A DNA stretch of 64,000 nucleotides from Clostridiales bacterium. Lineage in GTDB: Bacteria; Bacillota; Dehalobacteriia; UBA7702. The stretch is from assembly GCA_040766505.1 (NCBI GenBank), contig JAXGQJ010000006.1, forward strand, positions 35,308 to 99,307, given 5' to 3'. The notes under the pieces were generated by a model. That model was not told the DNA's origin. It saw nothing but the letters and a program-made list of their open reading frames with translations, and searched no databases. The first letter of the stretch is position 1; each line of letters opens with the position of its first letter. Position numbers and translations under genes: made by a program. Shown in pieces: positions 1 through 64,000 of the stretch.

Positions 1-102
1 TATTTTGGCTACACCATCGATGTCGAGCGGGGTAAGCCCACGAATTCGGAGTTTATTGCAATGATTGCCGACAAGTTGAAAATGGCCAATAAATTCGCTT
101 GA
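1..102 (+). CDS. spo0A: Spo0A, C-terminal end (partial)
   Basis: Frame 1 translates [33 protein letters not shown]; [15 protein letters not shown] is the Spo0A C-terminal signature. Confidence 0.93.
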
Positions 103-247
103 ATTTCTCTCCCTTTTGCCGCCGCTTCCCACGGCGGTAATTTTTTAACCAAAATCAGAAAAATCGAAGGCCCTTCGCGTTTTCCCTTCTATTTTCCCCT
201 TTCTGTCAATATCCTTTTGTATACCGCCAACCTACGGAGGGATTCTC

Positions 248-472
248 TTGCTCGTCATCACTTTAAAAAATCTGCGCCGGAAGTTGATTACCGCCAGCAT
301 CGCTTGTTTTTTGCTCATTTTGCTTCTCTTTGGGATTCCACATTTTTATTCCACGCTATCGGCCCAAAAGGAGGAAGATGAATACCGCACATTGGAGGAG
401 CCGCTGCGGGTAGAAAATTTCCCCTCGGCGGAAGAGAGGGCCTGGTGGTTTAATATCATGGACCAGGAGTGA
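248..472 (+). CDS. Small single-TM protein, possibly YqzK/DUF4227-like
   Basis: GGAGG RBS before a TTG start, one hydrophobic helix then an acidic tail; occupies the yqzK position upstream of xerD. Confidence 0.5.
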   Translation: MLVITLKNLRRKLITASIACFLLILLLFGIPHFYSTLSAQKEEDEYRTLEEPLRVENFPSAEERAWWFNIMDQE

Positions 473-674
473 AGGCTTCTCACCGCTTTCACGGCGGGAA
501 GCCCGCGCAGGTTTTTGCCCCGGCCGACACCGCTTCCCGCCGCTTTTGTGACGGGAAGCCGTCGGCGGGGCTTTTTGCCCTTTTTTTGGCGGTCTTTGGT
601 GGAAAAGCCTCTTTTGCTCTGGTATCGTGGCGGTAAAAGACGTATAATAGAGAAAAAGCCAAAGGAGGATCGGG

Positions 675-1565
675 ATGGAAGCCAGCGAGATCGTCGCCTT
701 TTTAGATTATCTTTTGGTGGAAAAGGGCCATTCGATGAACACCATTAAAAATTATGCCTATGACCTCGCCGATTTTTCCGCTTTTTTGACGGAGCGGAAG
801 GCGGGAACGCCAAAGGATTCGGATCGCGGCGCCGTCATGGCCTATTTGGTTCACTGCCAGCGCCGGGGATTGCACAGCCGCACCATTGCGCGGCGTCTCG
901 CCTCCTTGCGCTCTTTCTACCGTTTTTTGCTCATCGACAAGGTGATCGAAACATCCCCCACCGTGAACCTAGAAAGCCCCAAGCTCGCCCGGTACCTTCC
1001 GAATGTTTTAACGAAGGAAGAAGTGGCCTTGCTTTTGGCCCAGCCGGACATCACCACCACCGGCGGCCTGCGGGACAAGGCCATGTTGGAAACGATGTAC
1101 GGCACCGGCATGCGGGTCTCGGAATTGTTGGGCCTGAACCTCGACGATGTCAATTTTCACTTCCATTATGTGAAATGTTATGGCAAAGGCGGTAGGGAGC
1201 GGCTCTTGCCCATCGGTTCCTATGCGCTTTCGGCGCTGGAAATGTATCTGGCCAATTCCCGGCCAAAGCTCCTCGCTGAAAAGAAAACGCCGGCGCTCTT
1301 TCTCAATGCACGGGGCGGCCGTTTGAGCCGCCAGTCCTATTGGGGGGCGATCAAACGGTATGGCGGGGCGGCGAAACTCGGCGAGGTGGTCAGCCCCCAT
1401 ACGCTGCGGCATTCGATCGCCGCCCACCTATTGGAAAATGGCGCCGATTTAAGAACGGTGCAGGAATTTTTGGGACATGCCGACATCTCCACCACCCAGA
1501 TCTATACCCAGCTGCTTCAGGGCAAGCTGGCGCAGGAATTCAAACGCTGCCATCCCAGGAGCTGA
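675..1565 (+). CDS. xerD: Tyrosine recombinase XerD (RipX)
   Basis: GMRVSE and HTLRHS...LGHADISTTQIYT catalytic motifs; xerD-deoB synteny. Confidence 0.93.
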   Translation: MEASEIVAFLDYLLVEKGHSMNTIKNYAYDLADFSAFLTERKAGTPKDSDRGAVMAYLVHCQRRGLHSRTIARRLASLRSFYRFLLIDKVIETSPTVNLESPKLARYLPNVLTKEEVALLLAQPDITTTGGLRDKAMLETMYGTGMRVSELLGLNLDDVNFHFHYVKCYGKGGRERLLPIGSYALSALEMYLANSRPKLLAEKKTPALFLNARGGRLSRQSYWGAIKRYGGAAKLGEVVSPHTLRHSIAAHLLENGADLRTVQEFLGHADISTTQIYTQLLQGKLAQEFKRCHPRS

Positions 1566-1701
1566 AATGGGGCCGGAAAGCAATAAAGGCGTTTAAGGGC
1601 AAATGCAAGCCCCAATGCAAGCCCCAATGTGAAAATAAGCCCTATGGTATACCAACCGTTCCAACGGCATTTGTTGCGGTTGAGATGGGGAGGAAGAAAA
1701 T

Positions 1702-2862
1702 ATGAAACGGGTTTTTTTGATTGTTTTAGACAGTTTGGGCATCGGCCCCCTTCCCGATTGGCAAGCCTTCGATCGGGAGCCGGGCAATACTTTGCTTCAT
1801 ATCGCGGAAGCATTGGGGGGATTGTCGCTGCCTACCCTGGCAAAGCTGGGATTGGGGAATATTCTCCCTTTGCCGGGGATCCCACCGGCGGCCTCGCCCC
1901 GGGCGGCCTTCGGGCGGGCGATGACGAAGAGCCACGGCAAAGATACGACCACCGGCCACTGGGAGATGATGGGCATCGTGATGTCGGAGCCTTTCCCCAC
2001 CTATCCCGGCGGTTTCCCCGAATTTTTAATAAAGCGGCTGGAAGCGGCCTTTCAGCGCCCCATCATCGGCAATAAAGCGGCGTCCGGCGTGCGGATCATT
2101 GAAGAGTTGGGGGAAGAGCAGATGCGAACCGGCGCCGCCATCGTCTATACCTCCGCCGACAGCGTGCTGCAAATCGCCGCCCATGAGGATGTGATCCCGT
2201 TGGAAACCTTGTATGATCTGTGCGCCAAAGCCAGGGAGATCATGGTCTCTCCCCACCATGTGGGCCGGGTGATCGCCCGTCCCTTCACGGGGACGCCGGG
2301 GCGCTTCGTCCGCACCGCCTACCGGCGGGATTTTTCCCTGCTTCCACCGGCGGACAATGATTTGACCCACCTGCGGGAAGCCGGCATCGCCACCGTCGGC
2401 GTCGGCAAGATCGGCGATATCTTCGGCGGCCAGGGTTTCGATCTCTCCTATGCCGATAAAGGCAATGTCCGCTGTTTGGAGCGGTTAGAGTCCCTGCTGC
2501 GGGAAGGGGGCCCCGGTTTTTATTTCGTCAATCTCGTGGATTTCGATATGCTCTTCGGCCACCGCAATGACCCCGTCGGTTATGGCGGGGCGCTGGCGGC
2601 CTTTGATACGCGGCTGGAAGGGCTTTTGCCGCTGGTGGGCGACGGGGATCTGCTGCTGATTACCGCGGATCACGGCAATGACCCCACCAATGCCAGCACC
2701 GATCACAACCGTGAATATGTGCCGGTTCTGGCCTTTCGAAAAATGTCGAAGGGCAAAAATCTTGGCACCAGGGCCTCATTGGCGGACATCGGCGCCACCG
2801 TCTGCGAGGCTTTGACCGGCACAGGGCGGGGGCCAGGCAAGTCTTTCTATCATGCCTGGTAA
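1702..2862 (+). CDS. deoB: Phosphopentomutase
   Basis: IVLDSLGIG, GKDTTTGHWE, VDFDMLFGHRND, ITADHGNDPT motifs. Confidence 0.96.
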   Translation: MKRVFLIVLDSLGIGPLPDWQAFDREPGNTLLHIAEALGGLSLPTLAKLGLGNILPLPGIPPAASPRAAFGRAMTKSHGKDTTTGHWEMMGIVMSEPFPTYPGGFPEFLIKRLEAAFQRPIIGNKAASGVRIIEELGEEQMRTGAAIVYTSADSVLQIAAHEDVIPLETLYDLCAKAREIMVSPHHVGRVIARPFTGTPGRFVRTAYRRDFSLLPPADNDLTHLREAGIATVGVGKIGDIFGGQGFDLSYADKGNVRCLERLESLLREGGPGFYFVNLVDFDMLFGHRNDPVGYGGALAAFDTRLEGLLPLVGDGDLLLITADHGNDPTNASTDHNREYVPVLAFRKMSKGKNLGTRASLADIGATVCEALTGTGRGPGKSFYHAW

Positions 2863-4180
2863 AGGGGGTTTTGACGTGATTCTGGCGATCATTGAAAAGA
2901 AGAAGCAGGGTGAGGAACTGACGCGGGAAGAGATCGCGTTTTTTGTCGAAAGATATACCGGCGGCGAAATACCGGACTACCAGATCAGCGCCTTGCTGAT
3001 GGCGATTTACTTTCGTGGCTTCAGCGAGCGGGAGCTATTCGATCTCACCGATGTGATGCTGCATAGCGGCGAGATTCTCGATTTTCGCGATCTCGGCACC
3101 GTCGCCGACAAACACAGCACCGGCGGGGTGGGGGATAAGGTGACGCTGGTCGCCGCACCGATCATGGCCGCCGGCGGTTTAAAGGTGGCGAAAATGAGCG
3201 GCGCCGGCCTCGGCCACACCGGCGGCACCATCGACAAATTGGCGGCGGTACCGGGCCTTACCACGGATCTTGGCCGGGAGCGATTTAAAAATCAGGTAAA
3301 AACCGTTGGCATGGCGATCTGCGGCCAAAGCGACGCCATGGTTCCCGCCGATAAAAAGCTTTATGCCCTGCGGGACGTTACCGGTACCGTCGATTCGCTG
3401 CCTTTGATCGCCGCCAGCATACTTGCGAAAAAATTGGCGCTTTCCCCGCAATTGATTGTCTTTGACGTCAAATTTGGCGGCGGCGCCTTTATGAAAAGCC
3501 GGGCGGAAGGAGAGGCCCTGGCCCGAGCGATGAACGACATCGCCGCAAAGTCGGGGGTACAGGCGGCTTCGTTTCTGAGCCGGATGGAAACGCCGCTGGG
3601 CCGCGCCGTCGGCAATGGGCTGGAAGTGGCGGAAGCCTATCGGACGCTGGCGGGAGAAATCGGCGGCGATGTGCGGGAAAGCGCCCTTTCCATCGCCGGC
3701 TGTAGCTTCTGGCTTGCCGGTTATGTTCCCGATCTCGCCGCCGGTTATGAGCGGGCGGCCCGGTTATTGGACGGCGGCGCCGGCTTGGATCTGTTCTTTT
3801 CGTTTTTGGAAGCCCAAGGCGGGCGGTTCCGGCGGCCTGATTTTGTCGCCGCGCTGCCGAAGGCCAAGGAAGTCTGGGAGGTCAAGGCGAAGGCTTCCGG
3901 TTATATTGCGGCACTGGACAGCTTAAAAATCGCCAGGGCCGCCCAAGGTTTGGGGGCGGGGCGAAGCCGGATCGGCGATGCCGTGGATCCCGCCGCCGGT
4001 GTATATCTCAACCGCATCATCGGCGAAGAGGTGCGGGCCGGTGAAGTGCTCGCCACCTTATATGGACGGGAAGGGGGGAGGCTTTGGTCCGACCTTGTCG
4101 GCGATGCCTATACCCTGTCGCCGCAAGCGCCGAAACCGCTTCCCCATATTGCCGGCCTTATCCCGGGCCAGAACCGATGA
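2852..4180 (+). CDS. pdp: Pyrimidine-nucleoside phosphorylase (start possibly GTG at 2876)
   Basis: DKHSTGGVGDK, KMSGAGLGHTGGTIDKL, ADKKLYALRDVTGTV motifs. Confidence 0.95.
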   Translation: MPGKGGFDVILAIIEKKKQGEELTREEIAFFVERYTGGEIPDYQISALLMAIYFRGFSERELFDLTDVMLHSGEILDFRDLGTVADKHSTGGVGDKVTLVAAPIMAAGGLKVAKMSGAGLGHTGGTIDKLAAVPGLTTDLGRERFKNQVKTVGMAICGQSDAMVPADKKLYALRDVTGTVDSLPLIAASILAKKLALSPQLIVFDVKFGGGAFMKSRAEGEALARAMNDIAAKSGVQAASFLSRMETPLGRAVGNGLEVAEAYRTLAGEIGGDVRESALSIAGCSFWLAGYVPDLAAGYERAARLLDGGAGLDLFFSFLEAQGGRFRRPDFVAALPKAKEVWEVKAKASGYIAALDSLKIARAAQGLGAGRSRIGDAVDPAAGVYLNRIIGEEVRAGEVLATLYGREGGRLWSDLVGDAYTLSPQAPKPLPHIAGLIPGQNR

Positions 4181-4314
4181 AAGGCGGCGGCCCCCGGCCC
4201 TCCGCGGCCGTTTAACGGAAGTTTACCTAAAAATAAAGCCGGGGGATTGTGCGCCAAGCCGTCATAATACGGAAAAAAGACAATAAGAATAAATGAGACT
4301 AAAATAAGGGGACA

Positions 4315-5538
4315 GTGAGAATGCGCGGAAAAAAACAATGGCTGCTCTTCATTTTCTGTTTGCTGCTGGTATTTTTGCCGTTGGAAGGATTGTTGGCGGA
4401 AGAGGCTTTTCACGCCGCCGACCGGCAGGCGGTCATGGCCGAGGTGGAGAAATCCCGGGGCGCCACCGGGGAATCTTTGACCCTTTCCGTTGCCGGTGCG
4501 ATTTTGGCCGAACCGAAAACCGGGGCGGTGCTTTATGAGAAAAATGCCGATGCAAAGCAATATCCCGCCAGTATGACGAAATTGATGACGATGGTCATCG
4601 CTTTAGAGGAAATTCAGGCCGGGCATTTTCGCTATGACGATACGGTGACAACGTCGGAATACGCCGCTTCCATGGGAGGCTCCCAGGCCTATCTGGAACC
4701 CGGGGAAACCCACAGCCTCAAAGAGCTGTTGATCGCCGTCGCCGTCGGTTCCGCCAATGATGCCAGCGTGGCGGTGGCCGAATGGATCGGCGGCAGCAAT
4801 GAGGGCTTCGTGGCGATGATGAATGAGAAGGCCGCGGCTTTGGGCATGGCAAACACCCATTATGTCAATACCCACGGCCTCCATGACGACAACCATTATA
4901 CGACCCCCCGGGACATGATGATCCTGAGCCTCTATGGGCTTCAGGTTCCGGGCATGTTGGAATTTACCTCCATCAAAGAATATGAATTCAGGCCCGAGCC
5001 AAAGCAGCTTCTGCTGTACACTACGACCAAATTGCTTTTTTGGTATGAAGGCACCGACGGCTTAAAGACCGGCACCACGTCACAGGCGGGCCGGAACCTG
5101 GCCGCCACCTGCGAAAAAGACGGCTTGCGCCTCGTCAGCGTCGTGATGGGCGGCGGTACAAAAAACTCTCATTTCAGTGAATCGATGAAGCTGTTGAATA
5201 TGGGCTTCAATCTGTACGAAAACAAAACCATCGTCGCGAAAAAGGAACTGGTGACCCTGGCCTATGTGAACCGGGGCCGGGAGGAAACCGTCAACCTGCT
5301 GGCGGCGGAGGAACGGTCGATGCCGGCGCCCCGGGGGGAGGCGGCAAAACCCGCCATTGAAGTGGTGGTCGACGACGGCATCTTCGCCCCCATCGCCGAG
5401 GGAGACGTTCTCGGCGTCGCGGTTTTGCGGGCCAACGATGTGGAGATCGACCGTACGGAACTGGTCGCCGCCAATGATGTGGCGAAGCAAACCTTCTTTC
5501 AGATGATCGGGCGTTTTATCCGGAGCGTCTTTGTTTAA
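4315..5538 (+). CDS. dacF: D-alanyl-D-alanine carboxypeptidase DacF
   Basis: Signal peptide; SMTK, SAN and KTG motifs; directly upstream of spoIIA. Confidence 0.9.
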   Translation: MRMRGKKQWLLFIFCLLLVFLPLEGLLAEEAFHAADRQAVMAEVEKSRGATGESLTLSVAGAILAEPKTGAVLYEKNADAKQYPASMTKLMTMVIALEEIQAGHFRYDDTVTTSEYAASMGGSQAYLEPGETHSLKELLIAVAVGSANDASVAVAEWIGGSNEGFVAMMNEKAAALGMANTHYVNTHGLHDDNHYTTPRDMMILSLYGLQVPGMLEFTSIKEYEFRPEPKQLLLYTTTKLLFWYEGTDGLKTGTTSQAGRNLAATCEKDGLRLVSVVMGGGTKNSHFSESMKLLNMGFNLYENKTIVAKKELVTLAYVNRGREETVNLLAAEERSMPAPRGEAAKPAIEVVVDDGIFAPIAEGDVLGVAVLRANDVEIDRTELVAANDVAKQTFFQMIGRFIRSVFV

Positions 5539-5547
5539 CCGTTATAT

Positions 5548-5601
5548 TCCGACAAAGGCTCCTTCCTTTCTGCAAAGGAAGCGCGGGCGCCAAAGGAGAA
5601 C
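5548..5601 (+). promoter_or_regulatory. Candidate sigma-H promoter of spoIIA with a near-consensus 0A box
   Basis: AGGA (5576)-18 nt-GAAC (5598); TCCGACA at 5548 is TGTCGGA on the minus strand (one mismatch to TGNCGAA). Confidence 0.5.
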
Positions 5602-5629
5602 TCTTCCCAAAAGAATGGGAGGGGCAGCG

Positions 5630-5947
5630 ATGAGGTTCAAACGCAAAAAGAATGTTCTGAAGGTGGAATTGACCGGTGATCTCGACCTAAAAGCCAGCTC
5701 GCCTTTGAAAGACCAGCTTAGTGCCTATATCGACCGGGAAGGGATACACCACATTTTTTTCGATTTCCGCCATGTGGAATTTATCGACAGCTCGGGATTG
5801 GGCATTTTGCTGTTCTGCTATAAGCGGCTTGCCCCCTATGGCGGCAGCGTGCGGGTGGAAAATATCCGATCCAATGTGGAAATGGTATTCGCGTTGGCGG
5901 GCATGGATAAAATCTTGAAAATCAGCGGCATGGATCGGGGCGCATAA
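5630..5947 (+). CDS. spoIIAA: Anti-sigma-F antagonist SpoIIAA
   Basis: STAS domain GDLD...FIDSSGLG; RBS before ATG 5630; operon position. Confidence 0.92.
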   Translation: MRFKRKKNVLKVELTGDLDLKASSPLKDQLSAYIDREGIHHIFFDFRHVEFIDSSGLGILLFCYKRLAPYGGSVRVENIRSNVEMVFALAGMDKILKISGMDRGA

Positions 5948-5957
5948 GGGGGATACG

Positions 5958-6389
5958 ATGGATACGATTGCCGATAATTATGTGAAACTGACCTTGGCGG
6001 CCCGGGAAGAAAATGTGGCCGTCGCCCGTTTGACCGCGGCAAACCTGGCGGCGGGGATCGGCTTCACCTTCACCGAGGTGGAAGAGATCAAGGTGGCGAT
6101 TTCCGAAGGGGTCTCCAATGCGATGATCCACGGCTACCAGGGAGATGTCAGCCGCCTAGTGGATTTGGTTTTTGTGCTGCGGGGCGGCGAATTGATGGTC
6201 AAGGTGAAGGACGATGGCATCGGCATCGACGATATCGACCGGGCGATGCAGCCGATCTACTCTTCGGCGGAGGATCGGATGGGCCTGGGCTTCGTCTTTA
6301 TGCAATCCTTTATGGATAGCCTTGAGGTAATTTCCAAGCCCGGCCGGGGGACGACATTGGTGATGAAGAAGAAAGCCGGCGGTGGCTGA
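5958..6389 (+). CDS. spoIIAB: Anti-sigma-F factor SpoIIAB
   Basis: EIKVAISEGVSNAMIHGY, DDGIGI, GLGFVFMQSFMD motifs. Confidence 0.95.
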   Translation: MDTIADNYVKLTLAAREENVAVARLTAANLAAGIGFTFTEVEEIKVAISEGVSNAMIHGYQGDVSRLVDLVFVLRGGELMVKVKDDGIGIDDIDRAMQPIYSSAEDRMGLGFVFMQSFMDSLEVISKPGRGTTLVMKKKAGGG

Positions 6390-7101
6390 AATGGTGAATC
6401 CATACCCAAGCTGGAGCGGGGAAGAACAGCAACGCCAATGGCGACTGGCGGCTGAGGGAGACGGCAATGCCCGGAACCGGCTCATCGAGGGGAATCTTCC
6501 CTTGGCGATGGTGGCCGGGCGTTTCGGTTTCTCGCCCCAAGGGCGGGAAGATCTGATCCAGGCAGGCGCCGTCGGTTTGGTACAGGCGGTGGATGGTTTT
6601 GATCCCGAAAGGGGCCGCCGCTTTTCCAGCTATGCCTTGCCTTTCATCCTGGGGGAAATGCGCCGCTGCCGCCGGAACGGCGGCGGTTGGAGCCGGGAAA
6701 CCGCCGCCATCTATCAGAAAGTGGCAGCGGCGCGGGCGGATCACCGCGCCCGCCACCTGGCGGAGCCCACCATGGCGGCATTGGCCGAAATTCTTGGCCT
6801 CGACAGCGAAGCGCTGATCTGGGCGCTGGAACCTCCGGAAATATGGGAAGACGCCGACATTCTCCGGGATCCCACCGCCCAGGAAGCCTTTGAGGGGGTG
6901 GAAAACCGGGAGTGGGTGGCGTCGCTGCTGTCCCATTTGAATGAAAGGGAAAAAGATCTGATACGGAAGCGTTTCTTTCAAAACCTCACCCAACAGGAAA
7001 TTGCCGCCGCTTATCACCTCAGCCAAGCCCAGGTAAGCCGTTTGGAAAGGGGCGCGCTTATCAGGCTTCGCGTTTTGCTCCGCCAATCGCCGCCGGGCTG
7101 A
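6382..7101 (+). CDS. sigF: Sporulation sigma factor SigF (divergent)
   Basis: EDLIQAGAVGL..AVDGFD..RG..FSSYA..ILGEMRR; region 4 TQQEIA..LSQAQVSRLE; third gene of spoIIA. Confidence 0.85.
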   Translation: MAEMVNPYPSWSGEEQQRQWRLAAEGDGNARNRLIEGNLPLAMVAGRFGFSPQGREDLIQAGAVGLVQAVDGFDPERGRRFSSYALPFILGEMRRCRRNGGGWSRETAAIYQKVAAARADHRARHLAEPTMAALAEILGLDSEALIWALEPPEIWEDADILRDPTAQEAFEGVENREWVASLLSHLNEREKDLIRKRFFQNLTQQEIAAAYHLSQAQVSRLERGALIRLRVLLRQSPPG

Positions 7102-7211
7102 CCGGGCGCCGCCGCGCCCTTTGCCGGGCTGAAGCGCGGTTTCCCAACAGGATCAAAAGGCATTGTGTGATCCGGCTTGCGGCTTCATCCGGCGATGATA
7201 CCCGCCGGCGC

Positions 7212-9718
7212 TCAATCGATCAGTTCCAATTCCCGTGCCCGAAGCACTGCGTCCATTGCCGTGCCAACCTCCAGCTTCTGGTAGACGGCCCGGGTGTGAG
7301 AGCGGATCGTATTGATGGACAAGCCGGTCAGGACGACGATCTCGGCGTTTTTATAGCCCTTTGCCAAAAACTCCAATATATATTTCTGCTGTTTGGAAAG
7401 CTTGACGGGTTTATACTCGGTGGCACAAGCGATGCCCTTATGCTTTTTTGATTGCGCATAGGCCGCCAGATAGACTTCCCGCACATATTTGTAGCCGGGG
7501 GTTGACGTGGCCTCCAAATTTTTTTGCAGCCTTTTTAGGATGGGGAGGATCGCTTTCCCCTCATCCGCAAACACCCGAATCAAGCGATACGGTTCGGCGC
7601 GGATCAAGACGGTTTGAAGCAATGCTACAGCCTCCTGCTTTTTATCCGTCATCCATGTGATGATGCTGAGCAGAACCGAAGCTTCCATCTCTTCGATCAG
7701 GCGGCCGAAATTAAAAAATATGGCGCTCAGCTTTTCACATAGCAGCGCGGCCTTTTGGAATTGGCCCAAAACGATATACGCCCTTACCGTTATAAAATTT
7801 ATATATAGTTTATGCCGCACCAAATCCAACGCTTCGTTGACAAAATCGTTGCCGAGCCATTCCGCCGCCGCCGCCCGGTCGCCGTCTAAGAGCTTTGTTT
7901 TTGTCTCATAAGCTAAAAAAGCGGGATACAGGTATAACAGATTTTCGCTTTCCACGAAGGCCTTTATGTCCGACTTGCAGCGTGCGGCGTCCTCCATTTT
8001 GCCCATGGCAAATAAACAGGAGGCGATGTGTAGCCGCGATAAAAAAATCAGTTCGGGAGATTTGGTTTTTGGGTTTGGCGTCACCTGGGAAAGGGATTCT
8101 TTTAAGCGGTTTCTTTCATAGAGAAGCCCGGCCCGCAAACCGGCTTCGATGATCGGATGGTCATTGCCGGCGACCAAAGAGAACATTTGCTGAAAATCTT
8201 CGGCCGGTTTTTCTCTTTCTAGGGCATAATAAGAAAAGTCCCGGAATGTTCTGTGCAAAAAGGGAAAACTACGAATGTCCCGTTGCAAGGCGCCGGCTTT
8301 GTCGAGGGCGAGGGCGCTCCTGAGCCGTGATTTCGCCGCCTGCCGGGCAACGGAATGCCGGTGGTCGACGATGGAAAGAAAGAGTATGCTTTCAAGAAAC
8401 ATGCCATATCTTTCCGCAATGTCGTCGATCCGCACATAGAGCTTATCCAGACAGGAGAAGAAAACTTTAATATCGCTGAACAACAGTGCGTACCAGGCGC
8501 ATCCCACGTATAAAAATGGATTTCGCTCTAGGATTTCGGCGGGCAAATCCCTGAGGAAAGAGATTTTCTCGATTTCGGAGCTCGGCTTACCGGTACACTT
8601 CAAGAAATAATACAGGGCTTCGGCTGTCCCCTTGCTGTTTTCAGTATGGATGAAATAGCGTAACGCATTGAAAAACTCTTTTTTTTCGAGATAATGTTGC
8701 GCCGCCGTTTGATACAGGGGGCCCTGCCCGGCCCCGATTTCTTCTTCGGCTTTTTTCCGTAAAAACGCCAAAAATAGGCGATGATAATGGTAGGTGCCTT
8801 CCCGGCTGCTGATAAAAATATCCCCTTCGCAGAGCAAGTCAAGGATTTCTTTGGCTTTGGGGTTTTGCGTCAACAGTTCGGAAAGCTCCGCCGAAAATTC
8901 GTCCACGATGGAGGTTCTTAACAAGAAAAGCCGCAGGTCTTGGTCGAACTTATTCCATATCTGTGTTTCGATGTAATTGTTTAACAGGTTCTCCGCTATT
9001 TTTTTGTCGGTACCGGTATGGCCGCTCACCGCCAGTGCGCCGACGGCGATCGCCCACCCGTCGGTCAGAGAAAAGGCCTGTTCCGCCTCTTCTTCCGTGA
9101 TAGATCGGCCATAACCGGAAAAAATGGCATATCTCGTCACTTTTGAAGGAAAGGTCGGCAGCGCCGATAAAGGCCATTTTGCCGTTCTCGCCTAAAGGCG
9201 CCAGGCAGCGGGGGGGCGCTTTGCGGCTTAAAATGATGACGGTTGCCGAAAGGGCAGCCGCTTTATAATATAGAGCAGGGATTTTGTATTTCCTCATTGG
9301 TGATGAGATGAAAATCGTCAAGGACGAGGGCATATGGGTTGTCGTCAAAAGAAAACCTGGACAATACCTCGATGGTGCGCTCTATGGGGGAATCGTTAAA
9401 GGCGGAACCCCTGACCGATCTTTATCAGGCTTGCCATCCTGCGAGATGGAAGAAAAAAGCGCGGTACAAAAACAGGCGGTAAAATGCCGGGAGCGTATTG
9501 TCATATTCGTCAAGCCCGATCCAAATCGGTGTGCGCCCGGCGCTTTGCGTCCACAAAAGCGCGGACAGCGTTTTTCCGCAGCCGGCTGGGGCGGCGACAT
9601 AGACGCACCGTTTTTCAGCGGCCCGATCAAAGGTTTTAAGCAGCGCTTGGCGCGGCGCGCAGATCTCAGGAAGGTGGACCGGCGTCAGCTTGTCCGTTTG
9701 CAAACCTTGTATCTTCAT
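7212..9718 (-). CDS. MalT-like STAND ATPase / LuxR-HTH transcriptional regulator (frameshifted in assembly)
   Basis: N-terminal piece AAPAGCGKT..WIGLDEYDN; TDGWAIAV; C-terminal LSKQQKYILEFLAKGYKNAEI..LSINTIRSH..VYQKL. Confidence 0.85.
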
Positions 9719-9777
9719 TTTCTCACCCTATTCTTTAAGCCAAGCATACCATAATCCAGACAATTCCAAAAATACTA

Positions 9778-9887
9778 GCATTGATGCGATATATTTGTTT
9801 GAAGATTGGCTTCGGGAAAAACTGCCAGAATTATTATATTTTCATCGCATGGATGCAGTGGTACGGTTTTGGGTCTGCCTTTACAAT
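9778..9887 (+). promoter_or_regulatory. Two GCAT-N2-ATGC palindromes and a -10 box upstream of the SLH gene
   Basis: GCATTGATGC 9778-9787, GCATGGATGC 9847-9856, TACAAT 9882-9887. Confidence 0.45.
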
Positions 9888-10122
9888 AATCTAAGTAGGT
9901 ATCAACGATGCGCGCCGTTTGGGGATGAACCGTGCGTCAATTTCCTTTGTTTGCGGGAAAAGTAAATCCGGCCCGTTGTGAGCGATTGCTATGTCCTTGC
10001 GTCGCTGATTTTGGGCCATTTTGGGGAATCAGACGCGGGAAGGGAAGCCGCTGTCAAGCGGCGATTGTAGGTGAAGTTTGCTCTATGAATTGACAGAATT
10101 GAAAGAAAGGGCTGTGATCATT

Positions 10123-12333
10123 ATGGAAACAAAAAACCGCGCTTAATGCAAATGATTTTTACACTGTCTCCGCTATTCGCTCTGTTGTTCGGGGTTGTCT
10201 CCACCGCGCAGGCGGCGGAGTTTACCGTTTCCGATGCGGCGGGGCTGATGAACGCCGTCGCGGCCATCAACAATGCGCCCGCAGAATCGAGCCACACGAT
10301 CACCCTTCGCCGCGAGCTTCTCGACAATTCCGGCATCTCGATCGAAAGGGGGAACACCACCTTCGTTCTGAACGGGAATACGTGAGATCGTGAACACCGC
10401 GGGCAGCGGGTTGTCTGTTATCAATGCGACGGTTACCGTGAGCGGCACAGGGGCCCTGACCGTCAAAGGAAGTAAAAATGGCCTTGAGGTGGGGGCAGCG
10501 GGGCGGCCACGGTAACGAACGCTACGGTGACCGGCGCGAGCCGAACTACGCTGCTGTCCGCGCAGATGGCGGCACGGCCCATGTCTTGAAAGCCGTCTAT
10601 GCCCAAGGCGCGGAATCCGTCGGCGCTATGGCAGTTCAGGGCGGCAGCATCACCGTGGGCAGCGGAACCGCGACAGGCAGCGTAACGGCTGCCGGCAGGG
10701 GCGTCCAAGCGCGGAGTGGCTCAAATGTTGTGGTCTGAAACGTGTCGTCCACAGGTGTGCACGCCGCTATGGCTGAAGGTTCAGGCGGCAGCGTTATCGT
10801 CCATGGCAATGTCGACTGAGCGGCGACAGCTCTTATAGCGCCCGGGCTGCGGATGGTGGAGAAGTCCAGGTCAAAGGCAATGCCCAAGCCGTTTATGCCG
10901 GCGCTTGCGCCATAGATGTCGGCAGCCGGACCGTGGTCGATGGCAATGCGACGGCAGTCGGCAGCAACATGTCTTACGGCGCTTTGGCCCTAAGCAACGC
11001 TACCGTAACCGTTGGGAATGCCCAGGCAGATAGCGGCGCAAGCGCCATCGGCACGGGAAGCGCTGTGACCGTTAACGGCAATGCAAAAGCAACCGGCAAC
11101 GGTAATCCCGGCGCGTTTGCCGACGACTATGGGACGGTTTTCATCGGCGGCAGCGCTTCGTCTGAGGGGCAAAACGGCGTGGGCATAGTTGCCCAAGAGG
11201 GTGGATATGTTCAGGCGCGCAATGCCGTGGCTGGCCCCGGCGGCACCGGCGCAAGGGTCTATATGGGTTCCACCAGCGCCGGGTTTGTCGCGGTCGACGG
11301 CGCGATCACGGTGGATGGCACGGCGCGCTATATAGTATGCAGCAATGTGAATGTTTCCGGTTCGACGGTGGAAAAGAATCCGGCGGATAAAACCGTTCCC
11401 ACCACCAGATTGGGTTATGATACCTACAGCGACGCTTATGGCAATACCGTGTGGGTGGGCAATGGCAATCCCGCGGCGAAGGCTACCGTCAGCCCCGGCT
11501 TATTGCCGGCGTCGGGGGGCGATGCCAAGATCGTGATTACCGGCAACGATGACCTGCCCAATGCCATTCTCCTCACCGCTTATATCGGCAAAACGGCGAC
11601 GGCCGTCACCGGGCAGACAGCGGGCGGCGCCGCCACGCAGACGGCCACGCTCACCTTCCCGGCGAATGCGAGCGCGACGGAAAACGCGGTCTATACGGTC
11701 AAGGCGAGCATCGGCGGCAAATACTGGACGGAACTGCCGTTTACGGTCACCGTCGCAAAAAAGGCGTCGTCACATCCCTGCGACGCTTTTACGGACATTG
11801 ACGGGCACTGGGCGAGGAAGAGCATCTGTTATGCCGTCGAAAACGGCATTTTCTACGGAACCTCCGACACGAAATTTTCACCGGAAACGCCGATGACCCG
11901 GGCCATGCTTGTCACCGTTCTGCACCGTCTGGAGGGCAAGCCCGGCTTTACCGGCACAAACAGCTTTAGCGATGTGAAGAGCGACAAATGGTACACGGAT
12001 GCCATCGTCTGGGCCAATGTGAACGGCATCGTGACGGGATATAGCAAGGGCCGGTTCGGCCCGGACGATCAGGTCACCCGCCAGCAGATGGCGACGATTT
12101 TACACCGTTACGCGGGGAAAAAGGGCTACGATTTGAAGGGGTCGGCGAATCTGGCGGTCTATACGGATGCGGGCAAGATCGGCGGCTGGGCGCTGACCGC
12201 GATGAAGTGGGCGAATGCGGAAGGGTTCATCACCGGCCGCAGCGCGACCACCCTTGCGCCGGAGGGCAGCGCCAAACGCGCCGAGGTCGCGACGATACTT
12301 CAGCGGTTTATTCTCTGGGCAGGAGGAATATGA
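10123..12333 (+). CDS. Secreted surface protein with Gly/Ala/Val/Thr beta-repeats and three C-terminal SLH domains (5' half frameshifted)
   Basis: Signal peptide ending AQA-A; FTDIDGHWA..GTSDTKFSPETPMTRAM, FSDVKSDKWY..VTRQQMA, YTDAGKIGGWA..AKRAEVA. Confidence 0.85.
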
Positions 12334-12618
12334 GGGAGCGCTGGTTTGCTGATTTAAGGCGACCGAAATAGAACCGCTTCGGCAGCGCCCTGCCGCGGTA
12401 TGTTTTAAATAATAGAATTGGTGATCATGTAAAGCCCCGGAACCCCCGCCATCTTCTCGGCGGGCCCCGGGGCTTTTGCTGTGAAGTCGATTGGCTTTGC
12501 CCCCGCCATTGTATCGCCATCTCTTTCCGCGGTGCTTACCTTGGCCCATGCCGCATATACATGTCGTAGGGCGCGGCCAATTTTGGCCGGCTCTGATTCG
12601 GTAAGGAGGGTGGCATTT

Positions 12619-15197
12619 GTGGGCACGGCAAAGCGGTGTTGGCATTGTCTCGAGGCGGAGGAGACGGTAAAGGCATTGGGATCCGACGGGGAAAAAGGGC
12701 TTAAAGAGGGGGAGGCGCGCCGCCGCCTCCGGCGTTTTGGGGAAAACCGCTTGGTCGAGGCGAAGCGGGCTTCCCCTTTCGCGCTTTTCTTTTTGCAATT
12801 TCTCGATTTTATGGTGATGGTGCTGATCGCCGCCGCCTTGGTTTCTTTCGCCTTTGGCGAATGGGCCGACGGCACGATGATTCTGATCATCGTGGTGGTC
12901 AATGGGGTGCTTGGCTTCGTTCAGGAATATAAGGCGGAACGCTCTTTGGAAGCTTTAAAAGAGATGGTATTGGCGGAGGCCCATGTGATTCGGGACGGTA
13001 TTTTCCGCAAAATCCCCGCCGTCGATCTGGTCCCCGGCGACTTGGTGTTGCTGGAAAGCGGCGCCCGGGTTCCGGCGGACATCCGGTTATTGGAAGCCTT
13101 CAATCTGGAAGCCGAGGAGAGCGCCCTCACCGGGGAAAGTCGCCCGGTAAAAAAGCAGACGGCGGCGCTGTGGGAAGATAAACCCTTGGCGGAGCGGGCC
13201 AATCTCTGCTTCAACGGTTCCAGCATCGCCCGGGGCCGGGGCAAGGGCATTGTCGTCGCCACCGGTATGGATACGGAAATGGGCCGCATCGCCGCCCTCT
13301 TGGAGGAAGGAAAGCGGGAGGAAACGCCATTGCAGCGCCGTTTGCGGGCGCTGGGCAAATGGCTGATCGCCTTTTGTTTGACGGTTTGCGCGCTGGTCAC
13401 CGTCATCGGCATCTATTTTGGCGGCAATATCTTCCAGATGCTGCTCGTCGGCGTCAGCCTGGCGGTGGCTTCGATTCCGGAAGGTTTGCCGGCCATCGTC
13501 ACGATCTCCCTGGCCCTCGGTGTGCGGCAGATGGCCAAAAGCCGGGCCATCGTGCGCCGGTTGCCGGCGGTGGAAACCTTGGGCTGCACCACCTATATCT
13601 GTTCCGATAAAACCGGCACCCTGACCCAAAATACGATGGTGGTGCGGCATGTCTTTGCCGACGGCCGCTGGCAGCCGGCGGAAGCCTACCGGCCCGCAAA
13701 GGCGGATCCGGCTTTATTGGTGATGGCCAATTGTCACGACGTGGCCCAGTCCGCCCAGGGGCTGGAAGGGGATCCGACGGAAAAAGCCCTGCTTTCCTTT
13801 GCGCTATCCAAAGGAACGCCGACGGATCTTGGCCGCCTCGCGGAGATTCCCTTCGATTCCGGCCGCCGCCGCATGAGCGTTCTCGTCAATTGGCAGGGGA
13901 ATGCCTGGTCGCTGGTGAAAGGGGCCCCCGATACGATCTTGGGCCTGTGCGGCGCCGCCGCTACCGCGGCCGGAACGCGGCCGTTGACGGAGATCGAGAA
14001 AAAACGCCTGCTGGATGCCGCCGGCAGCTATACGGATCGGGCCTTTCGCCTTTTGGCGCTGGCCTATTCCCCCAAGGCCGCGGCGGAAAAGGAGATGGAA
14101 AAAAACCTCGTTTTCCTGGCCTTCGTCGCATTGGCGGATCCGATTCGCCCCGATGTGCCCGCCGCGCTGGAACAGGCGCGGCGGGCCGGCATCCGCACCG
14201 CGATGATCACCGGCGACGATCCCCGCACCGCCCTCGCCATCGGGCGTGAATTGGGCATCGAAAGCGACATTCTGACCGGAAAAGAGATCGACGCCCTCGA
14301 CGACAAAGCCCTGGGTCGCTCCATCGCGACAACCGGCATCTATGCCAGGGTCGATCCCGGCCACAAGCTCCGAATCGTTAGGAGTTTAAAGGGGCAGGGG
14401 CAAATCGTCGCCATGACCGGCGACGGCGTAAACGACGCCCCTGCCATCAAGGAAGCGGACATCGGCATCGCCATGGGCTTGAAGGGCACCGATGTGACGA
14501 AAGAAGCCGCCGATTTCATCCTGGCCGACGACAATTTCGCCACCATTGTCAAAGCCGTTTTCCATGGCCGCGGCATCTATGACAATATTCGAAAATTCAT
14601 CCGCTATCTATTGTCCTGCAATATCGGTGAGGTTTTGGTGATGTTTTTCGCCGTGGTTCTCGGTATGCCGCTGCCGCTGGTGCCGCTGCAAATTCTTTGG
14701 GTCAATCTCGTCACCGACGGGCTGCCGGCCTTGGCCATCGCCATGGATAAGCCGGAGGCGGGGCTGATGTCGATGGCGCCGCGCAGCCCTAAGGAGGGGG
14801 TTTTCTCCCGGGGCCTCGGCTTTAAAATCGGCTTTCGCGGCGTGCTCATCGGCGTGACCACCCTCTTTTTGTTCCTCTTCGTCTTGATTGATTCGCAAAA
14901 TCTGGTGCTGGCCCGGACGGTGGCCTTCACCGGCCTGGTGATGAGCCAGCTCTTCCATGTTTTCGATTGCCGTTCCGAGCGGGAAACCATCTTCAAATTG
15001 GGGTTCTTCAGCAACCGCTGGCTGATCGGCGCGGTGCTGCTCTCCTTTTGATGCAGATGATGGTGGTCTATTGCGGGCCTTTGCAGGGCATTTTTTTCAC
15101 CACTTCCCTCGGCGTCGAAGAGTGGCGGCTGATCCTTCTTTGCACCGGTTTGCCGACGATTCTTGCCGCCTGTAAATTTATCCTGTTCGGAAAATAA
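12619..15197 (+). CDS. P-type II cation (Ca2+) transporting ATPase, YloB-like (frameshift near 15050)
   Basis: TGES, IPEGLP, DKTGTLT, KGAP, TGDGVNDAP, NLVTDG motifs; AGGAGG before GTG 12619. Confidence 0.92.
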
Positions 15198-15278
15198 AAA
15201 GAAAATTTTCCCACAAAAAAGAGGATAATCCTTTTAAGAGGGAATATGTAAAGACAGGCTTTTGAGGAGCAATCAGGG

Positions 15279-16156
15279 TTGATGAAAAGCATGACCGGCT
15301 TCGGCCGCGGCAGCGATGCCGGCGCACACTGGCAAGTCAGCATCGAGATGAAGAGCGTAAACAGCCGTTATCTGGAAATTTCCACCAGAATGCCGAAGCA
15401 GCTGGTTTCCTTGGAAGACCGGATAAAAAGGCTGGTAGGGGAAGTTCTCAGCCGGGGCAGGGTCGATATTTTCCTTGTTTTGGAGGAGATTGGGGAAAAA
15501 AATCATAATCTAAAGGTTGACAAAGAGCTGGCACTGGCTTATTATAATGCCGTACAGGTAATTGCCGACCTATGCGAATTGGATCAAACCCCTTCTCTGG
15601 ACAGCATTTTGGCCTTTTCCGGTGTATTGAGCCTGGAGAAAGAAGAGCGGATGCCGACGAAATTTGGGTTCATATCGCCGTCGCTTTGCGGGAAGCTCTC
15701 GATCAGCTGCTGCAGATGCGAATTGCCGAAGGCGAACGCCTGGCCGCCGATATCGGGAAGAGACTCGGCGTCATAAGGGACATCACGATAAAAATAGAAG
15801 AACGAAGTCCTTTGGTGGTGCATGAATATCGGGAAAAACTGCATTTAAGAATGAAAGAAGTCTTGGGCGAAATCGAAGTGGACGAGTCGAAGCTCCTGAA
15901 CGAGGTGGCTTTTTTTGCCGATCGCTGCGATATCGCTGAGGAACTCACGCGGCTGCGAAGCCATCTGACGCAATTCCAAACGGATATGGAAGGTGGCGGA
16001 GCCGTCGGGCGAAAAATGGACTTTCTTTTGCAGGAAATCAATCGGGAAGTCAATACCATCGGCTCCAAAGCCAATGACGGTGTCATTGGGCGCCTGGTCA
16101 TCGAAGGAAAGAGCGAATTGGAAAAAATTCGGGAACAGGTGCAAAATCTGGAATGA
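15279..16156 (+). CDS. yloC: YicC/YloC family endoribonuclease (frameshifted)
   Basis: KSMTGFGRG, SVNSRYLE, GRKMDFLLQEINREVNTIGSK, EKIREQVQNLE. Confidence 0.93.
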
Positions 16157-16202
16157 GATCATCCTGAGTCATCACAAAAAATATATTTTGGAGGAGAAAA
16201 AT

Positions 16203-16510
16203 ATGGCAGTTCCGAAATTATCTACCGAAGAAAGGGCGAAAGCTTTAGCGAAGGCCCAAGAAATGCGCACCAAAAGAATGGAATTAAGAAAACAGTTAAA
16301 AGCCGGGGAAACTACATTGAAAGCCGTTCTGGACGATATGGAAAATGAAGTGGTCGCCAGAATGAAGGTCAAATATCTGTTGAATCCCTTCCCAATGTGG
16401 GCAAAATCACCGCCAAATCTCTGATGGACGAAATCGGCATCAATGAAAGCCGCCGCGTTCAGGGTTTGGGCAAACGTCAGATCAGCCAATTGATGGAAAA
16501 ATTAGCTTGA
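16203..16510 (+). CDS. mihF: Actinobacterial-type integration host factor (mIHF/sIHF-like, H2TH), one frameshift at about 16380
   Basis: Reconstructed as [35 protein letters not shown]...[50 protein letters not shown]. Confidence 0.88.
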
Positions 16511-16523
16511 GGAGGCAAATCTT

Positions 16524-16802
16524 TTGCCGTATAAGCCTATCAATATCGGCTTTGGAAATATTGTTGCTGCCAATCGGATCATAGCTATGGTCAGCCCCGA
16601 TTCCGCGCCGATCAAAAGATGGGTGCAAGACGCGAAGGCTGAAAACATGGTGCTGGACGCGACGTATGGACGGCGCACGCGAGCGGTTATTATCACCGAC
16701 GCCGGCTATCTCGTCCTATCGCCCCTGCAACCGGAAACACTGGCCAATCGGATGATGGCCAAAGGCGACCCGATGCAGCAAAATGACGAAAGCGGAGTTT
16801 AA
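16524..16802 (+). CDS. remA: RemA / DUF370 family regulator
   Basis: [42 protein letters not shown]. Confidence 0.93.
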
Positions 16803-16805
16803 TGC

Positions 16806-17418
16806 ATGGATAGAGAAGGTTTGCTTTTTGTCGTATCCGGCCCGTCCGGGGTGGGAAAGGGGCACACTTTGCGCCAAACTGTTGGCCATCATGCCCGGGG
16901 TGGCATTGTCCATCTCTGATACCACCAGAGAAAGGCGAACCGGTGAGGAGGATGGCAAAGACTATCGCTTCGTCAGTAAAGAAACCTTTTTAACCAATAT
17001 CGAAAATGGGGCCTACCTGGAATGGGCCGAAGTATACGGGAATTGCTACGGCACCCCCAGGGCCTTGATTGAAGAAAATATGAACCATGGAAAAGATACG
17101 CTCCTTGAGATCGACACTCAAGGAGCTATCCTGGTTAAAGAGAGCTTTCCCGACGCCATCTTTGTCTTTGTCCTGCCCCCCGACCGGGAAACCCTGGCCG
17201 AACGCCTCACGGCGCGGCGCACCGACAGCGCAGAGGTCATCCGCCACCGCCTGGCCGCCTTCGACGCGGAATTGGCAAGGCTGCCGATGTATGATTATAT
17301 CGTCGTTAATGGCGATTTGGATCGGGCCGTTGGGGATTTGGCGGCGATTTTTCGTGCCGAGCATCTGCGCTTCGAAAACAGCGACGGCTATCTGATCTTC
17401 AGAAAGCGGCAAGAATAA
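16806..17418 (+). CDS. gmk: Guanylate kinase (frameshift after the P-loop)
   Basis: ATG 16806 gives MDREGLLFVVSGPSGVGK; then TTRERRTGEEDGKDYRF, EWAEVYGNCYGT. Confidence 0.93.
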
Positions 17419-17447
17419 TAACGTGCATAAAAAGGAGGTTCCATTCT

Positions 17448-17663
17448 ATGATGATAAAGCCGACCCTCGACGAGTTGTTGGCAAAGGTGGATACGAAGTA
17501 TACCCTTGTAATTTTAAGTTCCAAGATCGCGCGGGAGATCACTTCGGAATATCTCGATAAAGGCGCGACCCTGACGGCCAATCCCGTTTCCATGGCCTTA
17601 ACGGAAATCGCCGACGGGCACTATGGCTGGGAGAAACAGGAGCCGGTATCGGACTATGAGTGA
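17448..17663 (+). CDS. rpoZ: RNA polymerase omega subunit
   Basis: PTLDELLAKVDTKYTLV..NPVSMALTEIADG; gmk-rpoZ-coaBC synteny. Confidence 0.92.
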   Translation: MMIKPTLDELLAKVDTKYTLVILSSKIAREITSEYLDKGATLTANPVSMALTEIADGHYGWEKQEPVSDYE

Positions 17664-18927
17664 CGGAAAAACCATTGCCATCGGTGTGACTGGCGGCATC
17701 GCCGCCTATAAAGCGGCGGATTTGGCGAGCCGGCTGGTGCAGAAGGGCTTTCGGGTCGAAGTGATCATGACGGAAGCCGCCGAAGCCTTCATCGCACCGC
17801 TGACCTTCGCTACATTGACGGGAAACCCGGTGCGGCGGGAAATGTTCCGGCAAAAGATCGGTGAAAGGGTAGAGCATGTTTCCCTGGCGGATCGGGCGGA
17901 TCTGCTGGCCGTCGTCCCCGCCACTGCCAATCTGATCGGAAAAGTTGCCGGCGGCATCGCCGACGATCTGTTGACCACCACCATCATGGCGATGGATCGG
18001 CCGGTGGTCTTTTTTCCCGCTATGAACCACAAGATGTGGCACAATCCCATCTTGCAGCGAAACCTGGAAACCTTGAAAAACTGCGGCTACCAGATTCACG
18101 AACCGGAGGAAGGCTACCTGGCCTGCGGCAGCGTGGCGAAAGGCCGCCTTGCCTCCATTGACGCCATAGAGGAAAGAATCCTGCGCTGTCTCGGCGCCTC
18201 TGCCGCCGCAGCCACCGCAGAGCGGGAAGAGAACGCGTCGGCAGCGGCGGAAAAAGAAAAGGAACGGGAAAAGGATTTTTCGGGCCTGCGGCTTTTGGTT
18301 TCCGCCGGGCCCACCCGGGAACCCATCGACCCCGTTCGCTATATCAGCAATCGCAGCAGCGGCAAAATGGGCTATGCCATCGCGAAAGCCGCGGCGGAAC
18401 GCGGCGCCCTCGTCCACCTTGTCAGCGGCCCCGTTTCGCTGGCGCCGCCGCCTAAGGTGCATTGCCAAAAGGTAGAGACGGCGGCGGAAATGGAAGAAGC
18501 GGTGGTGCGCCTATACCCCACGATGGATGTGGCGGTGATGGCGGCGGCGGTGGCGGACTATAGGCCGGAAGCCCCTTCCCCTCAAAAGCTAAAAAAAACC
18601 GGCGACCGGGCGGATCTGCCGCTGGTGCGCACCAATGACATTCTGGCCTTCATGGGCCGGGTGAAGAAAGACCAGGTTTTGGTGGGTTTCGCCGCCGAAA
18701 CCGATCATTTGGAAAACAATGCCACGGAGAAATTGCGCCGTAAAAACCTCGATTTGATCGTTGCCAATGACATTGGCCGGGAAGGCGCCGGTTTTGAAGT
18801 GGATACCAATATTGCCCATCTCTATTATCCCAATGGCAAGTGTGAAAATTTACCCCTGCTGGAAAAAGAGGTTTTGGCCCATCTGCTTTTAGACCGCATC
18901 CTCTTGCTTCTGCGGGGCAGAAAATAG
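17656..18927 (+). CDS. coaBC: Bifunctional PPC decarboxylase / PPC synthetase
   Basis: GVTGGIAAYK, PATAN, PAMN, GYLACG, AGPTREPIDPVRYISNRSSGKMG. Confidence 0.96.
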   Translation: MSDGKTIAIGVTGGIAAYKAADLASRLVQKGFRVEVIMTEAAEAFIAPLTFATLTGNPVRREMFRQKIGERVEHVSLADRADLLAVVPATANLIGKVAGGIADDLLTTTIMAMDRPVVFFPAMNHKMWHNPILQRNLETLKNCGYQIHEPEEGYLACGSVAKGRLASIDAIEERILRCLGASAAAATAEREENASAAAEKEKEREKDFSGLRLLVSAGPTREPIDPVRYISNRSSGKMGYAIAKAAAERGALVHLVSGPVSLAPPPKVHCQKVETAAEMEEAVVRLYPTMDVAVMAAAVADYRPEAPSPQKLKKTGDRADLPLVRTNDILAFMGRVKKDQVLVGFAAETDHLENNATEKLRRKNLDLIVANDIGREGAGFEVDTNIAHLYYPNGKCENLPLLEKEVLAHLLLDRILLLLRGRK

Positions 18928-18939
18928 GAGGAGCGACAC

Positions 18940-20128
18940 TTGAGAAAATTGGTTACATCGGAATCGGTCACCGAAGGCCATCCCGATAAGATGTCGGATC
19001 AGATTTCCGACGGCATTTTAGACGCGATTCTGGCCCAGGATCCCCAAGGCCGGGTGGCCTGTGAAACCCTTTGCACCACCGGCCTGGTGCTGGTATCCGG
19101 GGAAATCACCACCAACTGTTATGTGGACATCCCCAAAATTGCCCGGCAGATCATCCGGGACATCGGTTATACGAGGGCGAAATACGGCTTCGATTATGAA
19201 ACCTGCGCCGTGCTCACTTCCATCGACGACCAAAGCGGCGACATCGCTATGGGCGTGGACAATGCCCTGGAAAACCGGGAAGGCCATTGCGATGACGACA
19301 TTGCCGAAACCGGCGCCGGCGACCAGGGCATGATGTACGGTTATGCCTGCGATGAAACGGCGGATACCGGCGAATATATGCCATTGCCGATCAGCCTTGC
19401 CCACGGTTTGGCCCGGCGCTTGGCGGCGGTGCGCAAAAGCGGCGCTTTGCCGTATTTGCGGCCCGACGGGAAAAGCCAGGTCACCGTCGAATATGAGGAT
19501 GGCAAGGTCAAGCGGGTCGATGCCGTCGTCATTTCCACCCAGCACCAGGAGGATCTTAGCCCCGGCAACTCCGGGAAGAGATCGTCGCCGAAGTTATCCA
19601 TGCGGTGATCCCGGAAAAATACCTCGATGGGTACACGAAATTCTATGTCAATCCCACCGGCCGCTTTGTCATCGGCGGCCCCCAGGGAGATACCGGCCTG
19701 ACGGGCCGGAAAATCATCGTCGATACCTATGGCGGCGTCGGGCGTCACGGCGGCGGCGCCTTCTCCGGGAAAGACCCCACGAAGGTGGATCGCTCCGCCT
19801 GTTATGCCGCGCGCCATGTGGCGAAAAACTTGCGGCGGCGGGCCTTGCCCGAACCTGTGAAATCCAGCTCGCCTATGCCATCGGCGTGGCGGAACCGGTT
19901 TCGGTGGCGGTCGACGCCTTCGGCAGCGGCCTTTTACCCGACGATGCTTTGGTGGCGATCGTCCGGAAACATTTTGACCTGCGCCCCGCCGCCATCATCC
20001 GCGACCTCGATTTGCGGCGGCCCATCTACCGCCAGGTGGCGGCTTATGGCCATTTCGGCCGTACCGACATCGATTTGCCCTGGGAAAAGTTGAACAAAGC
20101 GGACGAACTCCGGAAGTATCTGGGCTAA
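18940..20128 (+). CDS. metK: S-adenosylmethionine synthetase (two frameshifts)
   Basis: [56 protein letters not shown]. Confidence 0.96.
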
Positions 20129-20152
20129 ACCAAAAATGAAAACAAAGAAAAT

Positions 20153-20179
20153 ATGGCCACCCGTTTGACGGGTGGCCAT
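20153..20179. terminator. Hairpin between convergent metK and CoA-transferase genes
   Basis: ATGGCCACCCGT-TTG-ACGGGTGGCCAT perfect 12-bp stem. Confidence 0.6.
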
Positions 20180-20361
20180 GTCAAAGCTCTGAAAAGGCCG
20201 GACCCTTACGTATATTCCGAGACGGTATGGGCTCGGCCTTTTGTTCATGCCCGGCTTTGGGTCGTCTTTTTGAAGCCTGCCGGTTCCTCGCCAAAGCCGC
20301 GTCACGGCGGCTCTGGGCGACACGCTACGGAAGAAGGGTATCTCCGGCGTCCTTTTGCTCT

Positions 20362-21861
20362 TTATTTTACTTTCATGGAGCCGGTGTCGAGCAAGCGCTG
20401 GTGCCAGGAGAGGGCTTCGGTTAGAATATGGGGTGTGTGCAGAAACCTTCCTTTTTCAGCCCGTTCCAGATAGTCCCGGAGCAAAGGCTGAAAATCGGGA
20501 TGGGCACAGCGTTCGATGACGACCCTCGCCCTTTCCCGGGGGCAAAGGCCCCGCAGATCGGCGAAGCCCTGTTCGGTGACGATGACCATCACATCGTGTT
20601 CCGTATGGTCTACGTGGGAAACCATCGGCACGATGGAGGAGATATTGCCGCCTTTTGCGGTGGAGGCGGTGGTGAAAACCGTCAGAAACGCATTGCGGGC
20701 GAAATCGCCGGAGCCGCCGATGCCGTTCATCATCCGGGAACCCATGATGTGGGTGGAATTGACATTGCCATAGATGTCCGCTTCGATGGCGGTATTGAAG
20801 GCCAGCAAACCGAGGCGGCGGATGACTTCGACATGGTTGCTGATTTCCTGGGGCCGGAGGATGACGCTCTGTTTATAGAAATCGATGTTTTCCTTGAACT
20901 TTCTCAAGCCGACGTCGGCAGGGGAAACGGCGGTGGCGGAGGCCACCTTTACCTTGCCGCAGTCGATCATGTCCAAGATGGCGTCCTGAATTACCTCGGA
21001 ATAGATTTGAATGTTCTGAAACTCCGAATCCTGCAATCCCGCCAAAACCGCATTGGCGACGGCGCCGACGCCGCTTTGGATCGGCAGCAGATTCTTTGGC
21101 AGGCGGCCCTGTTTGATTTCAAAGCGCAGAAAATCCAATAGATGGTTGGCCATTTGCTTGGAAACATCGTCCACCGGGACGAGGGGACGCTCCGGATCGG
21201 CAATGTCGCTGATGACGACCGCGGCGATCTTTTCCGGCCCGCAGGGGATATAGGTGGTGCCGATGCGATCCTTGGCCTTGCGGATCGGGATCGGTTTTCG
21301 TTTCGGCGGTGAATCCGGCAGATAGACATCGGCAAGGCCCTCATAGGCCAGGGGCTGATCCAAATTGATTTCAACGATTACCTTGTCCGCCAAAGCGACG
21401 GCGGAAGGGGCGATGCCGACGGAATTGGCGGGGACGATATGGCCTTCCTCGGTGATGGCCACCGCTTCCACGATGGCGACGTCCACCTTGCCATAGAAAC
21501 CGTATTGCATGGCCTGGGGGAATTGCCCCAGGTGCATATCGGCATATTGTACCTCGCCGCGGTTGATGGCGTCCCGCATTTGGCTATTGGTCTGATAGGG
21601 AAAACGGCGGCAAACCATGTTCCCTTCGGCGAGAACGCCGTCCAGCTCTTCGCCGACGGAAGCGCCGGTAAAAAGATTGATTTTGCATGTTTCCCCGCAG
21701 TTTTGCATCCGTTTCGCCAAGGCCAGGGAAACGGCCTTGGGATAGCCGGACAATGTGAAACCGCTGGTGGCAACCGTCATGCCATCTTTGATGAGGAGCG
21801 AAGCCTCCTCGGCGCTGGTAATCTTGCTTTTCAGCGCCTGGTTCCGAATTCTGTTTTCCAT
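20362..21861 (-). CDS. Acetyl-CoA hydrolase / succinate CoA-transferase family protein
   Basis: SGFTLSGYPKA, PIQSGVGAVANAV, YSEVIQD, NGIGGSGDFARNA, HVDHTEHDV. Confidence 0.92.
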   Translation of the reverse strand: MENRIRNQALKSKITSAEEASLLIKDGMTVATSGFTLSGYPKAVSLALAKRMQNCGETCKINLFTGASVGEELDGVLAEGNMVCRRFPYQTNSQMRDAINRGEVQYADMHLGQFPQAMQYGFYGKVDVAIVEAVAITEEGHIVPANSVGIAPSAVALADKVIVEINLDQPLAYEGLADVYLPDSPPKRKPIPIRKAKDRIGTTYIPCGPEKIAAVVISDIADPERPLVPVDDVSKQMANHLLDFLRFEIKQGRLPKNLLPIQSGVGAVANAVLAGLQDSEFQNIQIYSEVIQDAILDMIDCGKVKVASATAVSPADVGLRKFKENIDFYKQSVILRPQEISNHVEVIRRLGLLAFNTAIEADIYGNVNSTHIMGSRMMNGIGGSGDFARNAFLTVFTTASTAKGGNISSIVPMVSHVDHTEHDVMVIVTEQGFADLRGLCPRERARVVIERCAHPDFQPLLRDYLERAEKGRFLHTPHILTEALSWHQRLLDTGSMKVK

Positions 21862-21974
21862 CTCAACTCAACCTCCAAGAATATTCTCTCTTGCTGAAGC
21901 CCAATAAAAAAATTATATGATATTTAGATGAGGGTTGTAAAGCCCATTTTGATTTTGTCCGTTTTTTCTCTGGG

Positions 21975-22001
21975 ATAATGGGCCGGCTCTTTTCATATAC
22001 T
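21975..22001 (+). promoter_or_regulatory. Candidate sigma-E promoter of the ytxC-like gene
   Basis: ATA-16 nt-CATATACT. Confidence 0.45.
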
Positions 22002-22017
22002 AAGGAATGGAAAAGAG

Positions 22018-22494
22018 GTGGACGATTTGGAGGAAATCGCGATCGCGGTAAAAAAGAGAGCGGCGCAATTGGCGCCGGCCATGGCCAGAGAAGCCCGTAT
22101 GCTGCGAAAAAGGTGGCCCAAGCTCGATTTCCACGAAGCGGAGGAGGGCCCGTACCATTTTTTTATTTTTTCTTTGCCCTCCGATGAAATGCCGCTGCTG
22201 AAACACGTTTTTTCCTCTCTGTCCGCCGTGATGACCGATCATATCATCACCAAATGCCAGGAAGACATCGTCGCCCGTTTGATTGAAGAGCAATTTTATT
22301 TTTTGGAACCGGACATCAAGATCCAGCTCTATGCCGAATTCCCCCAAAGCGCCGGGGAAACCGATGGAAAATGCCGCCGCCTGGTCTTTTTTTCGCTGCT
22401 GCACCATTTCTTTAGCGAAGGCGATCTGAATTTGGAGGGCTTCATCAATTTTCGCCTGCGTGAATATTGGGAAGAATTAAGCCAAACCCTTTAG
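22018..22494 (+). CDS. YtxC-like sporulation protein (short; probably continues by frameshift)
   Basis: LNLEGFINFRLREYWEEL resembles the YtxC family core. Confidence 0.6.
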   Translation: MDDLEEIAIAVKKRAAQLAPAMAREARMLRKRWPKLDFHEAEEGPYHFFIFSLPSDEMPLLKHVFSSLSAVMTDHIITKCQEDIVARLIEEQFYFLEPDIKIQLYAEFPQSAGETDGKCRRLVFFSLLHHFFSEGDLNLEGFINFRLREYWEELSQTL

Positions 22495-22688
22495 ACCGGA
22501 TTCACGCGCTTTTATTTGCCGAGGACCAAGCGGAAATTGTACAATTGCTGCGGCGCATTCTTGCTATTGGAAAAAATGCGTTTAATCAAAGGCGGAATCG
22601 AATAGCCGCAAAATTTTTCTTCTATTTTGGTTGCGGATGGGGTATAATGCATGTATGGGAAGAATTCCCGGATTTGGAGGTGGAAAGC

Positions 22689-23090
22689 ATGGGTTTCTTT
22701 GACGATTTGGGGAAACAAGCCGCCAAACTGGCCAATACCGCTGCAAGCAAAAGTGCGGAAATGATCGAAATCAGCAAGATGAAGCTGGCGGTCAAAAACG
22801 AGGAAAATAAAATCGACGAACTCTATCTGGAGATCGGCGCCGCCATCTACAACCGTTGCAGCATCGACGGGGATGTTCCCGACGATGTGAAGGATTTTTG
22901 CATCGAAGTGTACAATCGCAAACAGACCATTGAGGAGCTGAATGCCAAAATCCAGCATCTAAAGAAAAGGGACGCGGAGAACAACGGAGACGATTGGCAA
23001 ACGGTGACCCCTGAGGCGGCGCCGGCTGCCGAGGAAGAACCGAAAAACCGCACGGAATTCACGATATCCATTAAAAAAGAGGAAGAATAA
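22689..23090 (+). CDS. Conserved hypothetical coiled-coil protein
   Basis: GGAGG RBS; MGFFDDLGK..KSAEMIEISKMKL..IDELYLEIG..IY; TATAAT upstream at about 22643. Confidence 0.75.
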   Translation: MGFFDDLGKQAAKLANTAASKSAEMIEISKMKLAVKNEENKIDELYLEIGAAIYNRCSIDGDVPDDVKDFCIEVYNRKQTIEELNAKIQHLKKRDAENNGDDWQTVTPEAAPAAEEEPKNRTEFTISIKKEEE

Positions 23091-23210
23091 AGCAAAAACA
23101 GCAAAGACCCAAAAAGACCAATAAAAGCCAAGCATCGCTTCGGTTTCTTCATTTAAAACCCCGGATCCCCTGTACATTGCCGTACATCGGGTTCTGGGGT
23201 TTTTTGCGCT

Positions 23211-23915
23211 TTATTGGCCCATTGCATTGAGCTGGTCTTTGATTTCCTCCGCCACCTTTTGCCGCTCTTCGCCAAACGGAACGCCATCCCGAAATGAAAC
23301 CGCCTTTCCGATATGGACGGTACGCCGCCCCTGGTGGCAATAAAGGGGAATAAAGATGACGTGTTCGCCGGTTTTTCTATGGTAATATTTCTCTAAATTG
23401 AGGAAGCCGAGATAGATCTCCTTCACTTCCGGCGCGCCGTCGGTATAATCCACATCCGGTGAGATCAAAAGGCTTTCACCGCGGCAAAGGGCGTCCACCG
23501 ACAGTTGAATTGTATCAAAAATCGTGCGCCGGCCACGAAAAACGGGGATTGCGCCGCCGCTTTTTAAAAGCAGCGTTACCAAAGGAGCGACGATGGCCGC
23601 CGCAAGTTTTGCCCTATTTTTGCCCCAGTTGAGCCGTTTTGTGAAGGTGTAAAGATAGAACTGCCGGAAACAGCTGCCCCGTTCCAGAAAAACATGCAGC
23701 GCCCAGATGCGCAAAGGCGCCGGAAACCAGGCCATTGCGACCATCGGCCCGTATAAGTTCTGGTGGTGGGTGACATAGATGACGCGGGGCTGGATATTCT
23801 CTTCTCCCTTTAGGGTCTGTTTGCCGCTAAAAAGCCGGAAAATACGGCGGCAAAAACGAAAAAACTTGCCGTACTGGAACATGTCGCTTATTATCTCCTC
23901 ATCGTTACCATCCAT
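23211..23915 (-). CDS. Phospholipid/glycerol acyltransferase family protein (PlsC-like)
   Basis: IYVTHHQNLYGP, AIPVFRG, LLISPD motifs. Confidence 0.75.
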   Translation of the reverse strand: MDGNDEEIISDMFQYGKFFRFCRRIFRLFSGKQTLKGEENIQPRVIYVTHHQNLYGPMVAMAWFPAPLRIWALHVFLERGSCFRQFYLYTFTKRLNWGKNRAKLAAAIVAPLVTLLLKSGGAIPVFRGRRTIFDTIQLSVDALCRGESLLISPDVDYTDGAPEVKEIYLGFLNLEKYYHRKTGEHVIFIPLYCHQGRRTVHIGKAVSFRDGVPFGEERQKVAEEIKDQLNAMGQ

Positions 23916-24257
23916 TATATGATATATTTTCTTTTGCCGCAAGTTGTGACGAAAAGCCGCCGAAAACGAAAATATAGCCGCCGAAAGGCCGGGACAAAAA
24001 ATTGAACATGTGGGCGGGGGTTTGCGCGCCATAAGTCACAAATGGATATTGTGCAAATCATCAAAAGAAAATCCTAAATGCTTCATACGGCGCAAAACAA
24101 GATATGACCAGCTAAAGCGCGATCATCGTTTTAGGCCATCTAAATGAAAGCAGAAAAGTCCAAAAATAGGATAAATCTTCTATGGAGTAACTACAGTATT
24201 TTGCTAAAATGATGATAAGCAATTTTTCACGCTTTGCTTGACAGGGGAGGGTACTCG

Positions 24258-25186
24258 ATGATCAAGATGGATGTGATTTCCGGATTCTTAGACGCCGGCA
24301 AGACAACGCTGATCAAAGATATTTGGCGGCCTTGTCAAAAACCGGTGAAAGGTTGTTGTCATTGAAAACGATTTCGGCAGCATCGGCATTGACAAAAGGG
24401 TACTGGCTTCCGGTTCGCTGGAGGTGGTGGAAATCAACCACGGTTGCCTCTGTTGCAGCTTGCGGGGAATTTTGTTTCCGCTTTGAAAGAGATTGCCGAG
24501 AGAACCGGGGCGGATCGCGTGGTCATTGAGCCCTCGGTATCTTTATCCTCAGTGAAATTTTCGATTTCTTTACCTTTCCTTCGGTGGAGGAGTATTATAT
24601 TTTGAACCGCCTGATTGCCGTTGTGGATGCCGTTCATTTTGAGGAGGAAAAACAAAAGTTTGGCCTCTTTTCACCAATCAGCTGGAAGCGGCCCAGGCCC
24701 TGGTTCTCAGCAAGACCGACCGGGTGGCGGAGGAAAAGCTCCTCGCCATTTTAGACGAATTGAGCGGTGCATATCCCGGCCGGGAGATCTTGGCCCGATT
24801 GGGATACTCTGGCGGATGAGGACATCTTCAGCCTTTTCCGAACCGGCTGGCGGGAACATTCGGCGGACGCGCACCGGGCGAAGGCCAAAAAATGGGCCCG
24901 GGATGTGAAGAGGGAGCGGGGCCTGCACGGCTTTGCCAGTTGCTCCTTTCGCCCCACCGGCGTCTACAGCGAAGCGGAATTGGAGCAGCGCTTGAAAAAC
25001 TTGCCGCAAATGGGCGACATCTTACGGGCCAAGGGCTTTCTTTTTGGCGGCGACGGGCAATGGGAGTTCCAGTATGTCAATGGCCTATACCAGATCGAGG
25101 CCCGGCCGGGCGCCACTGCGGAACCGGCGGTTTGTTTCATCGGCCGCGACCTTGGCAAGGAGGCGCTGGAGGCCGCGTTTGCATAA
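24258..25186 (+). CDS. COG0523 / CobW-P47K metallochaperone GTPase (multiple frameshifts)
   Basis: MIKMDVISGFLDAGKTTLI, HGCLCCSLRG (CxCC), IEPS, C-terminal LRAKGF...VCFIGRDL. Confidence 0.85.
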
Positions 25187-25499
25187 GTTTGCGGGGGCAG
25201 GGCGGCCCTGCCCGGCAATAAAAAATATACCGGCGCTTTTGGCGCCGGGCAGCAAAAACAGGAAGGGAAGGAGGATTGTTTCAAATTTCTCCGCAATGGA
25301 AAAAATTGGCTGGTCCCCGATTCACCATTGTGAGAAAAGCCAAGTTTTACAGCGGTTTAGAATCAAACCGCCCATCCTTTTCCAGCCTCCTTGCCCTATC
25401 CTGTTGTTTTTAGTATATGGGTTTATTGGCTGGCTGGCAAGGATAATTTTTAGAAGGTTCGAAAAGTTTGACAGAGAAAAAGAGTAGGGAGGTTTTCTC

Positions 25500-26885
25500 A
25501 TGACGAGACAAATTTTTAACAAATTGGCCTATACCAGCCTGAACGATTTTGTTTTCGGTAAATCGAAAAAGCCTGTCGCAATGAAAAACGGTATGGTCAT
25601 CGGCGGCGGCGCTGTTTATCCGGAACTGAATATGACATTGCCGATGATGACGATCAAGGAAGAAATGATGCCCAAGGTTCTAAAGCAATACCGGGAGATG
25701 GTCACCGGCGCTTGTGAAAAAGCCGTGGAATTGGAAGCCCCCGGCATCGTTATAGAAATCGAGCTGCTTCCCCCCTGCACCATGGTGCCCAAATGGGGCG
25801 TCGACGTCAACCGCGCCGTTGCCGAAGTGCTGAAAGAGTTTGAAGCGAGGGAGGGCTTGAAAAGCCTGCTCCGGATTACCCCGGTCGACATCCGCGAAGG
25901 GGACGATCTGGTACATATGTTCCACGGCTCCCATTGGGATCGCGTCATGGAATGCTTCCAGGGCAGCGCCGAGGCGGCGAAGGACATTGCCCTCCTTTCC
26001 ATCGAAAGCATCGGCGGCAAGCACCTGCACGACGATGCCTTAATGATGTGTGACCTGCCGAAGATTCTCTTCTCCCTCGCCGTGGTCGCCTGCAAGGATA
26101 TGGGCGTTTTGTGGGAGGGCATTGTCGATATCGCCAACCAAACCGGCGCCGTTCCCGCCGGCGATACCGCCTGCGGTTTTGCCAATACCGCCATGGTGCT
26201 GGCGAACCGGAATCTGATCCCGAGAACCTTTGCCGCCGTCGATCGGGTGATGAACGCCGTTCGGACGATGGTGGCCATCGAATGCGGTGCCACCGGCCCC
26301 GACAAGGATTGCGGCTATGAAGGCGTCTATATGAAGGCCATCACCGGTACGCCGATTTCTATGGAAGGCCGCACCAGTGCCTGCGCCCATTCGGCCACCG
26401 TCGGCAATATTGTCGGCGCCGTTTGCGACCTCTGGAGCAATGAGAGTGTGGAAAATGTCCGGCTTTTGGGCGGCATGGCGCCGACGGTTTATATGGAACA
26501 GCTGATTTACGACTGCCGCATGATGAACGCCGCCACCGAGATGGGACAGGCAGCGACGCTACGGGACATCTTTGTTAAATCCGACCGGCAGCTGGATCCC
26601 CATGCCCATATCATGGATCCGAAAGTGGTGCTGGAGATTGCCGCCGAAATCGTCAAAGGCAAGGACCACTATGAACGGATAATGCTGGCGGCCAGGGCCA
26701 CCATCGCTTCATTGCGCAAAGCCTACCAGGCGAAGGAGTTGAATCTGTCGGGGCGGGATGCCAAGTACCTCGATCTGATGGACGCCCAGTTGGATGCGAT
26801 TCCCAATGACCGGGAAGCCTTCATCGACGGCATGATCAAAAACAATACCACGGTGAAATTCGACCCCAAGGTCTATGATCTGTAA
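25500..26885 (+). CDS. mtaB: Methanol:corrinoid methyltransferase MtaB family (MT1)
   Basis: LAY..LNDFVFG..IGGG.VYPELN; SIESIGGK, GDTACGFANTAM, GPDKDCGYE (Zn ligands), WSNESV. Confidence 0.9.
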   Translation: MTRQIFNKLAYTSLNDFVFGKSKKPVAMKNGMVIGGGAVYPELNMTLPMMTIKEEMMPKVLKQYREMVTGACEKAVELEAPGIVIEIELLPPCTMVPKWGVDVNRAVAEVLKEFEAREGLKSLLRITPVDIREGDDLVHMFHGSHWDRVMECFQGSAEAAKDIALLSIESIGGKHLHDDALMMCDLPKILFSLAVVACKDMGVLWEGIVDIANQTGAVPAGDTACGFANTAMVLANRNLIPRTFAAVDRVMNAVRTMVAIECGATGPDKDCGYEGVYMKAITGTPISMEGRTSACAHSATVGNIVGAVCDLWSNESVENVRLLGGMAPTVYMEQLIYDCRMMNAATEMGQAATLRDIFVKSDRQLDPHAHIMDPKVVLEIAAEIVKGKDHYERIMLAARATIASLRKAYQAKELNLSGRDAKYLDLMDAQLDAIPNDREAFIDGMIKNNTTVKFDPKVYDL

Positions 26886-27223
26886 TTTCGTTTGTATTTG
26901 GCAGGCGCCCGCTGTGAAGCCTCCTACCGCGCTATAGGCCGGCAGGCTTCGGGACAGGGCCGGGAGCCGGGCGGCCACAGGGCCGCAGGTAAGAACGGCA
27001 TATAGACGTAGAAGAAAGCCTGCGGCTGGGGGCCGACGGCGCCAGCGCTTGTTTGCCGACGGCTTGGGGGGTAAAGGAATTTCCTTTACCCCCGACGGCC
27101 CCAAGCGATCAAAAGCGAACCCTGCCCTGAATGCGGTTTTGCGTTCAGGTTTTTGCGCATGGCGGAAGTTGGAGGGAAATTCGTTGCCATACCCTGTTCA
27201 CCATCGAGATATAGAAACGGTAC

Positions 27224-27252
27224 TTGAAGAATGAATGTAAAAGGCATACAAT
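27224..27252 (+). promoter_or_regulatory. Candidate sigma-A promoter of the PocR regulator
   Basis: TTGAAG-17 nt-TACAAT. Confidence 0.5.
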
Positions 27253-27292
27253 GGGGTTGTTCAACCCGCTTATGTGTGGAGAGGGGGATTTT

Positions 27293-28606
27293 ATGCAAAA
27301 TCAGGAGAACCATTGGCTTGACGATGCGCCGGAAAGGGTCTTTTTGGAAAAGATCCTTTGTTCCTTTTCAAAATTCAGCGGTTTGAAAGCGCAGTTGGTG
27401 GATACCGAGGGCAATACGTTGATGAGCACGGAAAATGAGGTGCCGGACTGTACCTTCTGCCAATTGATCAAAGAAAGTGAGACGGGCAGGCAGAAATGTC
27501 GGCGTTCCTATGCCCGGGCCGGGCAGGAAGCGGCGAAATACGGGGAGCCTTATATCTTTCGCTGCCATGCGGGTCTGATCGCCTGGGCGGCGCCGATTTT
27601 GCTCAACCAGCACGAGGGCGCGGTCATTTGCGGCCAGGTGCTGATGTGGGAACCGGAGGATTATTTCCTTGATGAAATCGGCATGATGATCAAGGGGCTT
27701 GGCGTCGACATCAACCGGGTGAAACAGGCGACGGTGCTGCTGAATGTCCTTTCCAGCGACAAAGTGCAGGCCATATCGGATCTGCTCTTTGTGATCGCCA
27801 ATCAGATCATGAACCGGGAACCTACGATCTTTGCCCAGCAGAGGGATATTTATTTGCATCAATCCTCCCTTTCCGAAGAGATCCGCCAGCTGAAATTGGA
27901 AGAAAAGACGAAGCGTTTGGCCCAGATGGAGTATTCCCCCGAAAAGGAACAGCAGCTTCTGGCGAAAATCCGCTGCGGCGAAAAGGATTCCGCCGAGCGC
28001 ATTCTGGACAATATGTTGATCCAGATCATCAACCGCAATGTGGGCAATCTCGGCAATGTGAAAATCCGCATTGTGGAATTGCTTGTGATGATCTCCCGGG
28101 CCGCCATCGACGGCGGCACCGATTCCAAAAGCGCGCAAAATTTGAACGCCCGCTTCTTTGACGAGCTATATCATAAAGAAAGCCCGGAGGAAATCTGTTT
28201 GTGGACGAAAAATATGGTGGATGTTTTCATCGAAGAGGTCAATAAGGCCAAAAACACCAACAATACCCAGGCGGTATATTCCGCCGCCGAGTTTATGCAG
28301 AAAAACTATAGGGAAAAAATCGGCATCGGCGATATTGCCAATGAAGTGCATTTGAGTTCCAGTTATTTGAGCCATATTTTCAGCAAAACCATCGGCTGCA
28401 CGATGACGGACTATCTAACCAGAATCCGGCTGAACCAAGCGAAAATCATGCTGGGAAACCTCTCCCTCAATGTCGGACAGGTGGCGGCGGCTTGCGGTTT
28501 TGACGATGTCAGCTATTTTTCCCGGGTCTTTAAAAAGGCGGAGGGGATTTCCCCCAGCGAATACAAAAAGAAAGCCGTGCGCAATCAGGAGGAAGAAGAT
28601 GCATGA
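27293..28606 (+). CDS. PocR-sensor AraC-family transcriptional regulator
   Basis: CTFCQLI..C..YIFRCHAGL..AAPI..ICGQV (PocR); C-terminal LSSSYLSHIF..GFDDVSYFSRVFKK.EGISPSEY. Confidence 0.9.
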   Translation: MQNQENHWLDDAPERVFLEKILCSFSKFSGLKAQLVDTEGNTLMSTENEVPDCTFCQLIKESETGRQKCRRSYARAGQEAAKYGEPYIFRCHAGLIAWAAPILLNQHEGAVICGQVLMWEPEDYFLDEIGMMIKGLGVDINRVKQATVLLNVLSSDKVQAISDLLFVIANQIMNREPTIFAQQRDIYLHQSSLSEEIRQLKLEEKTKRLAQMEYSPEKEQQLLAKIRCGEKDSAERILDNMLIQIINRNVGNLGNVKIRIVELLVMISRAAIDGGTDSKSAQNLNARFFDELYHKESPEEICLWTKNMVDVFIEEVNKAKNTNNTQAVYSAAEFMQKNYREKIGIGDIANEVHLSSSYLSHIFSKTIGCTMTDYLTRIRLNQAKIMLGNLSLNVGQVAAACGFDDVSYFSRVFKKAEGISPSEYKKKAVRNQEEEDA

Positions 28607-29234
28607 CCAGTTGCAATGCTTAGAGGAAGTGGTTTTAATGGGCCAGGCGAATAAGACAAAAAACCTGACAAAAATTCTCCTGGCCGATGGAATTCCCGCC
28701 AAGGACGTGTTGGATTTCGGCATCCTGCCCGCTTTGCGCATCATCAGTGAACGGCTGCGCAACAATGAGGTCTACATCGCCGATGTGATCCTGGTGTCCC
28801 GGGCGGTTCATGCCGGTCTCTATGAATTGCAGCCTTTTCTGCGCCGGGGAGAAGAGCTTTTCCGTGCCAAAGCCGTGATCGGGACCGTGGCGGGAGATCT
28901 GCACGACATTGGCAAAAACCTGATCGGCACCGGCCTAGCGGGTTTGGGTTTGGAAGTGGTGGATTTGGGCGTCGATCTTTATCCCGAGGATTTTGTTCAG
29001 GCGGTGCGGGAACATCGGCCGGATCTGCTGGGCTTGTCGGCGATGCTGACCACCACCATGAATGTGATCCCGGAAATTCTTTGGGCTTTGCGCGCGGAAA
29101 ACCTCAGGGATCGGGTCAAAGTGGTCATCGGCGGCAATCCCATCACCGAGGATTTCTGTGTGGCGGTGGAGGCCGACGGTTGGAGTGAGGACATCAATGG
29201 CCTGAAAGAACTGTTGAACCGTCTATTGTTATAA
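28599..29234 (+). CDS. Corrinoid (B12)-binding protein, MtaC-like
   Basis: GTVAGDLHDIGKNL (DxHxxG), LSAMLTTTM, VVIGG; overlaps the regulator stop. Confidence 0.88.
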   Translation: MHDQLQCLEEVVLMGQANKTKNLTKILLADGIPAKDVLDFGILPALRIISERLRNNEVYIADVILVSRAVHAGLYELQPFLRRGEELFRAKAVIGTVAGDLHDIGKNLIGTGLAGLGLEVVDLGVDLYPEDFVQAVREHRPDLLGLSAMLTTTMNVIPEILWALRAENLRDRVKVVIGGNPITEDFCVAVEADGWSEDINGLKELLNRLLL

Positions 29235-29493
29235 CCGGGAACCGTCGGCGGCTTCCCGGCAACAATGCCTTTCCGGCGCTTTTAAGCGGAGAATGTGGCA
29301 AAGGCGGCTAACTCCATCCCTCTATCGTTTTAAGGCGGCAAAAGGCCGCCATTTGCCATTTTAGGGGATAGGGGCGAAACGGAGGATGGCCGAAATAAAA
29401 TTTTAAACCCGCATGGAATATACCATGCGGGTTCGGGCAGGGGAATGATGTATGAAGAAAGCGCCATAAGCGGTATCTCTGTAATGGCGGGGT

Positions 29494-30942
29494 TTATGGG
29501 CTGGATTTTTGAGAAAAGATCGCATTTGTTTTGGCCAAAAGAGGGTCGGTGCTGTCGGTAAGGTTCCGATAGACTTCGGCATTGACCGAGGCATAGATCT
29601 CCCGGTTTGCTGCGATCGGCAGGAAGTCCCGCTCCTTTTCGACCATAAGATTGGCGGCTTCGGCAAAGGTTTGATAAACCCCCACGGCTTTTGCGGCGCA
29701 GATGGCGGCGCCAAGGCTGGCGGCGCCATTGACCCTATTGCGGATTGCCGGTATGCCGAAAACATCGGCGAAGATCTGCATAAACACATCGCTGTTGGAA
29801 CCGCCGCCGGATATGATGATCTCGCGCAATGGCAGGTTCAGTTCGGCGCACATTGCGTCCATGCGGTTTTTCATGGTCATGGCGATGGCTTCCATCAGGG
29901 AGCGGAAGATATGCCCCGCTTGGTGGCGACCATCAAACCCCAGCATGATGCCGCGCTGATAGGGCTTGTCCGGTCTTGCCAGCCATTCCGGTACTGTGAG
30001 CAGGCCCTCGCTTCCGGCGGGAACCTCCGCCGCCAGGCGGTTGAGATAGGCGATGGCGTCGGCGCCCATTTCCCGGCCCCGTTTTTCCGCTTCGTCCCCC
30101 AAAAGATCCTTGAACCAACTGATCAGCCACATGCCCCGCCGAATGCCGCCGCTTTCATGGAGATAGCGCCGGGGCATACCGGCGAAATTGGTCCAAAAGC
30201 TTTGGCTGTCTTTGGGATTGTCCTTGCCGTCGACCATGCCGCAGATATAGGTTCCCAGTGAAATCAGGGCCTTGCCCGGGCCGACCAGGCCGGAGCCGAG
30301 GGCTTCCACCGCTTTGTCATTGGCGGTGGCGACGACGGGCAAACCGGCGGGCAACCCCAAAGCTTCGGCGGCTTCCGGTACCAGCCCGCCGGTGATTTCC
30401 CCCGGCATCACCAGGTCAAACAGCATGGAGCGGGGCAGATTGTAGTGGGCGAAAACCGCGTCCTCCCGGCTCCATTCCCAGGCATCGGTGTCGATGGGCC
30501 ATTGGCCCTGGTAATTGGCGACGGTATCTAGGTTTTCCCCGGTCAGTCGCTTGGTCAGATAGCCGTTGGCCGAGACGACATAGGCGGTAGCGGCATTCGT
30601 ATGTTCATAGGGGCGGGCAACCCTTTCGTCCATCCAGTTGATGACCGGGGCCGCCAGGCGCCCGTCCTTTTGCAGCAGGCAACGGCAATAGCGGATGCTG
30701 CATAGGCCGATGGCCAGAATCTCATTGGGATCGCCGTTAAAGCGTTCCAAGGTTTCCCGGCAAGCGCAAACCAGCGAATCCCAAAGGTCATCGCCGGGAT
30801 GTTCCACAATCCCCGGTTCCGCCAGGTGCAAAGGACGCAGCGGAACGGAGGCCGCCGCCGCCACGCCGCCCCGCGGATCAAAAATGGTGACTTTCGTACT
30901 CTGGGAGCCGCCGTCAATGGCCAGCAGGTAATGGTGTTCCAC
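29494..30942 (-). CDS. FGGY-family carbohydrate kinase, YgcE-like
   Basis: LAIDGGSQSTK, WMDER, ATANDKAVEALG, SLGTY, ISGGGSNS. Confidence 0.88.
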   Translation of the reverse strand: MEHHYLLAIDGGSQSTKVTIFDPRGGVAAAASVPLRPLHLAEPGIVEHPGDDLWDSLVCACRETLERFNGDPNEILAIGLCSIRYCRCLLQKDGRLAAPVINWMDERVARPYEHTNAATAYVVSANGYLTKRLTGENLDTVANYQGQWPIDTDAWEWSREDAVFAHYNLPRSMLFDLVMPGEITGGLVPEAAEALGLPAGLPVVATANDKAVEALGSGLVGPGKALISLGTYICGMVDGKDNPKDSQSFWTNFAGMPRRYLHESGGIRRGMWLISWFKDLLGDEAEKRGREMGADAIAYLNRLAAEVPAGSEGLLTVPEWLARPDKPYQRGIMLGFDGRHQAGHIFRSLMEAIAMTMKNRMDAMCAELNLPLREIIISGGGSNSDVFMQIFADVFGIPAIRNRVNGAASLGAAICAAKAVGVYQTFAEAANLMVEKERDFLPIAANREIYASVNAEVYRNLTDSTDPLLAKTNAIFSQKSSP

Positions 30943-30970
30943 AGCGCTGTTGTCCTCGTTCGCTTTCCGT

Positions 30971-32440
30971 TTATTTCTGTTGCTCTTTTAAGGGGAAAAT
31001 CGTGCCCGGGTTCATGATGCCATTGGGATCGAAGGTGTCTTTCAAACCTTGCAGCAGTGGATAGGAGCTGCCATATTCCTCTTGGATCCAATGGGTGCGG
31101 TGTTTGCCCACACCGTGGTGGTGGCACATGGAACCGCCCCGCTTCAATGTTTCCTCAACGATGATTTTATTGATCGGATTGTGGTATTTGTTGATTTCTT
31201 CCTCCGGCGCGCAATCGACAACGTCATAATAATACATAAAATAGACATTGGTGCCATTGATATAGCAGTGGGAGGAATGGCCGCCGATCAAGGTGATGTC
31301 GGGTATCTCCGCCCGAACCCGGTCTACGCAGACCTCATAAATATTGCAAATTTCGCTCCAATTCGCGGAAATTTCCGTGGTGAAGCCGACATTTTTGGTG
31401 GCTTTAATTTCCTCTCTCTCCTCCTCAACCTTGGAGGTATCCCAGTTTAGCTTCGCATACCAATCTTCGATCAGCTTCTTGTCCACCCTTTTATAGGTTG
31501 GATATTCGGCGACGATCTCTTCGATGGCGCTTCCCGTCGCCTCGGCAATGCCTTTCGGCCCTTCCACCATAAAGATCAGCACCGGTTTTCCCTCACAAAA
31601 GTGCTTAAAATAATAGGCCCCGTCCTCAAAATCATAGAGCCGGGCAAAGGAAGGCTTATACCCTTCCGCCATCACCCGGCGCTGGATCTCGAAACCGGTG
31701 CGCATATCCTCCAACAGCCAACTGTAAAAGCGGTTGTTTTCCGGCATATATTTAAAAATTTTCACCGTAACTTCGGAGATAAAGCAGAGGGCCCCCTCGC
31801 TGCCGATGATGATATGGCGGATATCGGGCCCCGCCGCCCGGCGCGGCACATTTTTGATGCGGCGGATTTCCCCGTTGGGGAACACCGCTTCCAGGCCGAC
31901 GACCATATCTTCGATGCCGCCATAAAGTGTGGAAAACTGACCGGTGCTGCGGGTCGCCACCAGGCCCCCCATCTGGGTCAGCGGTTTCGATTGGGGGGAA
32001 TGCCCCGTCGTGTAGCCCATAGCCCTAAGCTGGGTTTCCAATGTTTCCAGCACCACGCCGCATTCCGCCGTCACCTGCATATTATAGGTGTCTATGTCGA
32101 GAATGCGATCCATCAGAGAACCGTCGACCACCACCGTATTGGGGCAGACCGTTTCCAAGCCGCCCTCAATGGAAGAACCGCCGGTTCGCGGGATCACATA
32201 GACCTGATTTTCATTGCAATAGGCGAGCAATTTGCCGACTTCCGCCCCGGTTTTGACCTTGACGAGGGCGGCGGGAATCGGCTGGGTGTACACGCCGAAT
32301 ACATCGGGATATTTGCGGAACCGGTCAACGCTGTGTTCCTTCAGCGCCTCAATATCGCTGACGATTCGGTCGGCGGGAACAATCCCGGCGATATCGCGGA
32401 CAATGTCTTCCCTGTTCTTAATCATCGTCTTTTCCTCCAT
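30971..32440 (-). CDS. FAD-binding oxidoreductase, YgcU / alkyl-DHAP-synthase-like
   Basis: PRTGGSSIEGG, TGHSPQS..MGGLVATRSTGQFSTLYGGIED, PRRAAGPD, SMCHHHGVGK. Confidence 0.88.
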   Translation of the reverse strand: MEEKTMIKNREDIVRDIAGIVPADRIVSDIEALKEHSVDRFRKYPDVFGVYTQPIPAALVKVKTGAEVGKLLAYCNENQVYVIPRTGGSSIEGGLETVCPNTVVVDGSLMDRILDIDTYNMQVTAECGVVLETLETQLRAMGYTTGHSPQSKPLTQMGGLVATRSTGQFSTLYGGIEDMVVGLEAVFPNGEIRRIKNVPRRAAGPDIRHIIIGSEGALCFISEVTVKIFKYMPENNRFYSWLLEDMRTGFEIQRRVMAEGYKPSFARLYDFEDGAYYFKHFCEGKPVLIFMVEGPKGIAEATGSAIEEIVAEYPTYKRVDKKLIEDWYAKLNWDTSKVEEEREEIKATKNVGFTTEISANWSEICNIYEVCVDRVRAEIPDITLIGGHSSHCYINGTNVYFMYYYDVVDCAPEEEINKYHNPINKIIVEETLKRGGSMCHHHGVGKHRTHWIQEEYGSSYPLLQGLKDTFDPNGIMNPGTIFPLKEQQK

Positions 32441-33215
32441 TATCTTACCAGATATCCCCCGTCTACCACCAAAAGATGCCCATTGACATAGTCTGAGGCC
32501 CGGCTGGCGAGAAAGACGGCGGCGCCCATCAAATCTTGGGTTTCGCCCCAGCGCGCCGCGGGAATATGTTCGAGTACTTTTCTATTGCGGTCCGGATCCC
32601 TTCTTGTTTCGGCGGTGATTTCCGTCGCATAATAGCCCGGGGCGATGCCATTGACCTGTATATTGTAGGCCGCCAGTTCGTCGCAGTAGGCCTTGGTAAA
32701 CCCGGCAAGCCCATGTTTCGTCGCCGCATAGGCCGGTGACCATTGGCCGCCGAGATAAGAGAAGAGGGAGCAGATATTGATAATCTTGCCGCTTCTTTGC
32801 GCAATCATGTGCTTGGCCGCGTAAAAACTCAATTCAAAAGCGGCGGTTAGGTTTACGGCAACCATCGGATCCCATTCGTCCCGGCCGAATTCTTCCACCG
32901 CCGCGATTTTGCAGATGCCGGCGCAATTGAGGAGGATGTCGATGCCGCCGAATTCCTTCAGGCAACGCTCTATGACGGCACTGGGAACGCCGTCTTTCGT
33001 GATGTCCGCCTCCATATAGACGTAGCGAACGCCGACCGCTTCCACCATCTGTTGGGTCGCGCCATCTTCAGGAACGATGCCGGCGGCGAGAATATTGGCC
33101 CCGGCCTTCGCCAAGGCGACGGAAAAGGCCTGTTCCAGCCCGGAATTGCCGCCGGTTACCACCGCGTTTTTCCCTTTTAAAGAGAAAAATCCATTGAAAA
33201 ATCGCTGATGCTCAT
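32440..33215 (-). CDS. SDR oxidoreductase, YgcW/KduD-like (frameshift near the 5' end)
   Basis: MSISDFSMDFS..KGKNAVVTGGNSGL, NCAG, YAATK, NGIAPGY, LVVDGGY. Confidence 0.88.
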
Positions 33216-33444
33216 ATTGTCCTTTTCATTCCTCCCTGTTCCTTTGCGCCGTTTGCGCCGCCTTGTCCGCGCCGACGAAAGTGAATGGTTGAAAGGGCCG
33301 CCAACAGGCCTTCGGTTCCGTACCCGTATGGGCGGGAGAAAACGCTGCGACGGCCCCTTTCCGGCAGTGGATTGCTCCGGAACGCCGCGCATTGGCGGCG
33401 TTTACGGGGTTTTTTGAGGGCCGGTTTTCAACCGGCACAGGGTC

Positions 33445-34387
33445 TTATTCCGACAGGAACCCCTTTTCGACCAACCAAGCATGGGCCACTTCATCGGGTT
33501 CCATGCCTTCGCCGTCTACTTGGAAGTTCAGGTTCTGCATCACTTCATCGGTCAAGAGGGCGGCAATGGGATTGAGCAGCCCGGCGATTTCCGGATTGGC
33601 GTCGGTAAATTCCGTCCGCAGGCAAGGCGCCGCATTATAATAGGGAAGAAGCTCTTGTCGTCCTCCAGCAGCATCAGTTCATATTGGGGGATGCGGCCGT
33701 CGGTGGCGAATACCATGCCGACATCGGCCCTGGCCGTCACCGAGGGTCTGGTAGACGATGCCCATGTCCATGGTTACAATGCTTTTGCTAAAATCGGTGC
33801 CATAGGTCTCGACGAGGCCCGGCAGTCCGTCGGGGCGTACGGTGAATTCATGGTCGGCGGCCAGAACCAATTTGCCGGGATTGGCGGTAACATATCTCCC
33901 AGTTCCGAATAGTTTGTAAGGCCCAGTTCCTCGGCCCGGTCGGCTTTCATCGCCAAGGCATAGGTATTGTTCATCGGGGCGAAATCAAGCCGGGTGATGC
34001 CATTGTCGGCATCGGCTTCTTTCACGGCGTCATAGAGTTCTTGGGCGTCGGGAATGATTTCCGCATTGCCGAGGAAGGAGAGCCAGGCGGTGCCGGTATA
34101 TTCCCAATAGACGTCAAACTCGCCATTCTCCAGCGCTGCGCGGCAAACATCGGAACTGGAAACATTTGTTTTGTCCTCTACGGTGTAACCTGCGTTTTCC
34201 AAAACCTGCATGGTGATCTGACCCAAGATCAGCTGTTCGGTAAAGTCCTTGAACCGACTTTGACCGCGACACCGTTGGCTTCGCTGCCCTCATCACCGGA
34301 ATCGCTGTTGCCGCAAGCGGCGAAGGTGAAGGCCAGGGCCAACATTAAGAGCATTGCCAGGGTTTTCCGAATGTGACTTTTCTTCAT
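33445..34387 (-). CDS. Quaternary-amine ABC transporter substrate-binding lipoprotein, OpuCC/OsmX-like (frameshifted)
   Basis: Lipobox FAAC; DVYWEYTGT, NNTYALAM, EFTVRPDGL, LEDDKSFFP. Confidence 0.85.
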
Positions 34388-34449
34388 ACATTCCCTCCTA
34401 AAATAGATTGATTTTATATGTGACCAACAGGTTTTACGAAATGGAAGTG

Positions 34450-35243
34450 GGCTTTGCCGCCATCTTCTTTCTTTTGCGGAAGAGGGGGCGCCGCCGATCC
34501 ACTTTCCACGATGCCGAGCAAATTGTCGATCAGCAGCGCCAGCATGTGGCATAGCTTGCGCCCAACAACATGATTTGCATGTGCGGTTGATGTTTTTGCC
34601 GGCGATGATCAGGTCGCCCAAACCGCCGGCGCCGACAAAGGCGGCGATGATGGCGGTGGCGACATTGATAACCACCGCGGTGCGGATGCCGGCAAAGATT
34701 ACGGAAAAGGCCAAGGGCACCTCGATTTTAAAGAGGATTTGCGGCTTCGTCATGCCCATGCCCCGGGCGGCGTCGATGATCGAAGGGGAAACGCCGGTGA
34801 TGCCGGCGATGGTATTGTTTAGAATCGGCAAAGGAGTAGAGCCAAAGGGCAAAGATCGCGGTTTTGGCGCCGATGCCGAGGATGCCGACGAAGAGGGCGA
34901 TTACCGCGAAGCTCGGTATGGTTTGACCGATATTGACGATGGCGACGATAACGCCCGAAGCCGCTTAAACAGCGGCCGGGTCAGGATTAGGCCGAGGGGC
35001 ACCGAAGTGCAAATCGCCAAGGCCGACGAGATGAAAACGAGATAAATTTGCTGCTGCAAGGCGCGCAGCATCCTAGGCAGCGTGAGAAAAATTGGAAACG
35101 ATGCTGTCCGTCGGATGGTGCAATACATACCAGCCGAGAAAAAAGCCGACCGCCAGGATCGCGACCGGCATGATCCAGTCGGCCCAGCCGATGCGATGCG
35201 GCTTTGCGTTTCGCTGTTTGGCCATTTCCGTCATTTCAGTCAT
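34450..35243 (-). CDS. Quaternary-amine ABC transporter permease (frameshifted; 3' end approximate)
   Basis: LPILNNT.AGI..IIDAARGMGM..EVPLA..IFAGIR..GAGGLG. Confidence 0.8.
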
Positions 35244-36335
35244 TTTGATCCACCGCTGGATACAATTGCGCAATTCCGATCAGGGCTTTTACCCTATTTT
35301 GCTCATCGACGCAGAAGATGCTTTTGTCGCCGGTGCTAAAGAGCAGGCTCAAAGCGTCGTATAAGGTCTGCTCTTCCTGCACCACCGCCCGGTGGCGGCG
35401 CATCCGATCCGCCAGGGGCCGGTCATTTTCTTCGTCGCCGACGGGCAAAAGCCCCAGCGGTAAGGCCATTGCCATCGACGATGCCAATGTCGTGCGGCCC
35501 ACGGGCCGTTCTCTGATAACGGCGAGGATGTCCTCGGCCGCCTCGATGGGGAAGAAGGGGGCGCTGGCGCTGAAACCGCCGCAACGCATCAGTGAAAACT
35601 TTTTCAGGATGCGATTTTGCCCCACCAGGCTTTCCACAAATTCATTGGCGGGGCGGGTCAAAATCTCATGGGGGTACCGAATTGCGTACATTTACCGTTT
35701 TGCATAACGGCGATTTTATTGCCCATTTTCACCGCTTCGTCCATATCGTGGGTGACAAAGACGATGGTTTTTTTCAATTTGGCCTGGATGTTCAAAAACT
35801 TATTCTGTAAGCGCCCCCTCGTAATCGGATCCAAGGCGCCGAAAGGTTCGTCCATCAACATGATCGGAGGATCGCCGGCCAGGGCCCTCGCTACGCCGAC
35901 CCGCTGCTTTTGCCCGCCGGATAAGGCCGAAGGCTTCTTTTTTCCATAGCGGGCCGGATCCAGATCGACCAGGCGCAGCATTTCCCCGACCCGCTCGGCG
36001 ATGCGCTTTTTGTCCCATTTTTTTTCGATCGGAACGGTGGCGATGTTTTTCTCGATCGAATAATGGGGGAAAAGGCCCGTATCCTGGATTACATAGCCGA
36101 TGTCGCGCCGGAGCTCAATGGGGTTGATGTTCATAATGTCCTGGCCATTGACGAGAATCCGGCCGCTGGTGATATCGATCAGGCGGTTGATCATCCGCAT
36201 GGTCGTCGTTTTGCCACAGCCCGAAGCGCCGACCAGCACACAGATTTCGCCGGCCCTGATATGAAGGTTTAAATCGTTGACGACGGCCACATCGCTGCCC
36301 TTATACACTTTGTGCACATTTTCCAACCGTATCAT
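35236..36335 (-). CDS. Quaternary-amine ABC transporter ATP-binding protein, OpuCA/OsmV-like (frameshift at about 35680)
   Basis: GASGCGKTT, LSGGQKQRVGVARAL, LMDEPFGALD, VTHDMDEA. Confidence 0.9.
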
Positions 36336-36370
36336 TTCATCACCTGTTTCTTTAGGTAATCAGCGCTTAC

Positions 36371-37004
36371 CTAGGATATTCGTTTCTCCGCCATCCTCTG
36401 CACCATTTGCAGAATTTTATCGACGACGATGGTAATCAAAGCGACTAAAATCGCCGCCACCAGAACCATATTGCGATTGCCCCGGTTGATTCCCTGAAGA
36501 TATAAACGCCGAGGCCGCCGGCGCCGATATAGGCGGCGATGGCGCCGATGCCGATACCGAGGACGACGGCGGTGCGAATGCCGGCAAACACCACCGGCAG
36601 CGCCAATGGGAAGCGAACCTTGAGATTGATCTTCAAGCGGGTGAGGCCTATGCCCCGGGCGGCGTCGATGATCGATTCATCGATATGGGTGGAGGCCCAC
36701 ATAGACATTGCGGATAATGGGGAGCTGGGTGTACATAACGATAACGGAAAATAACCGGCTTCATATTCAGCCCCATCAGCGGCACCAAAAAGGCAAACAG
36801 CGCCAAACTGGGAATGGTCATTAAAATACCGGCGATATACAAAACGATTTCCGCAAGCCTCTCGTTGCGGGTAATCACATAGCCGATCAGAACGCCAAGG
36901 ACGATGGAAATCGACAGGGAGATCAGCACCATCTCGACATGCTGCCCCAGTAAGGTCAGAATCTTGTCTTGTCTTTTCACGATGAACTCGATCAATTCGC
37001 TCAC
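36371..37004 (-). CDS. Quaternary-amine ABC transporter permease (frameshifted)
   Basis: QHVEMV, TIPSLALF, IIDAARGIG..FPLALPVVFAGIR..GAGGLG. Confidence 0.85.
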
Positions 37005-37148
37005 GGCATTTCCCTCTTTGGCATTCTACTCTAAGTATATTTGGCTTTGCCCGAAACATAACTTTGGCGGCAAAAGCCATTGCCGCTTTAAAAACAGCGA
37101 CGATTTTGTGGCGGTGGCACCCAATTTGCGCTTTATAGGAATTTATAG

Positions 37149-37164
37149 AGCAAGATATATGCCA
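37149..37164 (-). promoter_or_regulatory. Sigma54 (-24/-12) promoter of the ABC importer operon
   Basis: Minus strand reads TGGCATATATCTTGCT, which is GG-N10-GC with TGGCA/TTGC flanks. Confidence 0.7.
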
Positions 37165-37457
37165 ATATCTTGTCTGGTTGCGTCTCCCAGTAAAGAAATC
37201 TTGACAGAAACAGCATATGTCCTTGTTAAAACATTTTCCTATTATAGGAAACGGCGTCGCCGGCGGTTTTTTCGGCGACGCCTCTTGCAAAAACAGTGTA
37301 AAAAGGGCAAAAAGAAAAGAAAGTTTGCGCAAATAAATTTTTCATGCAAACTTTCCTTGCCCGCGATCCCGGGGCGCTGAAACGGAAAATGGGCGGGCAT
37401 AAAAAAGCTTCCCTGCCAGAACCGTCGGGGAAGCGCTTTTGGTTTGGGGGTTGGGCT

Positions 37458-38306
37458 TTAGAGGCCGCTCTGTCCTTTCAGTTGAATCCAAACGGAGTTC
37501 CCGGGGTCGGTGGAGGTCCATTCCCCCGACGGGTAAGCGCAGATATACAAATTGCCATTGCTATAAAACAGCGAGCCTACCGCCGGTTCCGTCGTCCAAT
37601 ACCGGCCATTGTGGTCGCTGTCGGTCAGTGTGGCCGCCGCTGTGTTGACCCGCAACAAACCGTTGGTGCGGCGCAGCATTTCCGCCAGTGTGATGTTTTG
37701 GGCGCCGGAGCCCTGGCTGAGATAAGGATTGCGCACCACGACGTAGACGCCGGTGTCGTCTTGGTATACGGTGCCGTCGGCCAGCTGTTTGCCATAATGA
37801 TCGGCGGCATAGGCCTTGTCCTCCGCCCAATTTCCCGATAGCAAAACGGAGCGGCCGCCGCTGTCGGTAAAGGCCGTATCGCCGATATGGTAGGAACCGC
37901 CGGGGTCGCCGTCGGGATCGCCATCGCCGCCGGGATCACCATCGCCGCCGTTTTCACCGCCCTCACCGCCGTGAACGCTGCAGGCGATGGCGCCGTTTTC
38001 CACGCTGTAAACGCCGCCTTCGGGGCAGTTGAATGTCGAAATATCGTCGACATGCGCCGCTTCCCCGGCCAGAAATGATTCCAGCGTGGTTTCGGGATGG
38101 AGCGTCCGGTAATAGCTGAAATACCGTTGCAGCGATTCGCGGTTGATCTCGCAGATCTTGGCTTTCGTGTCGCCGATATAGGCCGCCAGCGTCGGTACGG
38201 CGACGGCCACCAGGATCGCGAGGATCATCAAAACGATGACGATTTCAATCAGCGTAAAACCGCCACTGTCTTTTTGTTGTTTGATGAGGCGATGGATTGT
38301 TTTCAT
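37458..38306 (-). CDS. Type IV pilin-like protein with a C-terminal globular domain
   Basis: Class III signal G|FTLIEIVIVLMILAILVAVAVP; CPEGG..C.VH; Gly/Asp linker. Confidence 0.88.
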   Translation of the reverse strand: MKTIHRLIKQQKDSGGFTLIEIVIVLMILAILVAVAVPTLAAYIGDTKAKICEINRESLQRYFSYYRTLHPETTLESFLAGEAAHVDDISTFNCPEGGVYSVENGAIACSVHGGEGGENGGDGDPGGDGDPDGDPGGSYHIGDTAFTDSGGRSVLLSGNWAEDKAYAADHYGKQLADGTVYQDDTGVYVVVRNPYLSQGSGAQNITLAEMLRRTNGLLRVNTAAATLTDSDHNGRYWTTEPAVGSLFYSNGNLYICAYPSGEWTSTDPGNSVWIQLKGQSGL

Positions 38307-38368
38307 CGCTTTCTATCGCTTTCTATCCCCCGTTCGGATCGGAACCTTTCCAGCCGATCGCCCGCCGT

Positions 38369-40024
38369 TCAAATGCTTTTATTGATCGCGGCGATAAAAG
38401 GTTCGGTTAAATCGGGGTCAAAATGGGTGCCGGAACAGCGGCGGATTTCCGAAAAAGCCTCTTCATAGGAGCGGCAATTCTGATAGGGCCTGCCGGCGGT
38501 CATCGCGTCAAAGGAATCGGCCAGCGTAAGAATGCGGGCCAGCGGATGAATTTCCTCTCCCTTTAAACCTTCGGGGTAACCGGTGCCGTCGAACTTTTCA
38601 TGGTGCTGCAGCACGATATCGACGATGGCGCCAAGGCCGTCCATCTGCCGGATGATCTCGGAACTGTCCCGGGGATGGCGCTTCATCTCTTCCCATTCCT
38701 CCGTGGAAAGGGGCCGGTCGGAAATGAGCGTGCTCTTGGAGACATTGATCTTGCCGATGTCGTGCAGGTAGGCGCCGTAAATCAACAGCATCTTATCGTT
38801 GCTGTCCATGCCGATATAATCGGCGAAAACCTGGCAATAAAGGACGACCCGCTCCGTATGATTGTAGGTATAGCTGTCCCGGGAGTTGATGACCGTGATC
38901 AGGGATTTTACCGAGGTCATTCCGGCCCCCGACGCGCTTTTCAGCGAATTGAACTGATCAAAGATCGAAGCATAAAGCTCCACCCGGTTGCGCTTGAAAA
39001 ATTTGGCCCGATAAAGGGCCGCGTCGGCGCGATTGATCAATTCCAGCGCCGTATCGTTTTCGTCCAGAAGCTCCGCCACGCCGATGGAAACGGTGAAGGA
39101 TCTGTCGGGCAGCAGTTCCCGGCCGGGAAAGTCATAATCGGCAATGTATTTGCGCAGATTGTCGGCGCTTTGGATCGCCGCGTCCCGGTCGGTTTTCGGC
39201 AGGACAACGGCAAATTCATCGCCGCCATAGCGGCAAACATGGTCGCTTTCCAAAAACTTTTCTTTGATGATCAGCGCCACCTGCTTTAAAATTTCATCGC
39301 CTTGCTGGTGCCCGTAGACGTCATTGTAGATTTTAAAATAATCGATGTCGAGCATGATCAGAGACAGGGGCCATTTCTTTTTCTGGCCCATTTCACATTC
39401 CGCCTTGAGGGCCTCATGAAAATAGCGGTGATTGTAAACGCCGGTGAGACCGTCGATGTTCACATAGCGTTTCAATTCCTCGATATGCTCCCGTTCCAGC
39501 TTGGAATAATAGCCTAAAATCCAGGCGATGACGATGTACATGGCGGCAAGGGCGATATCCGATTGAAAATAGGGGTTCACACCCTTCAAATTGTATAAAA
39601 ACAGATCGAGACTGAGGATGATGGCGGAAGAGCCGATGGCGATGGTCATGCCGGTTTTCATGCCCCGTTCGATCGTATAGGCGACAACAAGAAAAATAAA
39701 AAGGAACTTATAATAGCTCGCATTCGCGCCGCTGACCAAAATCGATGCCAAGCAACGGAAAAGAAAACGACGATTTCTATCGTAGTGGCGAATTTCATCT
39801 TCCTTTGGTTATAGTCCATGATCATCCACATGAAGGTGATGATGGAAACGATGGCCAAAGAAATGATGATGGCGGCGAAATTGATATTCTCCAGGGTGCC
39901 TTTGGTGGTGTCGTTGAAGAAAAATTGAAAGAGAGCATACAGCGCAGAAAAATAAGGCCAGGATTTTGATGGTGAAAAACATGATATTGAATTGAGATTG
40001 TTTCGTTTGTTCCAGGTCTTTCAT
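38369..40024 (-). CDS. Membrane-sensor GGDEF + HD-GYP protein (frameshifts in the N-terminal TM region)
   Basis: Several TM helices; DGLTGVYN, DIDYFKIYND.YGH..GD, RYGGDEF, ADAALY; HDIGK, HHEKFDGTGYP, ADSFDAM. Confidence 0.92.
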
Positions 40025-40184
40025 AGTTTTCCCGCCATTTCAGAAATTAAGAAGTTGCTTGGCCCTTTATCGGTGATGGTTAAGAGCGTAAAAAAAGATG
40101 GAAATAAGGCTTCCCAAAACCATCGGGAAATGAATCCCGCTGCTCCGTTCGGGCGCCATCGGTAAATGCAAATGGTGCGACAGC

Positions 40185-40217
40185 CTGAAGAGAGCCGGTA
40201 AAACCGGCTCTCTTCAG
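40185..40217 (-). other. Perfect 15-bp hairpin just after agrD (no U-tract)
   Basis: CTGAAGAGAGCCGGT-AAA-ACCGGCTCTCTTCAG. Confidence 0.75.
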
Positions 40218-40227
40218 CAATCCGTCA

Positions 40228-40353
40228 TTACAGGTCACGCAAGGATTGTGGTTCTTCCGGTTGATAAACCCACCACCAGCAAGCGGAGGTGGCAACCAGG
40301 GTAGCGGCCAGAGTGGCCAAAACGGAGACAACGCCAAACATTCTCTTTTTCAT
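40228..40353 (-). CDS. agrD: Cyclic (thio)lactone autoinducer peptide precursor
   Basis: AGGAGG RBS; MKKRMFGVVSVLATLAATLVATSACWWWVYQPEEPQSLRDL has a leader, a Cys-aromatic core and the QPEEP follower. Confidence 0.93.
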   Translation of the reverse strand: MKKRMFGVVSVLATLAATLVATSACWWWVYQPEEPQSLRDL

Positions 40354-40411
40354 CTGCAAACCCTCCTTTCTTTTTCGATACTGTATGAAAACCATTGATT
40401 CAGACGAAGCA

Positions 40412-41047
40412 TTATTCATATTGAAATTTACGGTCGATGACGGCGATCAATTTCATTCCAGGATTCGTTAGCATGAAGGTTTGCCAGAGAACGGCGAAGG
40501 CGATGCTCGTTGCGAGACAGTGCAAACGGGGGTATTCCCCGGCCAAATAGACCAAAACCATGGCGATGACAAAGTAAAGGGATAAGGTGATAAAAAGGCG
40601 CCGCGCCGCAGCTGTTTGATTTTTTCCGGCCGCAGGATGGGCTTTATTGGGTGTGTCGATGGGGGCCTTTTTATAGGTCAACACCGCCGAAAAAGCGAAA
40701 ACGACATTTCATAAAGCAAAGAGAGCACGAGGGGATTGGCGATGGGGAACAGATACCTTGCCAAAAATCCCATCAGACAAATGGAAAATATGCTGATAAA
40801 CAGGCAGCCGCTGAAGGTTTGAGAGTGGGCGCCCTCCGGTGGCTCTGCGAAATAAGCCGACGGCAAAAAACATCACCAGGTTTTCGGCCCAAAAGCCACC
40901 CAGGATGCCGACGGCGGATATCACGATAAAAATGATGATCATCTGCAGCAAAGCCGCAAGACCATAGGAGACCACAGCCGTTTTTTCCTCGTCATGGCCA
41001 AGATGCATTGCGATGGTTTCCGCGATTTTATTTGCCAGCTTCTCCAT
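40412..41047 (-). CDS. agrB: Accessory gene regulator B peptide-processing protease (frameshifted)
   Basis: MEKLANKIA..AVVSYGL; reconstructed RRATGGAHSQTFSGC (catalytic His/Cys); AP.DTPNK; LWQTFMLT..G. Confidence 0.9.
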
Positions 41048-41545
41048 TGCGCGCTTCCTTCTTTGTCCTTTTCATGCGGAAACGGTAGACGGTGGTGACA
41101 ATGCCCAACATGTGATGATATTGGTTGGGATGCCGATCAGCGATTTGCTGATTTTGCCGCTGATGGTGTCTCCGCTCTTGTATCGTATTGATCATATCGC
41201 TGCCGAAGATTAAGTTAAGAAGTCCGTAAATTTATAGCTTCCGCTAAAATAATAAGAACCGAGGTGAGCAAAACAGCCAAAACCGTTGGATAGGATGAGG
41301 TTTTAAAGATAAAGATCGCAATAACGCTGAAGATCATCATGATGAGGATGGTATGGAAGCCAAAACTGATCGCGTCGATTTGCCGGACGCCAAACAGAAA
41401 CCAAAGAAAAGAGCAAAATACAGAGAAAGAAATCCTTCTTTGAAAATGGTTTTCCGTTGAAAGCCGCAATGGCTATTACAAACCCCACAGCCTGCAGCAC
41501 ATAACCAAACAAGCCGTCAACTATGAAGAGCTTAACATAATCCAT
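41028..41545 (-). CDS. Stand-alone multi-TM protein overlapping the agrB start (frameshifted)
   Basis: MDYVKLFIVDGLFGYVLQAVGFV..; VRQIDAISFGFHTIL..LIILAE; no cytoplasmic catalytic domain. Confidence 0.7.
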
Positions 41546-41557
41546 AATGTTTTCCTT

Positions 41558-42121
41558 TTACTCTTTGGCTTTTTGTTTATCCCGGTTGACGCTTTTGATG
41601 GTGTAAAAAACAATCAGGGTGATAAATGCGTGAATGAACAGGTCGCCGACGCTCATAATGGAAAAACCGGTATCGATATAGTCCGCCAGAACATTCAGCT
41701 TTGTGCTGCCTGTCATTGGGATGTGGACATTGTCGATGCCCTGGCCCAATGCATCGTTACGGTAATAACGGGTGACCTTGGACAGGGTTGGCAATACCGG
41801 CATCTTTCCGCCATTGGCGGCCATGACGATACGGTTCAGCATACTGCCAATCAAGACGAGACCGGAGCCAAACAAGGCGGGCCCAAAGAGGCGTCTCCTG
41901 ACAATGGGAACCAAAAAGCAATTCAGGATGAAAGCCATCTGAATTTTTGATGCATACTGTACGTAGCTGTAATTGTCAAAGAAAACACTAACTTGAAAGA
42001 ACAGATAGACACATATCTGACGATAAAAAGTGGATAAAGATCAAAAGTTTTAAATATACACAGTAGATTGTACTTTTTGAGTACCTGCTATTAAGAATGC
42101 GGTGAAGATAAATAAAAGCAT
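41558..42121 (-). CDS. DUF5317-family membrane protein (5' part frameshifted)
   Basis: G..LNRIVMAANGGKMPV, H......LNVLADYID.G.SIMSVGDLFI. Confidence 0.8.
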
Positions 42122-42177
42122 CGGATCAAAGTTCCCTTCTCAGTACAGAAATATGTACGTATAAGAAAATCATAATC

Positions 42178-42206
42178 ATTATAACAATAATGTGATTATT
42201 TTGCAA
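42178..42206 (-). promoter_or_regulatory. Strong extended -10 sigma-A promoter of the DUF5317-agrBD operon
   Basis: Minus strand TTGCAA-17 nt-TATAAT with TGn upstream of the -10, in an AT-rich tract. Confidence 0.7.
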
Positions 42207-42245
42207 TATGTTTATTTTGATTTTCCTTTATTTTCGCAAACTTTT

Positions 42246-44803
42246 TTAGGAAGTTAAGATTTCAATCAGGGCATGGGCCGCCATAGGGTCAAACTGGGTG
42301 CCGGCATTGGCCCGGATTTCGGCGATGGCTTCCCGCTTCGACATTGCGGCGCGGTAGAGCCGGTTTTCCGTCATTGCGTCATAGGCGTCGACCACCGCGA
42401 GTATGCGGGAAAGGAGGGGAATTTCCGTTCCCTTCAATCCCGGGATAACCGTAACCGTCCCAGCGTTCATGATGGCAAAGGACGTATTCGGCGATCTTTA
42501 GATCCGGGCAGGACATGATGATTTGGCTGATTTCCGAATGGCGCTTCATGATTTCCCATTCCTCTTTTGTCAATTTGCCGGGCTTGTTCAGGATACGGTC
42601 GTCGATGCCCACCTTGCCGATATCGTGCAATAGCGCGGTAAAGCTCCAGCTCATCAAGGCTTTGCTGGGAAAGGTTCAGCTTCATGCCCAAAAGTGCGCG
42701 ATAGGATGATCATCCGCTCGGAATGTTCCTCCGTTTCTTGGCTGCGGGCATACATCGTCGCCATAATCGAGGAGAGGATGGCATTGTGGGCGCTGTTGCG
42801 GTTGAGGAGTTTTCTGCGGGCCAGGGCTTCCGTGGCTCTTTTGATGGTGTCGTCGATTTCTTCTTCCAGATTGCCGGCAGCTCCAGCCCATGGACAGGCT
42901 GATGGTGCCGGCGCCCTTTTTCTTGTCGGCACGTTCATTTTGTAGCGCGGTGCGGATCATGCGCTGGATGGCCGCGGCGGTTTCGTTGTCGGTATCGGGG
43001 AGAAGGGATGGTAAAATCGATCGCCGCCGGTGCGAGCAAGGATGTCGCTGTCCCTGCAACAGGAAAGCAGGATATTGGCGGCTTCCTGGATGATTCTATC
43101 CCCTTCCTGTAGGCCGAAAGCATCGTTTATCAGCTTCAGGCCATTGATATCGGCGATGACCGACAGCGGGAAAACCCGGAACCAGCCGACCCGCTTTTTT
43201 GTCAAAATAAAAAGCGCGGCTGTGCAAACCGGTGATGCAGTCATAATCGCTTAGATATTCGATGCGCCGCTGCTGCTCTTGGGTGGTGATGTCGATGATG
43301 ATGCCTTCCAAAGCCTCAATGCGGTTTTGTTCATTGTAGACGCCCTGGCCCGCCTCCATCACCCATTTTACTCTGCCGTCGGCGGTGGTGATCTGGTATT
43401 CCAAACGCAGGGTGGTGCGGGTGGCGACGGCTTTTTTCCAGGCCTCCCAAATCATTTGGCGGTGCTTGGGCACAATCAGGCTATTATAGGTCACAACGCG
43501 ATTGTGCAGCAGATCCTCGGGGCGATAGCCGGTGAGGGCCAGGCAGCCGTCGGATACGAAACACATCGTCCAATCCTCGTCATATTTGCAGCGATAGGCT
43601 ATGCCGGAAAAGGGAAAGGCAAATGGCGCGGCTGCGCTCGCTTTCCAGCAGATTGCGCTCGCTTTCCATCTGCCCGGTGATGTCCTCGGCGAGGCAAGAG
43701 AGATAGCGATCGGTGCCGCCTTCGTCCGATTGCAGCCTGGTGAGGATCATATGCACCCAAACGGTGGAACCGTCGGGCTTCACGATAGCTGTTTTTCTAA
43801 AGGTATAGCCGTCGGTTTCCCCGGCCTTGAAACGGGCAAACCGTTTGATGCTGTCTTGTAAATCGTCGGGGTGGGTAAATTCCGTCCAATCCAGCTTGCC
43901 AAGCTCTTTCGGCGCCCTGCCCGGCGATGGCCTCAAAGGCCCGGTTGATATGGGAAACCAGCCGATAGTCCCGGCCGACGGCGATGCCGACGGGAACTTG
44001 GTCGAAGATCGTCGTGGTGTTGGTGATTTCTCGCTTTTCTTCCAGATTGTGGTTGATCGAAGTCAGGTATGCGTTTTTTCTCCATACCGAAGAGAGGACA
44101 AAAGCAGAAAGAGGAAACAGAAGGCGATGACGATGACTTACCCCATTTGAAGCAGGGCATTTTGCTGCCAGAGGGCGCCTTCGTATTCGGTGGCGAGGGC
44201 CGCGATAACGTCGCCGGTTTTCGGATTATGGATCGGAACCAGCACTTGAACGATGCCCTTTTCATGGTCGGCGGCGTGGACGGTGGCGGCGCTTTGTGAA
44301 AACGGAACGGCGAAAGCCGCCTCCGTCTCCGGATCCCAACGGGGTAAGGTGGGGTTTCTCCACTTTGTGGGGCCGGCGCCGACGAGAAGCGTCGCCGCGC
44401 CGTCCTTCATCGTATAAATGTAGGCATATTGGATGCCGCCGTTTATAGATCGGTATTGCCTCAGCTTGTCCCATAATTTTTGGTATGCTTCGCCCTCTTC
44501 TCCGCCGCTTGCGGCGATAAGCCCCGTTAGAAGCTCCTGTGGAAGCAGCGACGCCGTCGAATGGCCCAGTTGGATGGCGGCCTGTTTTTGTTGCTCCATC
44601 GTGCTTTGCCAAGTATGGCAACCATAGGCGAAACCGCCCAACAATAAAAGCAAAGCGCCGATGGACAGCATGGCCTTGATCAGCCGGGTTTCTTTAGCGG
44701 GCAAGGATCTTTTGGGTTTTTCTCTCGGTGCTGGTTTTCGCATCAAACGCTCACTTTCATTTTTATGAGAAATCGCGTTCCCGAAACGCCGGAGCAGGTT
44801 CAT
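42246..44803 (-). CDS. Extracellular sensor-PAS-PAS-GGDEF-HD-GYP protein (many frameshifts; start 44803 or 44743)
   Basis: TM plus extracellular domain; THPDD..KPDGS.VW; [14 protein letters not shown]; [27 protein letters not shown]; [23 protein letters not shown]. Confidence 0.85.
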
Positions 44804-45001
44804 TGCCGGTAAGCGGCGCCGTTCTCCGGAGAAGAACCGGCTTCACGGGCGACTTTCATACCTGTTGGATGGGGATTCGGTGGCAAAGATGGCAAAAATC
44901 GGTGTGGCCCACCCTTTAGCGGGAAAACCGCCGAGCCACAGCGCCGCTCTATGACCGCAAAAGTCACAAAAAGGAAACATTGTTAAAATTTACACTATTT
45001 T

Positions 45002-45030
45002 ATTATACGTCCGAATGGCCCATAAGGCAA
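45002..45030 (-). promoter_or_regulatory. Sigma-A promoter of the PAS-GGDEF/HD-GYP gene
   Basis: Minus strand TTGCCT-17 nt-TATAAT. Confidence 0.55.
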
Positions 45031-45232
45031 TCGGTTTTTATACTATTTTGTCGTATTTTTGATAAAAAGTTGCGGCATCCCTGTTAAAAGAGGAGCGTTT
45101 TGATTGGCATGGAACCGGCATGGCATAAGGGGGTTCCCGTTTGCCCCGGCTATGCCGGGAAGCAAAGGCCGGGAAGCCTCTTTTATGACGGTTTCCTTTG
45201 CGGCGGGCCGGTATTGCCCGGGGCCGGGATTC

Positions 45233-45261
45233 TTGAAAAAAAACCGAAAGTGGCGTATAAT
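45233..45261 (+). promoter_or_regulatory. Sigma-A promoter of uvrBA
   Basis: TTGAAA-17 nt-TATAAT. Confidence 0.65.
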
Positions 45262-45319
45262 GGTTGCTACCAAATGACCGGGTAATCGGCGGTTGCCCGG
45301 GGACAGGGGAAGGAAAAAG

Positions 45320-47274
45320 ATGGGAAACTTTGTACTGAAAGCGCCCTTTGAGGCGGCCGGGGGGCAGCCCCAAGCCATCGAAGCGCTATATTCCGCTCTG
45401 CTCCGCGGCGAGAAAGAGCGGATTTTGCTGGGGGTCACCGGTTCCGGCAAGACCTTTACGATGGCCAATGTGATCGCCCGCCTGCAAAAGCCGGCATTGG
45501 TGATCGTTCACAATAAAACATTGGCGGCGCAGCTTTGCGGCGAGTTTAAGGAGTTCTTCCCCGACAATGCCGTGGAGTATTTCGTCAGTTACTATGACTA
45601 TTACCAGCCGGAGGCCTATGTGCCGAGAAGCGATACTTATATCGAAAAGGACGCTTCCATCAACGATGAAATTGAGAAGCTGCGCCATTCCGCCACCGCC
45701 GCTCTGTTTGAACGCAGGGATACGATCATTGTGGCCAGCGTTTCCGCCATTTATGGCCTGGGCTCGCCGGAAGATTACAGCGCGAGATGGCCTTAAGTCT
45801 GCGGGAAGGGCAAACATTGCCCCGGGATGAGATTGTAAAAGCTGGTTAATATTCAATATAATCGCAATCCGCTGGATCTGAAGCGCGGTGAATTCCGGGT
45901 TCGCGGCGACGTGATCGAGATTTTTCCCGCATCCTATACCGCCAGCGCCATTCGGGTGGAGCTGTTCGGCGACGAGGTGGAGCGTATCGTGGAGACCGAT
46001 ATCGTCACCGGGGAAGTGCTGTCCAGCTTGCGCCACGCGATGATCTTCCCGGCTTCCCACTATGTGACGGAGCCCGATAAGATGCAGGCGGCCCTTGCGC
46101 AGATTGGCGAAGAGTTGGAACAGAGATTGGCGGATCTGCGAAGCCGCAAAAGCTGCTGATAGCAGCGGCTGGAACAGCACCCGCTTTGATATGGAGATGA
46201 TGCTGGAGCCGGCTATTGTCAGGGATCGAAAACTATTCCCGGCATCTGACGGGGCGCGGCCCGGGGAAGCCCCTATACATTGATGGATTTTTTCTCATGA
46301 CTTTTTGCTCTTTGTCGATGAAAGCTATGTCACCATTCCCCAGGTTACGGCGCAATGTACAAGGGGGATCGTTCTAAGGAAACTCTGATCGACTACGGTT
46401 TTCGCCCGCTCCTCCGCCCCTCGACAACCGGCCGCATGCCTACGAATTTGAGCGGAAGATCAACCAGATCGTCTATGTTTCCGCGACGCCGGGAACGAGA
46501 TGGGCCGGGCGGTTCCGATTGTGGAGCAGATCATCCGCCCCACGGGGCTTTTGATCCCCGGATTGAGGTGCGCCCCACCGCCCATCAGGTCGACGATTTG
46601 CTGGGGAAATCGACCTTTGCATCGGCAAAAACCAGCGGGTACTGATCACGACGCTGACAAAAAAGATGGCGGAGGGTTTGACCAATTATCTGAAAGAGGT
46701 CGGGATCAAGGTAACCTATCTGCACTATGACGTCAAGACATTGGAGCGGAGGGAGATCATCCGCAATCTGCGGCTCTCGGTGTTTTCGATGTGCTGGTGG
46801 GCATCAACTTGTTGCGGAAGGGATCGACATCCCGAAGTTTCGCTGTGGCGATTTGTAGACGCCGATAAGGAAGGTTTCCTGCGGGCGGAGCGTTCGCTGA
46901 TCCAAACCATCGGCCGGGCGGCCCGGACGAAGAGGGCAAGTGATCATGTATGACCGGATCAGATTCCATGTCCGTGGCCATCGGCGAAACGGAGCGGCGC
47001 CGGGAAGCCCAGATCGCCCATAATGAAGCCTTATGGCATCGTGCCGCGCACCGTCGTCAAGGACGTCCGCGCCGCGCTGCATGTGACTCAGGTGATAAGG
47101 GAGGGAAAACTTTCTGAAATGATGAAGGACAAGAAAAAACGGGAAAAGATGGTCGCATCACTGGAAAAAGAGATGAAGAGGGCGGCGAAGGAACTGAACT
47201 TCGAACGTGCCGCCCAGTTGGACATCATCATAAATTGCGCCGCGGGCAGAGGAGATCAAGTTGCGAAAAGATAA
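45320..47274 (+). CDS. uvrB: Excinuclease ABC subunit B (many frameshifts)
   Basis: [58 protein letters not shown]. Confidence 0.95.
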
Positions 47275-50106
47275 AATCATCATCAAAGGGCCAGAGAACA
47301 CAATTTAAAGGATCTGAATTTGGAAATTCCCAGGGATAGCCTGCTGGGTGATCACCGGCATCAGCGGATCCGGTAAGTTCCCTCGCTCGATACCAGCGAG
47401 GGCAGCGGCGCTATGTCGAATCCCTGAGCGCCTATGCCCGGCAATTTCGGTCAAATGGAGAAGCCGGACGTCGATAATATCGAGGGCCTGTCCCCGGCGA
47501 TTTCCATCGACCAAAAGACCACCAGCCGGACCCGCGCTCTACCGTGGGTACGGTAACGGAAATTCACGATTATCTGCGGTTGCTTTTTGCCCGGGTTGAC
47601 ACCCCCATTGCCCCAATGTGGCCGCCCCATCCGCCAGCAGACGGTGGAACAGATGGTGGACGCCGTAAAAACTAAAGCCGCCGGGAACGAAATTCCAAAT
47701 TCTGGCGCCGCTGGTTCGGGGCCGAAAAAGGGGAGTACCAGAAGCCGTTCGGAAGATATGAAAAAGGCAGGTTTCGTGCGGGTGCGGGTGGACGGAAAAA
47801 TCCACGATCTCGGCAGGAAATTTTGCCGGAAAAGCAAAAGAAGCACAGCATCGAACTGGTGGTGGATCGGCTCGTGCTGCGGGCCGACATCGACCGCCGC
47901 TTGGCTGGATTCGCCGAATTGGCCCTTTCCTATGGTGGCGGTATCGTCGATGAAATCGACGGGAAGAGACGGTGTTCAGCAAGAATTGCCGCCCTGACTG
48001 TAATATCAGCATTGAAGAGATGATGCCCAGGATGTTCTCTTTCAACAACCCTTCGGTGCTTGCCCTTCCTGTGACGGTCTGGGGTACCGGATGAAGATCG
48101 ATCCGGAACTGTTGGCCCCCAATGAAAATCTGACGATCCGGGAGGGGGCACTCTCCTCTCTCAATATCGGCAATATTCAAAGCTGGTATTTCAGTTGCCT
48201 TGCGGCGGTGGCGCGGGAATACGGCTTTTCCCTTGATGTGCCGTTCAAAGAACTGTCGGCGGAAGCGCGGCGGGTGATCTTCTTTGGCATCGGGGAGCAA
48301 AAGGTCAAGGTGGAATATTCCCACGACAATGGCAATGTCCGCACCTATATGGGGTCTTGGGAGGGGCTGGTCAACAATTATGAACGCCGCCATAAAGAAA
48401 CCAATTCCAATTATATCCGGGAAGAATTGGAAAAATATATGTCGTTTAAGCCCTGTCCCGTTTGCGGCGGCGCCCGGTTGAAAAAGGAAAGCCTCGCCGT
48501 GACGGTGGGGGAACGCAATATTTATGAAATCAGCAATTTTTCCATCCGGGAGGCGATGGATTTTTTCGCCGCCCTCACTCTGTCGGAACGGGAGGGGCTG
48601 ATCGCCCGGCAAATTTTGAAGGAAATCAAAGCCCGCCTCAGTTTTCTCGTCAATGTCGGCCTCGACTATATCACTTTAAGCCGCAGCGCCGGTACACTGT
48701 CCGGCGGTGAAGCCCAGCGCATTCGCTTGGCCACCCAGATCGGCTCCGGGCTGACCGGCGTTCTCTATATCTTGGACGAGCCCAGCATCGGTTTGCACCA
48801 GCGGGACAACCGCAAGCTGATCGAGGCTTTGAAGGGCTTGCGGGATCTGGGCAATACCGTCATCGTCGTCGAGCACGATGAAGAGACGATGGAAGCCTCG
48901 GATTATATCATCGACATCGGCCCCGGCGCCGGCATCCACGGCGGCGAGCTGGTGGCGGAAGGCCCGCCGGCCTTGTTCAAGCAGCATGAAACATCGGTCA
49001 CCGCCCGCTATCTTTCGGGCCGGTCTTCGATCCCGCTGCCGGACAAGCGCCGCCTCCGCAATGGCAAGAGCATCACCATCAAAGGCGCCCACAAGCACAA
49101 TCTGCACAATCTCGATGTCGAGATTCCCCTCGGCGTTTTCGTGGCGGTTACCGGTGTTTCCGGCTCCGGGAAAAGCACACTGATCAACGATATTCTCTAC
49201 CACACCCTGGCCTATCGCCTGCACCGAGAACCGCTATATGCCCCGGGATTTCGCTTCTATCGACGGCATTGAGCATCTCGACAAGGTGATTAACATCGAC
49301 CAAAGCCCCATCAGCCGTACGCCGCGGAACAATCCCGCAACCTATACCGGGGTTTTGATCTGATCCGGGATCTGTTCGCCCAAACCCAAGAGGGCCAGTG
49401 GGTATAAAAGGGGCGTTTCAGCTTCAATGTCCGGGGCGGCCGCTGTGAAGCTTGCCGAGACGGCATCATCAAGATCGAAATGCACTTCCTGCCGGACATC
49501 TATGTTCCCTGTAAGAGTCTGTAAAGGAAAGCGCTATAACCGGGAAACCCTGAAGTCTATTATAAAGGTAAAAACATCGCCGACATCCTTGCCTTAACCG
49601 TCGACGAAGGGGTGGACTTCTTTCAAAACATCCCGAAAATCCACCGTAAGCTAAAAGACATTGCAGGATGTGGGCTTGGGTTATATCCATCTGGGGCAAC
49701 CCGCCACCACCTTATCCGGCGGCGAAGCCGGCGGGTAAAATTGGCGACGGAGCTGGCGCTGGGACTTACCCGGCAATGCCCTACCATCTATATCGCCAGC
49801 GAGCCACCACCGGCCTGCATACCGCCGACATCGCTTGCCTGCTCGACGTTTTGAACCGTCTGGTGGAAAACGGCGACACCGTCGTGATGATCGAGCACAA
49901 TCTCGATGTGATCAAAACCGCCGATTATATCATCGATTTGGGGCCGGAAGGCGGCGACCGGGGCAGCCGGGTGATTGCCGCCGGTTCCCGGAGAATATCT
50001 GATCACCCAGGAACAGTCCTATACCGGCCATTTCTTAAACCGATTTTGCAGGGCGGCCTTTGGCGGAACGCAAAGACCAAAACGGATAAACCAGGAGGAA
50101 GCGTGA
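47261..50106 (+). CDS. uvrA: Excinuclease ABC subunit A (many frameshifts; end approximate)
   Basis: [68 protein letters not shown]. Confidence 0.95.
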
Positions 50107-50252
50107 CAGGAAGAGCGCTTTCCCCAAACCGCAAACAAAGCCGCCGCGGGCCGAGCCAGTGGGCTTTGCCTGCAAGCCGGGGTTTTCTTTGACAGCCCGG
50201 TTTCGCAATTTCCCTTTGGCGGCATACAGTATAGGGGAAGGGGTGATCGGGC

Positions 50253-50531
50253 ATGGAGGAAACAAAGCACCGTTTTTCCATGGATAACCGGACGCTGATG
50301 GATGTAAACGGCGTCCTGAAAGTGGAAAGCAGCGACGAAGGCATGATTCTATTAAAAACAGCGATGGGCGATATGGTCGTCGCCGGGGAAGGCTGCACAT
50401 CCGTCACCTCGATTTGGAGCGGGGCGAGGTCACCATCGGCGGCCGTTTTGACGGACTGCAATACCCCGGCGCGCCGCTGGAACAAAGCGAAGGCCAAGGG
50501 CAATGGCCTGATGAAGCGTTTGCTCAAATAG
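50253..50531 (+). CDS. yabP: Sporulation protein YabP (frameshifted)
   Basis: H....NR....V.GV..VES.D....L.T.MG; CATACAGT sigma-E/K-like -10 at 50223; yabP-yabQ-divIC synteny. Confidence 0.8.
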   Translation: MEETKHRFSMDNRTLMDVNGVLKVESSDEGMILLKTAMGDMVVAGEGCTSVTSIWSGARSPSAAVLTDCNTPARRWNKAKAKGNGLMKRLLK

Positions 50532-50539
50532 GGAGCCCC

Positions 50540-50967
50540 ATGACGGAATACCTTGATCTGATCGCGCTGGTCGGCTGGGGTTTCTGCCTGGGGGCCCCTC
50601 TTTTGCCTTTACCGCAGGCTCTTTGCGCTGGAAGGGCGAAGACGTTATTCCCTCTGTTATATCCTTTGGTGGATCGGTTTGGTGGTTTTGACCGTCCTCT
50701 TTCTCCTTTGGGTCAATGGGGGGCGGCTGCGTCTGTACGGCCTGTTCGGCATGGCCCTCGGCGTCGCCATCTTCTATCAGTGGTTTTGGCCCCGTTGGGG
50801 GCAAGCCTAACAAAAATCTTTCAGCGAATTCTCCGTGGATTTTCCTTTTCTTCGTCGGCCTTAGGGGGTTTCCGCGTTGCTTTTCCCCCTCGGCTTCGTG
50901 CTGGGGCTTTTGGGAAAGTTCATCGAGCATCTCTTCTACCCATTGCGAAAGCTGGCCGGAAAGATGA
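50540..50967 (+). CDS. yabQ: Spore cortex protein YabQ (frameshifted)
   Basis: Hydrophobic pieces with an NGG.LRLY-like segment; position between yabP and divIC. Confidence 0.6.
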
Positions 50968-51074
50968 AAAAAAACCTTTTGCAGGATGGGGAGGAATAGG
51001 CTATAATGGTGGCAAAATCGTGGACAGAGAAAAAACGGCGCCGCCAGTTTGAACCGATTAAAGTTGGTGTGAAA

Positions 51075-51401
51075 ATGAAAATACGAATCAAAAAACAAAG
51101 ACCGATGGCGCTTTGCCTTCTGCTCGCCGTCGCTTTCGTCGTTTCCGGTTTTTTCAGCAATTCCTGAAAATTTATGATCTCAACCGGGAGGTTCAATGCC
51201 TGAAGCGGACAGAGCGGCGCTGGAGGAGAAAAAGACCGCGCTGGAGGAAGAAGTGGTGCTCCTTCATGACGATCAATACCTGATGGTGCTGGCCGGGAAA
51301 ATTTCGGCATGATCCTGCCGGGAGAAAAGCTATATCTTCCCAGCACCGAAACGGAGGACATGATGCCCCATAAAGCCGTTAGCGGCGATATCCTGCATTG
51401 A
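51075..51401 (+). CDS. divIC: Septum formation initiator DivIC/FtsB (frameshifted)
   Basis: Basic N-terminus, TM helix, coiled coil, ARENFGMILPGEK. Confidence 0.75.
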
Positions 51402-51469
51402 CCAAACGGCGGCGGCAAGGCGCTTTCGGTCTGATCGGCGCATATCGGCCGATAACGGGAAAATAAAGG

Positions 51470-51498
51470 TTGACACTGCCGACCCCATTTTGTATAAT
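51470..51498 (+). promoter_or_regulatory. Consensus sigma-A promoter of the S1-domain gene
   Basis: TTGACA-17 nt-TATAAT. Confidence 0.75.
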
Positions 51499-51536
51499 TT
51501 TTGTTAGATGTAAGTATTTTTAGGAGGCCTTGTCGA

Positions 51537-51895
51537 ATGGAGTTTGCCGTTGGTGATATTGTGGAAGGGATAGTAACCGGGATTGCAAATTCGGCGCTTT
51601 CGTCAAATTGCCGGGCAAAAAAGTTGGTTTGGTGCATATTTCAGAAGTGGCGGACGCTTATGTGAAAGAGGTCGGCGACTTTCTTCAGGAACAGGAAAAC
51701 GTCAAGGTCAAGGTGATTTCCATTGAGGACAATGGCAAAATCAGCTTATCGATCAAAAAGGCGAAGGCAGTTCCCCGTCGAGGCCCATGAAGCCGCACCT
51801 TCCTTCGACGACATGCTCAATAAATTTATGCGGGATAGCAATGAGAAGCTGGGGAACTCAAGCGCCATCAGGAAGGCCGCAAAAGCGGCAAATAA
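51537..51895 (+). CDS. S1 RNA-binding domain protein, YabR/YugI-like (frameshifted)
   Basis: MEFAVGDIVEGIVTGI; GLVHISEVADAYVKEV..VKVKV..GKISLSIKK; SFDDMLNKFMRDSNEK. Confidence 0.85.
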
Positions 51896-52269
51896 TTGAT
51901 AGGTCATGATATTATGATAAAAAAGGGCCGGGTTTCAGGAAAGAAACAAGGCCCCGGAGTATAGATAAAGCCGCCGTGCGGCCCGAACTTTAGGTCGGCG
52001 AGCCCCGACGAACGGCCTAGAGCCAGGTGGGAATAGAAGCCCGAGTACAGCGTATAGCGACATGCGGCGAGGACGGCACACACTATACGCACGATGCCGC
52101 CGGCCGTTTGTCGAAGCCCGGGGGCCAGGTCTTTCCAGGAACGGCGCCAAACGTGAACAAAACTTATGCCAAGCGGTTTTGTCTAGGGCCCGGCTGAGTT
52201 ACGGCAAGCCGTGCGGCGCCGCACGGTTGCTTTTGGAACAAAGCCGGGAGGACGGAAGGGGGAATGGCC

Positions 52270-53138
52270 ATGCGGGCCGCCATCGACATCGGCGGCAATA
52301 GCTTGCGCCTGATGGTGGGGGAGATTGGCCCCGACCGGCAAAGTTCGTCCACTATCAGGAGGTGGAGGAAACCCGGCTTGGCGACAGGTCTCGGGAGCGG
52401 CAACCTCGGCAACAATAAGACCATCGGCCGCACCTTCGCGGTTGCAATCTTGGCGGCGGCGCTTGGCCGCCGGGGCGTCGCTTCGGTGCGGGTCTTTGCC
52501 ACCAGCGCCATTCGGGACGCCGCCAATCGGGAAGAGTTCAGCAAAGAAATAGCCAAGCGATTTGTGGCTGGCATCTTCGGGTTTTGTCCGGGGAAGAAGG
52601 AGGCCTATTTTCCTTTCACGGCGCCATATCCGCGTTTCCGTACCGTCGGCAAGAAACATTGCTCTTTGACGTCGGCGGTGGCAGTACCGAAGTGATCGGC
52701 TATGAGGATGGGCGGCTTCTCGGCGTCAGCGCGCAGCTTGGGGCCGTTCGCTGGTCGGCCATGGGCTATTCCCGGCCACAAGCAAAGGAGATTCTGCTGC
52801 AAGCCGTGGATGGCCACCGTTTTTGGGGGCGCGACATTTTGTCGCCGTCAGCGGCACCATCACAACGGCGGCGGCGATTTTACAGGAGATCGCGGTCTAC
52901 CGCCGGGAAACTGATTCAAGGCCTGGAAATAGAAAAAGCAAGCCTTACAGCATTGCATGCAAGGCTCGCCAGTCTTTCCTGGCGGAGCGGAAAAGATCGT
53001 CGGAATGCCGGCCAAACGGGCGGACATTCTGCCCTATGGTCTAGAAATTTTCCTACTGCTCGCGGAAATATTTTCGCGCAAAAATCTCTATGTGACGACG
53101 CCGGTATCCTCGACGGTATGCTCTTCACCCAAACATAG
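52270..53138 (+). CDS. Ppx/GppA phosphatase family protein (frameshifted)
   Basis: AAIDIGGNSLRL, ATSAIRDAAN, SGEE, FDVGGGSTE. Confidence 0.85.
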
Positions 53139-53176
53139 GATACCGGCGCTAAAACAAGCGGACGGCATTGCGGCCC

Positions 53177-53413
53177 CTATTTACCCGAAGAAGGCTTAGA
53201 TTTCATCGCCAAAACTTTCACCAATTGATCGATGACTTTGCCGGTATTGTTGGCACGGTCGAGGGCATTGCCGAGGTGGTGCTTATGGGCGGCGGTGATC
53301 GTATTGAATTTTTCCGCTCCGCTCAAAAGATAAAAATAGGCTTCGGAGATGTCCCGTAGCATTTTCGCCGCTTCTTCCGGCGTATAAGGGCAGTTGTTGT
53401 CGAAGTCCTGCAT
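53177..53413 (-). CDS. Small hypothetical protein (78 aa)
   Basis: AAGGAGG RBS; intact ORF in an intergenic gap; sigma-H-like promoter upstream. Confidence 0.7.
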   Translation of the reverse strand: MQDFDNNCPYTPEEAAKMLRDISEAYFYLLSGAEKFNTITAAHKHHLGNALDRANNTGKVIDQLVKVLAMKSKPSSGK

Positions 53414-53627
53414 GTCATATCCTCCTTGTATTTTATTTGACTTTATGTCAATTCGACAAAAAATATGCGATTTCCGCGGGCGTGAAAAGCCGCCGGCGGG
53501 GATGTCAGCTGTCCGGGCCGTTTCGGCCCGGTTTTTCTTTTGGGCCTTTGCCGGTGTCGCCTCCGGTTATAACGGCCCTCTTCCCGGCATAAGGATGAAA
53601 AGCAGCGAAAATAAGGAGCCTCGGTTC

Positions 53628-54666
53628 ATGGATGCCAAAGAAATCGTCGCCTACCATTATCCTATACAGTTGGAAGAGATTCTGCCACTCAAAGAAGGGA
53701 AAGTTTGGCTGGTGAAAGCGAGAGAGGGGCCTTTTATTTTAAAGGCCCTCCATTTTCCGGTGGAAGAATCGCTTTTCATCATGAAGGCAATGCGCCACTT
53801 GCAAACGGCGGGATTTGAAAACTTCAACCGGGTTGCCGCCACCGAAAACGGGGAAAGTTTGGTCGGGGATGGCGGCAAATATTTTTTTCTCAGCCGCTTC
53901 GTGCCGGGGCGCGCCGCCGATTTCACGGAAACGGCGGATATGGAAAGCGCCGTCGCCACCCTTGCTTCCTTTCACCGGGCCGCCCGGGGCTTCGATCCGC
54001 CGCCCTTTCCCGGCCGCATCAAATGGGGGGTTTGGCCAACGATGATCGAAGCCAAAATGGAGGATCTGCGCCGCTTTGGCGAAATGGTGAAAAAAAAGCG
54101 AAAAAGAACCCATTTTGACTGTCTGTATCTGCGCCATTATCCTTATTATTTGGATGAAATGGCCGCTGCCGCCGGTTATTTTCAGGGCGCGGCATATTTG
54201 GCGCTGTCCCGGGCGGAACGGGAGGCCGGCGGATTCTGCCATCACGATCTCGCCCACCATAACTTTCTGATCGCTGAAAACGGCGCGGCGGGGCTGATCG
54301 ATTTTGATTATGCCATTGCCGACCTCCGCGTCCATGACCTCGCCAATTTTCTGGTTAAACTTTTAAAGCACCACAACTGGGATGAAGCGGTGGCCCTTTT
54401 CGCCCTGGAGGCATATGATAAAGCAGAAACCATCAACCGGGAAGAGCGCCGCGTCCTCTTGGGGATGCTTCGCTTCCCGCAGGACTTTTGGCAGGTGGCC
54501 TTCGCCCGCTATGCGGAGGAAAGCCGGGAGGCTTTGCGCCTGGAAAAAGAAAATGCAGCGGTGGACCGGCGAGCGTGGCCTGCGCCATGACGCCTTTTGG
54601 CTTTGGAAAAAGCGTTTTAACGCGGCATTGAACGCCCGGAGTCTTGTATCGGAGGGATCGCTTTGA
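53628..54666 (+). CDS. CotS-family spore coat kinase-like protein (frameshift near the 3' end)
   Basis: LASFHRA, FCHHDLAHHNFLI..IDFDY..DLRVHDL, FPQDFWQ; ATA-16 nt-CATAAGGAT upstream. Confidence 0.85.
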
Positions 54667-55789
54667 AGATTGGCATCGACGGCCGTGCCGCCGTCTGGTA
54701 CCGCGGTACCGGTATGGGCACCTATGGCTATGAATTGATGTGGCATCTGTATCATCTCGACAAGAAGAACCGCTACCGTTTTTTCCTTCCCCAGGGGATT
54801 TGGACAAAGACCGATCCCGCCGAGGAAGGAAATTTTCATTCTCCCGCATTGGGGATCAGCGATTTTTGGGAGCGGGCCCACCGCCAGCCGCTGCCCGCCG
54901 ACGGCTTCGACCTGGTGCACAATCCCCACAATGGCTTTGGTTTGCCAAAGGAAAGCCAAGTGCCCCTCGTCATCACGGTACACGATCTAATCCCTTATGT
55001 TTTGCCGGAGATGTGCGGCAAGCCTTATCGGGATATTTTTTGCCGGGAGATGCCCCGTTTTCTGGAGCGGGCCGCCCATGTCATCGCCGTTTCCCGGCAT
55101 ACGAAGAAGGATCTGATGGAAATCCTCGCGGTGCCGGAGGAAAAAGATCAGCGTGATCCATGAAGCCCCGGAAAAACGGTACCGCCCGTTGGATCAGGCG
55201 GCCGTCCGCCGCTATCTGGCCCAAAAATACGGCATCGGGCAGCCCTATATCCTCTATGTCGGCGGCTTCAATGAACGGAAAAATTTGCCGCTGCTCGTCC
55301 GGGCTTTTGCCCGGCTGAAAAAAGGCGGCCCTCGATCCGGTTCTGCTTTTGCTGGGCCGGGAAAATAAGGAATACGGAAAAATCAAGGCTCTGGCGGCCC
55401 GCTGCGGCATTGCCGATCAGGTGCTTTTTGGCGGTTTTGTGCCCGGTGATTTGCCGGCTTTTTACAATGGCGCCCGGCTCTTCGTCTTTCCTTCCCTCTA
55501 TGAAGGGTTTGGCTTGCCGCCGCTGGAAGCCGCCGCCTGCGGCGTCGCCACCCTTTCCACCCCGGTATCGGCCCTCGGAGAGGTGATGGGGGACGGGGCC
55601 GCCTATTTTAAGCCCGACGATGAAATCGGCCTTGCCGAACTGTTGGTTCATTATTTGACGAAAGAGGAGGAAAGGTTGGCTTTGGCGGAAAAAGGCCGAA
55701 AAAGAAGCGAGGAATTCTGTTGGTGGCAGGGAGCAAGAGAGACTTTGTCGGTATATGAGAAGATAGCGCCCCCCGGTTCTAAAGGTTAA
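54663..55789 (+). CDS. GT4 glycosyltransferase, spore-coat associated (frameshifted)
   Basis: MKIGIDGRAA.WYRGTGMGTY, TVHDLIP, RKN, FPSLYEGFGLPPLEA. Confidence 0.88.
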
Positions 55790-55806
55790 GGGCCCCGCAT
55801 ATCCTT
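55778..55806 (+). promoter_or_regulatory. Candidate sigma-E promoter of the LysM coat gene
   Basis: TCTA-16 nt-CATATCCTT. Confidence 0.4.
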
Positions 55807-55876
55807 TGTAAAGGAGAGATCGGCCGGATATACACCGGCTGAGGCATAGCGGCCACAAGCCGCGGGGAGGGAAAAA

Positions 55877-56836
55877 ATGGTACTCAGTACGGAAATCACG
55901 AAGAAAGTTGACATCCCGGCGAGCCTGCCGCCGCTGGAACATATGACCCGGCTGGAGGGAAACATTGTTCTCAAGAACGTCGTGGCGGAAAACGAGGGGT
56001 TGCGGGTCACCGGCGACCTGCTCTGGCGGGGCATCTTTCAGGCGGAAACCGAAGCGGAGGAATGCCTGTGGGAAGGGGCGGAATTCTTTTCCCATCTGGT
56101 GGACCTGGGGGTTTTGCGCAATAGCGATACCTTTCTCCTTGATCCGAGGGTCGTCGATCTCAGTGGCGAAGCGGCGGGGGAAGGCGGCTACCGGCTGACC
56201 TTTTCCATCCTCTGGGCCGACGCCAATGACAGCCTGCTGCCGCCGGCCTATGAAAGTCCGTCCCTGGAAGAAATGCCGGATTTCAGAGAATTGGAATTCG
56301 AGGCGGCCCCGTCCATCCCCGGTTTAGAACAGGAAGACCTGTCTTTAGAGGATCGATATGAAGAGATCGCCGAACAATGGAGCGATACTCTAGACATACT
56401 GGAGGCCGGGGCGACTTCCCCCTCGGCCGAAGAGGAGGAGGCATTTGCGGCGGAAGGAAATGACATGGGAAAGGAGATGGTTGTGGAACGAGAATGCAAC
56501 AGCAGCGATAGGGAAGGGGAGGAAGCGGCGTTTCCGGCGCCTTTGGCCGACGGCCGGGAAACGGAAGACCGGAAAATAGCGGCCAGCCAGGAAAAGGCCG
56601 CCCCCCGGGAACAGCCGGCCAGAAGTGAGCTGGGGGCGATTCACTATTCCGACGCCCTCACCATCATGGAGCCATTGCTTTCGGAACCGTTCAAATTGCG
56701 GTATTATCGGGTGCAGTGGGGGGAGGATTTGTCCGCCATCGCCGATCGGCTCTCCGCTTCCATCGCGAAAATTAAAGAGCTCAATACTTTAGAAGAGGAG
56801 GATATCAAAGTCGGCACGGTTTTGCGTATTCCTTGA
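55877..56836 (+). CDS. SpoVID-like spore coat morphogenetic protein (acidic linker, C-terminal LysM)
   Basis: N-terminal beta domain, Glu-rich middle, YRVQWGEDLSAIADR..IKELN..IKVGTVLRIP. Confidence 0.7.
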   Translation: MVLSTEITKKVDIPASLPPLEHMTRLEGNIVLKNVVAENEGLRVTGDLLWRGIFQAETEAEECLWEGAEFFSHLVDLGVLRNSDTFLLDPRVVDLSGEAAGEGGYRLTFSILWADANDSLLPPAYESPSLEEMPDFRELEFEAAPSIPGLEQEDLSLEDRYEEIAEQWSDTLDILEAGATSPSAEEEEAFAAEGNDMGKEMVVERECNSSDREGEEAAFPAPLADGRETEDRKIAASQEKAAPREQPARSELGAIHYSDALTIMEPLLSEPFKLRYYRVQWGEDLSAIADRLSASIAKIKELNTLEEEDIKVGTVLRIP

Positions 56837-56934
56837 GCAAACATAGTTGTTTGTCACATAATTTAAAGTATCCATCAAAAAGGCGGGCTCCGGAAAACCG
56901 GGGCCCGCTGAAGTTTGTCGTGCTAAGGCTAGAG

Positions 56935-56975
56935 AAAAAAGGCGGCGACCGGCGATGGCCGGAAGCCGTCTTTTT
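56935..56975. terminator. Bidirectional terminator-like hairpin
   Basis: AAAAAAGGCGGC..CCGGC/GCCGG..GCCGTCTTTTT. Confidence 0.55.
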
Positions 56976-57308
56976 ATGATCATATGATAAAATGATGGCT
57001 AGAGATTTAAAAGATAAAGGTTGTGCATAAATGCCGCACCCTCGTTTCTCTTCATCTCTTGACAGAAATAGATTCTATACATATAGTATGTTTGGGAACA
57101 GTATTAAGTCAATTGTTTTGTCAACTTCGTCTTTAGTCTGAACAGCCACTTTAATTTAAGTGGCTGTTCATATATGCTTTTGATTTGGTTGCGATGCTTA
57201 GTCTTAGCTTGTTTGATAGGCTTCAATAAATAATTTTCAAATTCCTATTGGTGGATGAGAAAATGGGTAGGGGAACGAAAAAATTGATATAGACACAGGA
57301 GTTTCGGT

Positions 57309-58910
57309 ATGCGTAAAGGAAGCGATTCCATCCAAAAACCCGATGCCGCGCAGTCCGCCTTGGTTCTCATGGTCGCTATGATTGCCGCGAGAATCCTGGG
57401 CTTTGTTCGCGACGGCGTTTTGTACGCCCGGTTCGGCCTGGTCCGCTATACCGACGCTTACCAGGCGGCCTTTACGCTGCCGGATACCATCTATATGCTT
57501 TTGGTGGGCGGGGCCTTCAGCGCCGCCTTTATCCCCGTCTTTTCCCATTATCTCGCCAAGGACGAAAGGGAGGATGCCTGGAAGGTGGCGAGCCTTACCT
57601 TTCAGGCGGTTTCCTGGGCGATGCTGCTTTTGATCGCCGGGGCTTTCGCCTTTGCGCCCCAGTTGTTGGCAGTGTTTTTCCCCCGTTTTGACGCCGCCAC
57701 CCTGGCCTTGACCGTCGCGTTGACCCGGATCATGCTCTTTCAGGTGATTTTTATGGCTTTGGGGGGGATTTGCGCCGGTATTCTCCAATCCCATCACATC
57801 TTCGCCCCCAGCGCCTGGAGCGGCGTGGTCTACAATCTGCTCATCATCGCTTTCGGCATCGCCTTCGCCGGCCCCATCGAAAGCCGCTTTCCCGGCTTCG
57901 GCATCGCCGCCTTCGCCTTTGGCGTGGTGGCGGGGGCTGTGGCGAATTTTCTGATCCAAGGCCTTTCCCTGCGGCGGGTGGGGATCGCCTATCGTTTCTC
58001 CCTGGATTTCCGGCATCCGGGTTTTAGGAAAATGGCCGGGCTGATGCTCCCGGTTTTGCTGGGGCTTTCCGCCAATGAGATCAACCTCATCGTCAATATG
58101 AGCCTGGCGTCGGGTTTGGGGGAGGGGCTTTTGTCCGCGTTGAAGCTGGCCCAGCGTTTTATGCAACTGCCCGTTTCCATCTTTGCCATTTCCATCGCCA
58201 TGACCCTGTTCCCCATTTTGAATGAGGAAGCGGCCCAGGAACGCCTCGCCGATTTTTGCCGCGATTATGCCAAAGGTTTCAAGGCGATTTTGTTCATCTG
58301 CATCCCCTGTTCGCTGTTCTTGGCGGTTTTGGCGGTGCCGATGATCCGGCTTTTGTTCCAGAACGGCCTCTTTGGCGCCGAAGATGTGGCGGCCACGGCC
58401 TTCGCCCTCTATTTCTATGCCGTCGGCATCTTCGCCCAGGGCGGCATCCATTTGACCAGCCGGGCCTTTTATGCCTTGCAGGATACGGCGACGCCGGTCA
58501 AGATGGCGGTCGTCGGGGCCGCCGTCAATATCGGCGGCAGCATTTTGCTGCTGCGCCTATTGTCCCAGGGCGGCATCGCTTTCGCTTATTCGCTGGCGGG
58601 CATCGTCAATCTCGTCCTTTTGCTTTTTGTGTTGCGGAGAAGGGCGGGGCATATTCATGGGGCGGAGATTTTGCGCACCGCCGTCAAAACCCTGGCCGCT
58701 TCGGTTCCGGCGGCAGCGGCGGCCTGGCTTTTTGTTTACGGTTGGAGCATCCTCATCGGCAGCGCCGGTAAGTTGGCCCAGGGAGCGGAATTGCTCGCGG
58801 CGGGCTGGATCGCCTGCGCCGTTTTCTTTCTGCTGGCCCGGCGCTTCCGGATGCCGGAGGTCGATTGGTTCCTCAATCGGATGAAGAAACGCTTTATGCC
58901 GGGGTTGTAA
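57309..58910 (+). CDS. murJ: MurJ/MviN lipid II flippase
   Basis: ARILGFVRD, DAYQAAFTLPD, GGAFSAAFIPV, QRFMQLP, RAFYALQDTATP. Confidence 0.92.
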   Translation: MRKGSDSIQKPDAAQSALVLMVAMIAARILGFVRDGVLYARFGLVRYTDAYQAAFTLPDTIYMLLVGGAFSAAFIPVFSHYLAKDEREDAWKVASLTFQAVSWAMLLLIAGAFAFAPQLLAVFFPRFDAATLALTVALTRIMLFQVIFMALGGICAGILQSHHIFAPSAWSGVVYNLLIIAFGIAFAGPIESRFPGFGIAAFAFGVVAGAVANFLIQGLSLRRVGIAYRFSLDFRHPGFRKMAGLMLPVLLGLSANEINLIVNMSLASGLGEGLLSALKLAQRFMQLPVSIFAISIAMTLFPILNEEAAQERLADFCRDYAKGFKAILFICIPCSLFLAVLAVPMIRLLFQNGLFGAEDVAATAFALYFYAVGIFAQGGIHLTSRAFYALQDTATPVKMAVVGAAVNIGGSILLLRLLSQGGIAFAYSLAGIVNLVLLLFVLRRRAGHIHGAEILRTAVKTLAASVPAAAAAWLFVYGWSILIGSAGKLAQGAELLAAGWIACAVFFLLARRFRMPEVDWFLNRMKKRFMPGL

Positions 58911-58948
58911 CCATAAGGGCAAATGGGTTTTTGCCGCCGGAAAAAAGT

Positions 58949-58977
58949 TTGCATTCTTTTTTATGATGTGTTATAAT
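58949..58977 (+). promoter_or_regulatory. Sigma-A promoter of rpmE
   Basis: TTGCAT-17 nt-TATAAT with extended TG. Confidence 0.65.
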
Positions 58978-59029
58978 ATCATCTGCGTTGAAAATCAGGC
59001 GTTTGCTTGCCGGAAGTGAGGTGAGAGGA

Positions 59030-59233
59030 ATGAAAAAAGACATTCATCCCAATTATGGGGAAGCGGAGGTCGTTTGTGCCTGCGGCAATAAATTTACCAC
59101 CGGTTCCACGAAGAAGAACATTCGGGTGGAAGTTTGCTCCCAATGCCATCCGTTCTATACCGGAAGCAGACGGTTTTTGGTTGAAGAAGGCGGCCGGGTC
59201 GACAAATTTAAGAAAAAATACGGATTGCAATAA
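59030..59233 (+). CDS. rpmE: 50S ribosomal protein L31 (Zn-binding type)
   Basis: [29 protein letters not shown]. Confidence 0.96.
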
Positions 59234-59357
59234 ACGCCATTCAATCGGTATGCACAGCAAGATCCCTGACCGCTATGTACGTCCATGTACAGTGCGTGGA
59301 CAGGGATTTTCTATTCCGGTCGGCGCTTGTCGCCTTTTTGCTATGAAGGAGCAGCAG

Positions 59358-60280
59358 ATGAAAAAGAAATATTTCTACGGCGGACAGGCCGTAATCGAAG
59401 GCGTTATGATGATGGGGCCGGAAACCTATGCCGTGGCGGTGCGCCGCCCCGACGGGGAGATCGTGATCAAAGAGGAGCGGCACAATACGGTCAAAGACCG
59501 CTTTCCGGTTTTAAAGTGGCCGATTTTGCGGGGCTTCGTCAATCTCATTGAAATGCTGGTGCTGGGGGTGCAAAACATCACCTGGTCGGCGAATCAAGCC
59601 GGGGAGGAAGAGGAGGAACTGGGCTGGGGCGGCATGGTTCTCGCCTTTGCCGTCGCCCTTCTCTTTACCATCGGCGTTCTCTGGCCTTGCCGGTTTGGGC
59701 GGGAACGGGTTCTCCGCCCCTATATCGGCGATTTTGGCCGCAGCGCCCTGGAAGGCGTGATCCGCATCGCCGCCTTTGTCGTCTATCTTTTGCTGATCCG
59801 CCGCATGTCCGATATTCGCCGGGTTTTCAGTATCACGGCGCCGAGCATAAAACCATCGCCGCCTTTGAACATGGCGACCGGCTGACCCCGGCCGCCGCCC
59901 GGCGCTATACGACGCTGCACCGCCGCTGTGGCACCAGCTTTATTCTGATGGTGATGATCGTGATGATCGTCGTCTTTACCTTCGTAGGGCAGACGGAATC
60001 GAGCTGGATGCGGATGCTGATCAAGTTTTTGTCCATGCCGCTGATCGCCGGCATCACCTATGAATTTACCCGCTGGTCGGCGCGGCATTGCGAGTGGCTG
60101 CCGGTGCGCGCCGTCACCGCGCCGGGACTTTGGCTGCAAAAATTGACCACCGAGGAACCGGATGAAAGCCAGTTGGAGGTCGCCATCGCCGCCTTAAAAA
60201 CGGTGTTGGCCCCCGCCGATAAAGAATCGATACCGGATGAAGAGGAAAACAGTGATGTTCGAGAAAATTGCCAGGCTTGA
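59358..60280 (+). CDS. DUF1385 / YqhQ family membrane protein (frameshifted)
   Basis: [42 protein letters not shown]. Confidence 0.9.
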
Positions 60281-61331
60281 AGAAAAATACGATGAGCTTT
60301 CGCGGCTGATCGGTGATGCCGACATCATCGCCCGCCAGGAAGAATGGAAGAAATATGTCCGCGCCCATGCGGATTTGGAAGAGATCGTCGCCGCCTATCG
60401 CTGCTACCGCAGGTGCTGGCGGAATTGGCCGGCGCCGGGGAAATCCGCCGAAGAGAAAGACGGCGATATGCGCCGGTTCTTCGCCGCGGAGGCGGAAGCC
60501 CTGGAAGACGAGCGGAACTGCCTCGAACGGGAGATGAAGATCCTGCTTTTGCCGAAAGACCCCAATGACGGCAAAAACGCCATCATGGAGATCCGGGCCG
60601 GTACCGGCGGCAATGAGGCGACGCTCTTTGCCAATGACCTGTTTAAGATGTACAACCGCTATGCGGAAAAACGGGGTTGGCGCATGGAGGTTCTCGAAGG
60701 CAATTTTACCGACCTTGGCGGCATTAAGGAAGCGGTCTGCATTGTGGAAGGGAAAGGCGTTTATGGGCGTTTAAAATATGAAAGCGGCGTCCACCGCGTC
60801 CAACGGGTGCCGGATACCGAGGGCAGCGGCCGGGTTCATACCTCCGCCGCCACCGTAGCGGTTTTGCCGGAAGCGGAAGAGATCGAGGTGGATATCCACC
60901 CCAATGACATCCGGGTTGACGTCTTTTGTTCCAGCGGCCCCGGCGGCCAATCGGTGAACACCACCCAGAGCGCCGTTCGCATCACCCATTTGCCCAGCGG
61001 CATCGCCGTATCCTGCCAGGATGAAAAAGCCAGATCAAAAATAAGGAAAAGGCCATGAAGGTGTTGCGTTCCCGCATCTATGAAAAGATGGAGCAGGAGA
61101 AACTCGGCGATATTTCTTCCACCAGGAAGAGCATGGTGGGCTCCGGCGACCGCTCCGAACGCATCCGCACCTTCAATTTCCCCCAGGGCCGGGTGACGGA
61201 GCACCGCATCGGCCTCACCCTCCATAAGCTCGACGCGATTCTGGAGGGCCATCTCGACGAAATCATCGACGCTCTCATCGATGATGTGCAGTTTAAACAG
61301 CTGCAAAGCGGGGGGATGGGCCGTGAGCTAA
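60255..61331 (+). CDS. prfA: Peptide chain release factor 1 (frameshifted; 3' end approximate)
   Basis: [22 protein letters not shown] (PxT), [29 protein letters not shown]. Confidence 0.95.
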
Positions 61332-62157
61332 GCTATGGCGCGTGCCGCCGGGAAGTGGAGGCCAAAATGCGCCGGTCGGGCCGGGAAAATGCCGACCGGG
61401 AAAGTATATGGCTGCTGGAGGCTTTTGCCGGCGGCGGGTTTTGGCAAATTTGTGAAGATGAAGTGCCTTTTTCGGTTTTGATCAAAATCGAGGCGGCGCT
61501 GAACCGGCTCTCCGGGGGGAGCCCTTTCAATATGTCTTGGGCAGCCAGGATTTTTTCGGCCTGCCCTTCATCGCCGACCGGCGGGGGCTGATACCGAGGC
61601 CGGAAACCGAGGTTTTGGTGGCGAAAGCCCTCGACCTGCCCCTGCCTGCCGGCCCCCTTCTCGATCTTTGCTGCGGCAGCGGCTGCATCGCCGTGGCCCT
61701 CGGCCGGCGGTTGCCGGAGCGGCAGGTCTGGGCTGCCGACCTCTCCGCCGAAGCGCTGTCCCTCGCCAAGGAAAACGCGGAATTGCACGGGGTCGATGTT
61801 CGCTTTTGCGCAGGGGATCTCTTTGCCGCTTTGCCCGCCGACGCGCCGCCCTTCGCGTTGATCGTTTCCAATCCCCCTTATGTGCCCCGAAACGAGATAC
61901 CGGCATTGGGGATTGAAATTGGCTATGAGCCCCGGGAAGCGCTGGACGGCGGCGAAGACGGCCTCGATTTTTATCGCCGCATCCTGCCGCAGGCCGTTTC
62001 CCGCCTGCAGGTTGGCGGTTTTCTTTTGCTGGAAGCCGGCGCGGGCCAAGGCGCGGCATTGCTGGCGCTCGCCGCCGGCCTGCCTTTCGGATCCCCCGTC
62101 CTCTTTTCCGATCTGGCGGGAAAGGAACGGTTTTTTCTGGCGGCGCGTGACAAATAA
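61316..62157 (+). CDS. prmC: Release factor glutamine methyltransferase (frameshifted)
   Basis: [38 protein letters not shown]. Confidence 0.92.
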
Positions 62158-62275
62158 ATCCCGTTAAATGGGGCGGGGCGGCGAAAGGGGCGACAAAAAA
62201 ATGCGCCGCCGAATCTTGCTTTTCTTTTTTCTTGTGCTATAATAATGGCTAGTGTTATTTATCTAGGAGGTTCAC

Positions 62276-62470
62276 ATGGAAGGCAAAGTAAAATGGTTCA
62301 ATGCGGAAAAGGGCTATGGTTTCATCAACAGCGATGAAGGCGATATTTTCGTCCATTTTTCCGCCGTTCAGGGCGATGGCTTTAAGACCCTTGATGAAGG
62401 CCAAGACGTACAATTTGATATTGTTCAGGGGGCCAGGGGTTTGCAGGCCGCAAATGTTATCAAGCTATAA
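62276..62470 (+). CDS. Cold-shock protein
   Basis: [23 protein letters not shown]; AGGAGG RBS; TATAAT at 62238. Confidence 0.96.
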
Positions 62471-62678
62471 GGATCGGATCCGCTGGACGGAACCCATATC
62501 ATAAAGCATATTGATAGCGAAAAGCCTCGGCCGATGGCCGATGCAACCGGTGATTTGGAATCCCCGCTCTTCGGGGATGGGGATTCCGGATTCCCCGGCA
62601 TAGACCCTGCCTTTGCTGGAAGCAATATCTACGGTCCCGTCTCGCGGGACTTTTTCTGTTTTGAGGGTGGATGCTACG

Positions 62679-63698
62679 ATGAGGACAAAAATGGTCGCCG
62701 CCGACCCTGGCCGACCGGAAACCCTGGCGGAAGCGATTTCCCTGCTCCGCGCCGGTGAGCCGGTGGCCTTTCCCACGGAAACCGTATATGGCCTCGGCGC
62801 CGATGCCTTAAACGGCGAAGCGGTGGCGCGGATTTACCGGGCCAAAGGCCGCCCGGCGGACAATCCGCTGATTGTCCATGTGGCGGATTTGGCTATGGCG
62901 GAGGCCTTGGCCGCCCCATTGCCGCCGGTTCTTGAAGCCTTGGCCGAAGCCTTTTGGCCCGGCCCTTTAACGGTGGTGCTGCCGAAGCGGCCCGCCATTC
63001 CCGACATCACCAGCGGCGGCCTCGCCACGGTGGCCCTGCGGGTGCCCGATCATCCGCTGGCCTTGGCGCTGATCGCCGGCGCCTCGCTGCCGGTGGCGGC
63101 GCCCAGCGCGAACCTTTCCGGCAGGCCCAGCCCCACCACGGCGCGGCATGTCTATGACGATTTACAAGGCCGCATTCCGCTGATATTGGATGGAGGGCCG
63201 GTGTCCATCGGTCTGGAATCGACGGTTCTCGATCTCAGCGGCGCGGCGCCCGCCATTCTCCGCCCCGGCAAGGTCACCGCCGCGGATTTGGCCCCCTTTG
63301 TTCCGAACCTGAACCGGGGCCCCGCCGCCGTGGAAACGGAAAGGCCCCGTTCGCCGGGGATGAAATACAGCCACTATGCCCCCAAAGGCGACCTGTTGAT
63401 CGTCGCCTGGGAGGATTTGGAAACCCTGCCGGAACGATTTGCTGCCGCGGCCGGACGGAAGGCTTTGCTGCTGAGCGACGAGGGTTGGCGGCGGATCGCC
63501 GGCGATGTCGGGCCGGATTTATTGCTCCGCCTCGGATCCCGGCATGACCTTTCCGGCGTCGCCCAAAAGCTTTTTGCCGCTTTGAGGGAATGCGACCGCC
63601 TGGGTATGGATACAATTTATATTGAGGCATTTCCTTCGGAGGGCCTCGGTATCGCTTTGATGAACCGCATCGAAAAGGCCGGCCGCTATCTTGGTTAA
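62679..63698 (+). CDS. tsaC: Threonylcarbamoyl-AMP synthase, Sua5/YwlC type
   Basis: FPTETVYGLGA, KGRPADNPLIVH, APSANLSGRPSPT, SPGMKYSHY. Confidence 0.95.
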   Translation: MRTKMVAADPGRPETLAEAISLLRAGEPVAFPTETVYGLGADALNGEAVARIYRAKGRPADNPLIVHVADLAMAEALAAPLPPVLEALAEAFWPGPLTVVLPKRPAIPDITSGGLATVALRVPDHPLALALIAGASLPVAAPSANLSGRPSPTTARHVYDDLQGRIPLILDGGPVSIGLESTVLDLSGAAPAILRPGKVTAADLAPFVPNLNRGPAAVETERPRSPGMKYSHYAPKGDLLIVAWEDLETLPERFAAAAGRKALLLSDEGWRRIAGDVGPDLLLRLGSRHDLSGVAQKLFAALRECDRLGMDTIYIEAFPSEGLGIALMNRIEKAGRYLG

Positions 63699-63716
63699 GA
63701 AATGACGGGAGATATT

Positions 63717-64000
63717 ATGACGACGAAGCTGATCGCACTTTTGGCCATTGCCCTCGCCCTCGATTCTTTTGCCGTTTCTATGGGCATGGGCCTGGCCCGG
63801 ACAGGGAAGGGGCGTTTTAGCGCCTTTGTGGCCATTGTGATTCTAATGCACATCGTTTTTCCGTTGGCGGGCCTGGCCATCGGCAATGTTTCCGCTGCCT
63901 ATATCGGGCAGGTGGCGGCCTATATCGGCGGCGGCTTGCTCATCTTCCTCGGCGGCCGCATCCTGCTGCCGATGTGGGTTCCCAAATGGAAAGCGAAAAA
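63717..64000 (+). CDS. mntP: Manganese efflux pump MntP/YwlD (partial, runs off window)
   Basis: MTTKLIALLAIALALDSFAVSMGMG..HIVFPLAG; follows ywlC. Confidence 0.82.
   Translation, partial: MTTKLIALLAIALALDSFAVSMGMGLARTGKGRFSAFVAIVILMHIVFPLAGLAIGNVSAAYIGQVAAYIGGGLLIFLGGRILLPMWVPKWKAK

Follow-up and report, generated by a model that had tools for sequence, protein, structure and literature searches.

The 64,000-nucleotide stretch of DNA analyzed here (the window) carries on its minus strand what is, judged by its genes and their order, one copy of a widespread and conserved five-gene clostridial agr-type cassette. The preferred reading, with a probability of roughly 0.55, is that the cassette's peptide is read by a six-helix (6TM) membrane sensor and that c-di-GMP turnover shifts in response. 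AgrB would process AgrD into a small thiolactone peptide, predicted to have a ring of Cys and four aromatic or hydrophobic residues, and the 6TM domain would receive this peptide, alone or with the small membrane protein of the cassette. Reception would shift the balance between c-di-GMP synthesis and breakdown, and cell density would be written into the second messenger with no two-component phosphorelay. Comparative genomics suggests this core idea of density being converted into c-di-GMP; peptide binding, the outputs and whether c-di-GMP would rise or fall are inferred. The features of the region are the following, in the direction of transcription:

42246 to 44803, minus strand: PAS-PAS-GGDEF-HD-GYP gene, the upstream neighbour, in at least six frame pieces and outside the core unit
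42178 to 42206, minus strand: promoter-like sequence (TTGCAA-17-TATAAT, TG preceding the -10 box), a consensus match only
41558 to 42121, minus strand: DUF5317 membrane protein gene (PF17248), in at least three frames here, CPE1563 position in Clostridium perfringens
41028 to 41545, minus strand: small membrane protein gene of a family without a name, in at least three frames here, CPE1562 position
40412 to 41047, minus strand: agrB, AgrD-processing membrane peptidase (PF04647), in three frames here
40228 to 40353, minus strand: agrD, autoinducing-peptide precursor of 41 aa, 83% identical to the AgrD of a same-genus relative
40185 to 40217, minus strand: perfect 15-bp hairpin 3' of agrD, within a fold of z = -3.7
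38369 to 40024, minus strand: 6TM sensor with GGDEF and HD-GYP domains, predicted c-di-GMP synthase/phosphodiesterase in the AgrC position, in three frames
37458 to 38306, minus strand: prepilin-type protein of 282 aa (N_methyl, 29.2 bits), outside the conserved unit

The gene content and order of the preliminary description, namely DUF5317, small membrane protein, agrB, agrD, 6TM-GGDEF-HD-GYP and then the prepilin-type gene on the minus strand, were borne out by ORF and Pfam profile matches. The strong sigma-A promoter it placed at 42178–42206 is there as a site, about 57 nt 5' of the probable DUF5317 start and the top match of the region (10/12 positions), but the match in itself is weak proof, since 12 such sites were observed against 6.2 ± 2.7 in shuffled sequence. 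Also the hairpin after agrD was found, but the absence of a U tract had been missed, and the terminator-like scan did not list it.

When the genome collection was searched with the TM-domain profile, 62 loci were obtained, 49 of them with a real match. In 44 of these 49 loci AgrB was encoded immediately 5' of the sensor, in 41 AgrD lay between the two, and in 30 DUF5317 was present; the sensor start mostly follows the agrD stop after about 55–100 nt. The survey of agrB/agrD neighbourhoods proposed earlier as a check was thus strongly positive, the TM domain being encoded almost exclusively right behind agrBD. Judged by their record titles, the loci come from Clostridium, Christensenellaceae, Peptococcaceae, Lachnospiraceae, Tissierellia, Peptostreptococcaceae and Thermosediminibacterales, among others. 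The locus is therefore not special to its source genome: it has the same architecture as the agr locus of C. perfringens and recurs across Clostridia. A literature search found no publication on the linkage of agrBD with a membrane c-di-GMP enzyme.

The window AgrD has a predicted ring of Cys and four residues (CWWWV) followed by YQPEEP. It gave no match in the Pfam search; the same-genus AgrD matches TIGR04223 with 52.1 bits (cut-off 19), and C and QP..P are invariant between the two. This layout is common to 41 loci including that of C. perfringens, in which the AgrD ring CLWFT is presumably the published peptide.

The genes flanking the cassette are not shared in the same way. The prepilin-type protein has an N-terminal cleavage/methylation motif, and no pilus assembly genes were seen among the adjoining ORFs. 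A pilin-like ORF within 4 kb downstream is absent in 43 of the 44 other loci, and the same-genus relative has no pilin downstream of its cassette. On these neighbourhoods the pilin is a neighbour outside the unit, and the earlier proposal that it is an output of the circuit is not supported. A second GGDEF/HD-GYP match 5' of DUF5317 occurs in four loci (L025, L028, L029 and L038), and another, L061, has a GGDEF/HD-GYP match 5' of its weak TM match and no DUF5317.

The sensor of the window matches GGDEF with 148.3 bits and HD_5 with 122 bits and retains the motifs GGDEF, HDIGK and HHEKFDGTGYP, while the RxxD inhibitory site is absent from its GGDEF copy. Across 34 sensors the catalytic motifs are kept almost throughout (GG[DE]EF in 34, HD in 32 and GYP in 33). 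The membrane domain was modelled with six helices (pLDDT 84.5); the range proposed earlier for it, 39470–40024, spans two frameshifts that had been missed.

No match to LytTR (PF04397) or to the AgrC-type ATPase (HATPase_c_5, PF14501) was found in the source genome, window included, and since that genome is 75% complete this absence is weak evidence. The sole HATPase_c of the window belongs to a 143-aa anti-sigma kinase, and the statement that the 64 kb lack a histidine kinase and a LytTR regulator held in that neither LytTR nor an AgrC-type ATPase was detected. Among 53 genomes from the class of the window, 12 of the 13 strong sensor-domain matches adjoined AgrB. Near the remaining 12 AgrB loci lay HATPase_c_5 and/or LytTR genes, in most cases no more than about 3 kb away (about 5 kb in genome G024), and no locus of this sample had both the sensor domain and AgrC/LytTR genes. 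The agrB loci of the 53 genomes were accordingly of two exclusive kinds, 12 with the sensor and 12 with AgrC/AgrA-type genes. Four high-quality carriers of the sensor had no LytTR match at all (G052, 91% complete; G016, 100%; G020, 96%; G026, 99%), and neither had the Anaerofustis carrier genome; in the closest complete relative the only LytTR protein is receiver-less (169 aa).

The 6TM domain is not confined to c-di-GMP enzymes. Its profile matched 193 protein clusters at E ≤ 1e-10, and ten differently sized forms were checked against Pfam. Histidine-kinase domains were present in nine of the ten, eight with HisKA and HATPase_c, of which three also had PAS, and one (P0111, 451 aa) with PAS and HisKA only; the tenth was GGDEF-HD-GYP with an extra MEDS domain. 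Of 20 kinase-form regions taken from the upper end of the list, 14 had the small membrane protein, agrB and agrD genes directly upstream, and one locus (L100) has the complete DUF5317 cassette with a kinase output. AgrB was upstream in at least 28 of 59 kinase-form places, and at least 31 of the 59 were without it among the matches listed. Since PAS-HisKA kinases encoded directly after agrD carry this domain too, it is, by its domain combinations, a modular input domain that takes the place of AgrC.

The reading of the sensor as peptide receptor gains support from the conserved unit, the exclusivity with AgrC/AgrA, the LytTR-free carriers, the reuse of the 6TM domain on kinases and the kept catalytic motifs. 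Counting against it, the profile of the domain does not resemble that of AgrC sensor domains (hhalign probability 0.7%), no solved structural relative of it was found, its only resemblance to a known family is a sub-threshold match to the PilS-like 6TM domain, and the covariation between the ring and the TM domain, when all five genes were compared, was not above that with AgrB or the small membrane protein. The three sensor loci without agrBD (L046, L053 and L061) and the kinase-form places without a listed AgrB count against it as well.

The alternative that survives best, although rather unlikely, is that a kinase encoded elsewhere reads the peptide and the c-di-GMP enzyme, though linked to agr, is not the receptor. 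The enzyme would then respond to another cue in the membrane, such as the amount of AgrD precursor or leader, or a partner protein, much as PilS senses pilin, or would just be co-expressed with agr, which would couple c-di-GMP to the quorum state. C. perfringens, with the same cassette and VirS/VirR as its published receptor system, speaks for this, as does the dissimilarity to AgrC sensor domains. LytTR genes lie elsewhere in the genome in seven of the 11 high-quality carriers of the 53-genome sample, with kinase–LytTR pairs matched by coordinates in five carriers (G040, G053, G034, G028 and G018), and together with the VirS/VirR report this means that a distant kinase could be the receptor everywhere. 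Also the PilS-like 6TM family (PF25323) points this way: 16 of 34 TM domains match it collinearly at E < 1, all below the 27-bit cut-off, and a set of ten members gave four collinear matches of 17.2–23.4 bits against that cut-off. PilS senses a membrane protein, not a soluble ligand. DUF4118 was matched by six of the 34 6TM members. The same view is fitted by sensor genes that have only the small membrane protein gene, and no agrBD, in front of them (L046, L098 and the middle unit of L081). Against it stand the carriers without any LytTR regulator, the strict exclusivity with AgrC/AgrA-type loci that is expected if the sensor replaces AgrC, and the 6TM-kinases directly after agrD, which mirror the order agrB-agrD-agrC. 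The circuit had been proposed to be kinase-free; this cannot be general, since VirS/VirR is published as the receptor in C. perfringens.

A doubtful alternative is that the small membrane protein is the peptide-binding subunit, resembling an AgrC sensor without its kinase and relaying within the membrane to the 6TM protein. An ORF of 149–185 aa is present at its position in 40 of 43 loci, and the gene precedes agrB in both cassette types (GGDEF-HD-GYP and kinase) as well as the sensors without agrBD. Its place before agrB would suit a function in peptide maturation or export just as well. When the profile of the protein was compared with 12 AgrC N-terminal domains, the probability was 43% (E 2.5e-4, 108 columns), against 0.3–0.7% in four control pairs; the value falls short of significance, and the underlying AgrC alignment is of low quality, with a mean column identity of 27%. 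The 34 family members gave no consistent match in Pfam and NCBIfam: any one family is shared by three members at most, with E-values no better than 0.015, and a single member matches AgrC (E 0.19). Kinase-fused forms of the protein were not found, which is weak evidence against this role.

The preliminary description had overlooked the frame breaks of the region, of which there are at least ten across the five genes of the unit: agrB and the sensor are each in three frames, and the small membrane protein and DUF5317 genes in at least three. The agrB pieces match PF04647 positions 1–68, 68–106 and 118–185 on three ORFs (37, 24.3 and 27.2 bits) and give 66.9 bits when read through the frames, and an intact AgrB relative of 209 aa gives 128.4 bits. 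DUF5317 gives 70.2 bits on 41558–41938 and 70–73 bits overall (cut-off 25). Its profile match extends to position 42016 with the frame open, and by reading the window against intact relatives the start was placed near 42121, which is probably correct, rather than at 41938.

Short contigs from three other studies, 90–100% identical to the window (most at least 95%), have indels exactly at the break sites that restore the frames. In agrB the base at 40832 is missing from these independent contigs, so that the His...Cys stretch is read in one frame again; they differ also at 40592 (-2) and 40643 (-1). An extra A follows 39753 at one frameshift of the sensor in an independent contig, indels occur at 41111, 41179 and 41226 in the small membrane protein gene, and in the DUF5317 gene 3 bases in total differ at 41917–41922. 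The frameshifts of the window, compared in this way, are most likely assembly errors, and the cassette is thus probably intact in the organism. That the locus is a decaying, functionless set of pseudogenes is very improbable: the ten or more breaks would fit such decay, but broken genes occur throughout the window and genome (among them the ABC transporter genes at 35236–37332 and three or four of about nine other places with GGDEF genes), the cassette of the same-genus relative is broken at other positions, the independent contigs restore the frames, and intact sensor relatives of about 551 aa exist.

Beyond the window, the 6TM domain may tentatively, with somewhat less than an even chance, be regarded as the receptor module so far missing from the many 'orphan' agrBD systems of clostridia, with interchangeable outputs. 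The outputs in this case are either the GGDEF-HD-GYP enzyme or PAS-HisKA kinases that have no partner regulator. If this is true, peptide signals in much of Clostridia would act directly on c-di-GMP or on the phosphorylation of orphan kinases, including in C. perfringens, where the gene beside agrD has so far gone unremarked. It could also explain agr effects, such as those on biofilm formation and sporulation, whose routes published accounts leave open.

Among the closest known systems is that of C. perfringens. In the published accounts consulted its agr operon is described as four genes, CPE1563-CPE1562-agrB-agrD, the two upstream ones of unknown function, followed by CPE1560; they do not discuss the gene downstream of agrD. 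The C. perfringens locus (L027) has the same DUF5317, small membrane protein, agrB and agrD genes as the window, with a 6TM-GGDEF-HD-GYP gene at the CPE1560 position. Its signal peptide is a 5-residue thiolactone, and its AgrD likewise has a 5-residue ring and then QPEEP. It differs in that VirS/VirR is reported to mediate the action of the peptide, with room left by the authors for additional receptors, whereas the 75% complete genome of the window shows no LytTR or AgrC-type kinase.

In agrBDCA of Staphylococcus aureus, too, AgrB and AgrD yield a thiolactone peptide and a gene for a polytopic membrane sensor follows agrD. Unlike AgrC, the sensor here has no HPK10 kinase and a membrane domain without profile similarity; there is no AgrA, c-di-GMP turnover is predicted instead of phosphotransfer, and two extra membrane proteins are encoded upstream. 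For C. autoethanogenum AgrC1/AgrC2 and C. botulinum agr-1/agr-2, an adjacent kinase without a cognate regulator has been proposed as the receptor, and the C. botulinum pathway is called undefined by its authors. The 6TM-kinase forms are likened to these incomplete agr systems by locus organization. The gene order of C. autoethanogenum is different, and the papers on the two species make no mention of a c-di-GMP output, five c-di-GMP terms having no occurrence in them.

Gram-negative quorum signals coupled to c-di-GMP are DSF, with RpfC and the HD-GYP protein RpfG, and BDSF, whose receptor RpfR (GGDEF-EAL) is signal receptor and c-di-GMP enzyme in one protein. In both, as in the reading preferred here, a quorum signal controls a c-di-GMP enzyme. 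DSF and BDSF are fatty acids, and their reader is a kinase or a cytoplasmic PAS domain, whereas in the present case the signal would be a secreted cyclic peptide and its reader the membrane domain of a Gram-positive enzyme.

The window's genome is a draft of 1.94 Mb in 46 contigs (75% complete, 1% contaminated), and the window lies on contig 43. ORF, Pfam and AgrD evidence agreed with the gene content and order that the preliminary description had given for the minus strand from 42206 to 37458. The features are:

42178-42206, minus strand: promoter-like site at the start of the unit
41558-42121, minus strand: DUF5317 gene (Pfam, 70.2 bits)
41028-41545, minus strand: small membrane protein gene, between the DUF5317 gene and agrB
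between the small-protein gene and agrD, minus strand: agrB, with three Pfam pieces jointly spanning the whole profile
directly after agrB, minus strand: agrD, 41 codons, 83% identical to the AgrD of the same-genus relative
between agrD and the sensor gene, minus strand: 15-bp hairpin
after the hairpin, minus strand: sensor gene, a multi-helix membrane domain fused to GGDEF (148.3 bits) and HD-GYP (HD_5, 122 bits)
37458-38306, minus strand: prepilin-type gene, 282 aa (N_methyl, 29.2 bits)

The AgrD of the same-genus relative (genome G001) scored 52.1 bits on the AgrD model TIGR04223 (cut-off 19), and in the window AgrD the four-residue stretch after the Cys gives CWWWV. The AgrB, sensor, small membrane protein and DUF5317 genes of the window are each spread over at least three frames. 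These breaks are probably assembly errors and not decay, because of four observations. Broken genes were found throughout the window, for example those for an ABC transporter ATPase and permease at 35236-37332 and one for a PAS-PAS-GGDEF-HD-GYP protein at 42246-44803, the latter gene being in at least six pieces. Breaks are also present genome-wide: of about nine further gene places with GGDEF matches (12 matches in all), three or four contain internal stops. G001 has the cassette at 67-71% DNA identity to the window with frame breaks at other positions, agrB and the sensor membrane domain being intact and the HD-GYP part split. Finally, wastewater and digester metagenomes (four runs, three named studies) supplied short contigs, 90-100% and mostly at least 95% identical to the window, with small indels at 39753, 40592, 40643, 40832, 41111, 41179, 41226 and 41917-41922, which are the frame-break places; each contig has a depth below 7 and is singly weak, the weight resting on the coincidence with the break sites. 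The absence of a base at 40832 in these independent contigs restores reading across the conserved His...Cys stretch of AgrB. The indel sites fall partly within short homopolymer runs and partly outside them. The assembly as a whole seems error-prone, with frameshifted genes frequent outside the cassette.

A word-indexed protein search with the N-terminal ~190 residues of the sensor, its membrane domain, yielded no more than 19 clusters. Sixteen of them have both GGDEF and HD-GYP, 15 being of 546-572 aa and one the window's own 456-aa piece, while the remaining three (321-466 aa) have GGDEF only. A search of one-genome-per-species contigs with a profile built from ten membrane domains (A1) gave 62 loci, 49 of them with a real match; the 49 were searched by tblastn with same-genus proteins and the misses were inspected. 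The neighbourhood survey proposed in the preliminary description showed conservation of the cassette: in 44 of the 49 loci the sensor gene was immediately preceded by AgrB, in 41 AgrD lay between the two, and in 30 DUF5317 was present farther upstream, these counts not being independent (L017 is the same contig as in G001, and L048 and L049 are near-identical). The small-membrane-protein ORF, 149-185 aa in length, precedes agrB in 40 of 43 loci, and the agrD stop and the sensor start are mostly 55-100 nt apart. The AgrD peptides of the loci all have the form SAC-xxxx-(Y/H)QPEEP, in which the four residues after the Cys are variable.

Two of the five AgrB-less loci, L045 (agrD still visible) and L058, end at a contig boundary, and tblastn and inspection found AgrB truly absent from the other three of the 49, L046, L053 and L061. 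The L046 locus, from Geosporobacter ferrireducens, has the small-protein gene directly before the 6TM-GGDEF-HD-GYP gene, with no agrB or agrD (L046:9418-11605); it may be a receiver retained without its own signal. The record titles place the carriers in, among others, Clostridium perfringens, C. punense, C. sardiniense, C. nitritogenes and C. chromiireducens, together with Christensenellaceae, Peptococcaceae, Lachnospiraceae, Anaerofustis, Tissierellia, Romboutsia, Paraclostridium, Caldicoprobacterales, Thermosediminibacterales, Desulfoscipio and one Spirochaetia bin.

The sample of 53 genomes of the window's taxonomic class, all except the window's own at least 90% complete, included AgrB in 17 genomes and 24 loci. 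The enrichment of the membrane domain near agr, also proposed earlier as a check, was evident: 12 of the 13 matches to the second membrane-domain profile (A2, E<1e-10) in the 53 genomes adjoin an AgrB. At the remaining 12 AgrB loci, an AgrC-type ATPase domain, a LytTR gene or both lie nearby, mostly within ~3 kb; in genome G024 the sole match of the AgrC/LytTR type is ~5 kb from AgrB. None of the 24 AgrB loci of the sample had both the sensor and AgrC/LytTR-type genes. Four of the 11 high-quality carriers (G052, G016, G020 and G026) had no LytTR match anywhere in the genome, and G052 also had no HATPase_c_5 match at E≤1e-5. LytTR genes are present at other places in the genomes of the remaining seven carriers, and in five of these (G040, G053, G034, G028 and G018) kinase-LytTR pairs were matched by coordinates. 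LytTR was likewise not found in an Anaerofustis carrier genome from outside the sample, and the only LytTR protein of the closest complete relative (1.8 Mb) is of 169 aa and has no receiver domain (L079:3013-4210). A longer ORF with a hydrophobic middle part overlaps this 169-aa gene (L079:3128-4210).

The confident AlphaFold model of the 6TM domain, made with 34 sequences, has six long helices (pLDDT 84.5, pTM 0.77), and both ends are read as cytoplasmic by the positive-inside rule. Variability is greatest in the first outer loop. A fold search of the PDB with this model and with that of DUF5317 gave no match at E≤0.001, the best TM-score being 0.49 with the membrane cyclase ImcA (E=2). Comparison with 12 AgrC sensor domains did not detect profile similarity (probability 0.7%). 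Collinear sub-threshold matches to a PilS-like 6TM family occurred in 16 of the 34 members, with four matches at 17-23 bits (cut-off 27) among ten members scored; these recurrent matches are the only family resemblance of the domain.

Searching 1.84 billion representative proteins with the 6TM profile gave 382 clusters at E≤1e-3 and 193 at E≤1e-10. Ten of the differently sized matches were examined with Pfam: three are 6TM-PAS-HisKA-HATPase_c and five 6TM-HisKA-HATPase_c, cluster P0111 (451 aa) has PAS and HisKA only, and P0126 (756 aa) is a 6TM-GGDEF-HD-GYP protein with an extra C-terminal MEDS domain. On this domain evidence, the 6TM domain is a modular input domain.

Also the kinase form is associated with agr genes. 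In 14 of 20 kinase-form regions, taken non-randomly from the top of the match list, the small-protein gene, agrB and agrD are directly upstream of the kinase gene, and one more has agrD at the contig end. Two tandem arrays (L081:2439-13324 and L082:2439-13176) begin with a cassette of the c-di-GMP type and continue with a small protein and a 6TM-kinase, and then with a small protein-agrB-agrD-6TM-kinase cassette with a different AgrD. At L100:2416-6172 (minus strand), DUF5317 (in two pieces), the small protein, agrB and an agrD of the QPEEP type are followed by a 6TM-PAS-kinase that replaces the GGDEF-HD-GYP enzyme, this being a change of output inside a single type of cassette. In the family around C. 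perfringens, 81 of the 149 scored genomes had a 6TM match at E≤1e-8; two genomes of the family were outside the scoring and several are limited. By the Clostridiaceae coordinates, AgrB lies less than 1.5 kb upstream at 45 or more of the 54 places matching the profile to its full end and at 28 or more of the 59 kinase-type places, the form split by profile end being imperfect (G087, grouped as full-profile, is of the kinase form). At least 72 of the 150 best-scoring AgrB places in the 149 Clostridiaceae genomes adjoin such a sensor; these Clostridiaceae counts are all lower bounds, with 74 weaker AgrB matches outside them.

The sensor has the marks of the cassette's signal receiver because of the agrC position, the near-exclusive location, the exclusion of AgrC/AgrA and the two exchanged outputs; its gene occupies the place of agrC in agrBDCA. 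Catalytic motifs are conserved among the 34 sensors (GG[DE]EF in 34, HD in 32 and GYP in 33). With both catalytic signatures kept, the sensor is probably a two-way c-di-GMP enzyme, in which the membrane domain would set the balance between the two activities. That it responds to the cassette's own peptide, directly or via the small membrane protein, is somewhat favoured by the sequence comparisons, with a probability of roughly 0.55. Counting against this reading are VirS as a published receptor in C. perfringens, the unlikeness of the 6TM domain to AgrC, the existence of sensor genes without agrBD, and a covariation test that did not single out the sensor.

In that test, peptide-ring distance tracked TM-domain distance over 34 loci when the catalytic domains were controlled (partial r 0.24-0.31, p about 0.002), significance being overstated by partial Mantel tests when the sequences are related. 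The sensor was not singled out because in the 26 loci with all five genes the TM domain, AgrB and the small protein gave similar values (partial r 0.14-0.16), and DUF5317 was the strongest against the peptide ring (partial r 0.32, p 0.001). Complex prediction of the TM domain with AgrD, run with no controls, scored 0.00 and was uninformative either way.

The small membrane protein had no consistent Pfam or NCBIfam family, weak matches being found in at most three of 34 members, and only 'hypothetical' neighbours in the protein atlas. Its profile (A3) aligned with the N-terminal half of the AgrC sensor domains over 108 columns (hhalign probability 43%, E 2.5e-4), four control pairs giving 0.3-0.7%; this profile alignment is a lead, not a finding. 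The small protein also precedes sensors without agrBD (L046, L081 and L098), so it may be either a sensor partner or a factor in maturation. The confident DUF5317 model (pLDDT 90.8) had no PDB fold match at E≤0.001. The residues invariant in the DUF5317 alignment (A5) are N94, N101, H131, D145, D148, S155 and D158 in the numbering of L018 (L018:8065-8613), and a role in peptide maturation is possible, DUF5317 being a candidate maturation enzyme. A search for longer fused proteins containing DUF5317 or the small membrane protein found none, which is weak evidence.

The pilin, earlier suggested as an output of the circuit, did not hold as part of the unit: among the 44 loci with at least 1.5 kb downstream, a pilin-like ORF was present in one only, 3.7 kb away, and no gene family occurred downstream of the sensor in more than four. 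Also G001 has no pilin downstream of the sensor, and no pilus assembly genes were seen among the ORFs adjacent to the prepilin-type gene of the window. The 282-aa product of the latter (37458-38306, minus strand) has a Gly/Asp/Pro-rich repeat stretch mid-protein. Upstream of DUF5317, a second GGDEF/HD-GYP match was present in four of the 49 loci (L025, L028, L029 and L038), which resemble the window, where a PAS-GGDEF-HD-GYP gene lies upstream; L061 has a second match upstream of a weak TM match and no DUF5317.

Besides the cassette sensor, the window's genome has about nine GGDEF-gene places, and no PilZ domain match was found in it. At Rfam gathering scores no RNA family was detected in the whole window, and therefore no riboswitch in the 300-nt leader region. 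A genome search for c-di-GMP-I and -II riboswitches gave no match, the class I result being empty as its control was also unmatched. Elsewhere in the window (5531-7101, plus strand), consecutive genes encode a STAS anti-anti-sigma factor, an HATPase_c_2 anti-sigma kinase of 143 aa and a sigma-70-family factor, an arrangement resembling the spoIIAA-spoIIAB-sigF operon; the anti-sigma kinase is the only HATPase_c match in the window.

Peptide quorum sensing in Firmicutes runs mainly through agr systems. For clostridial agrBD loci, in many of which the receptor is at best partly known, the survey names a conserved candidate receiver in the AgrC position, existing with a c-di-GMP output and with a kinase output. 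Were the candidate to respond to the peptide, it would constitute a direct quorum circuit from peptide to second messenger in Gram-positive bacteria, and it would offer simple handles tying cell density to biofilm and sporulation. Clostridial agrBD loci lacking agrCA were already known, as were the C. perfringens operon of four genes and, in some clostridia, AgrA-less kinases adjoining agrD. Kinase genes adjoining the C. botulinum agr loci may be shown by Cooksley et al. 2010. In the open full-text literature searched, no account was found of agrBD coupled to a 6TM-GGDEF-HD-GYP enzyme, of a 6TM domain common to enzyme and kinase forms, or of DUF5317 in agr loci, the term DUF5317 occurring in 0 papers. 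The eight papers naming agrD with HD-GYP did not, by title or abstract, concern an agrBD-enzyme linkage. Locus maps in supplements could still bear on the coupling, the shared 6TM domain and the DUF5317 membership.

In C. difficile, AgrA-mediated regulatory links connecting agr with c-di-GMP genes are also already known (PMC3754575). The C. botulinum agr pathway is still to be defined, according to a review. In C. perfringens, the four agr-operon genes are transcribed together, with agrD situated between CPE1561 and CPE1560 (PMC2706048), and a review assigns no known function to the two upstream genes. 'Diguanylate' and other c-di-GMP terms were absent from the C. perfringens agr papers searched. 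In the discussion section of the VirS study its authors allow for additional receptors in C. perfringens (PMC7492741). A C. perfringens pull-down band of ~75 kDa, mentioned by its authors as data not shown, was considered as the sensor and gave no firm match, the orthologue being of 562 aa and 64.7 kDa. The locus of C. perfringens strain v20 (L027) has DUF5317, the small protein, AgrB and AgrD, and then the 6TM-GGDEF-HD-GYP gene. The gene order of the cassette is the architecture of the C. perfringens agr locus, and by this order CPE1563 would correspond to the DUF5317 protein, CPE1562 to the small membrane protein and CPE1560 to the c-di-GMP enzyme.
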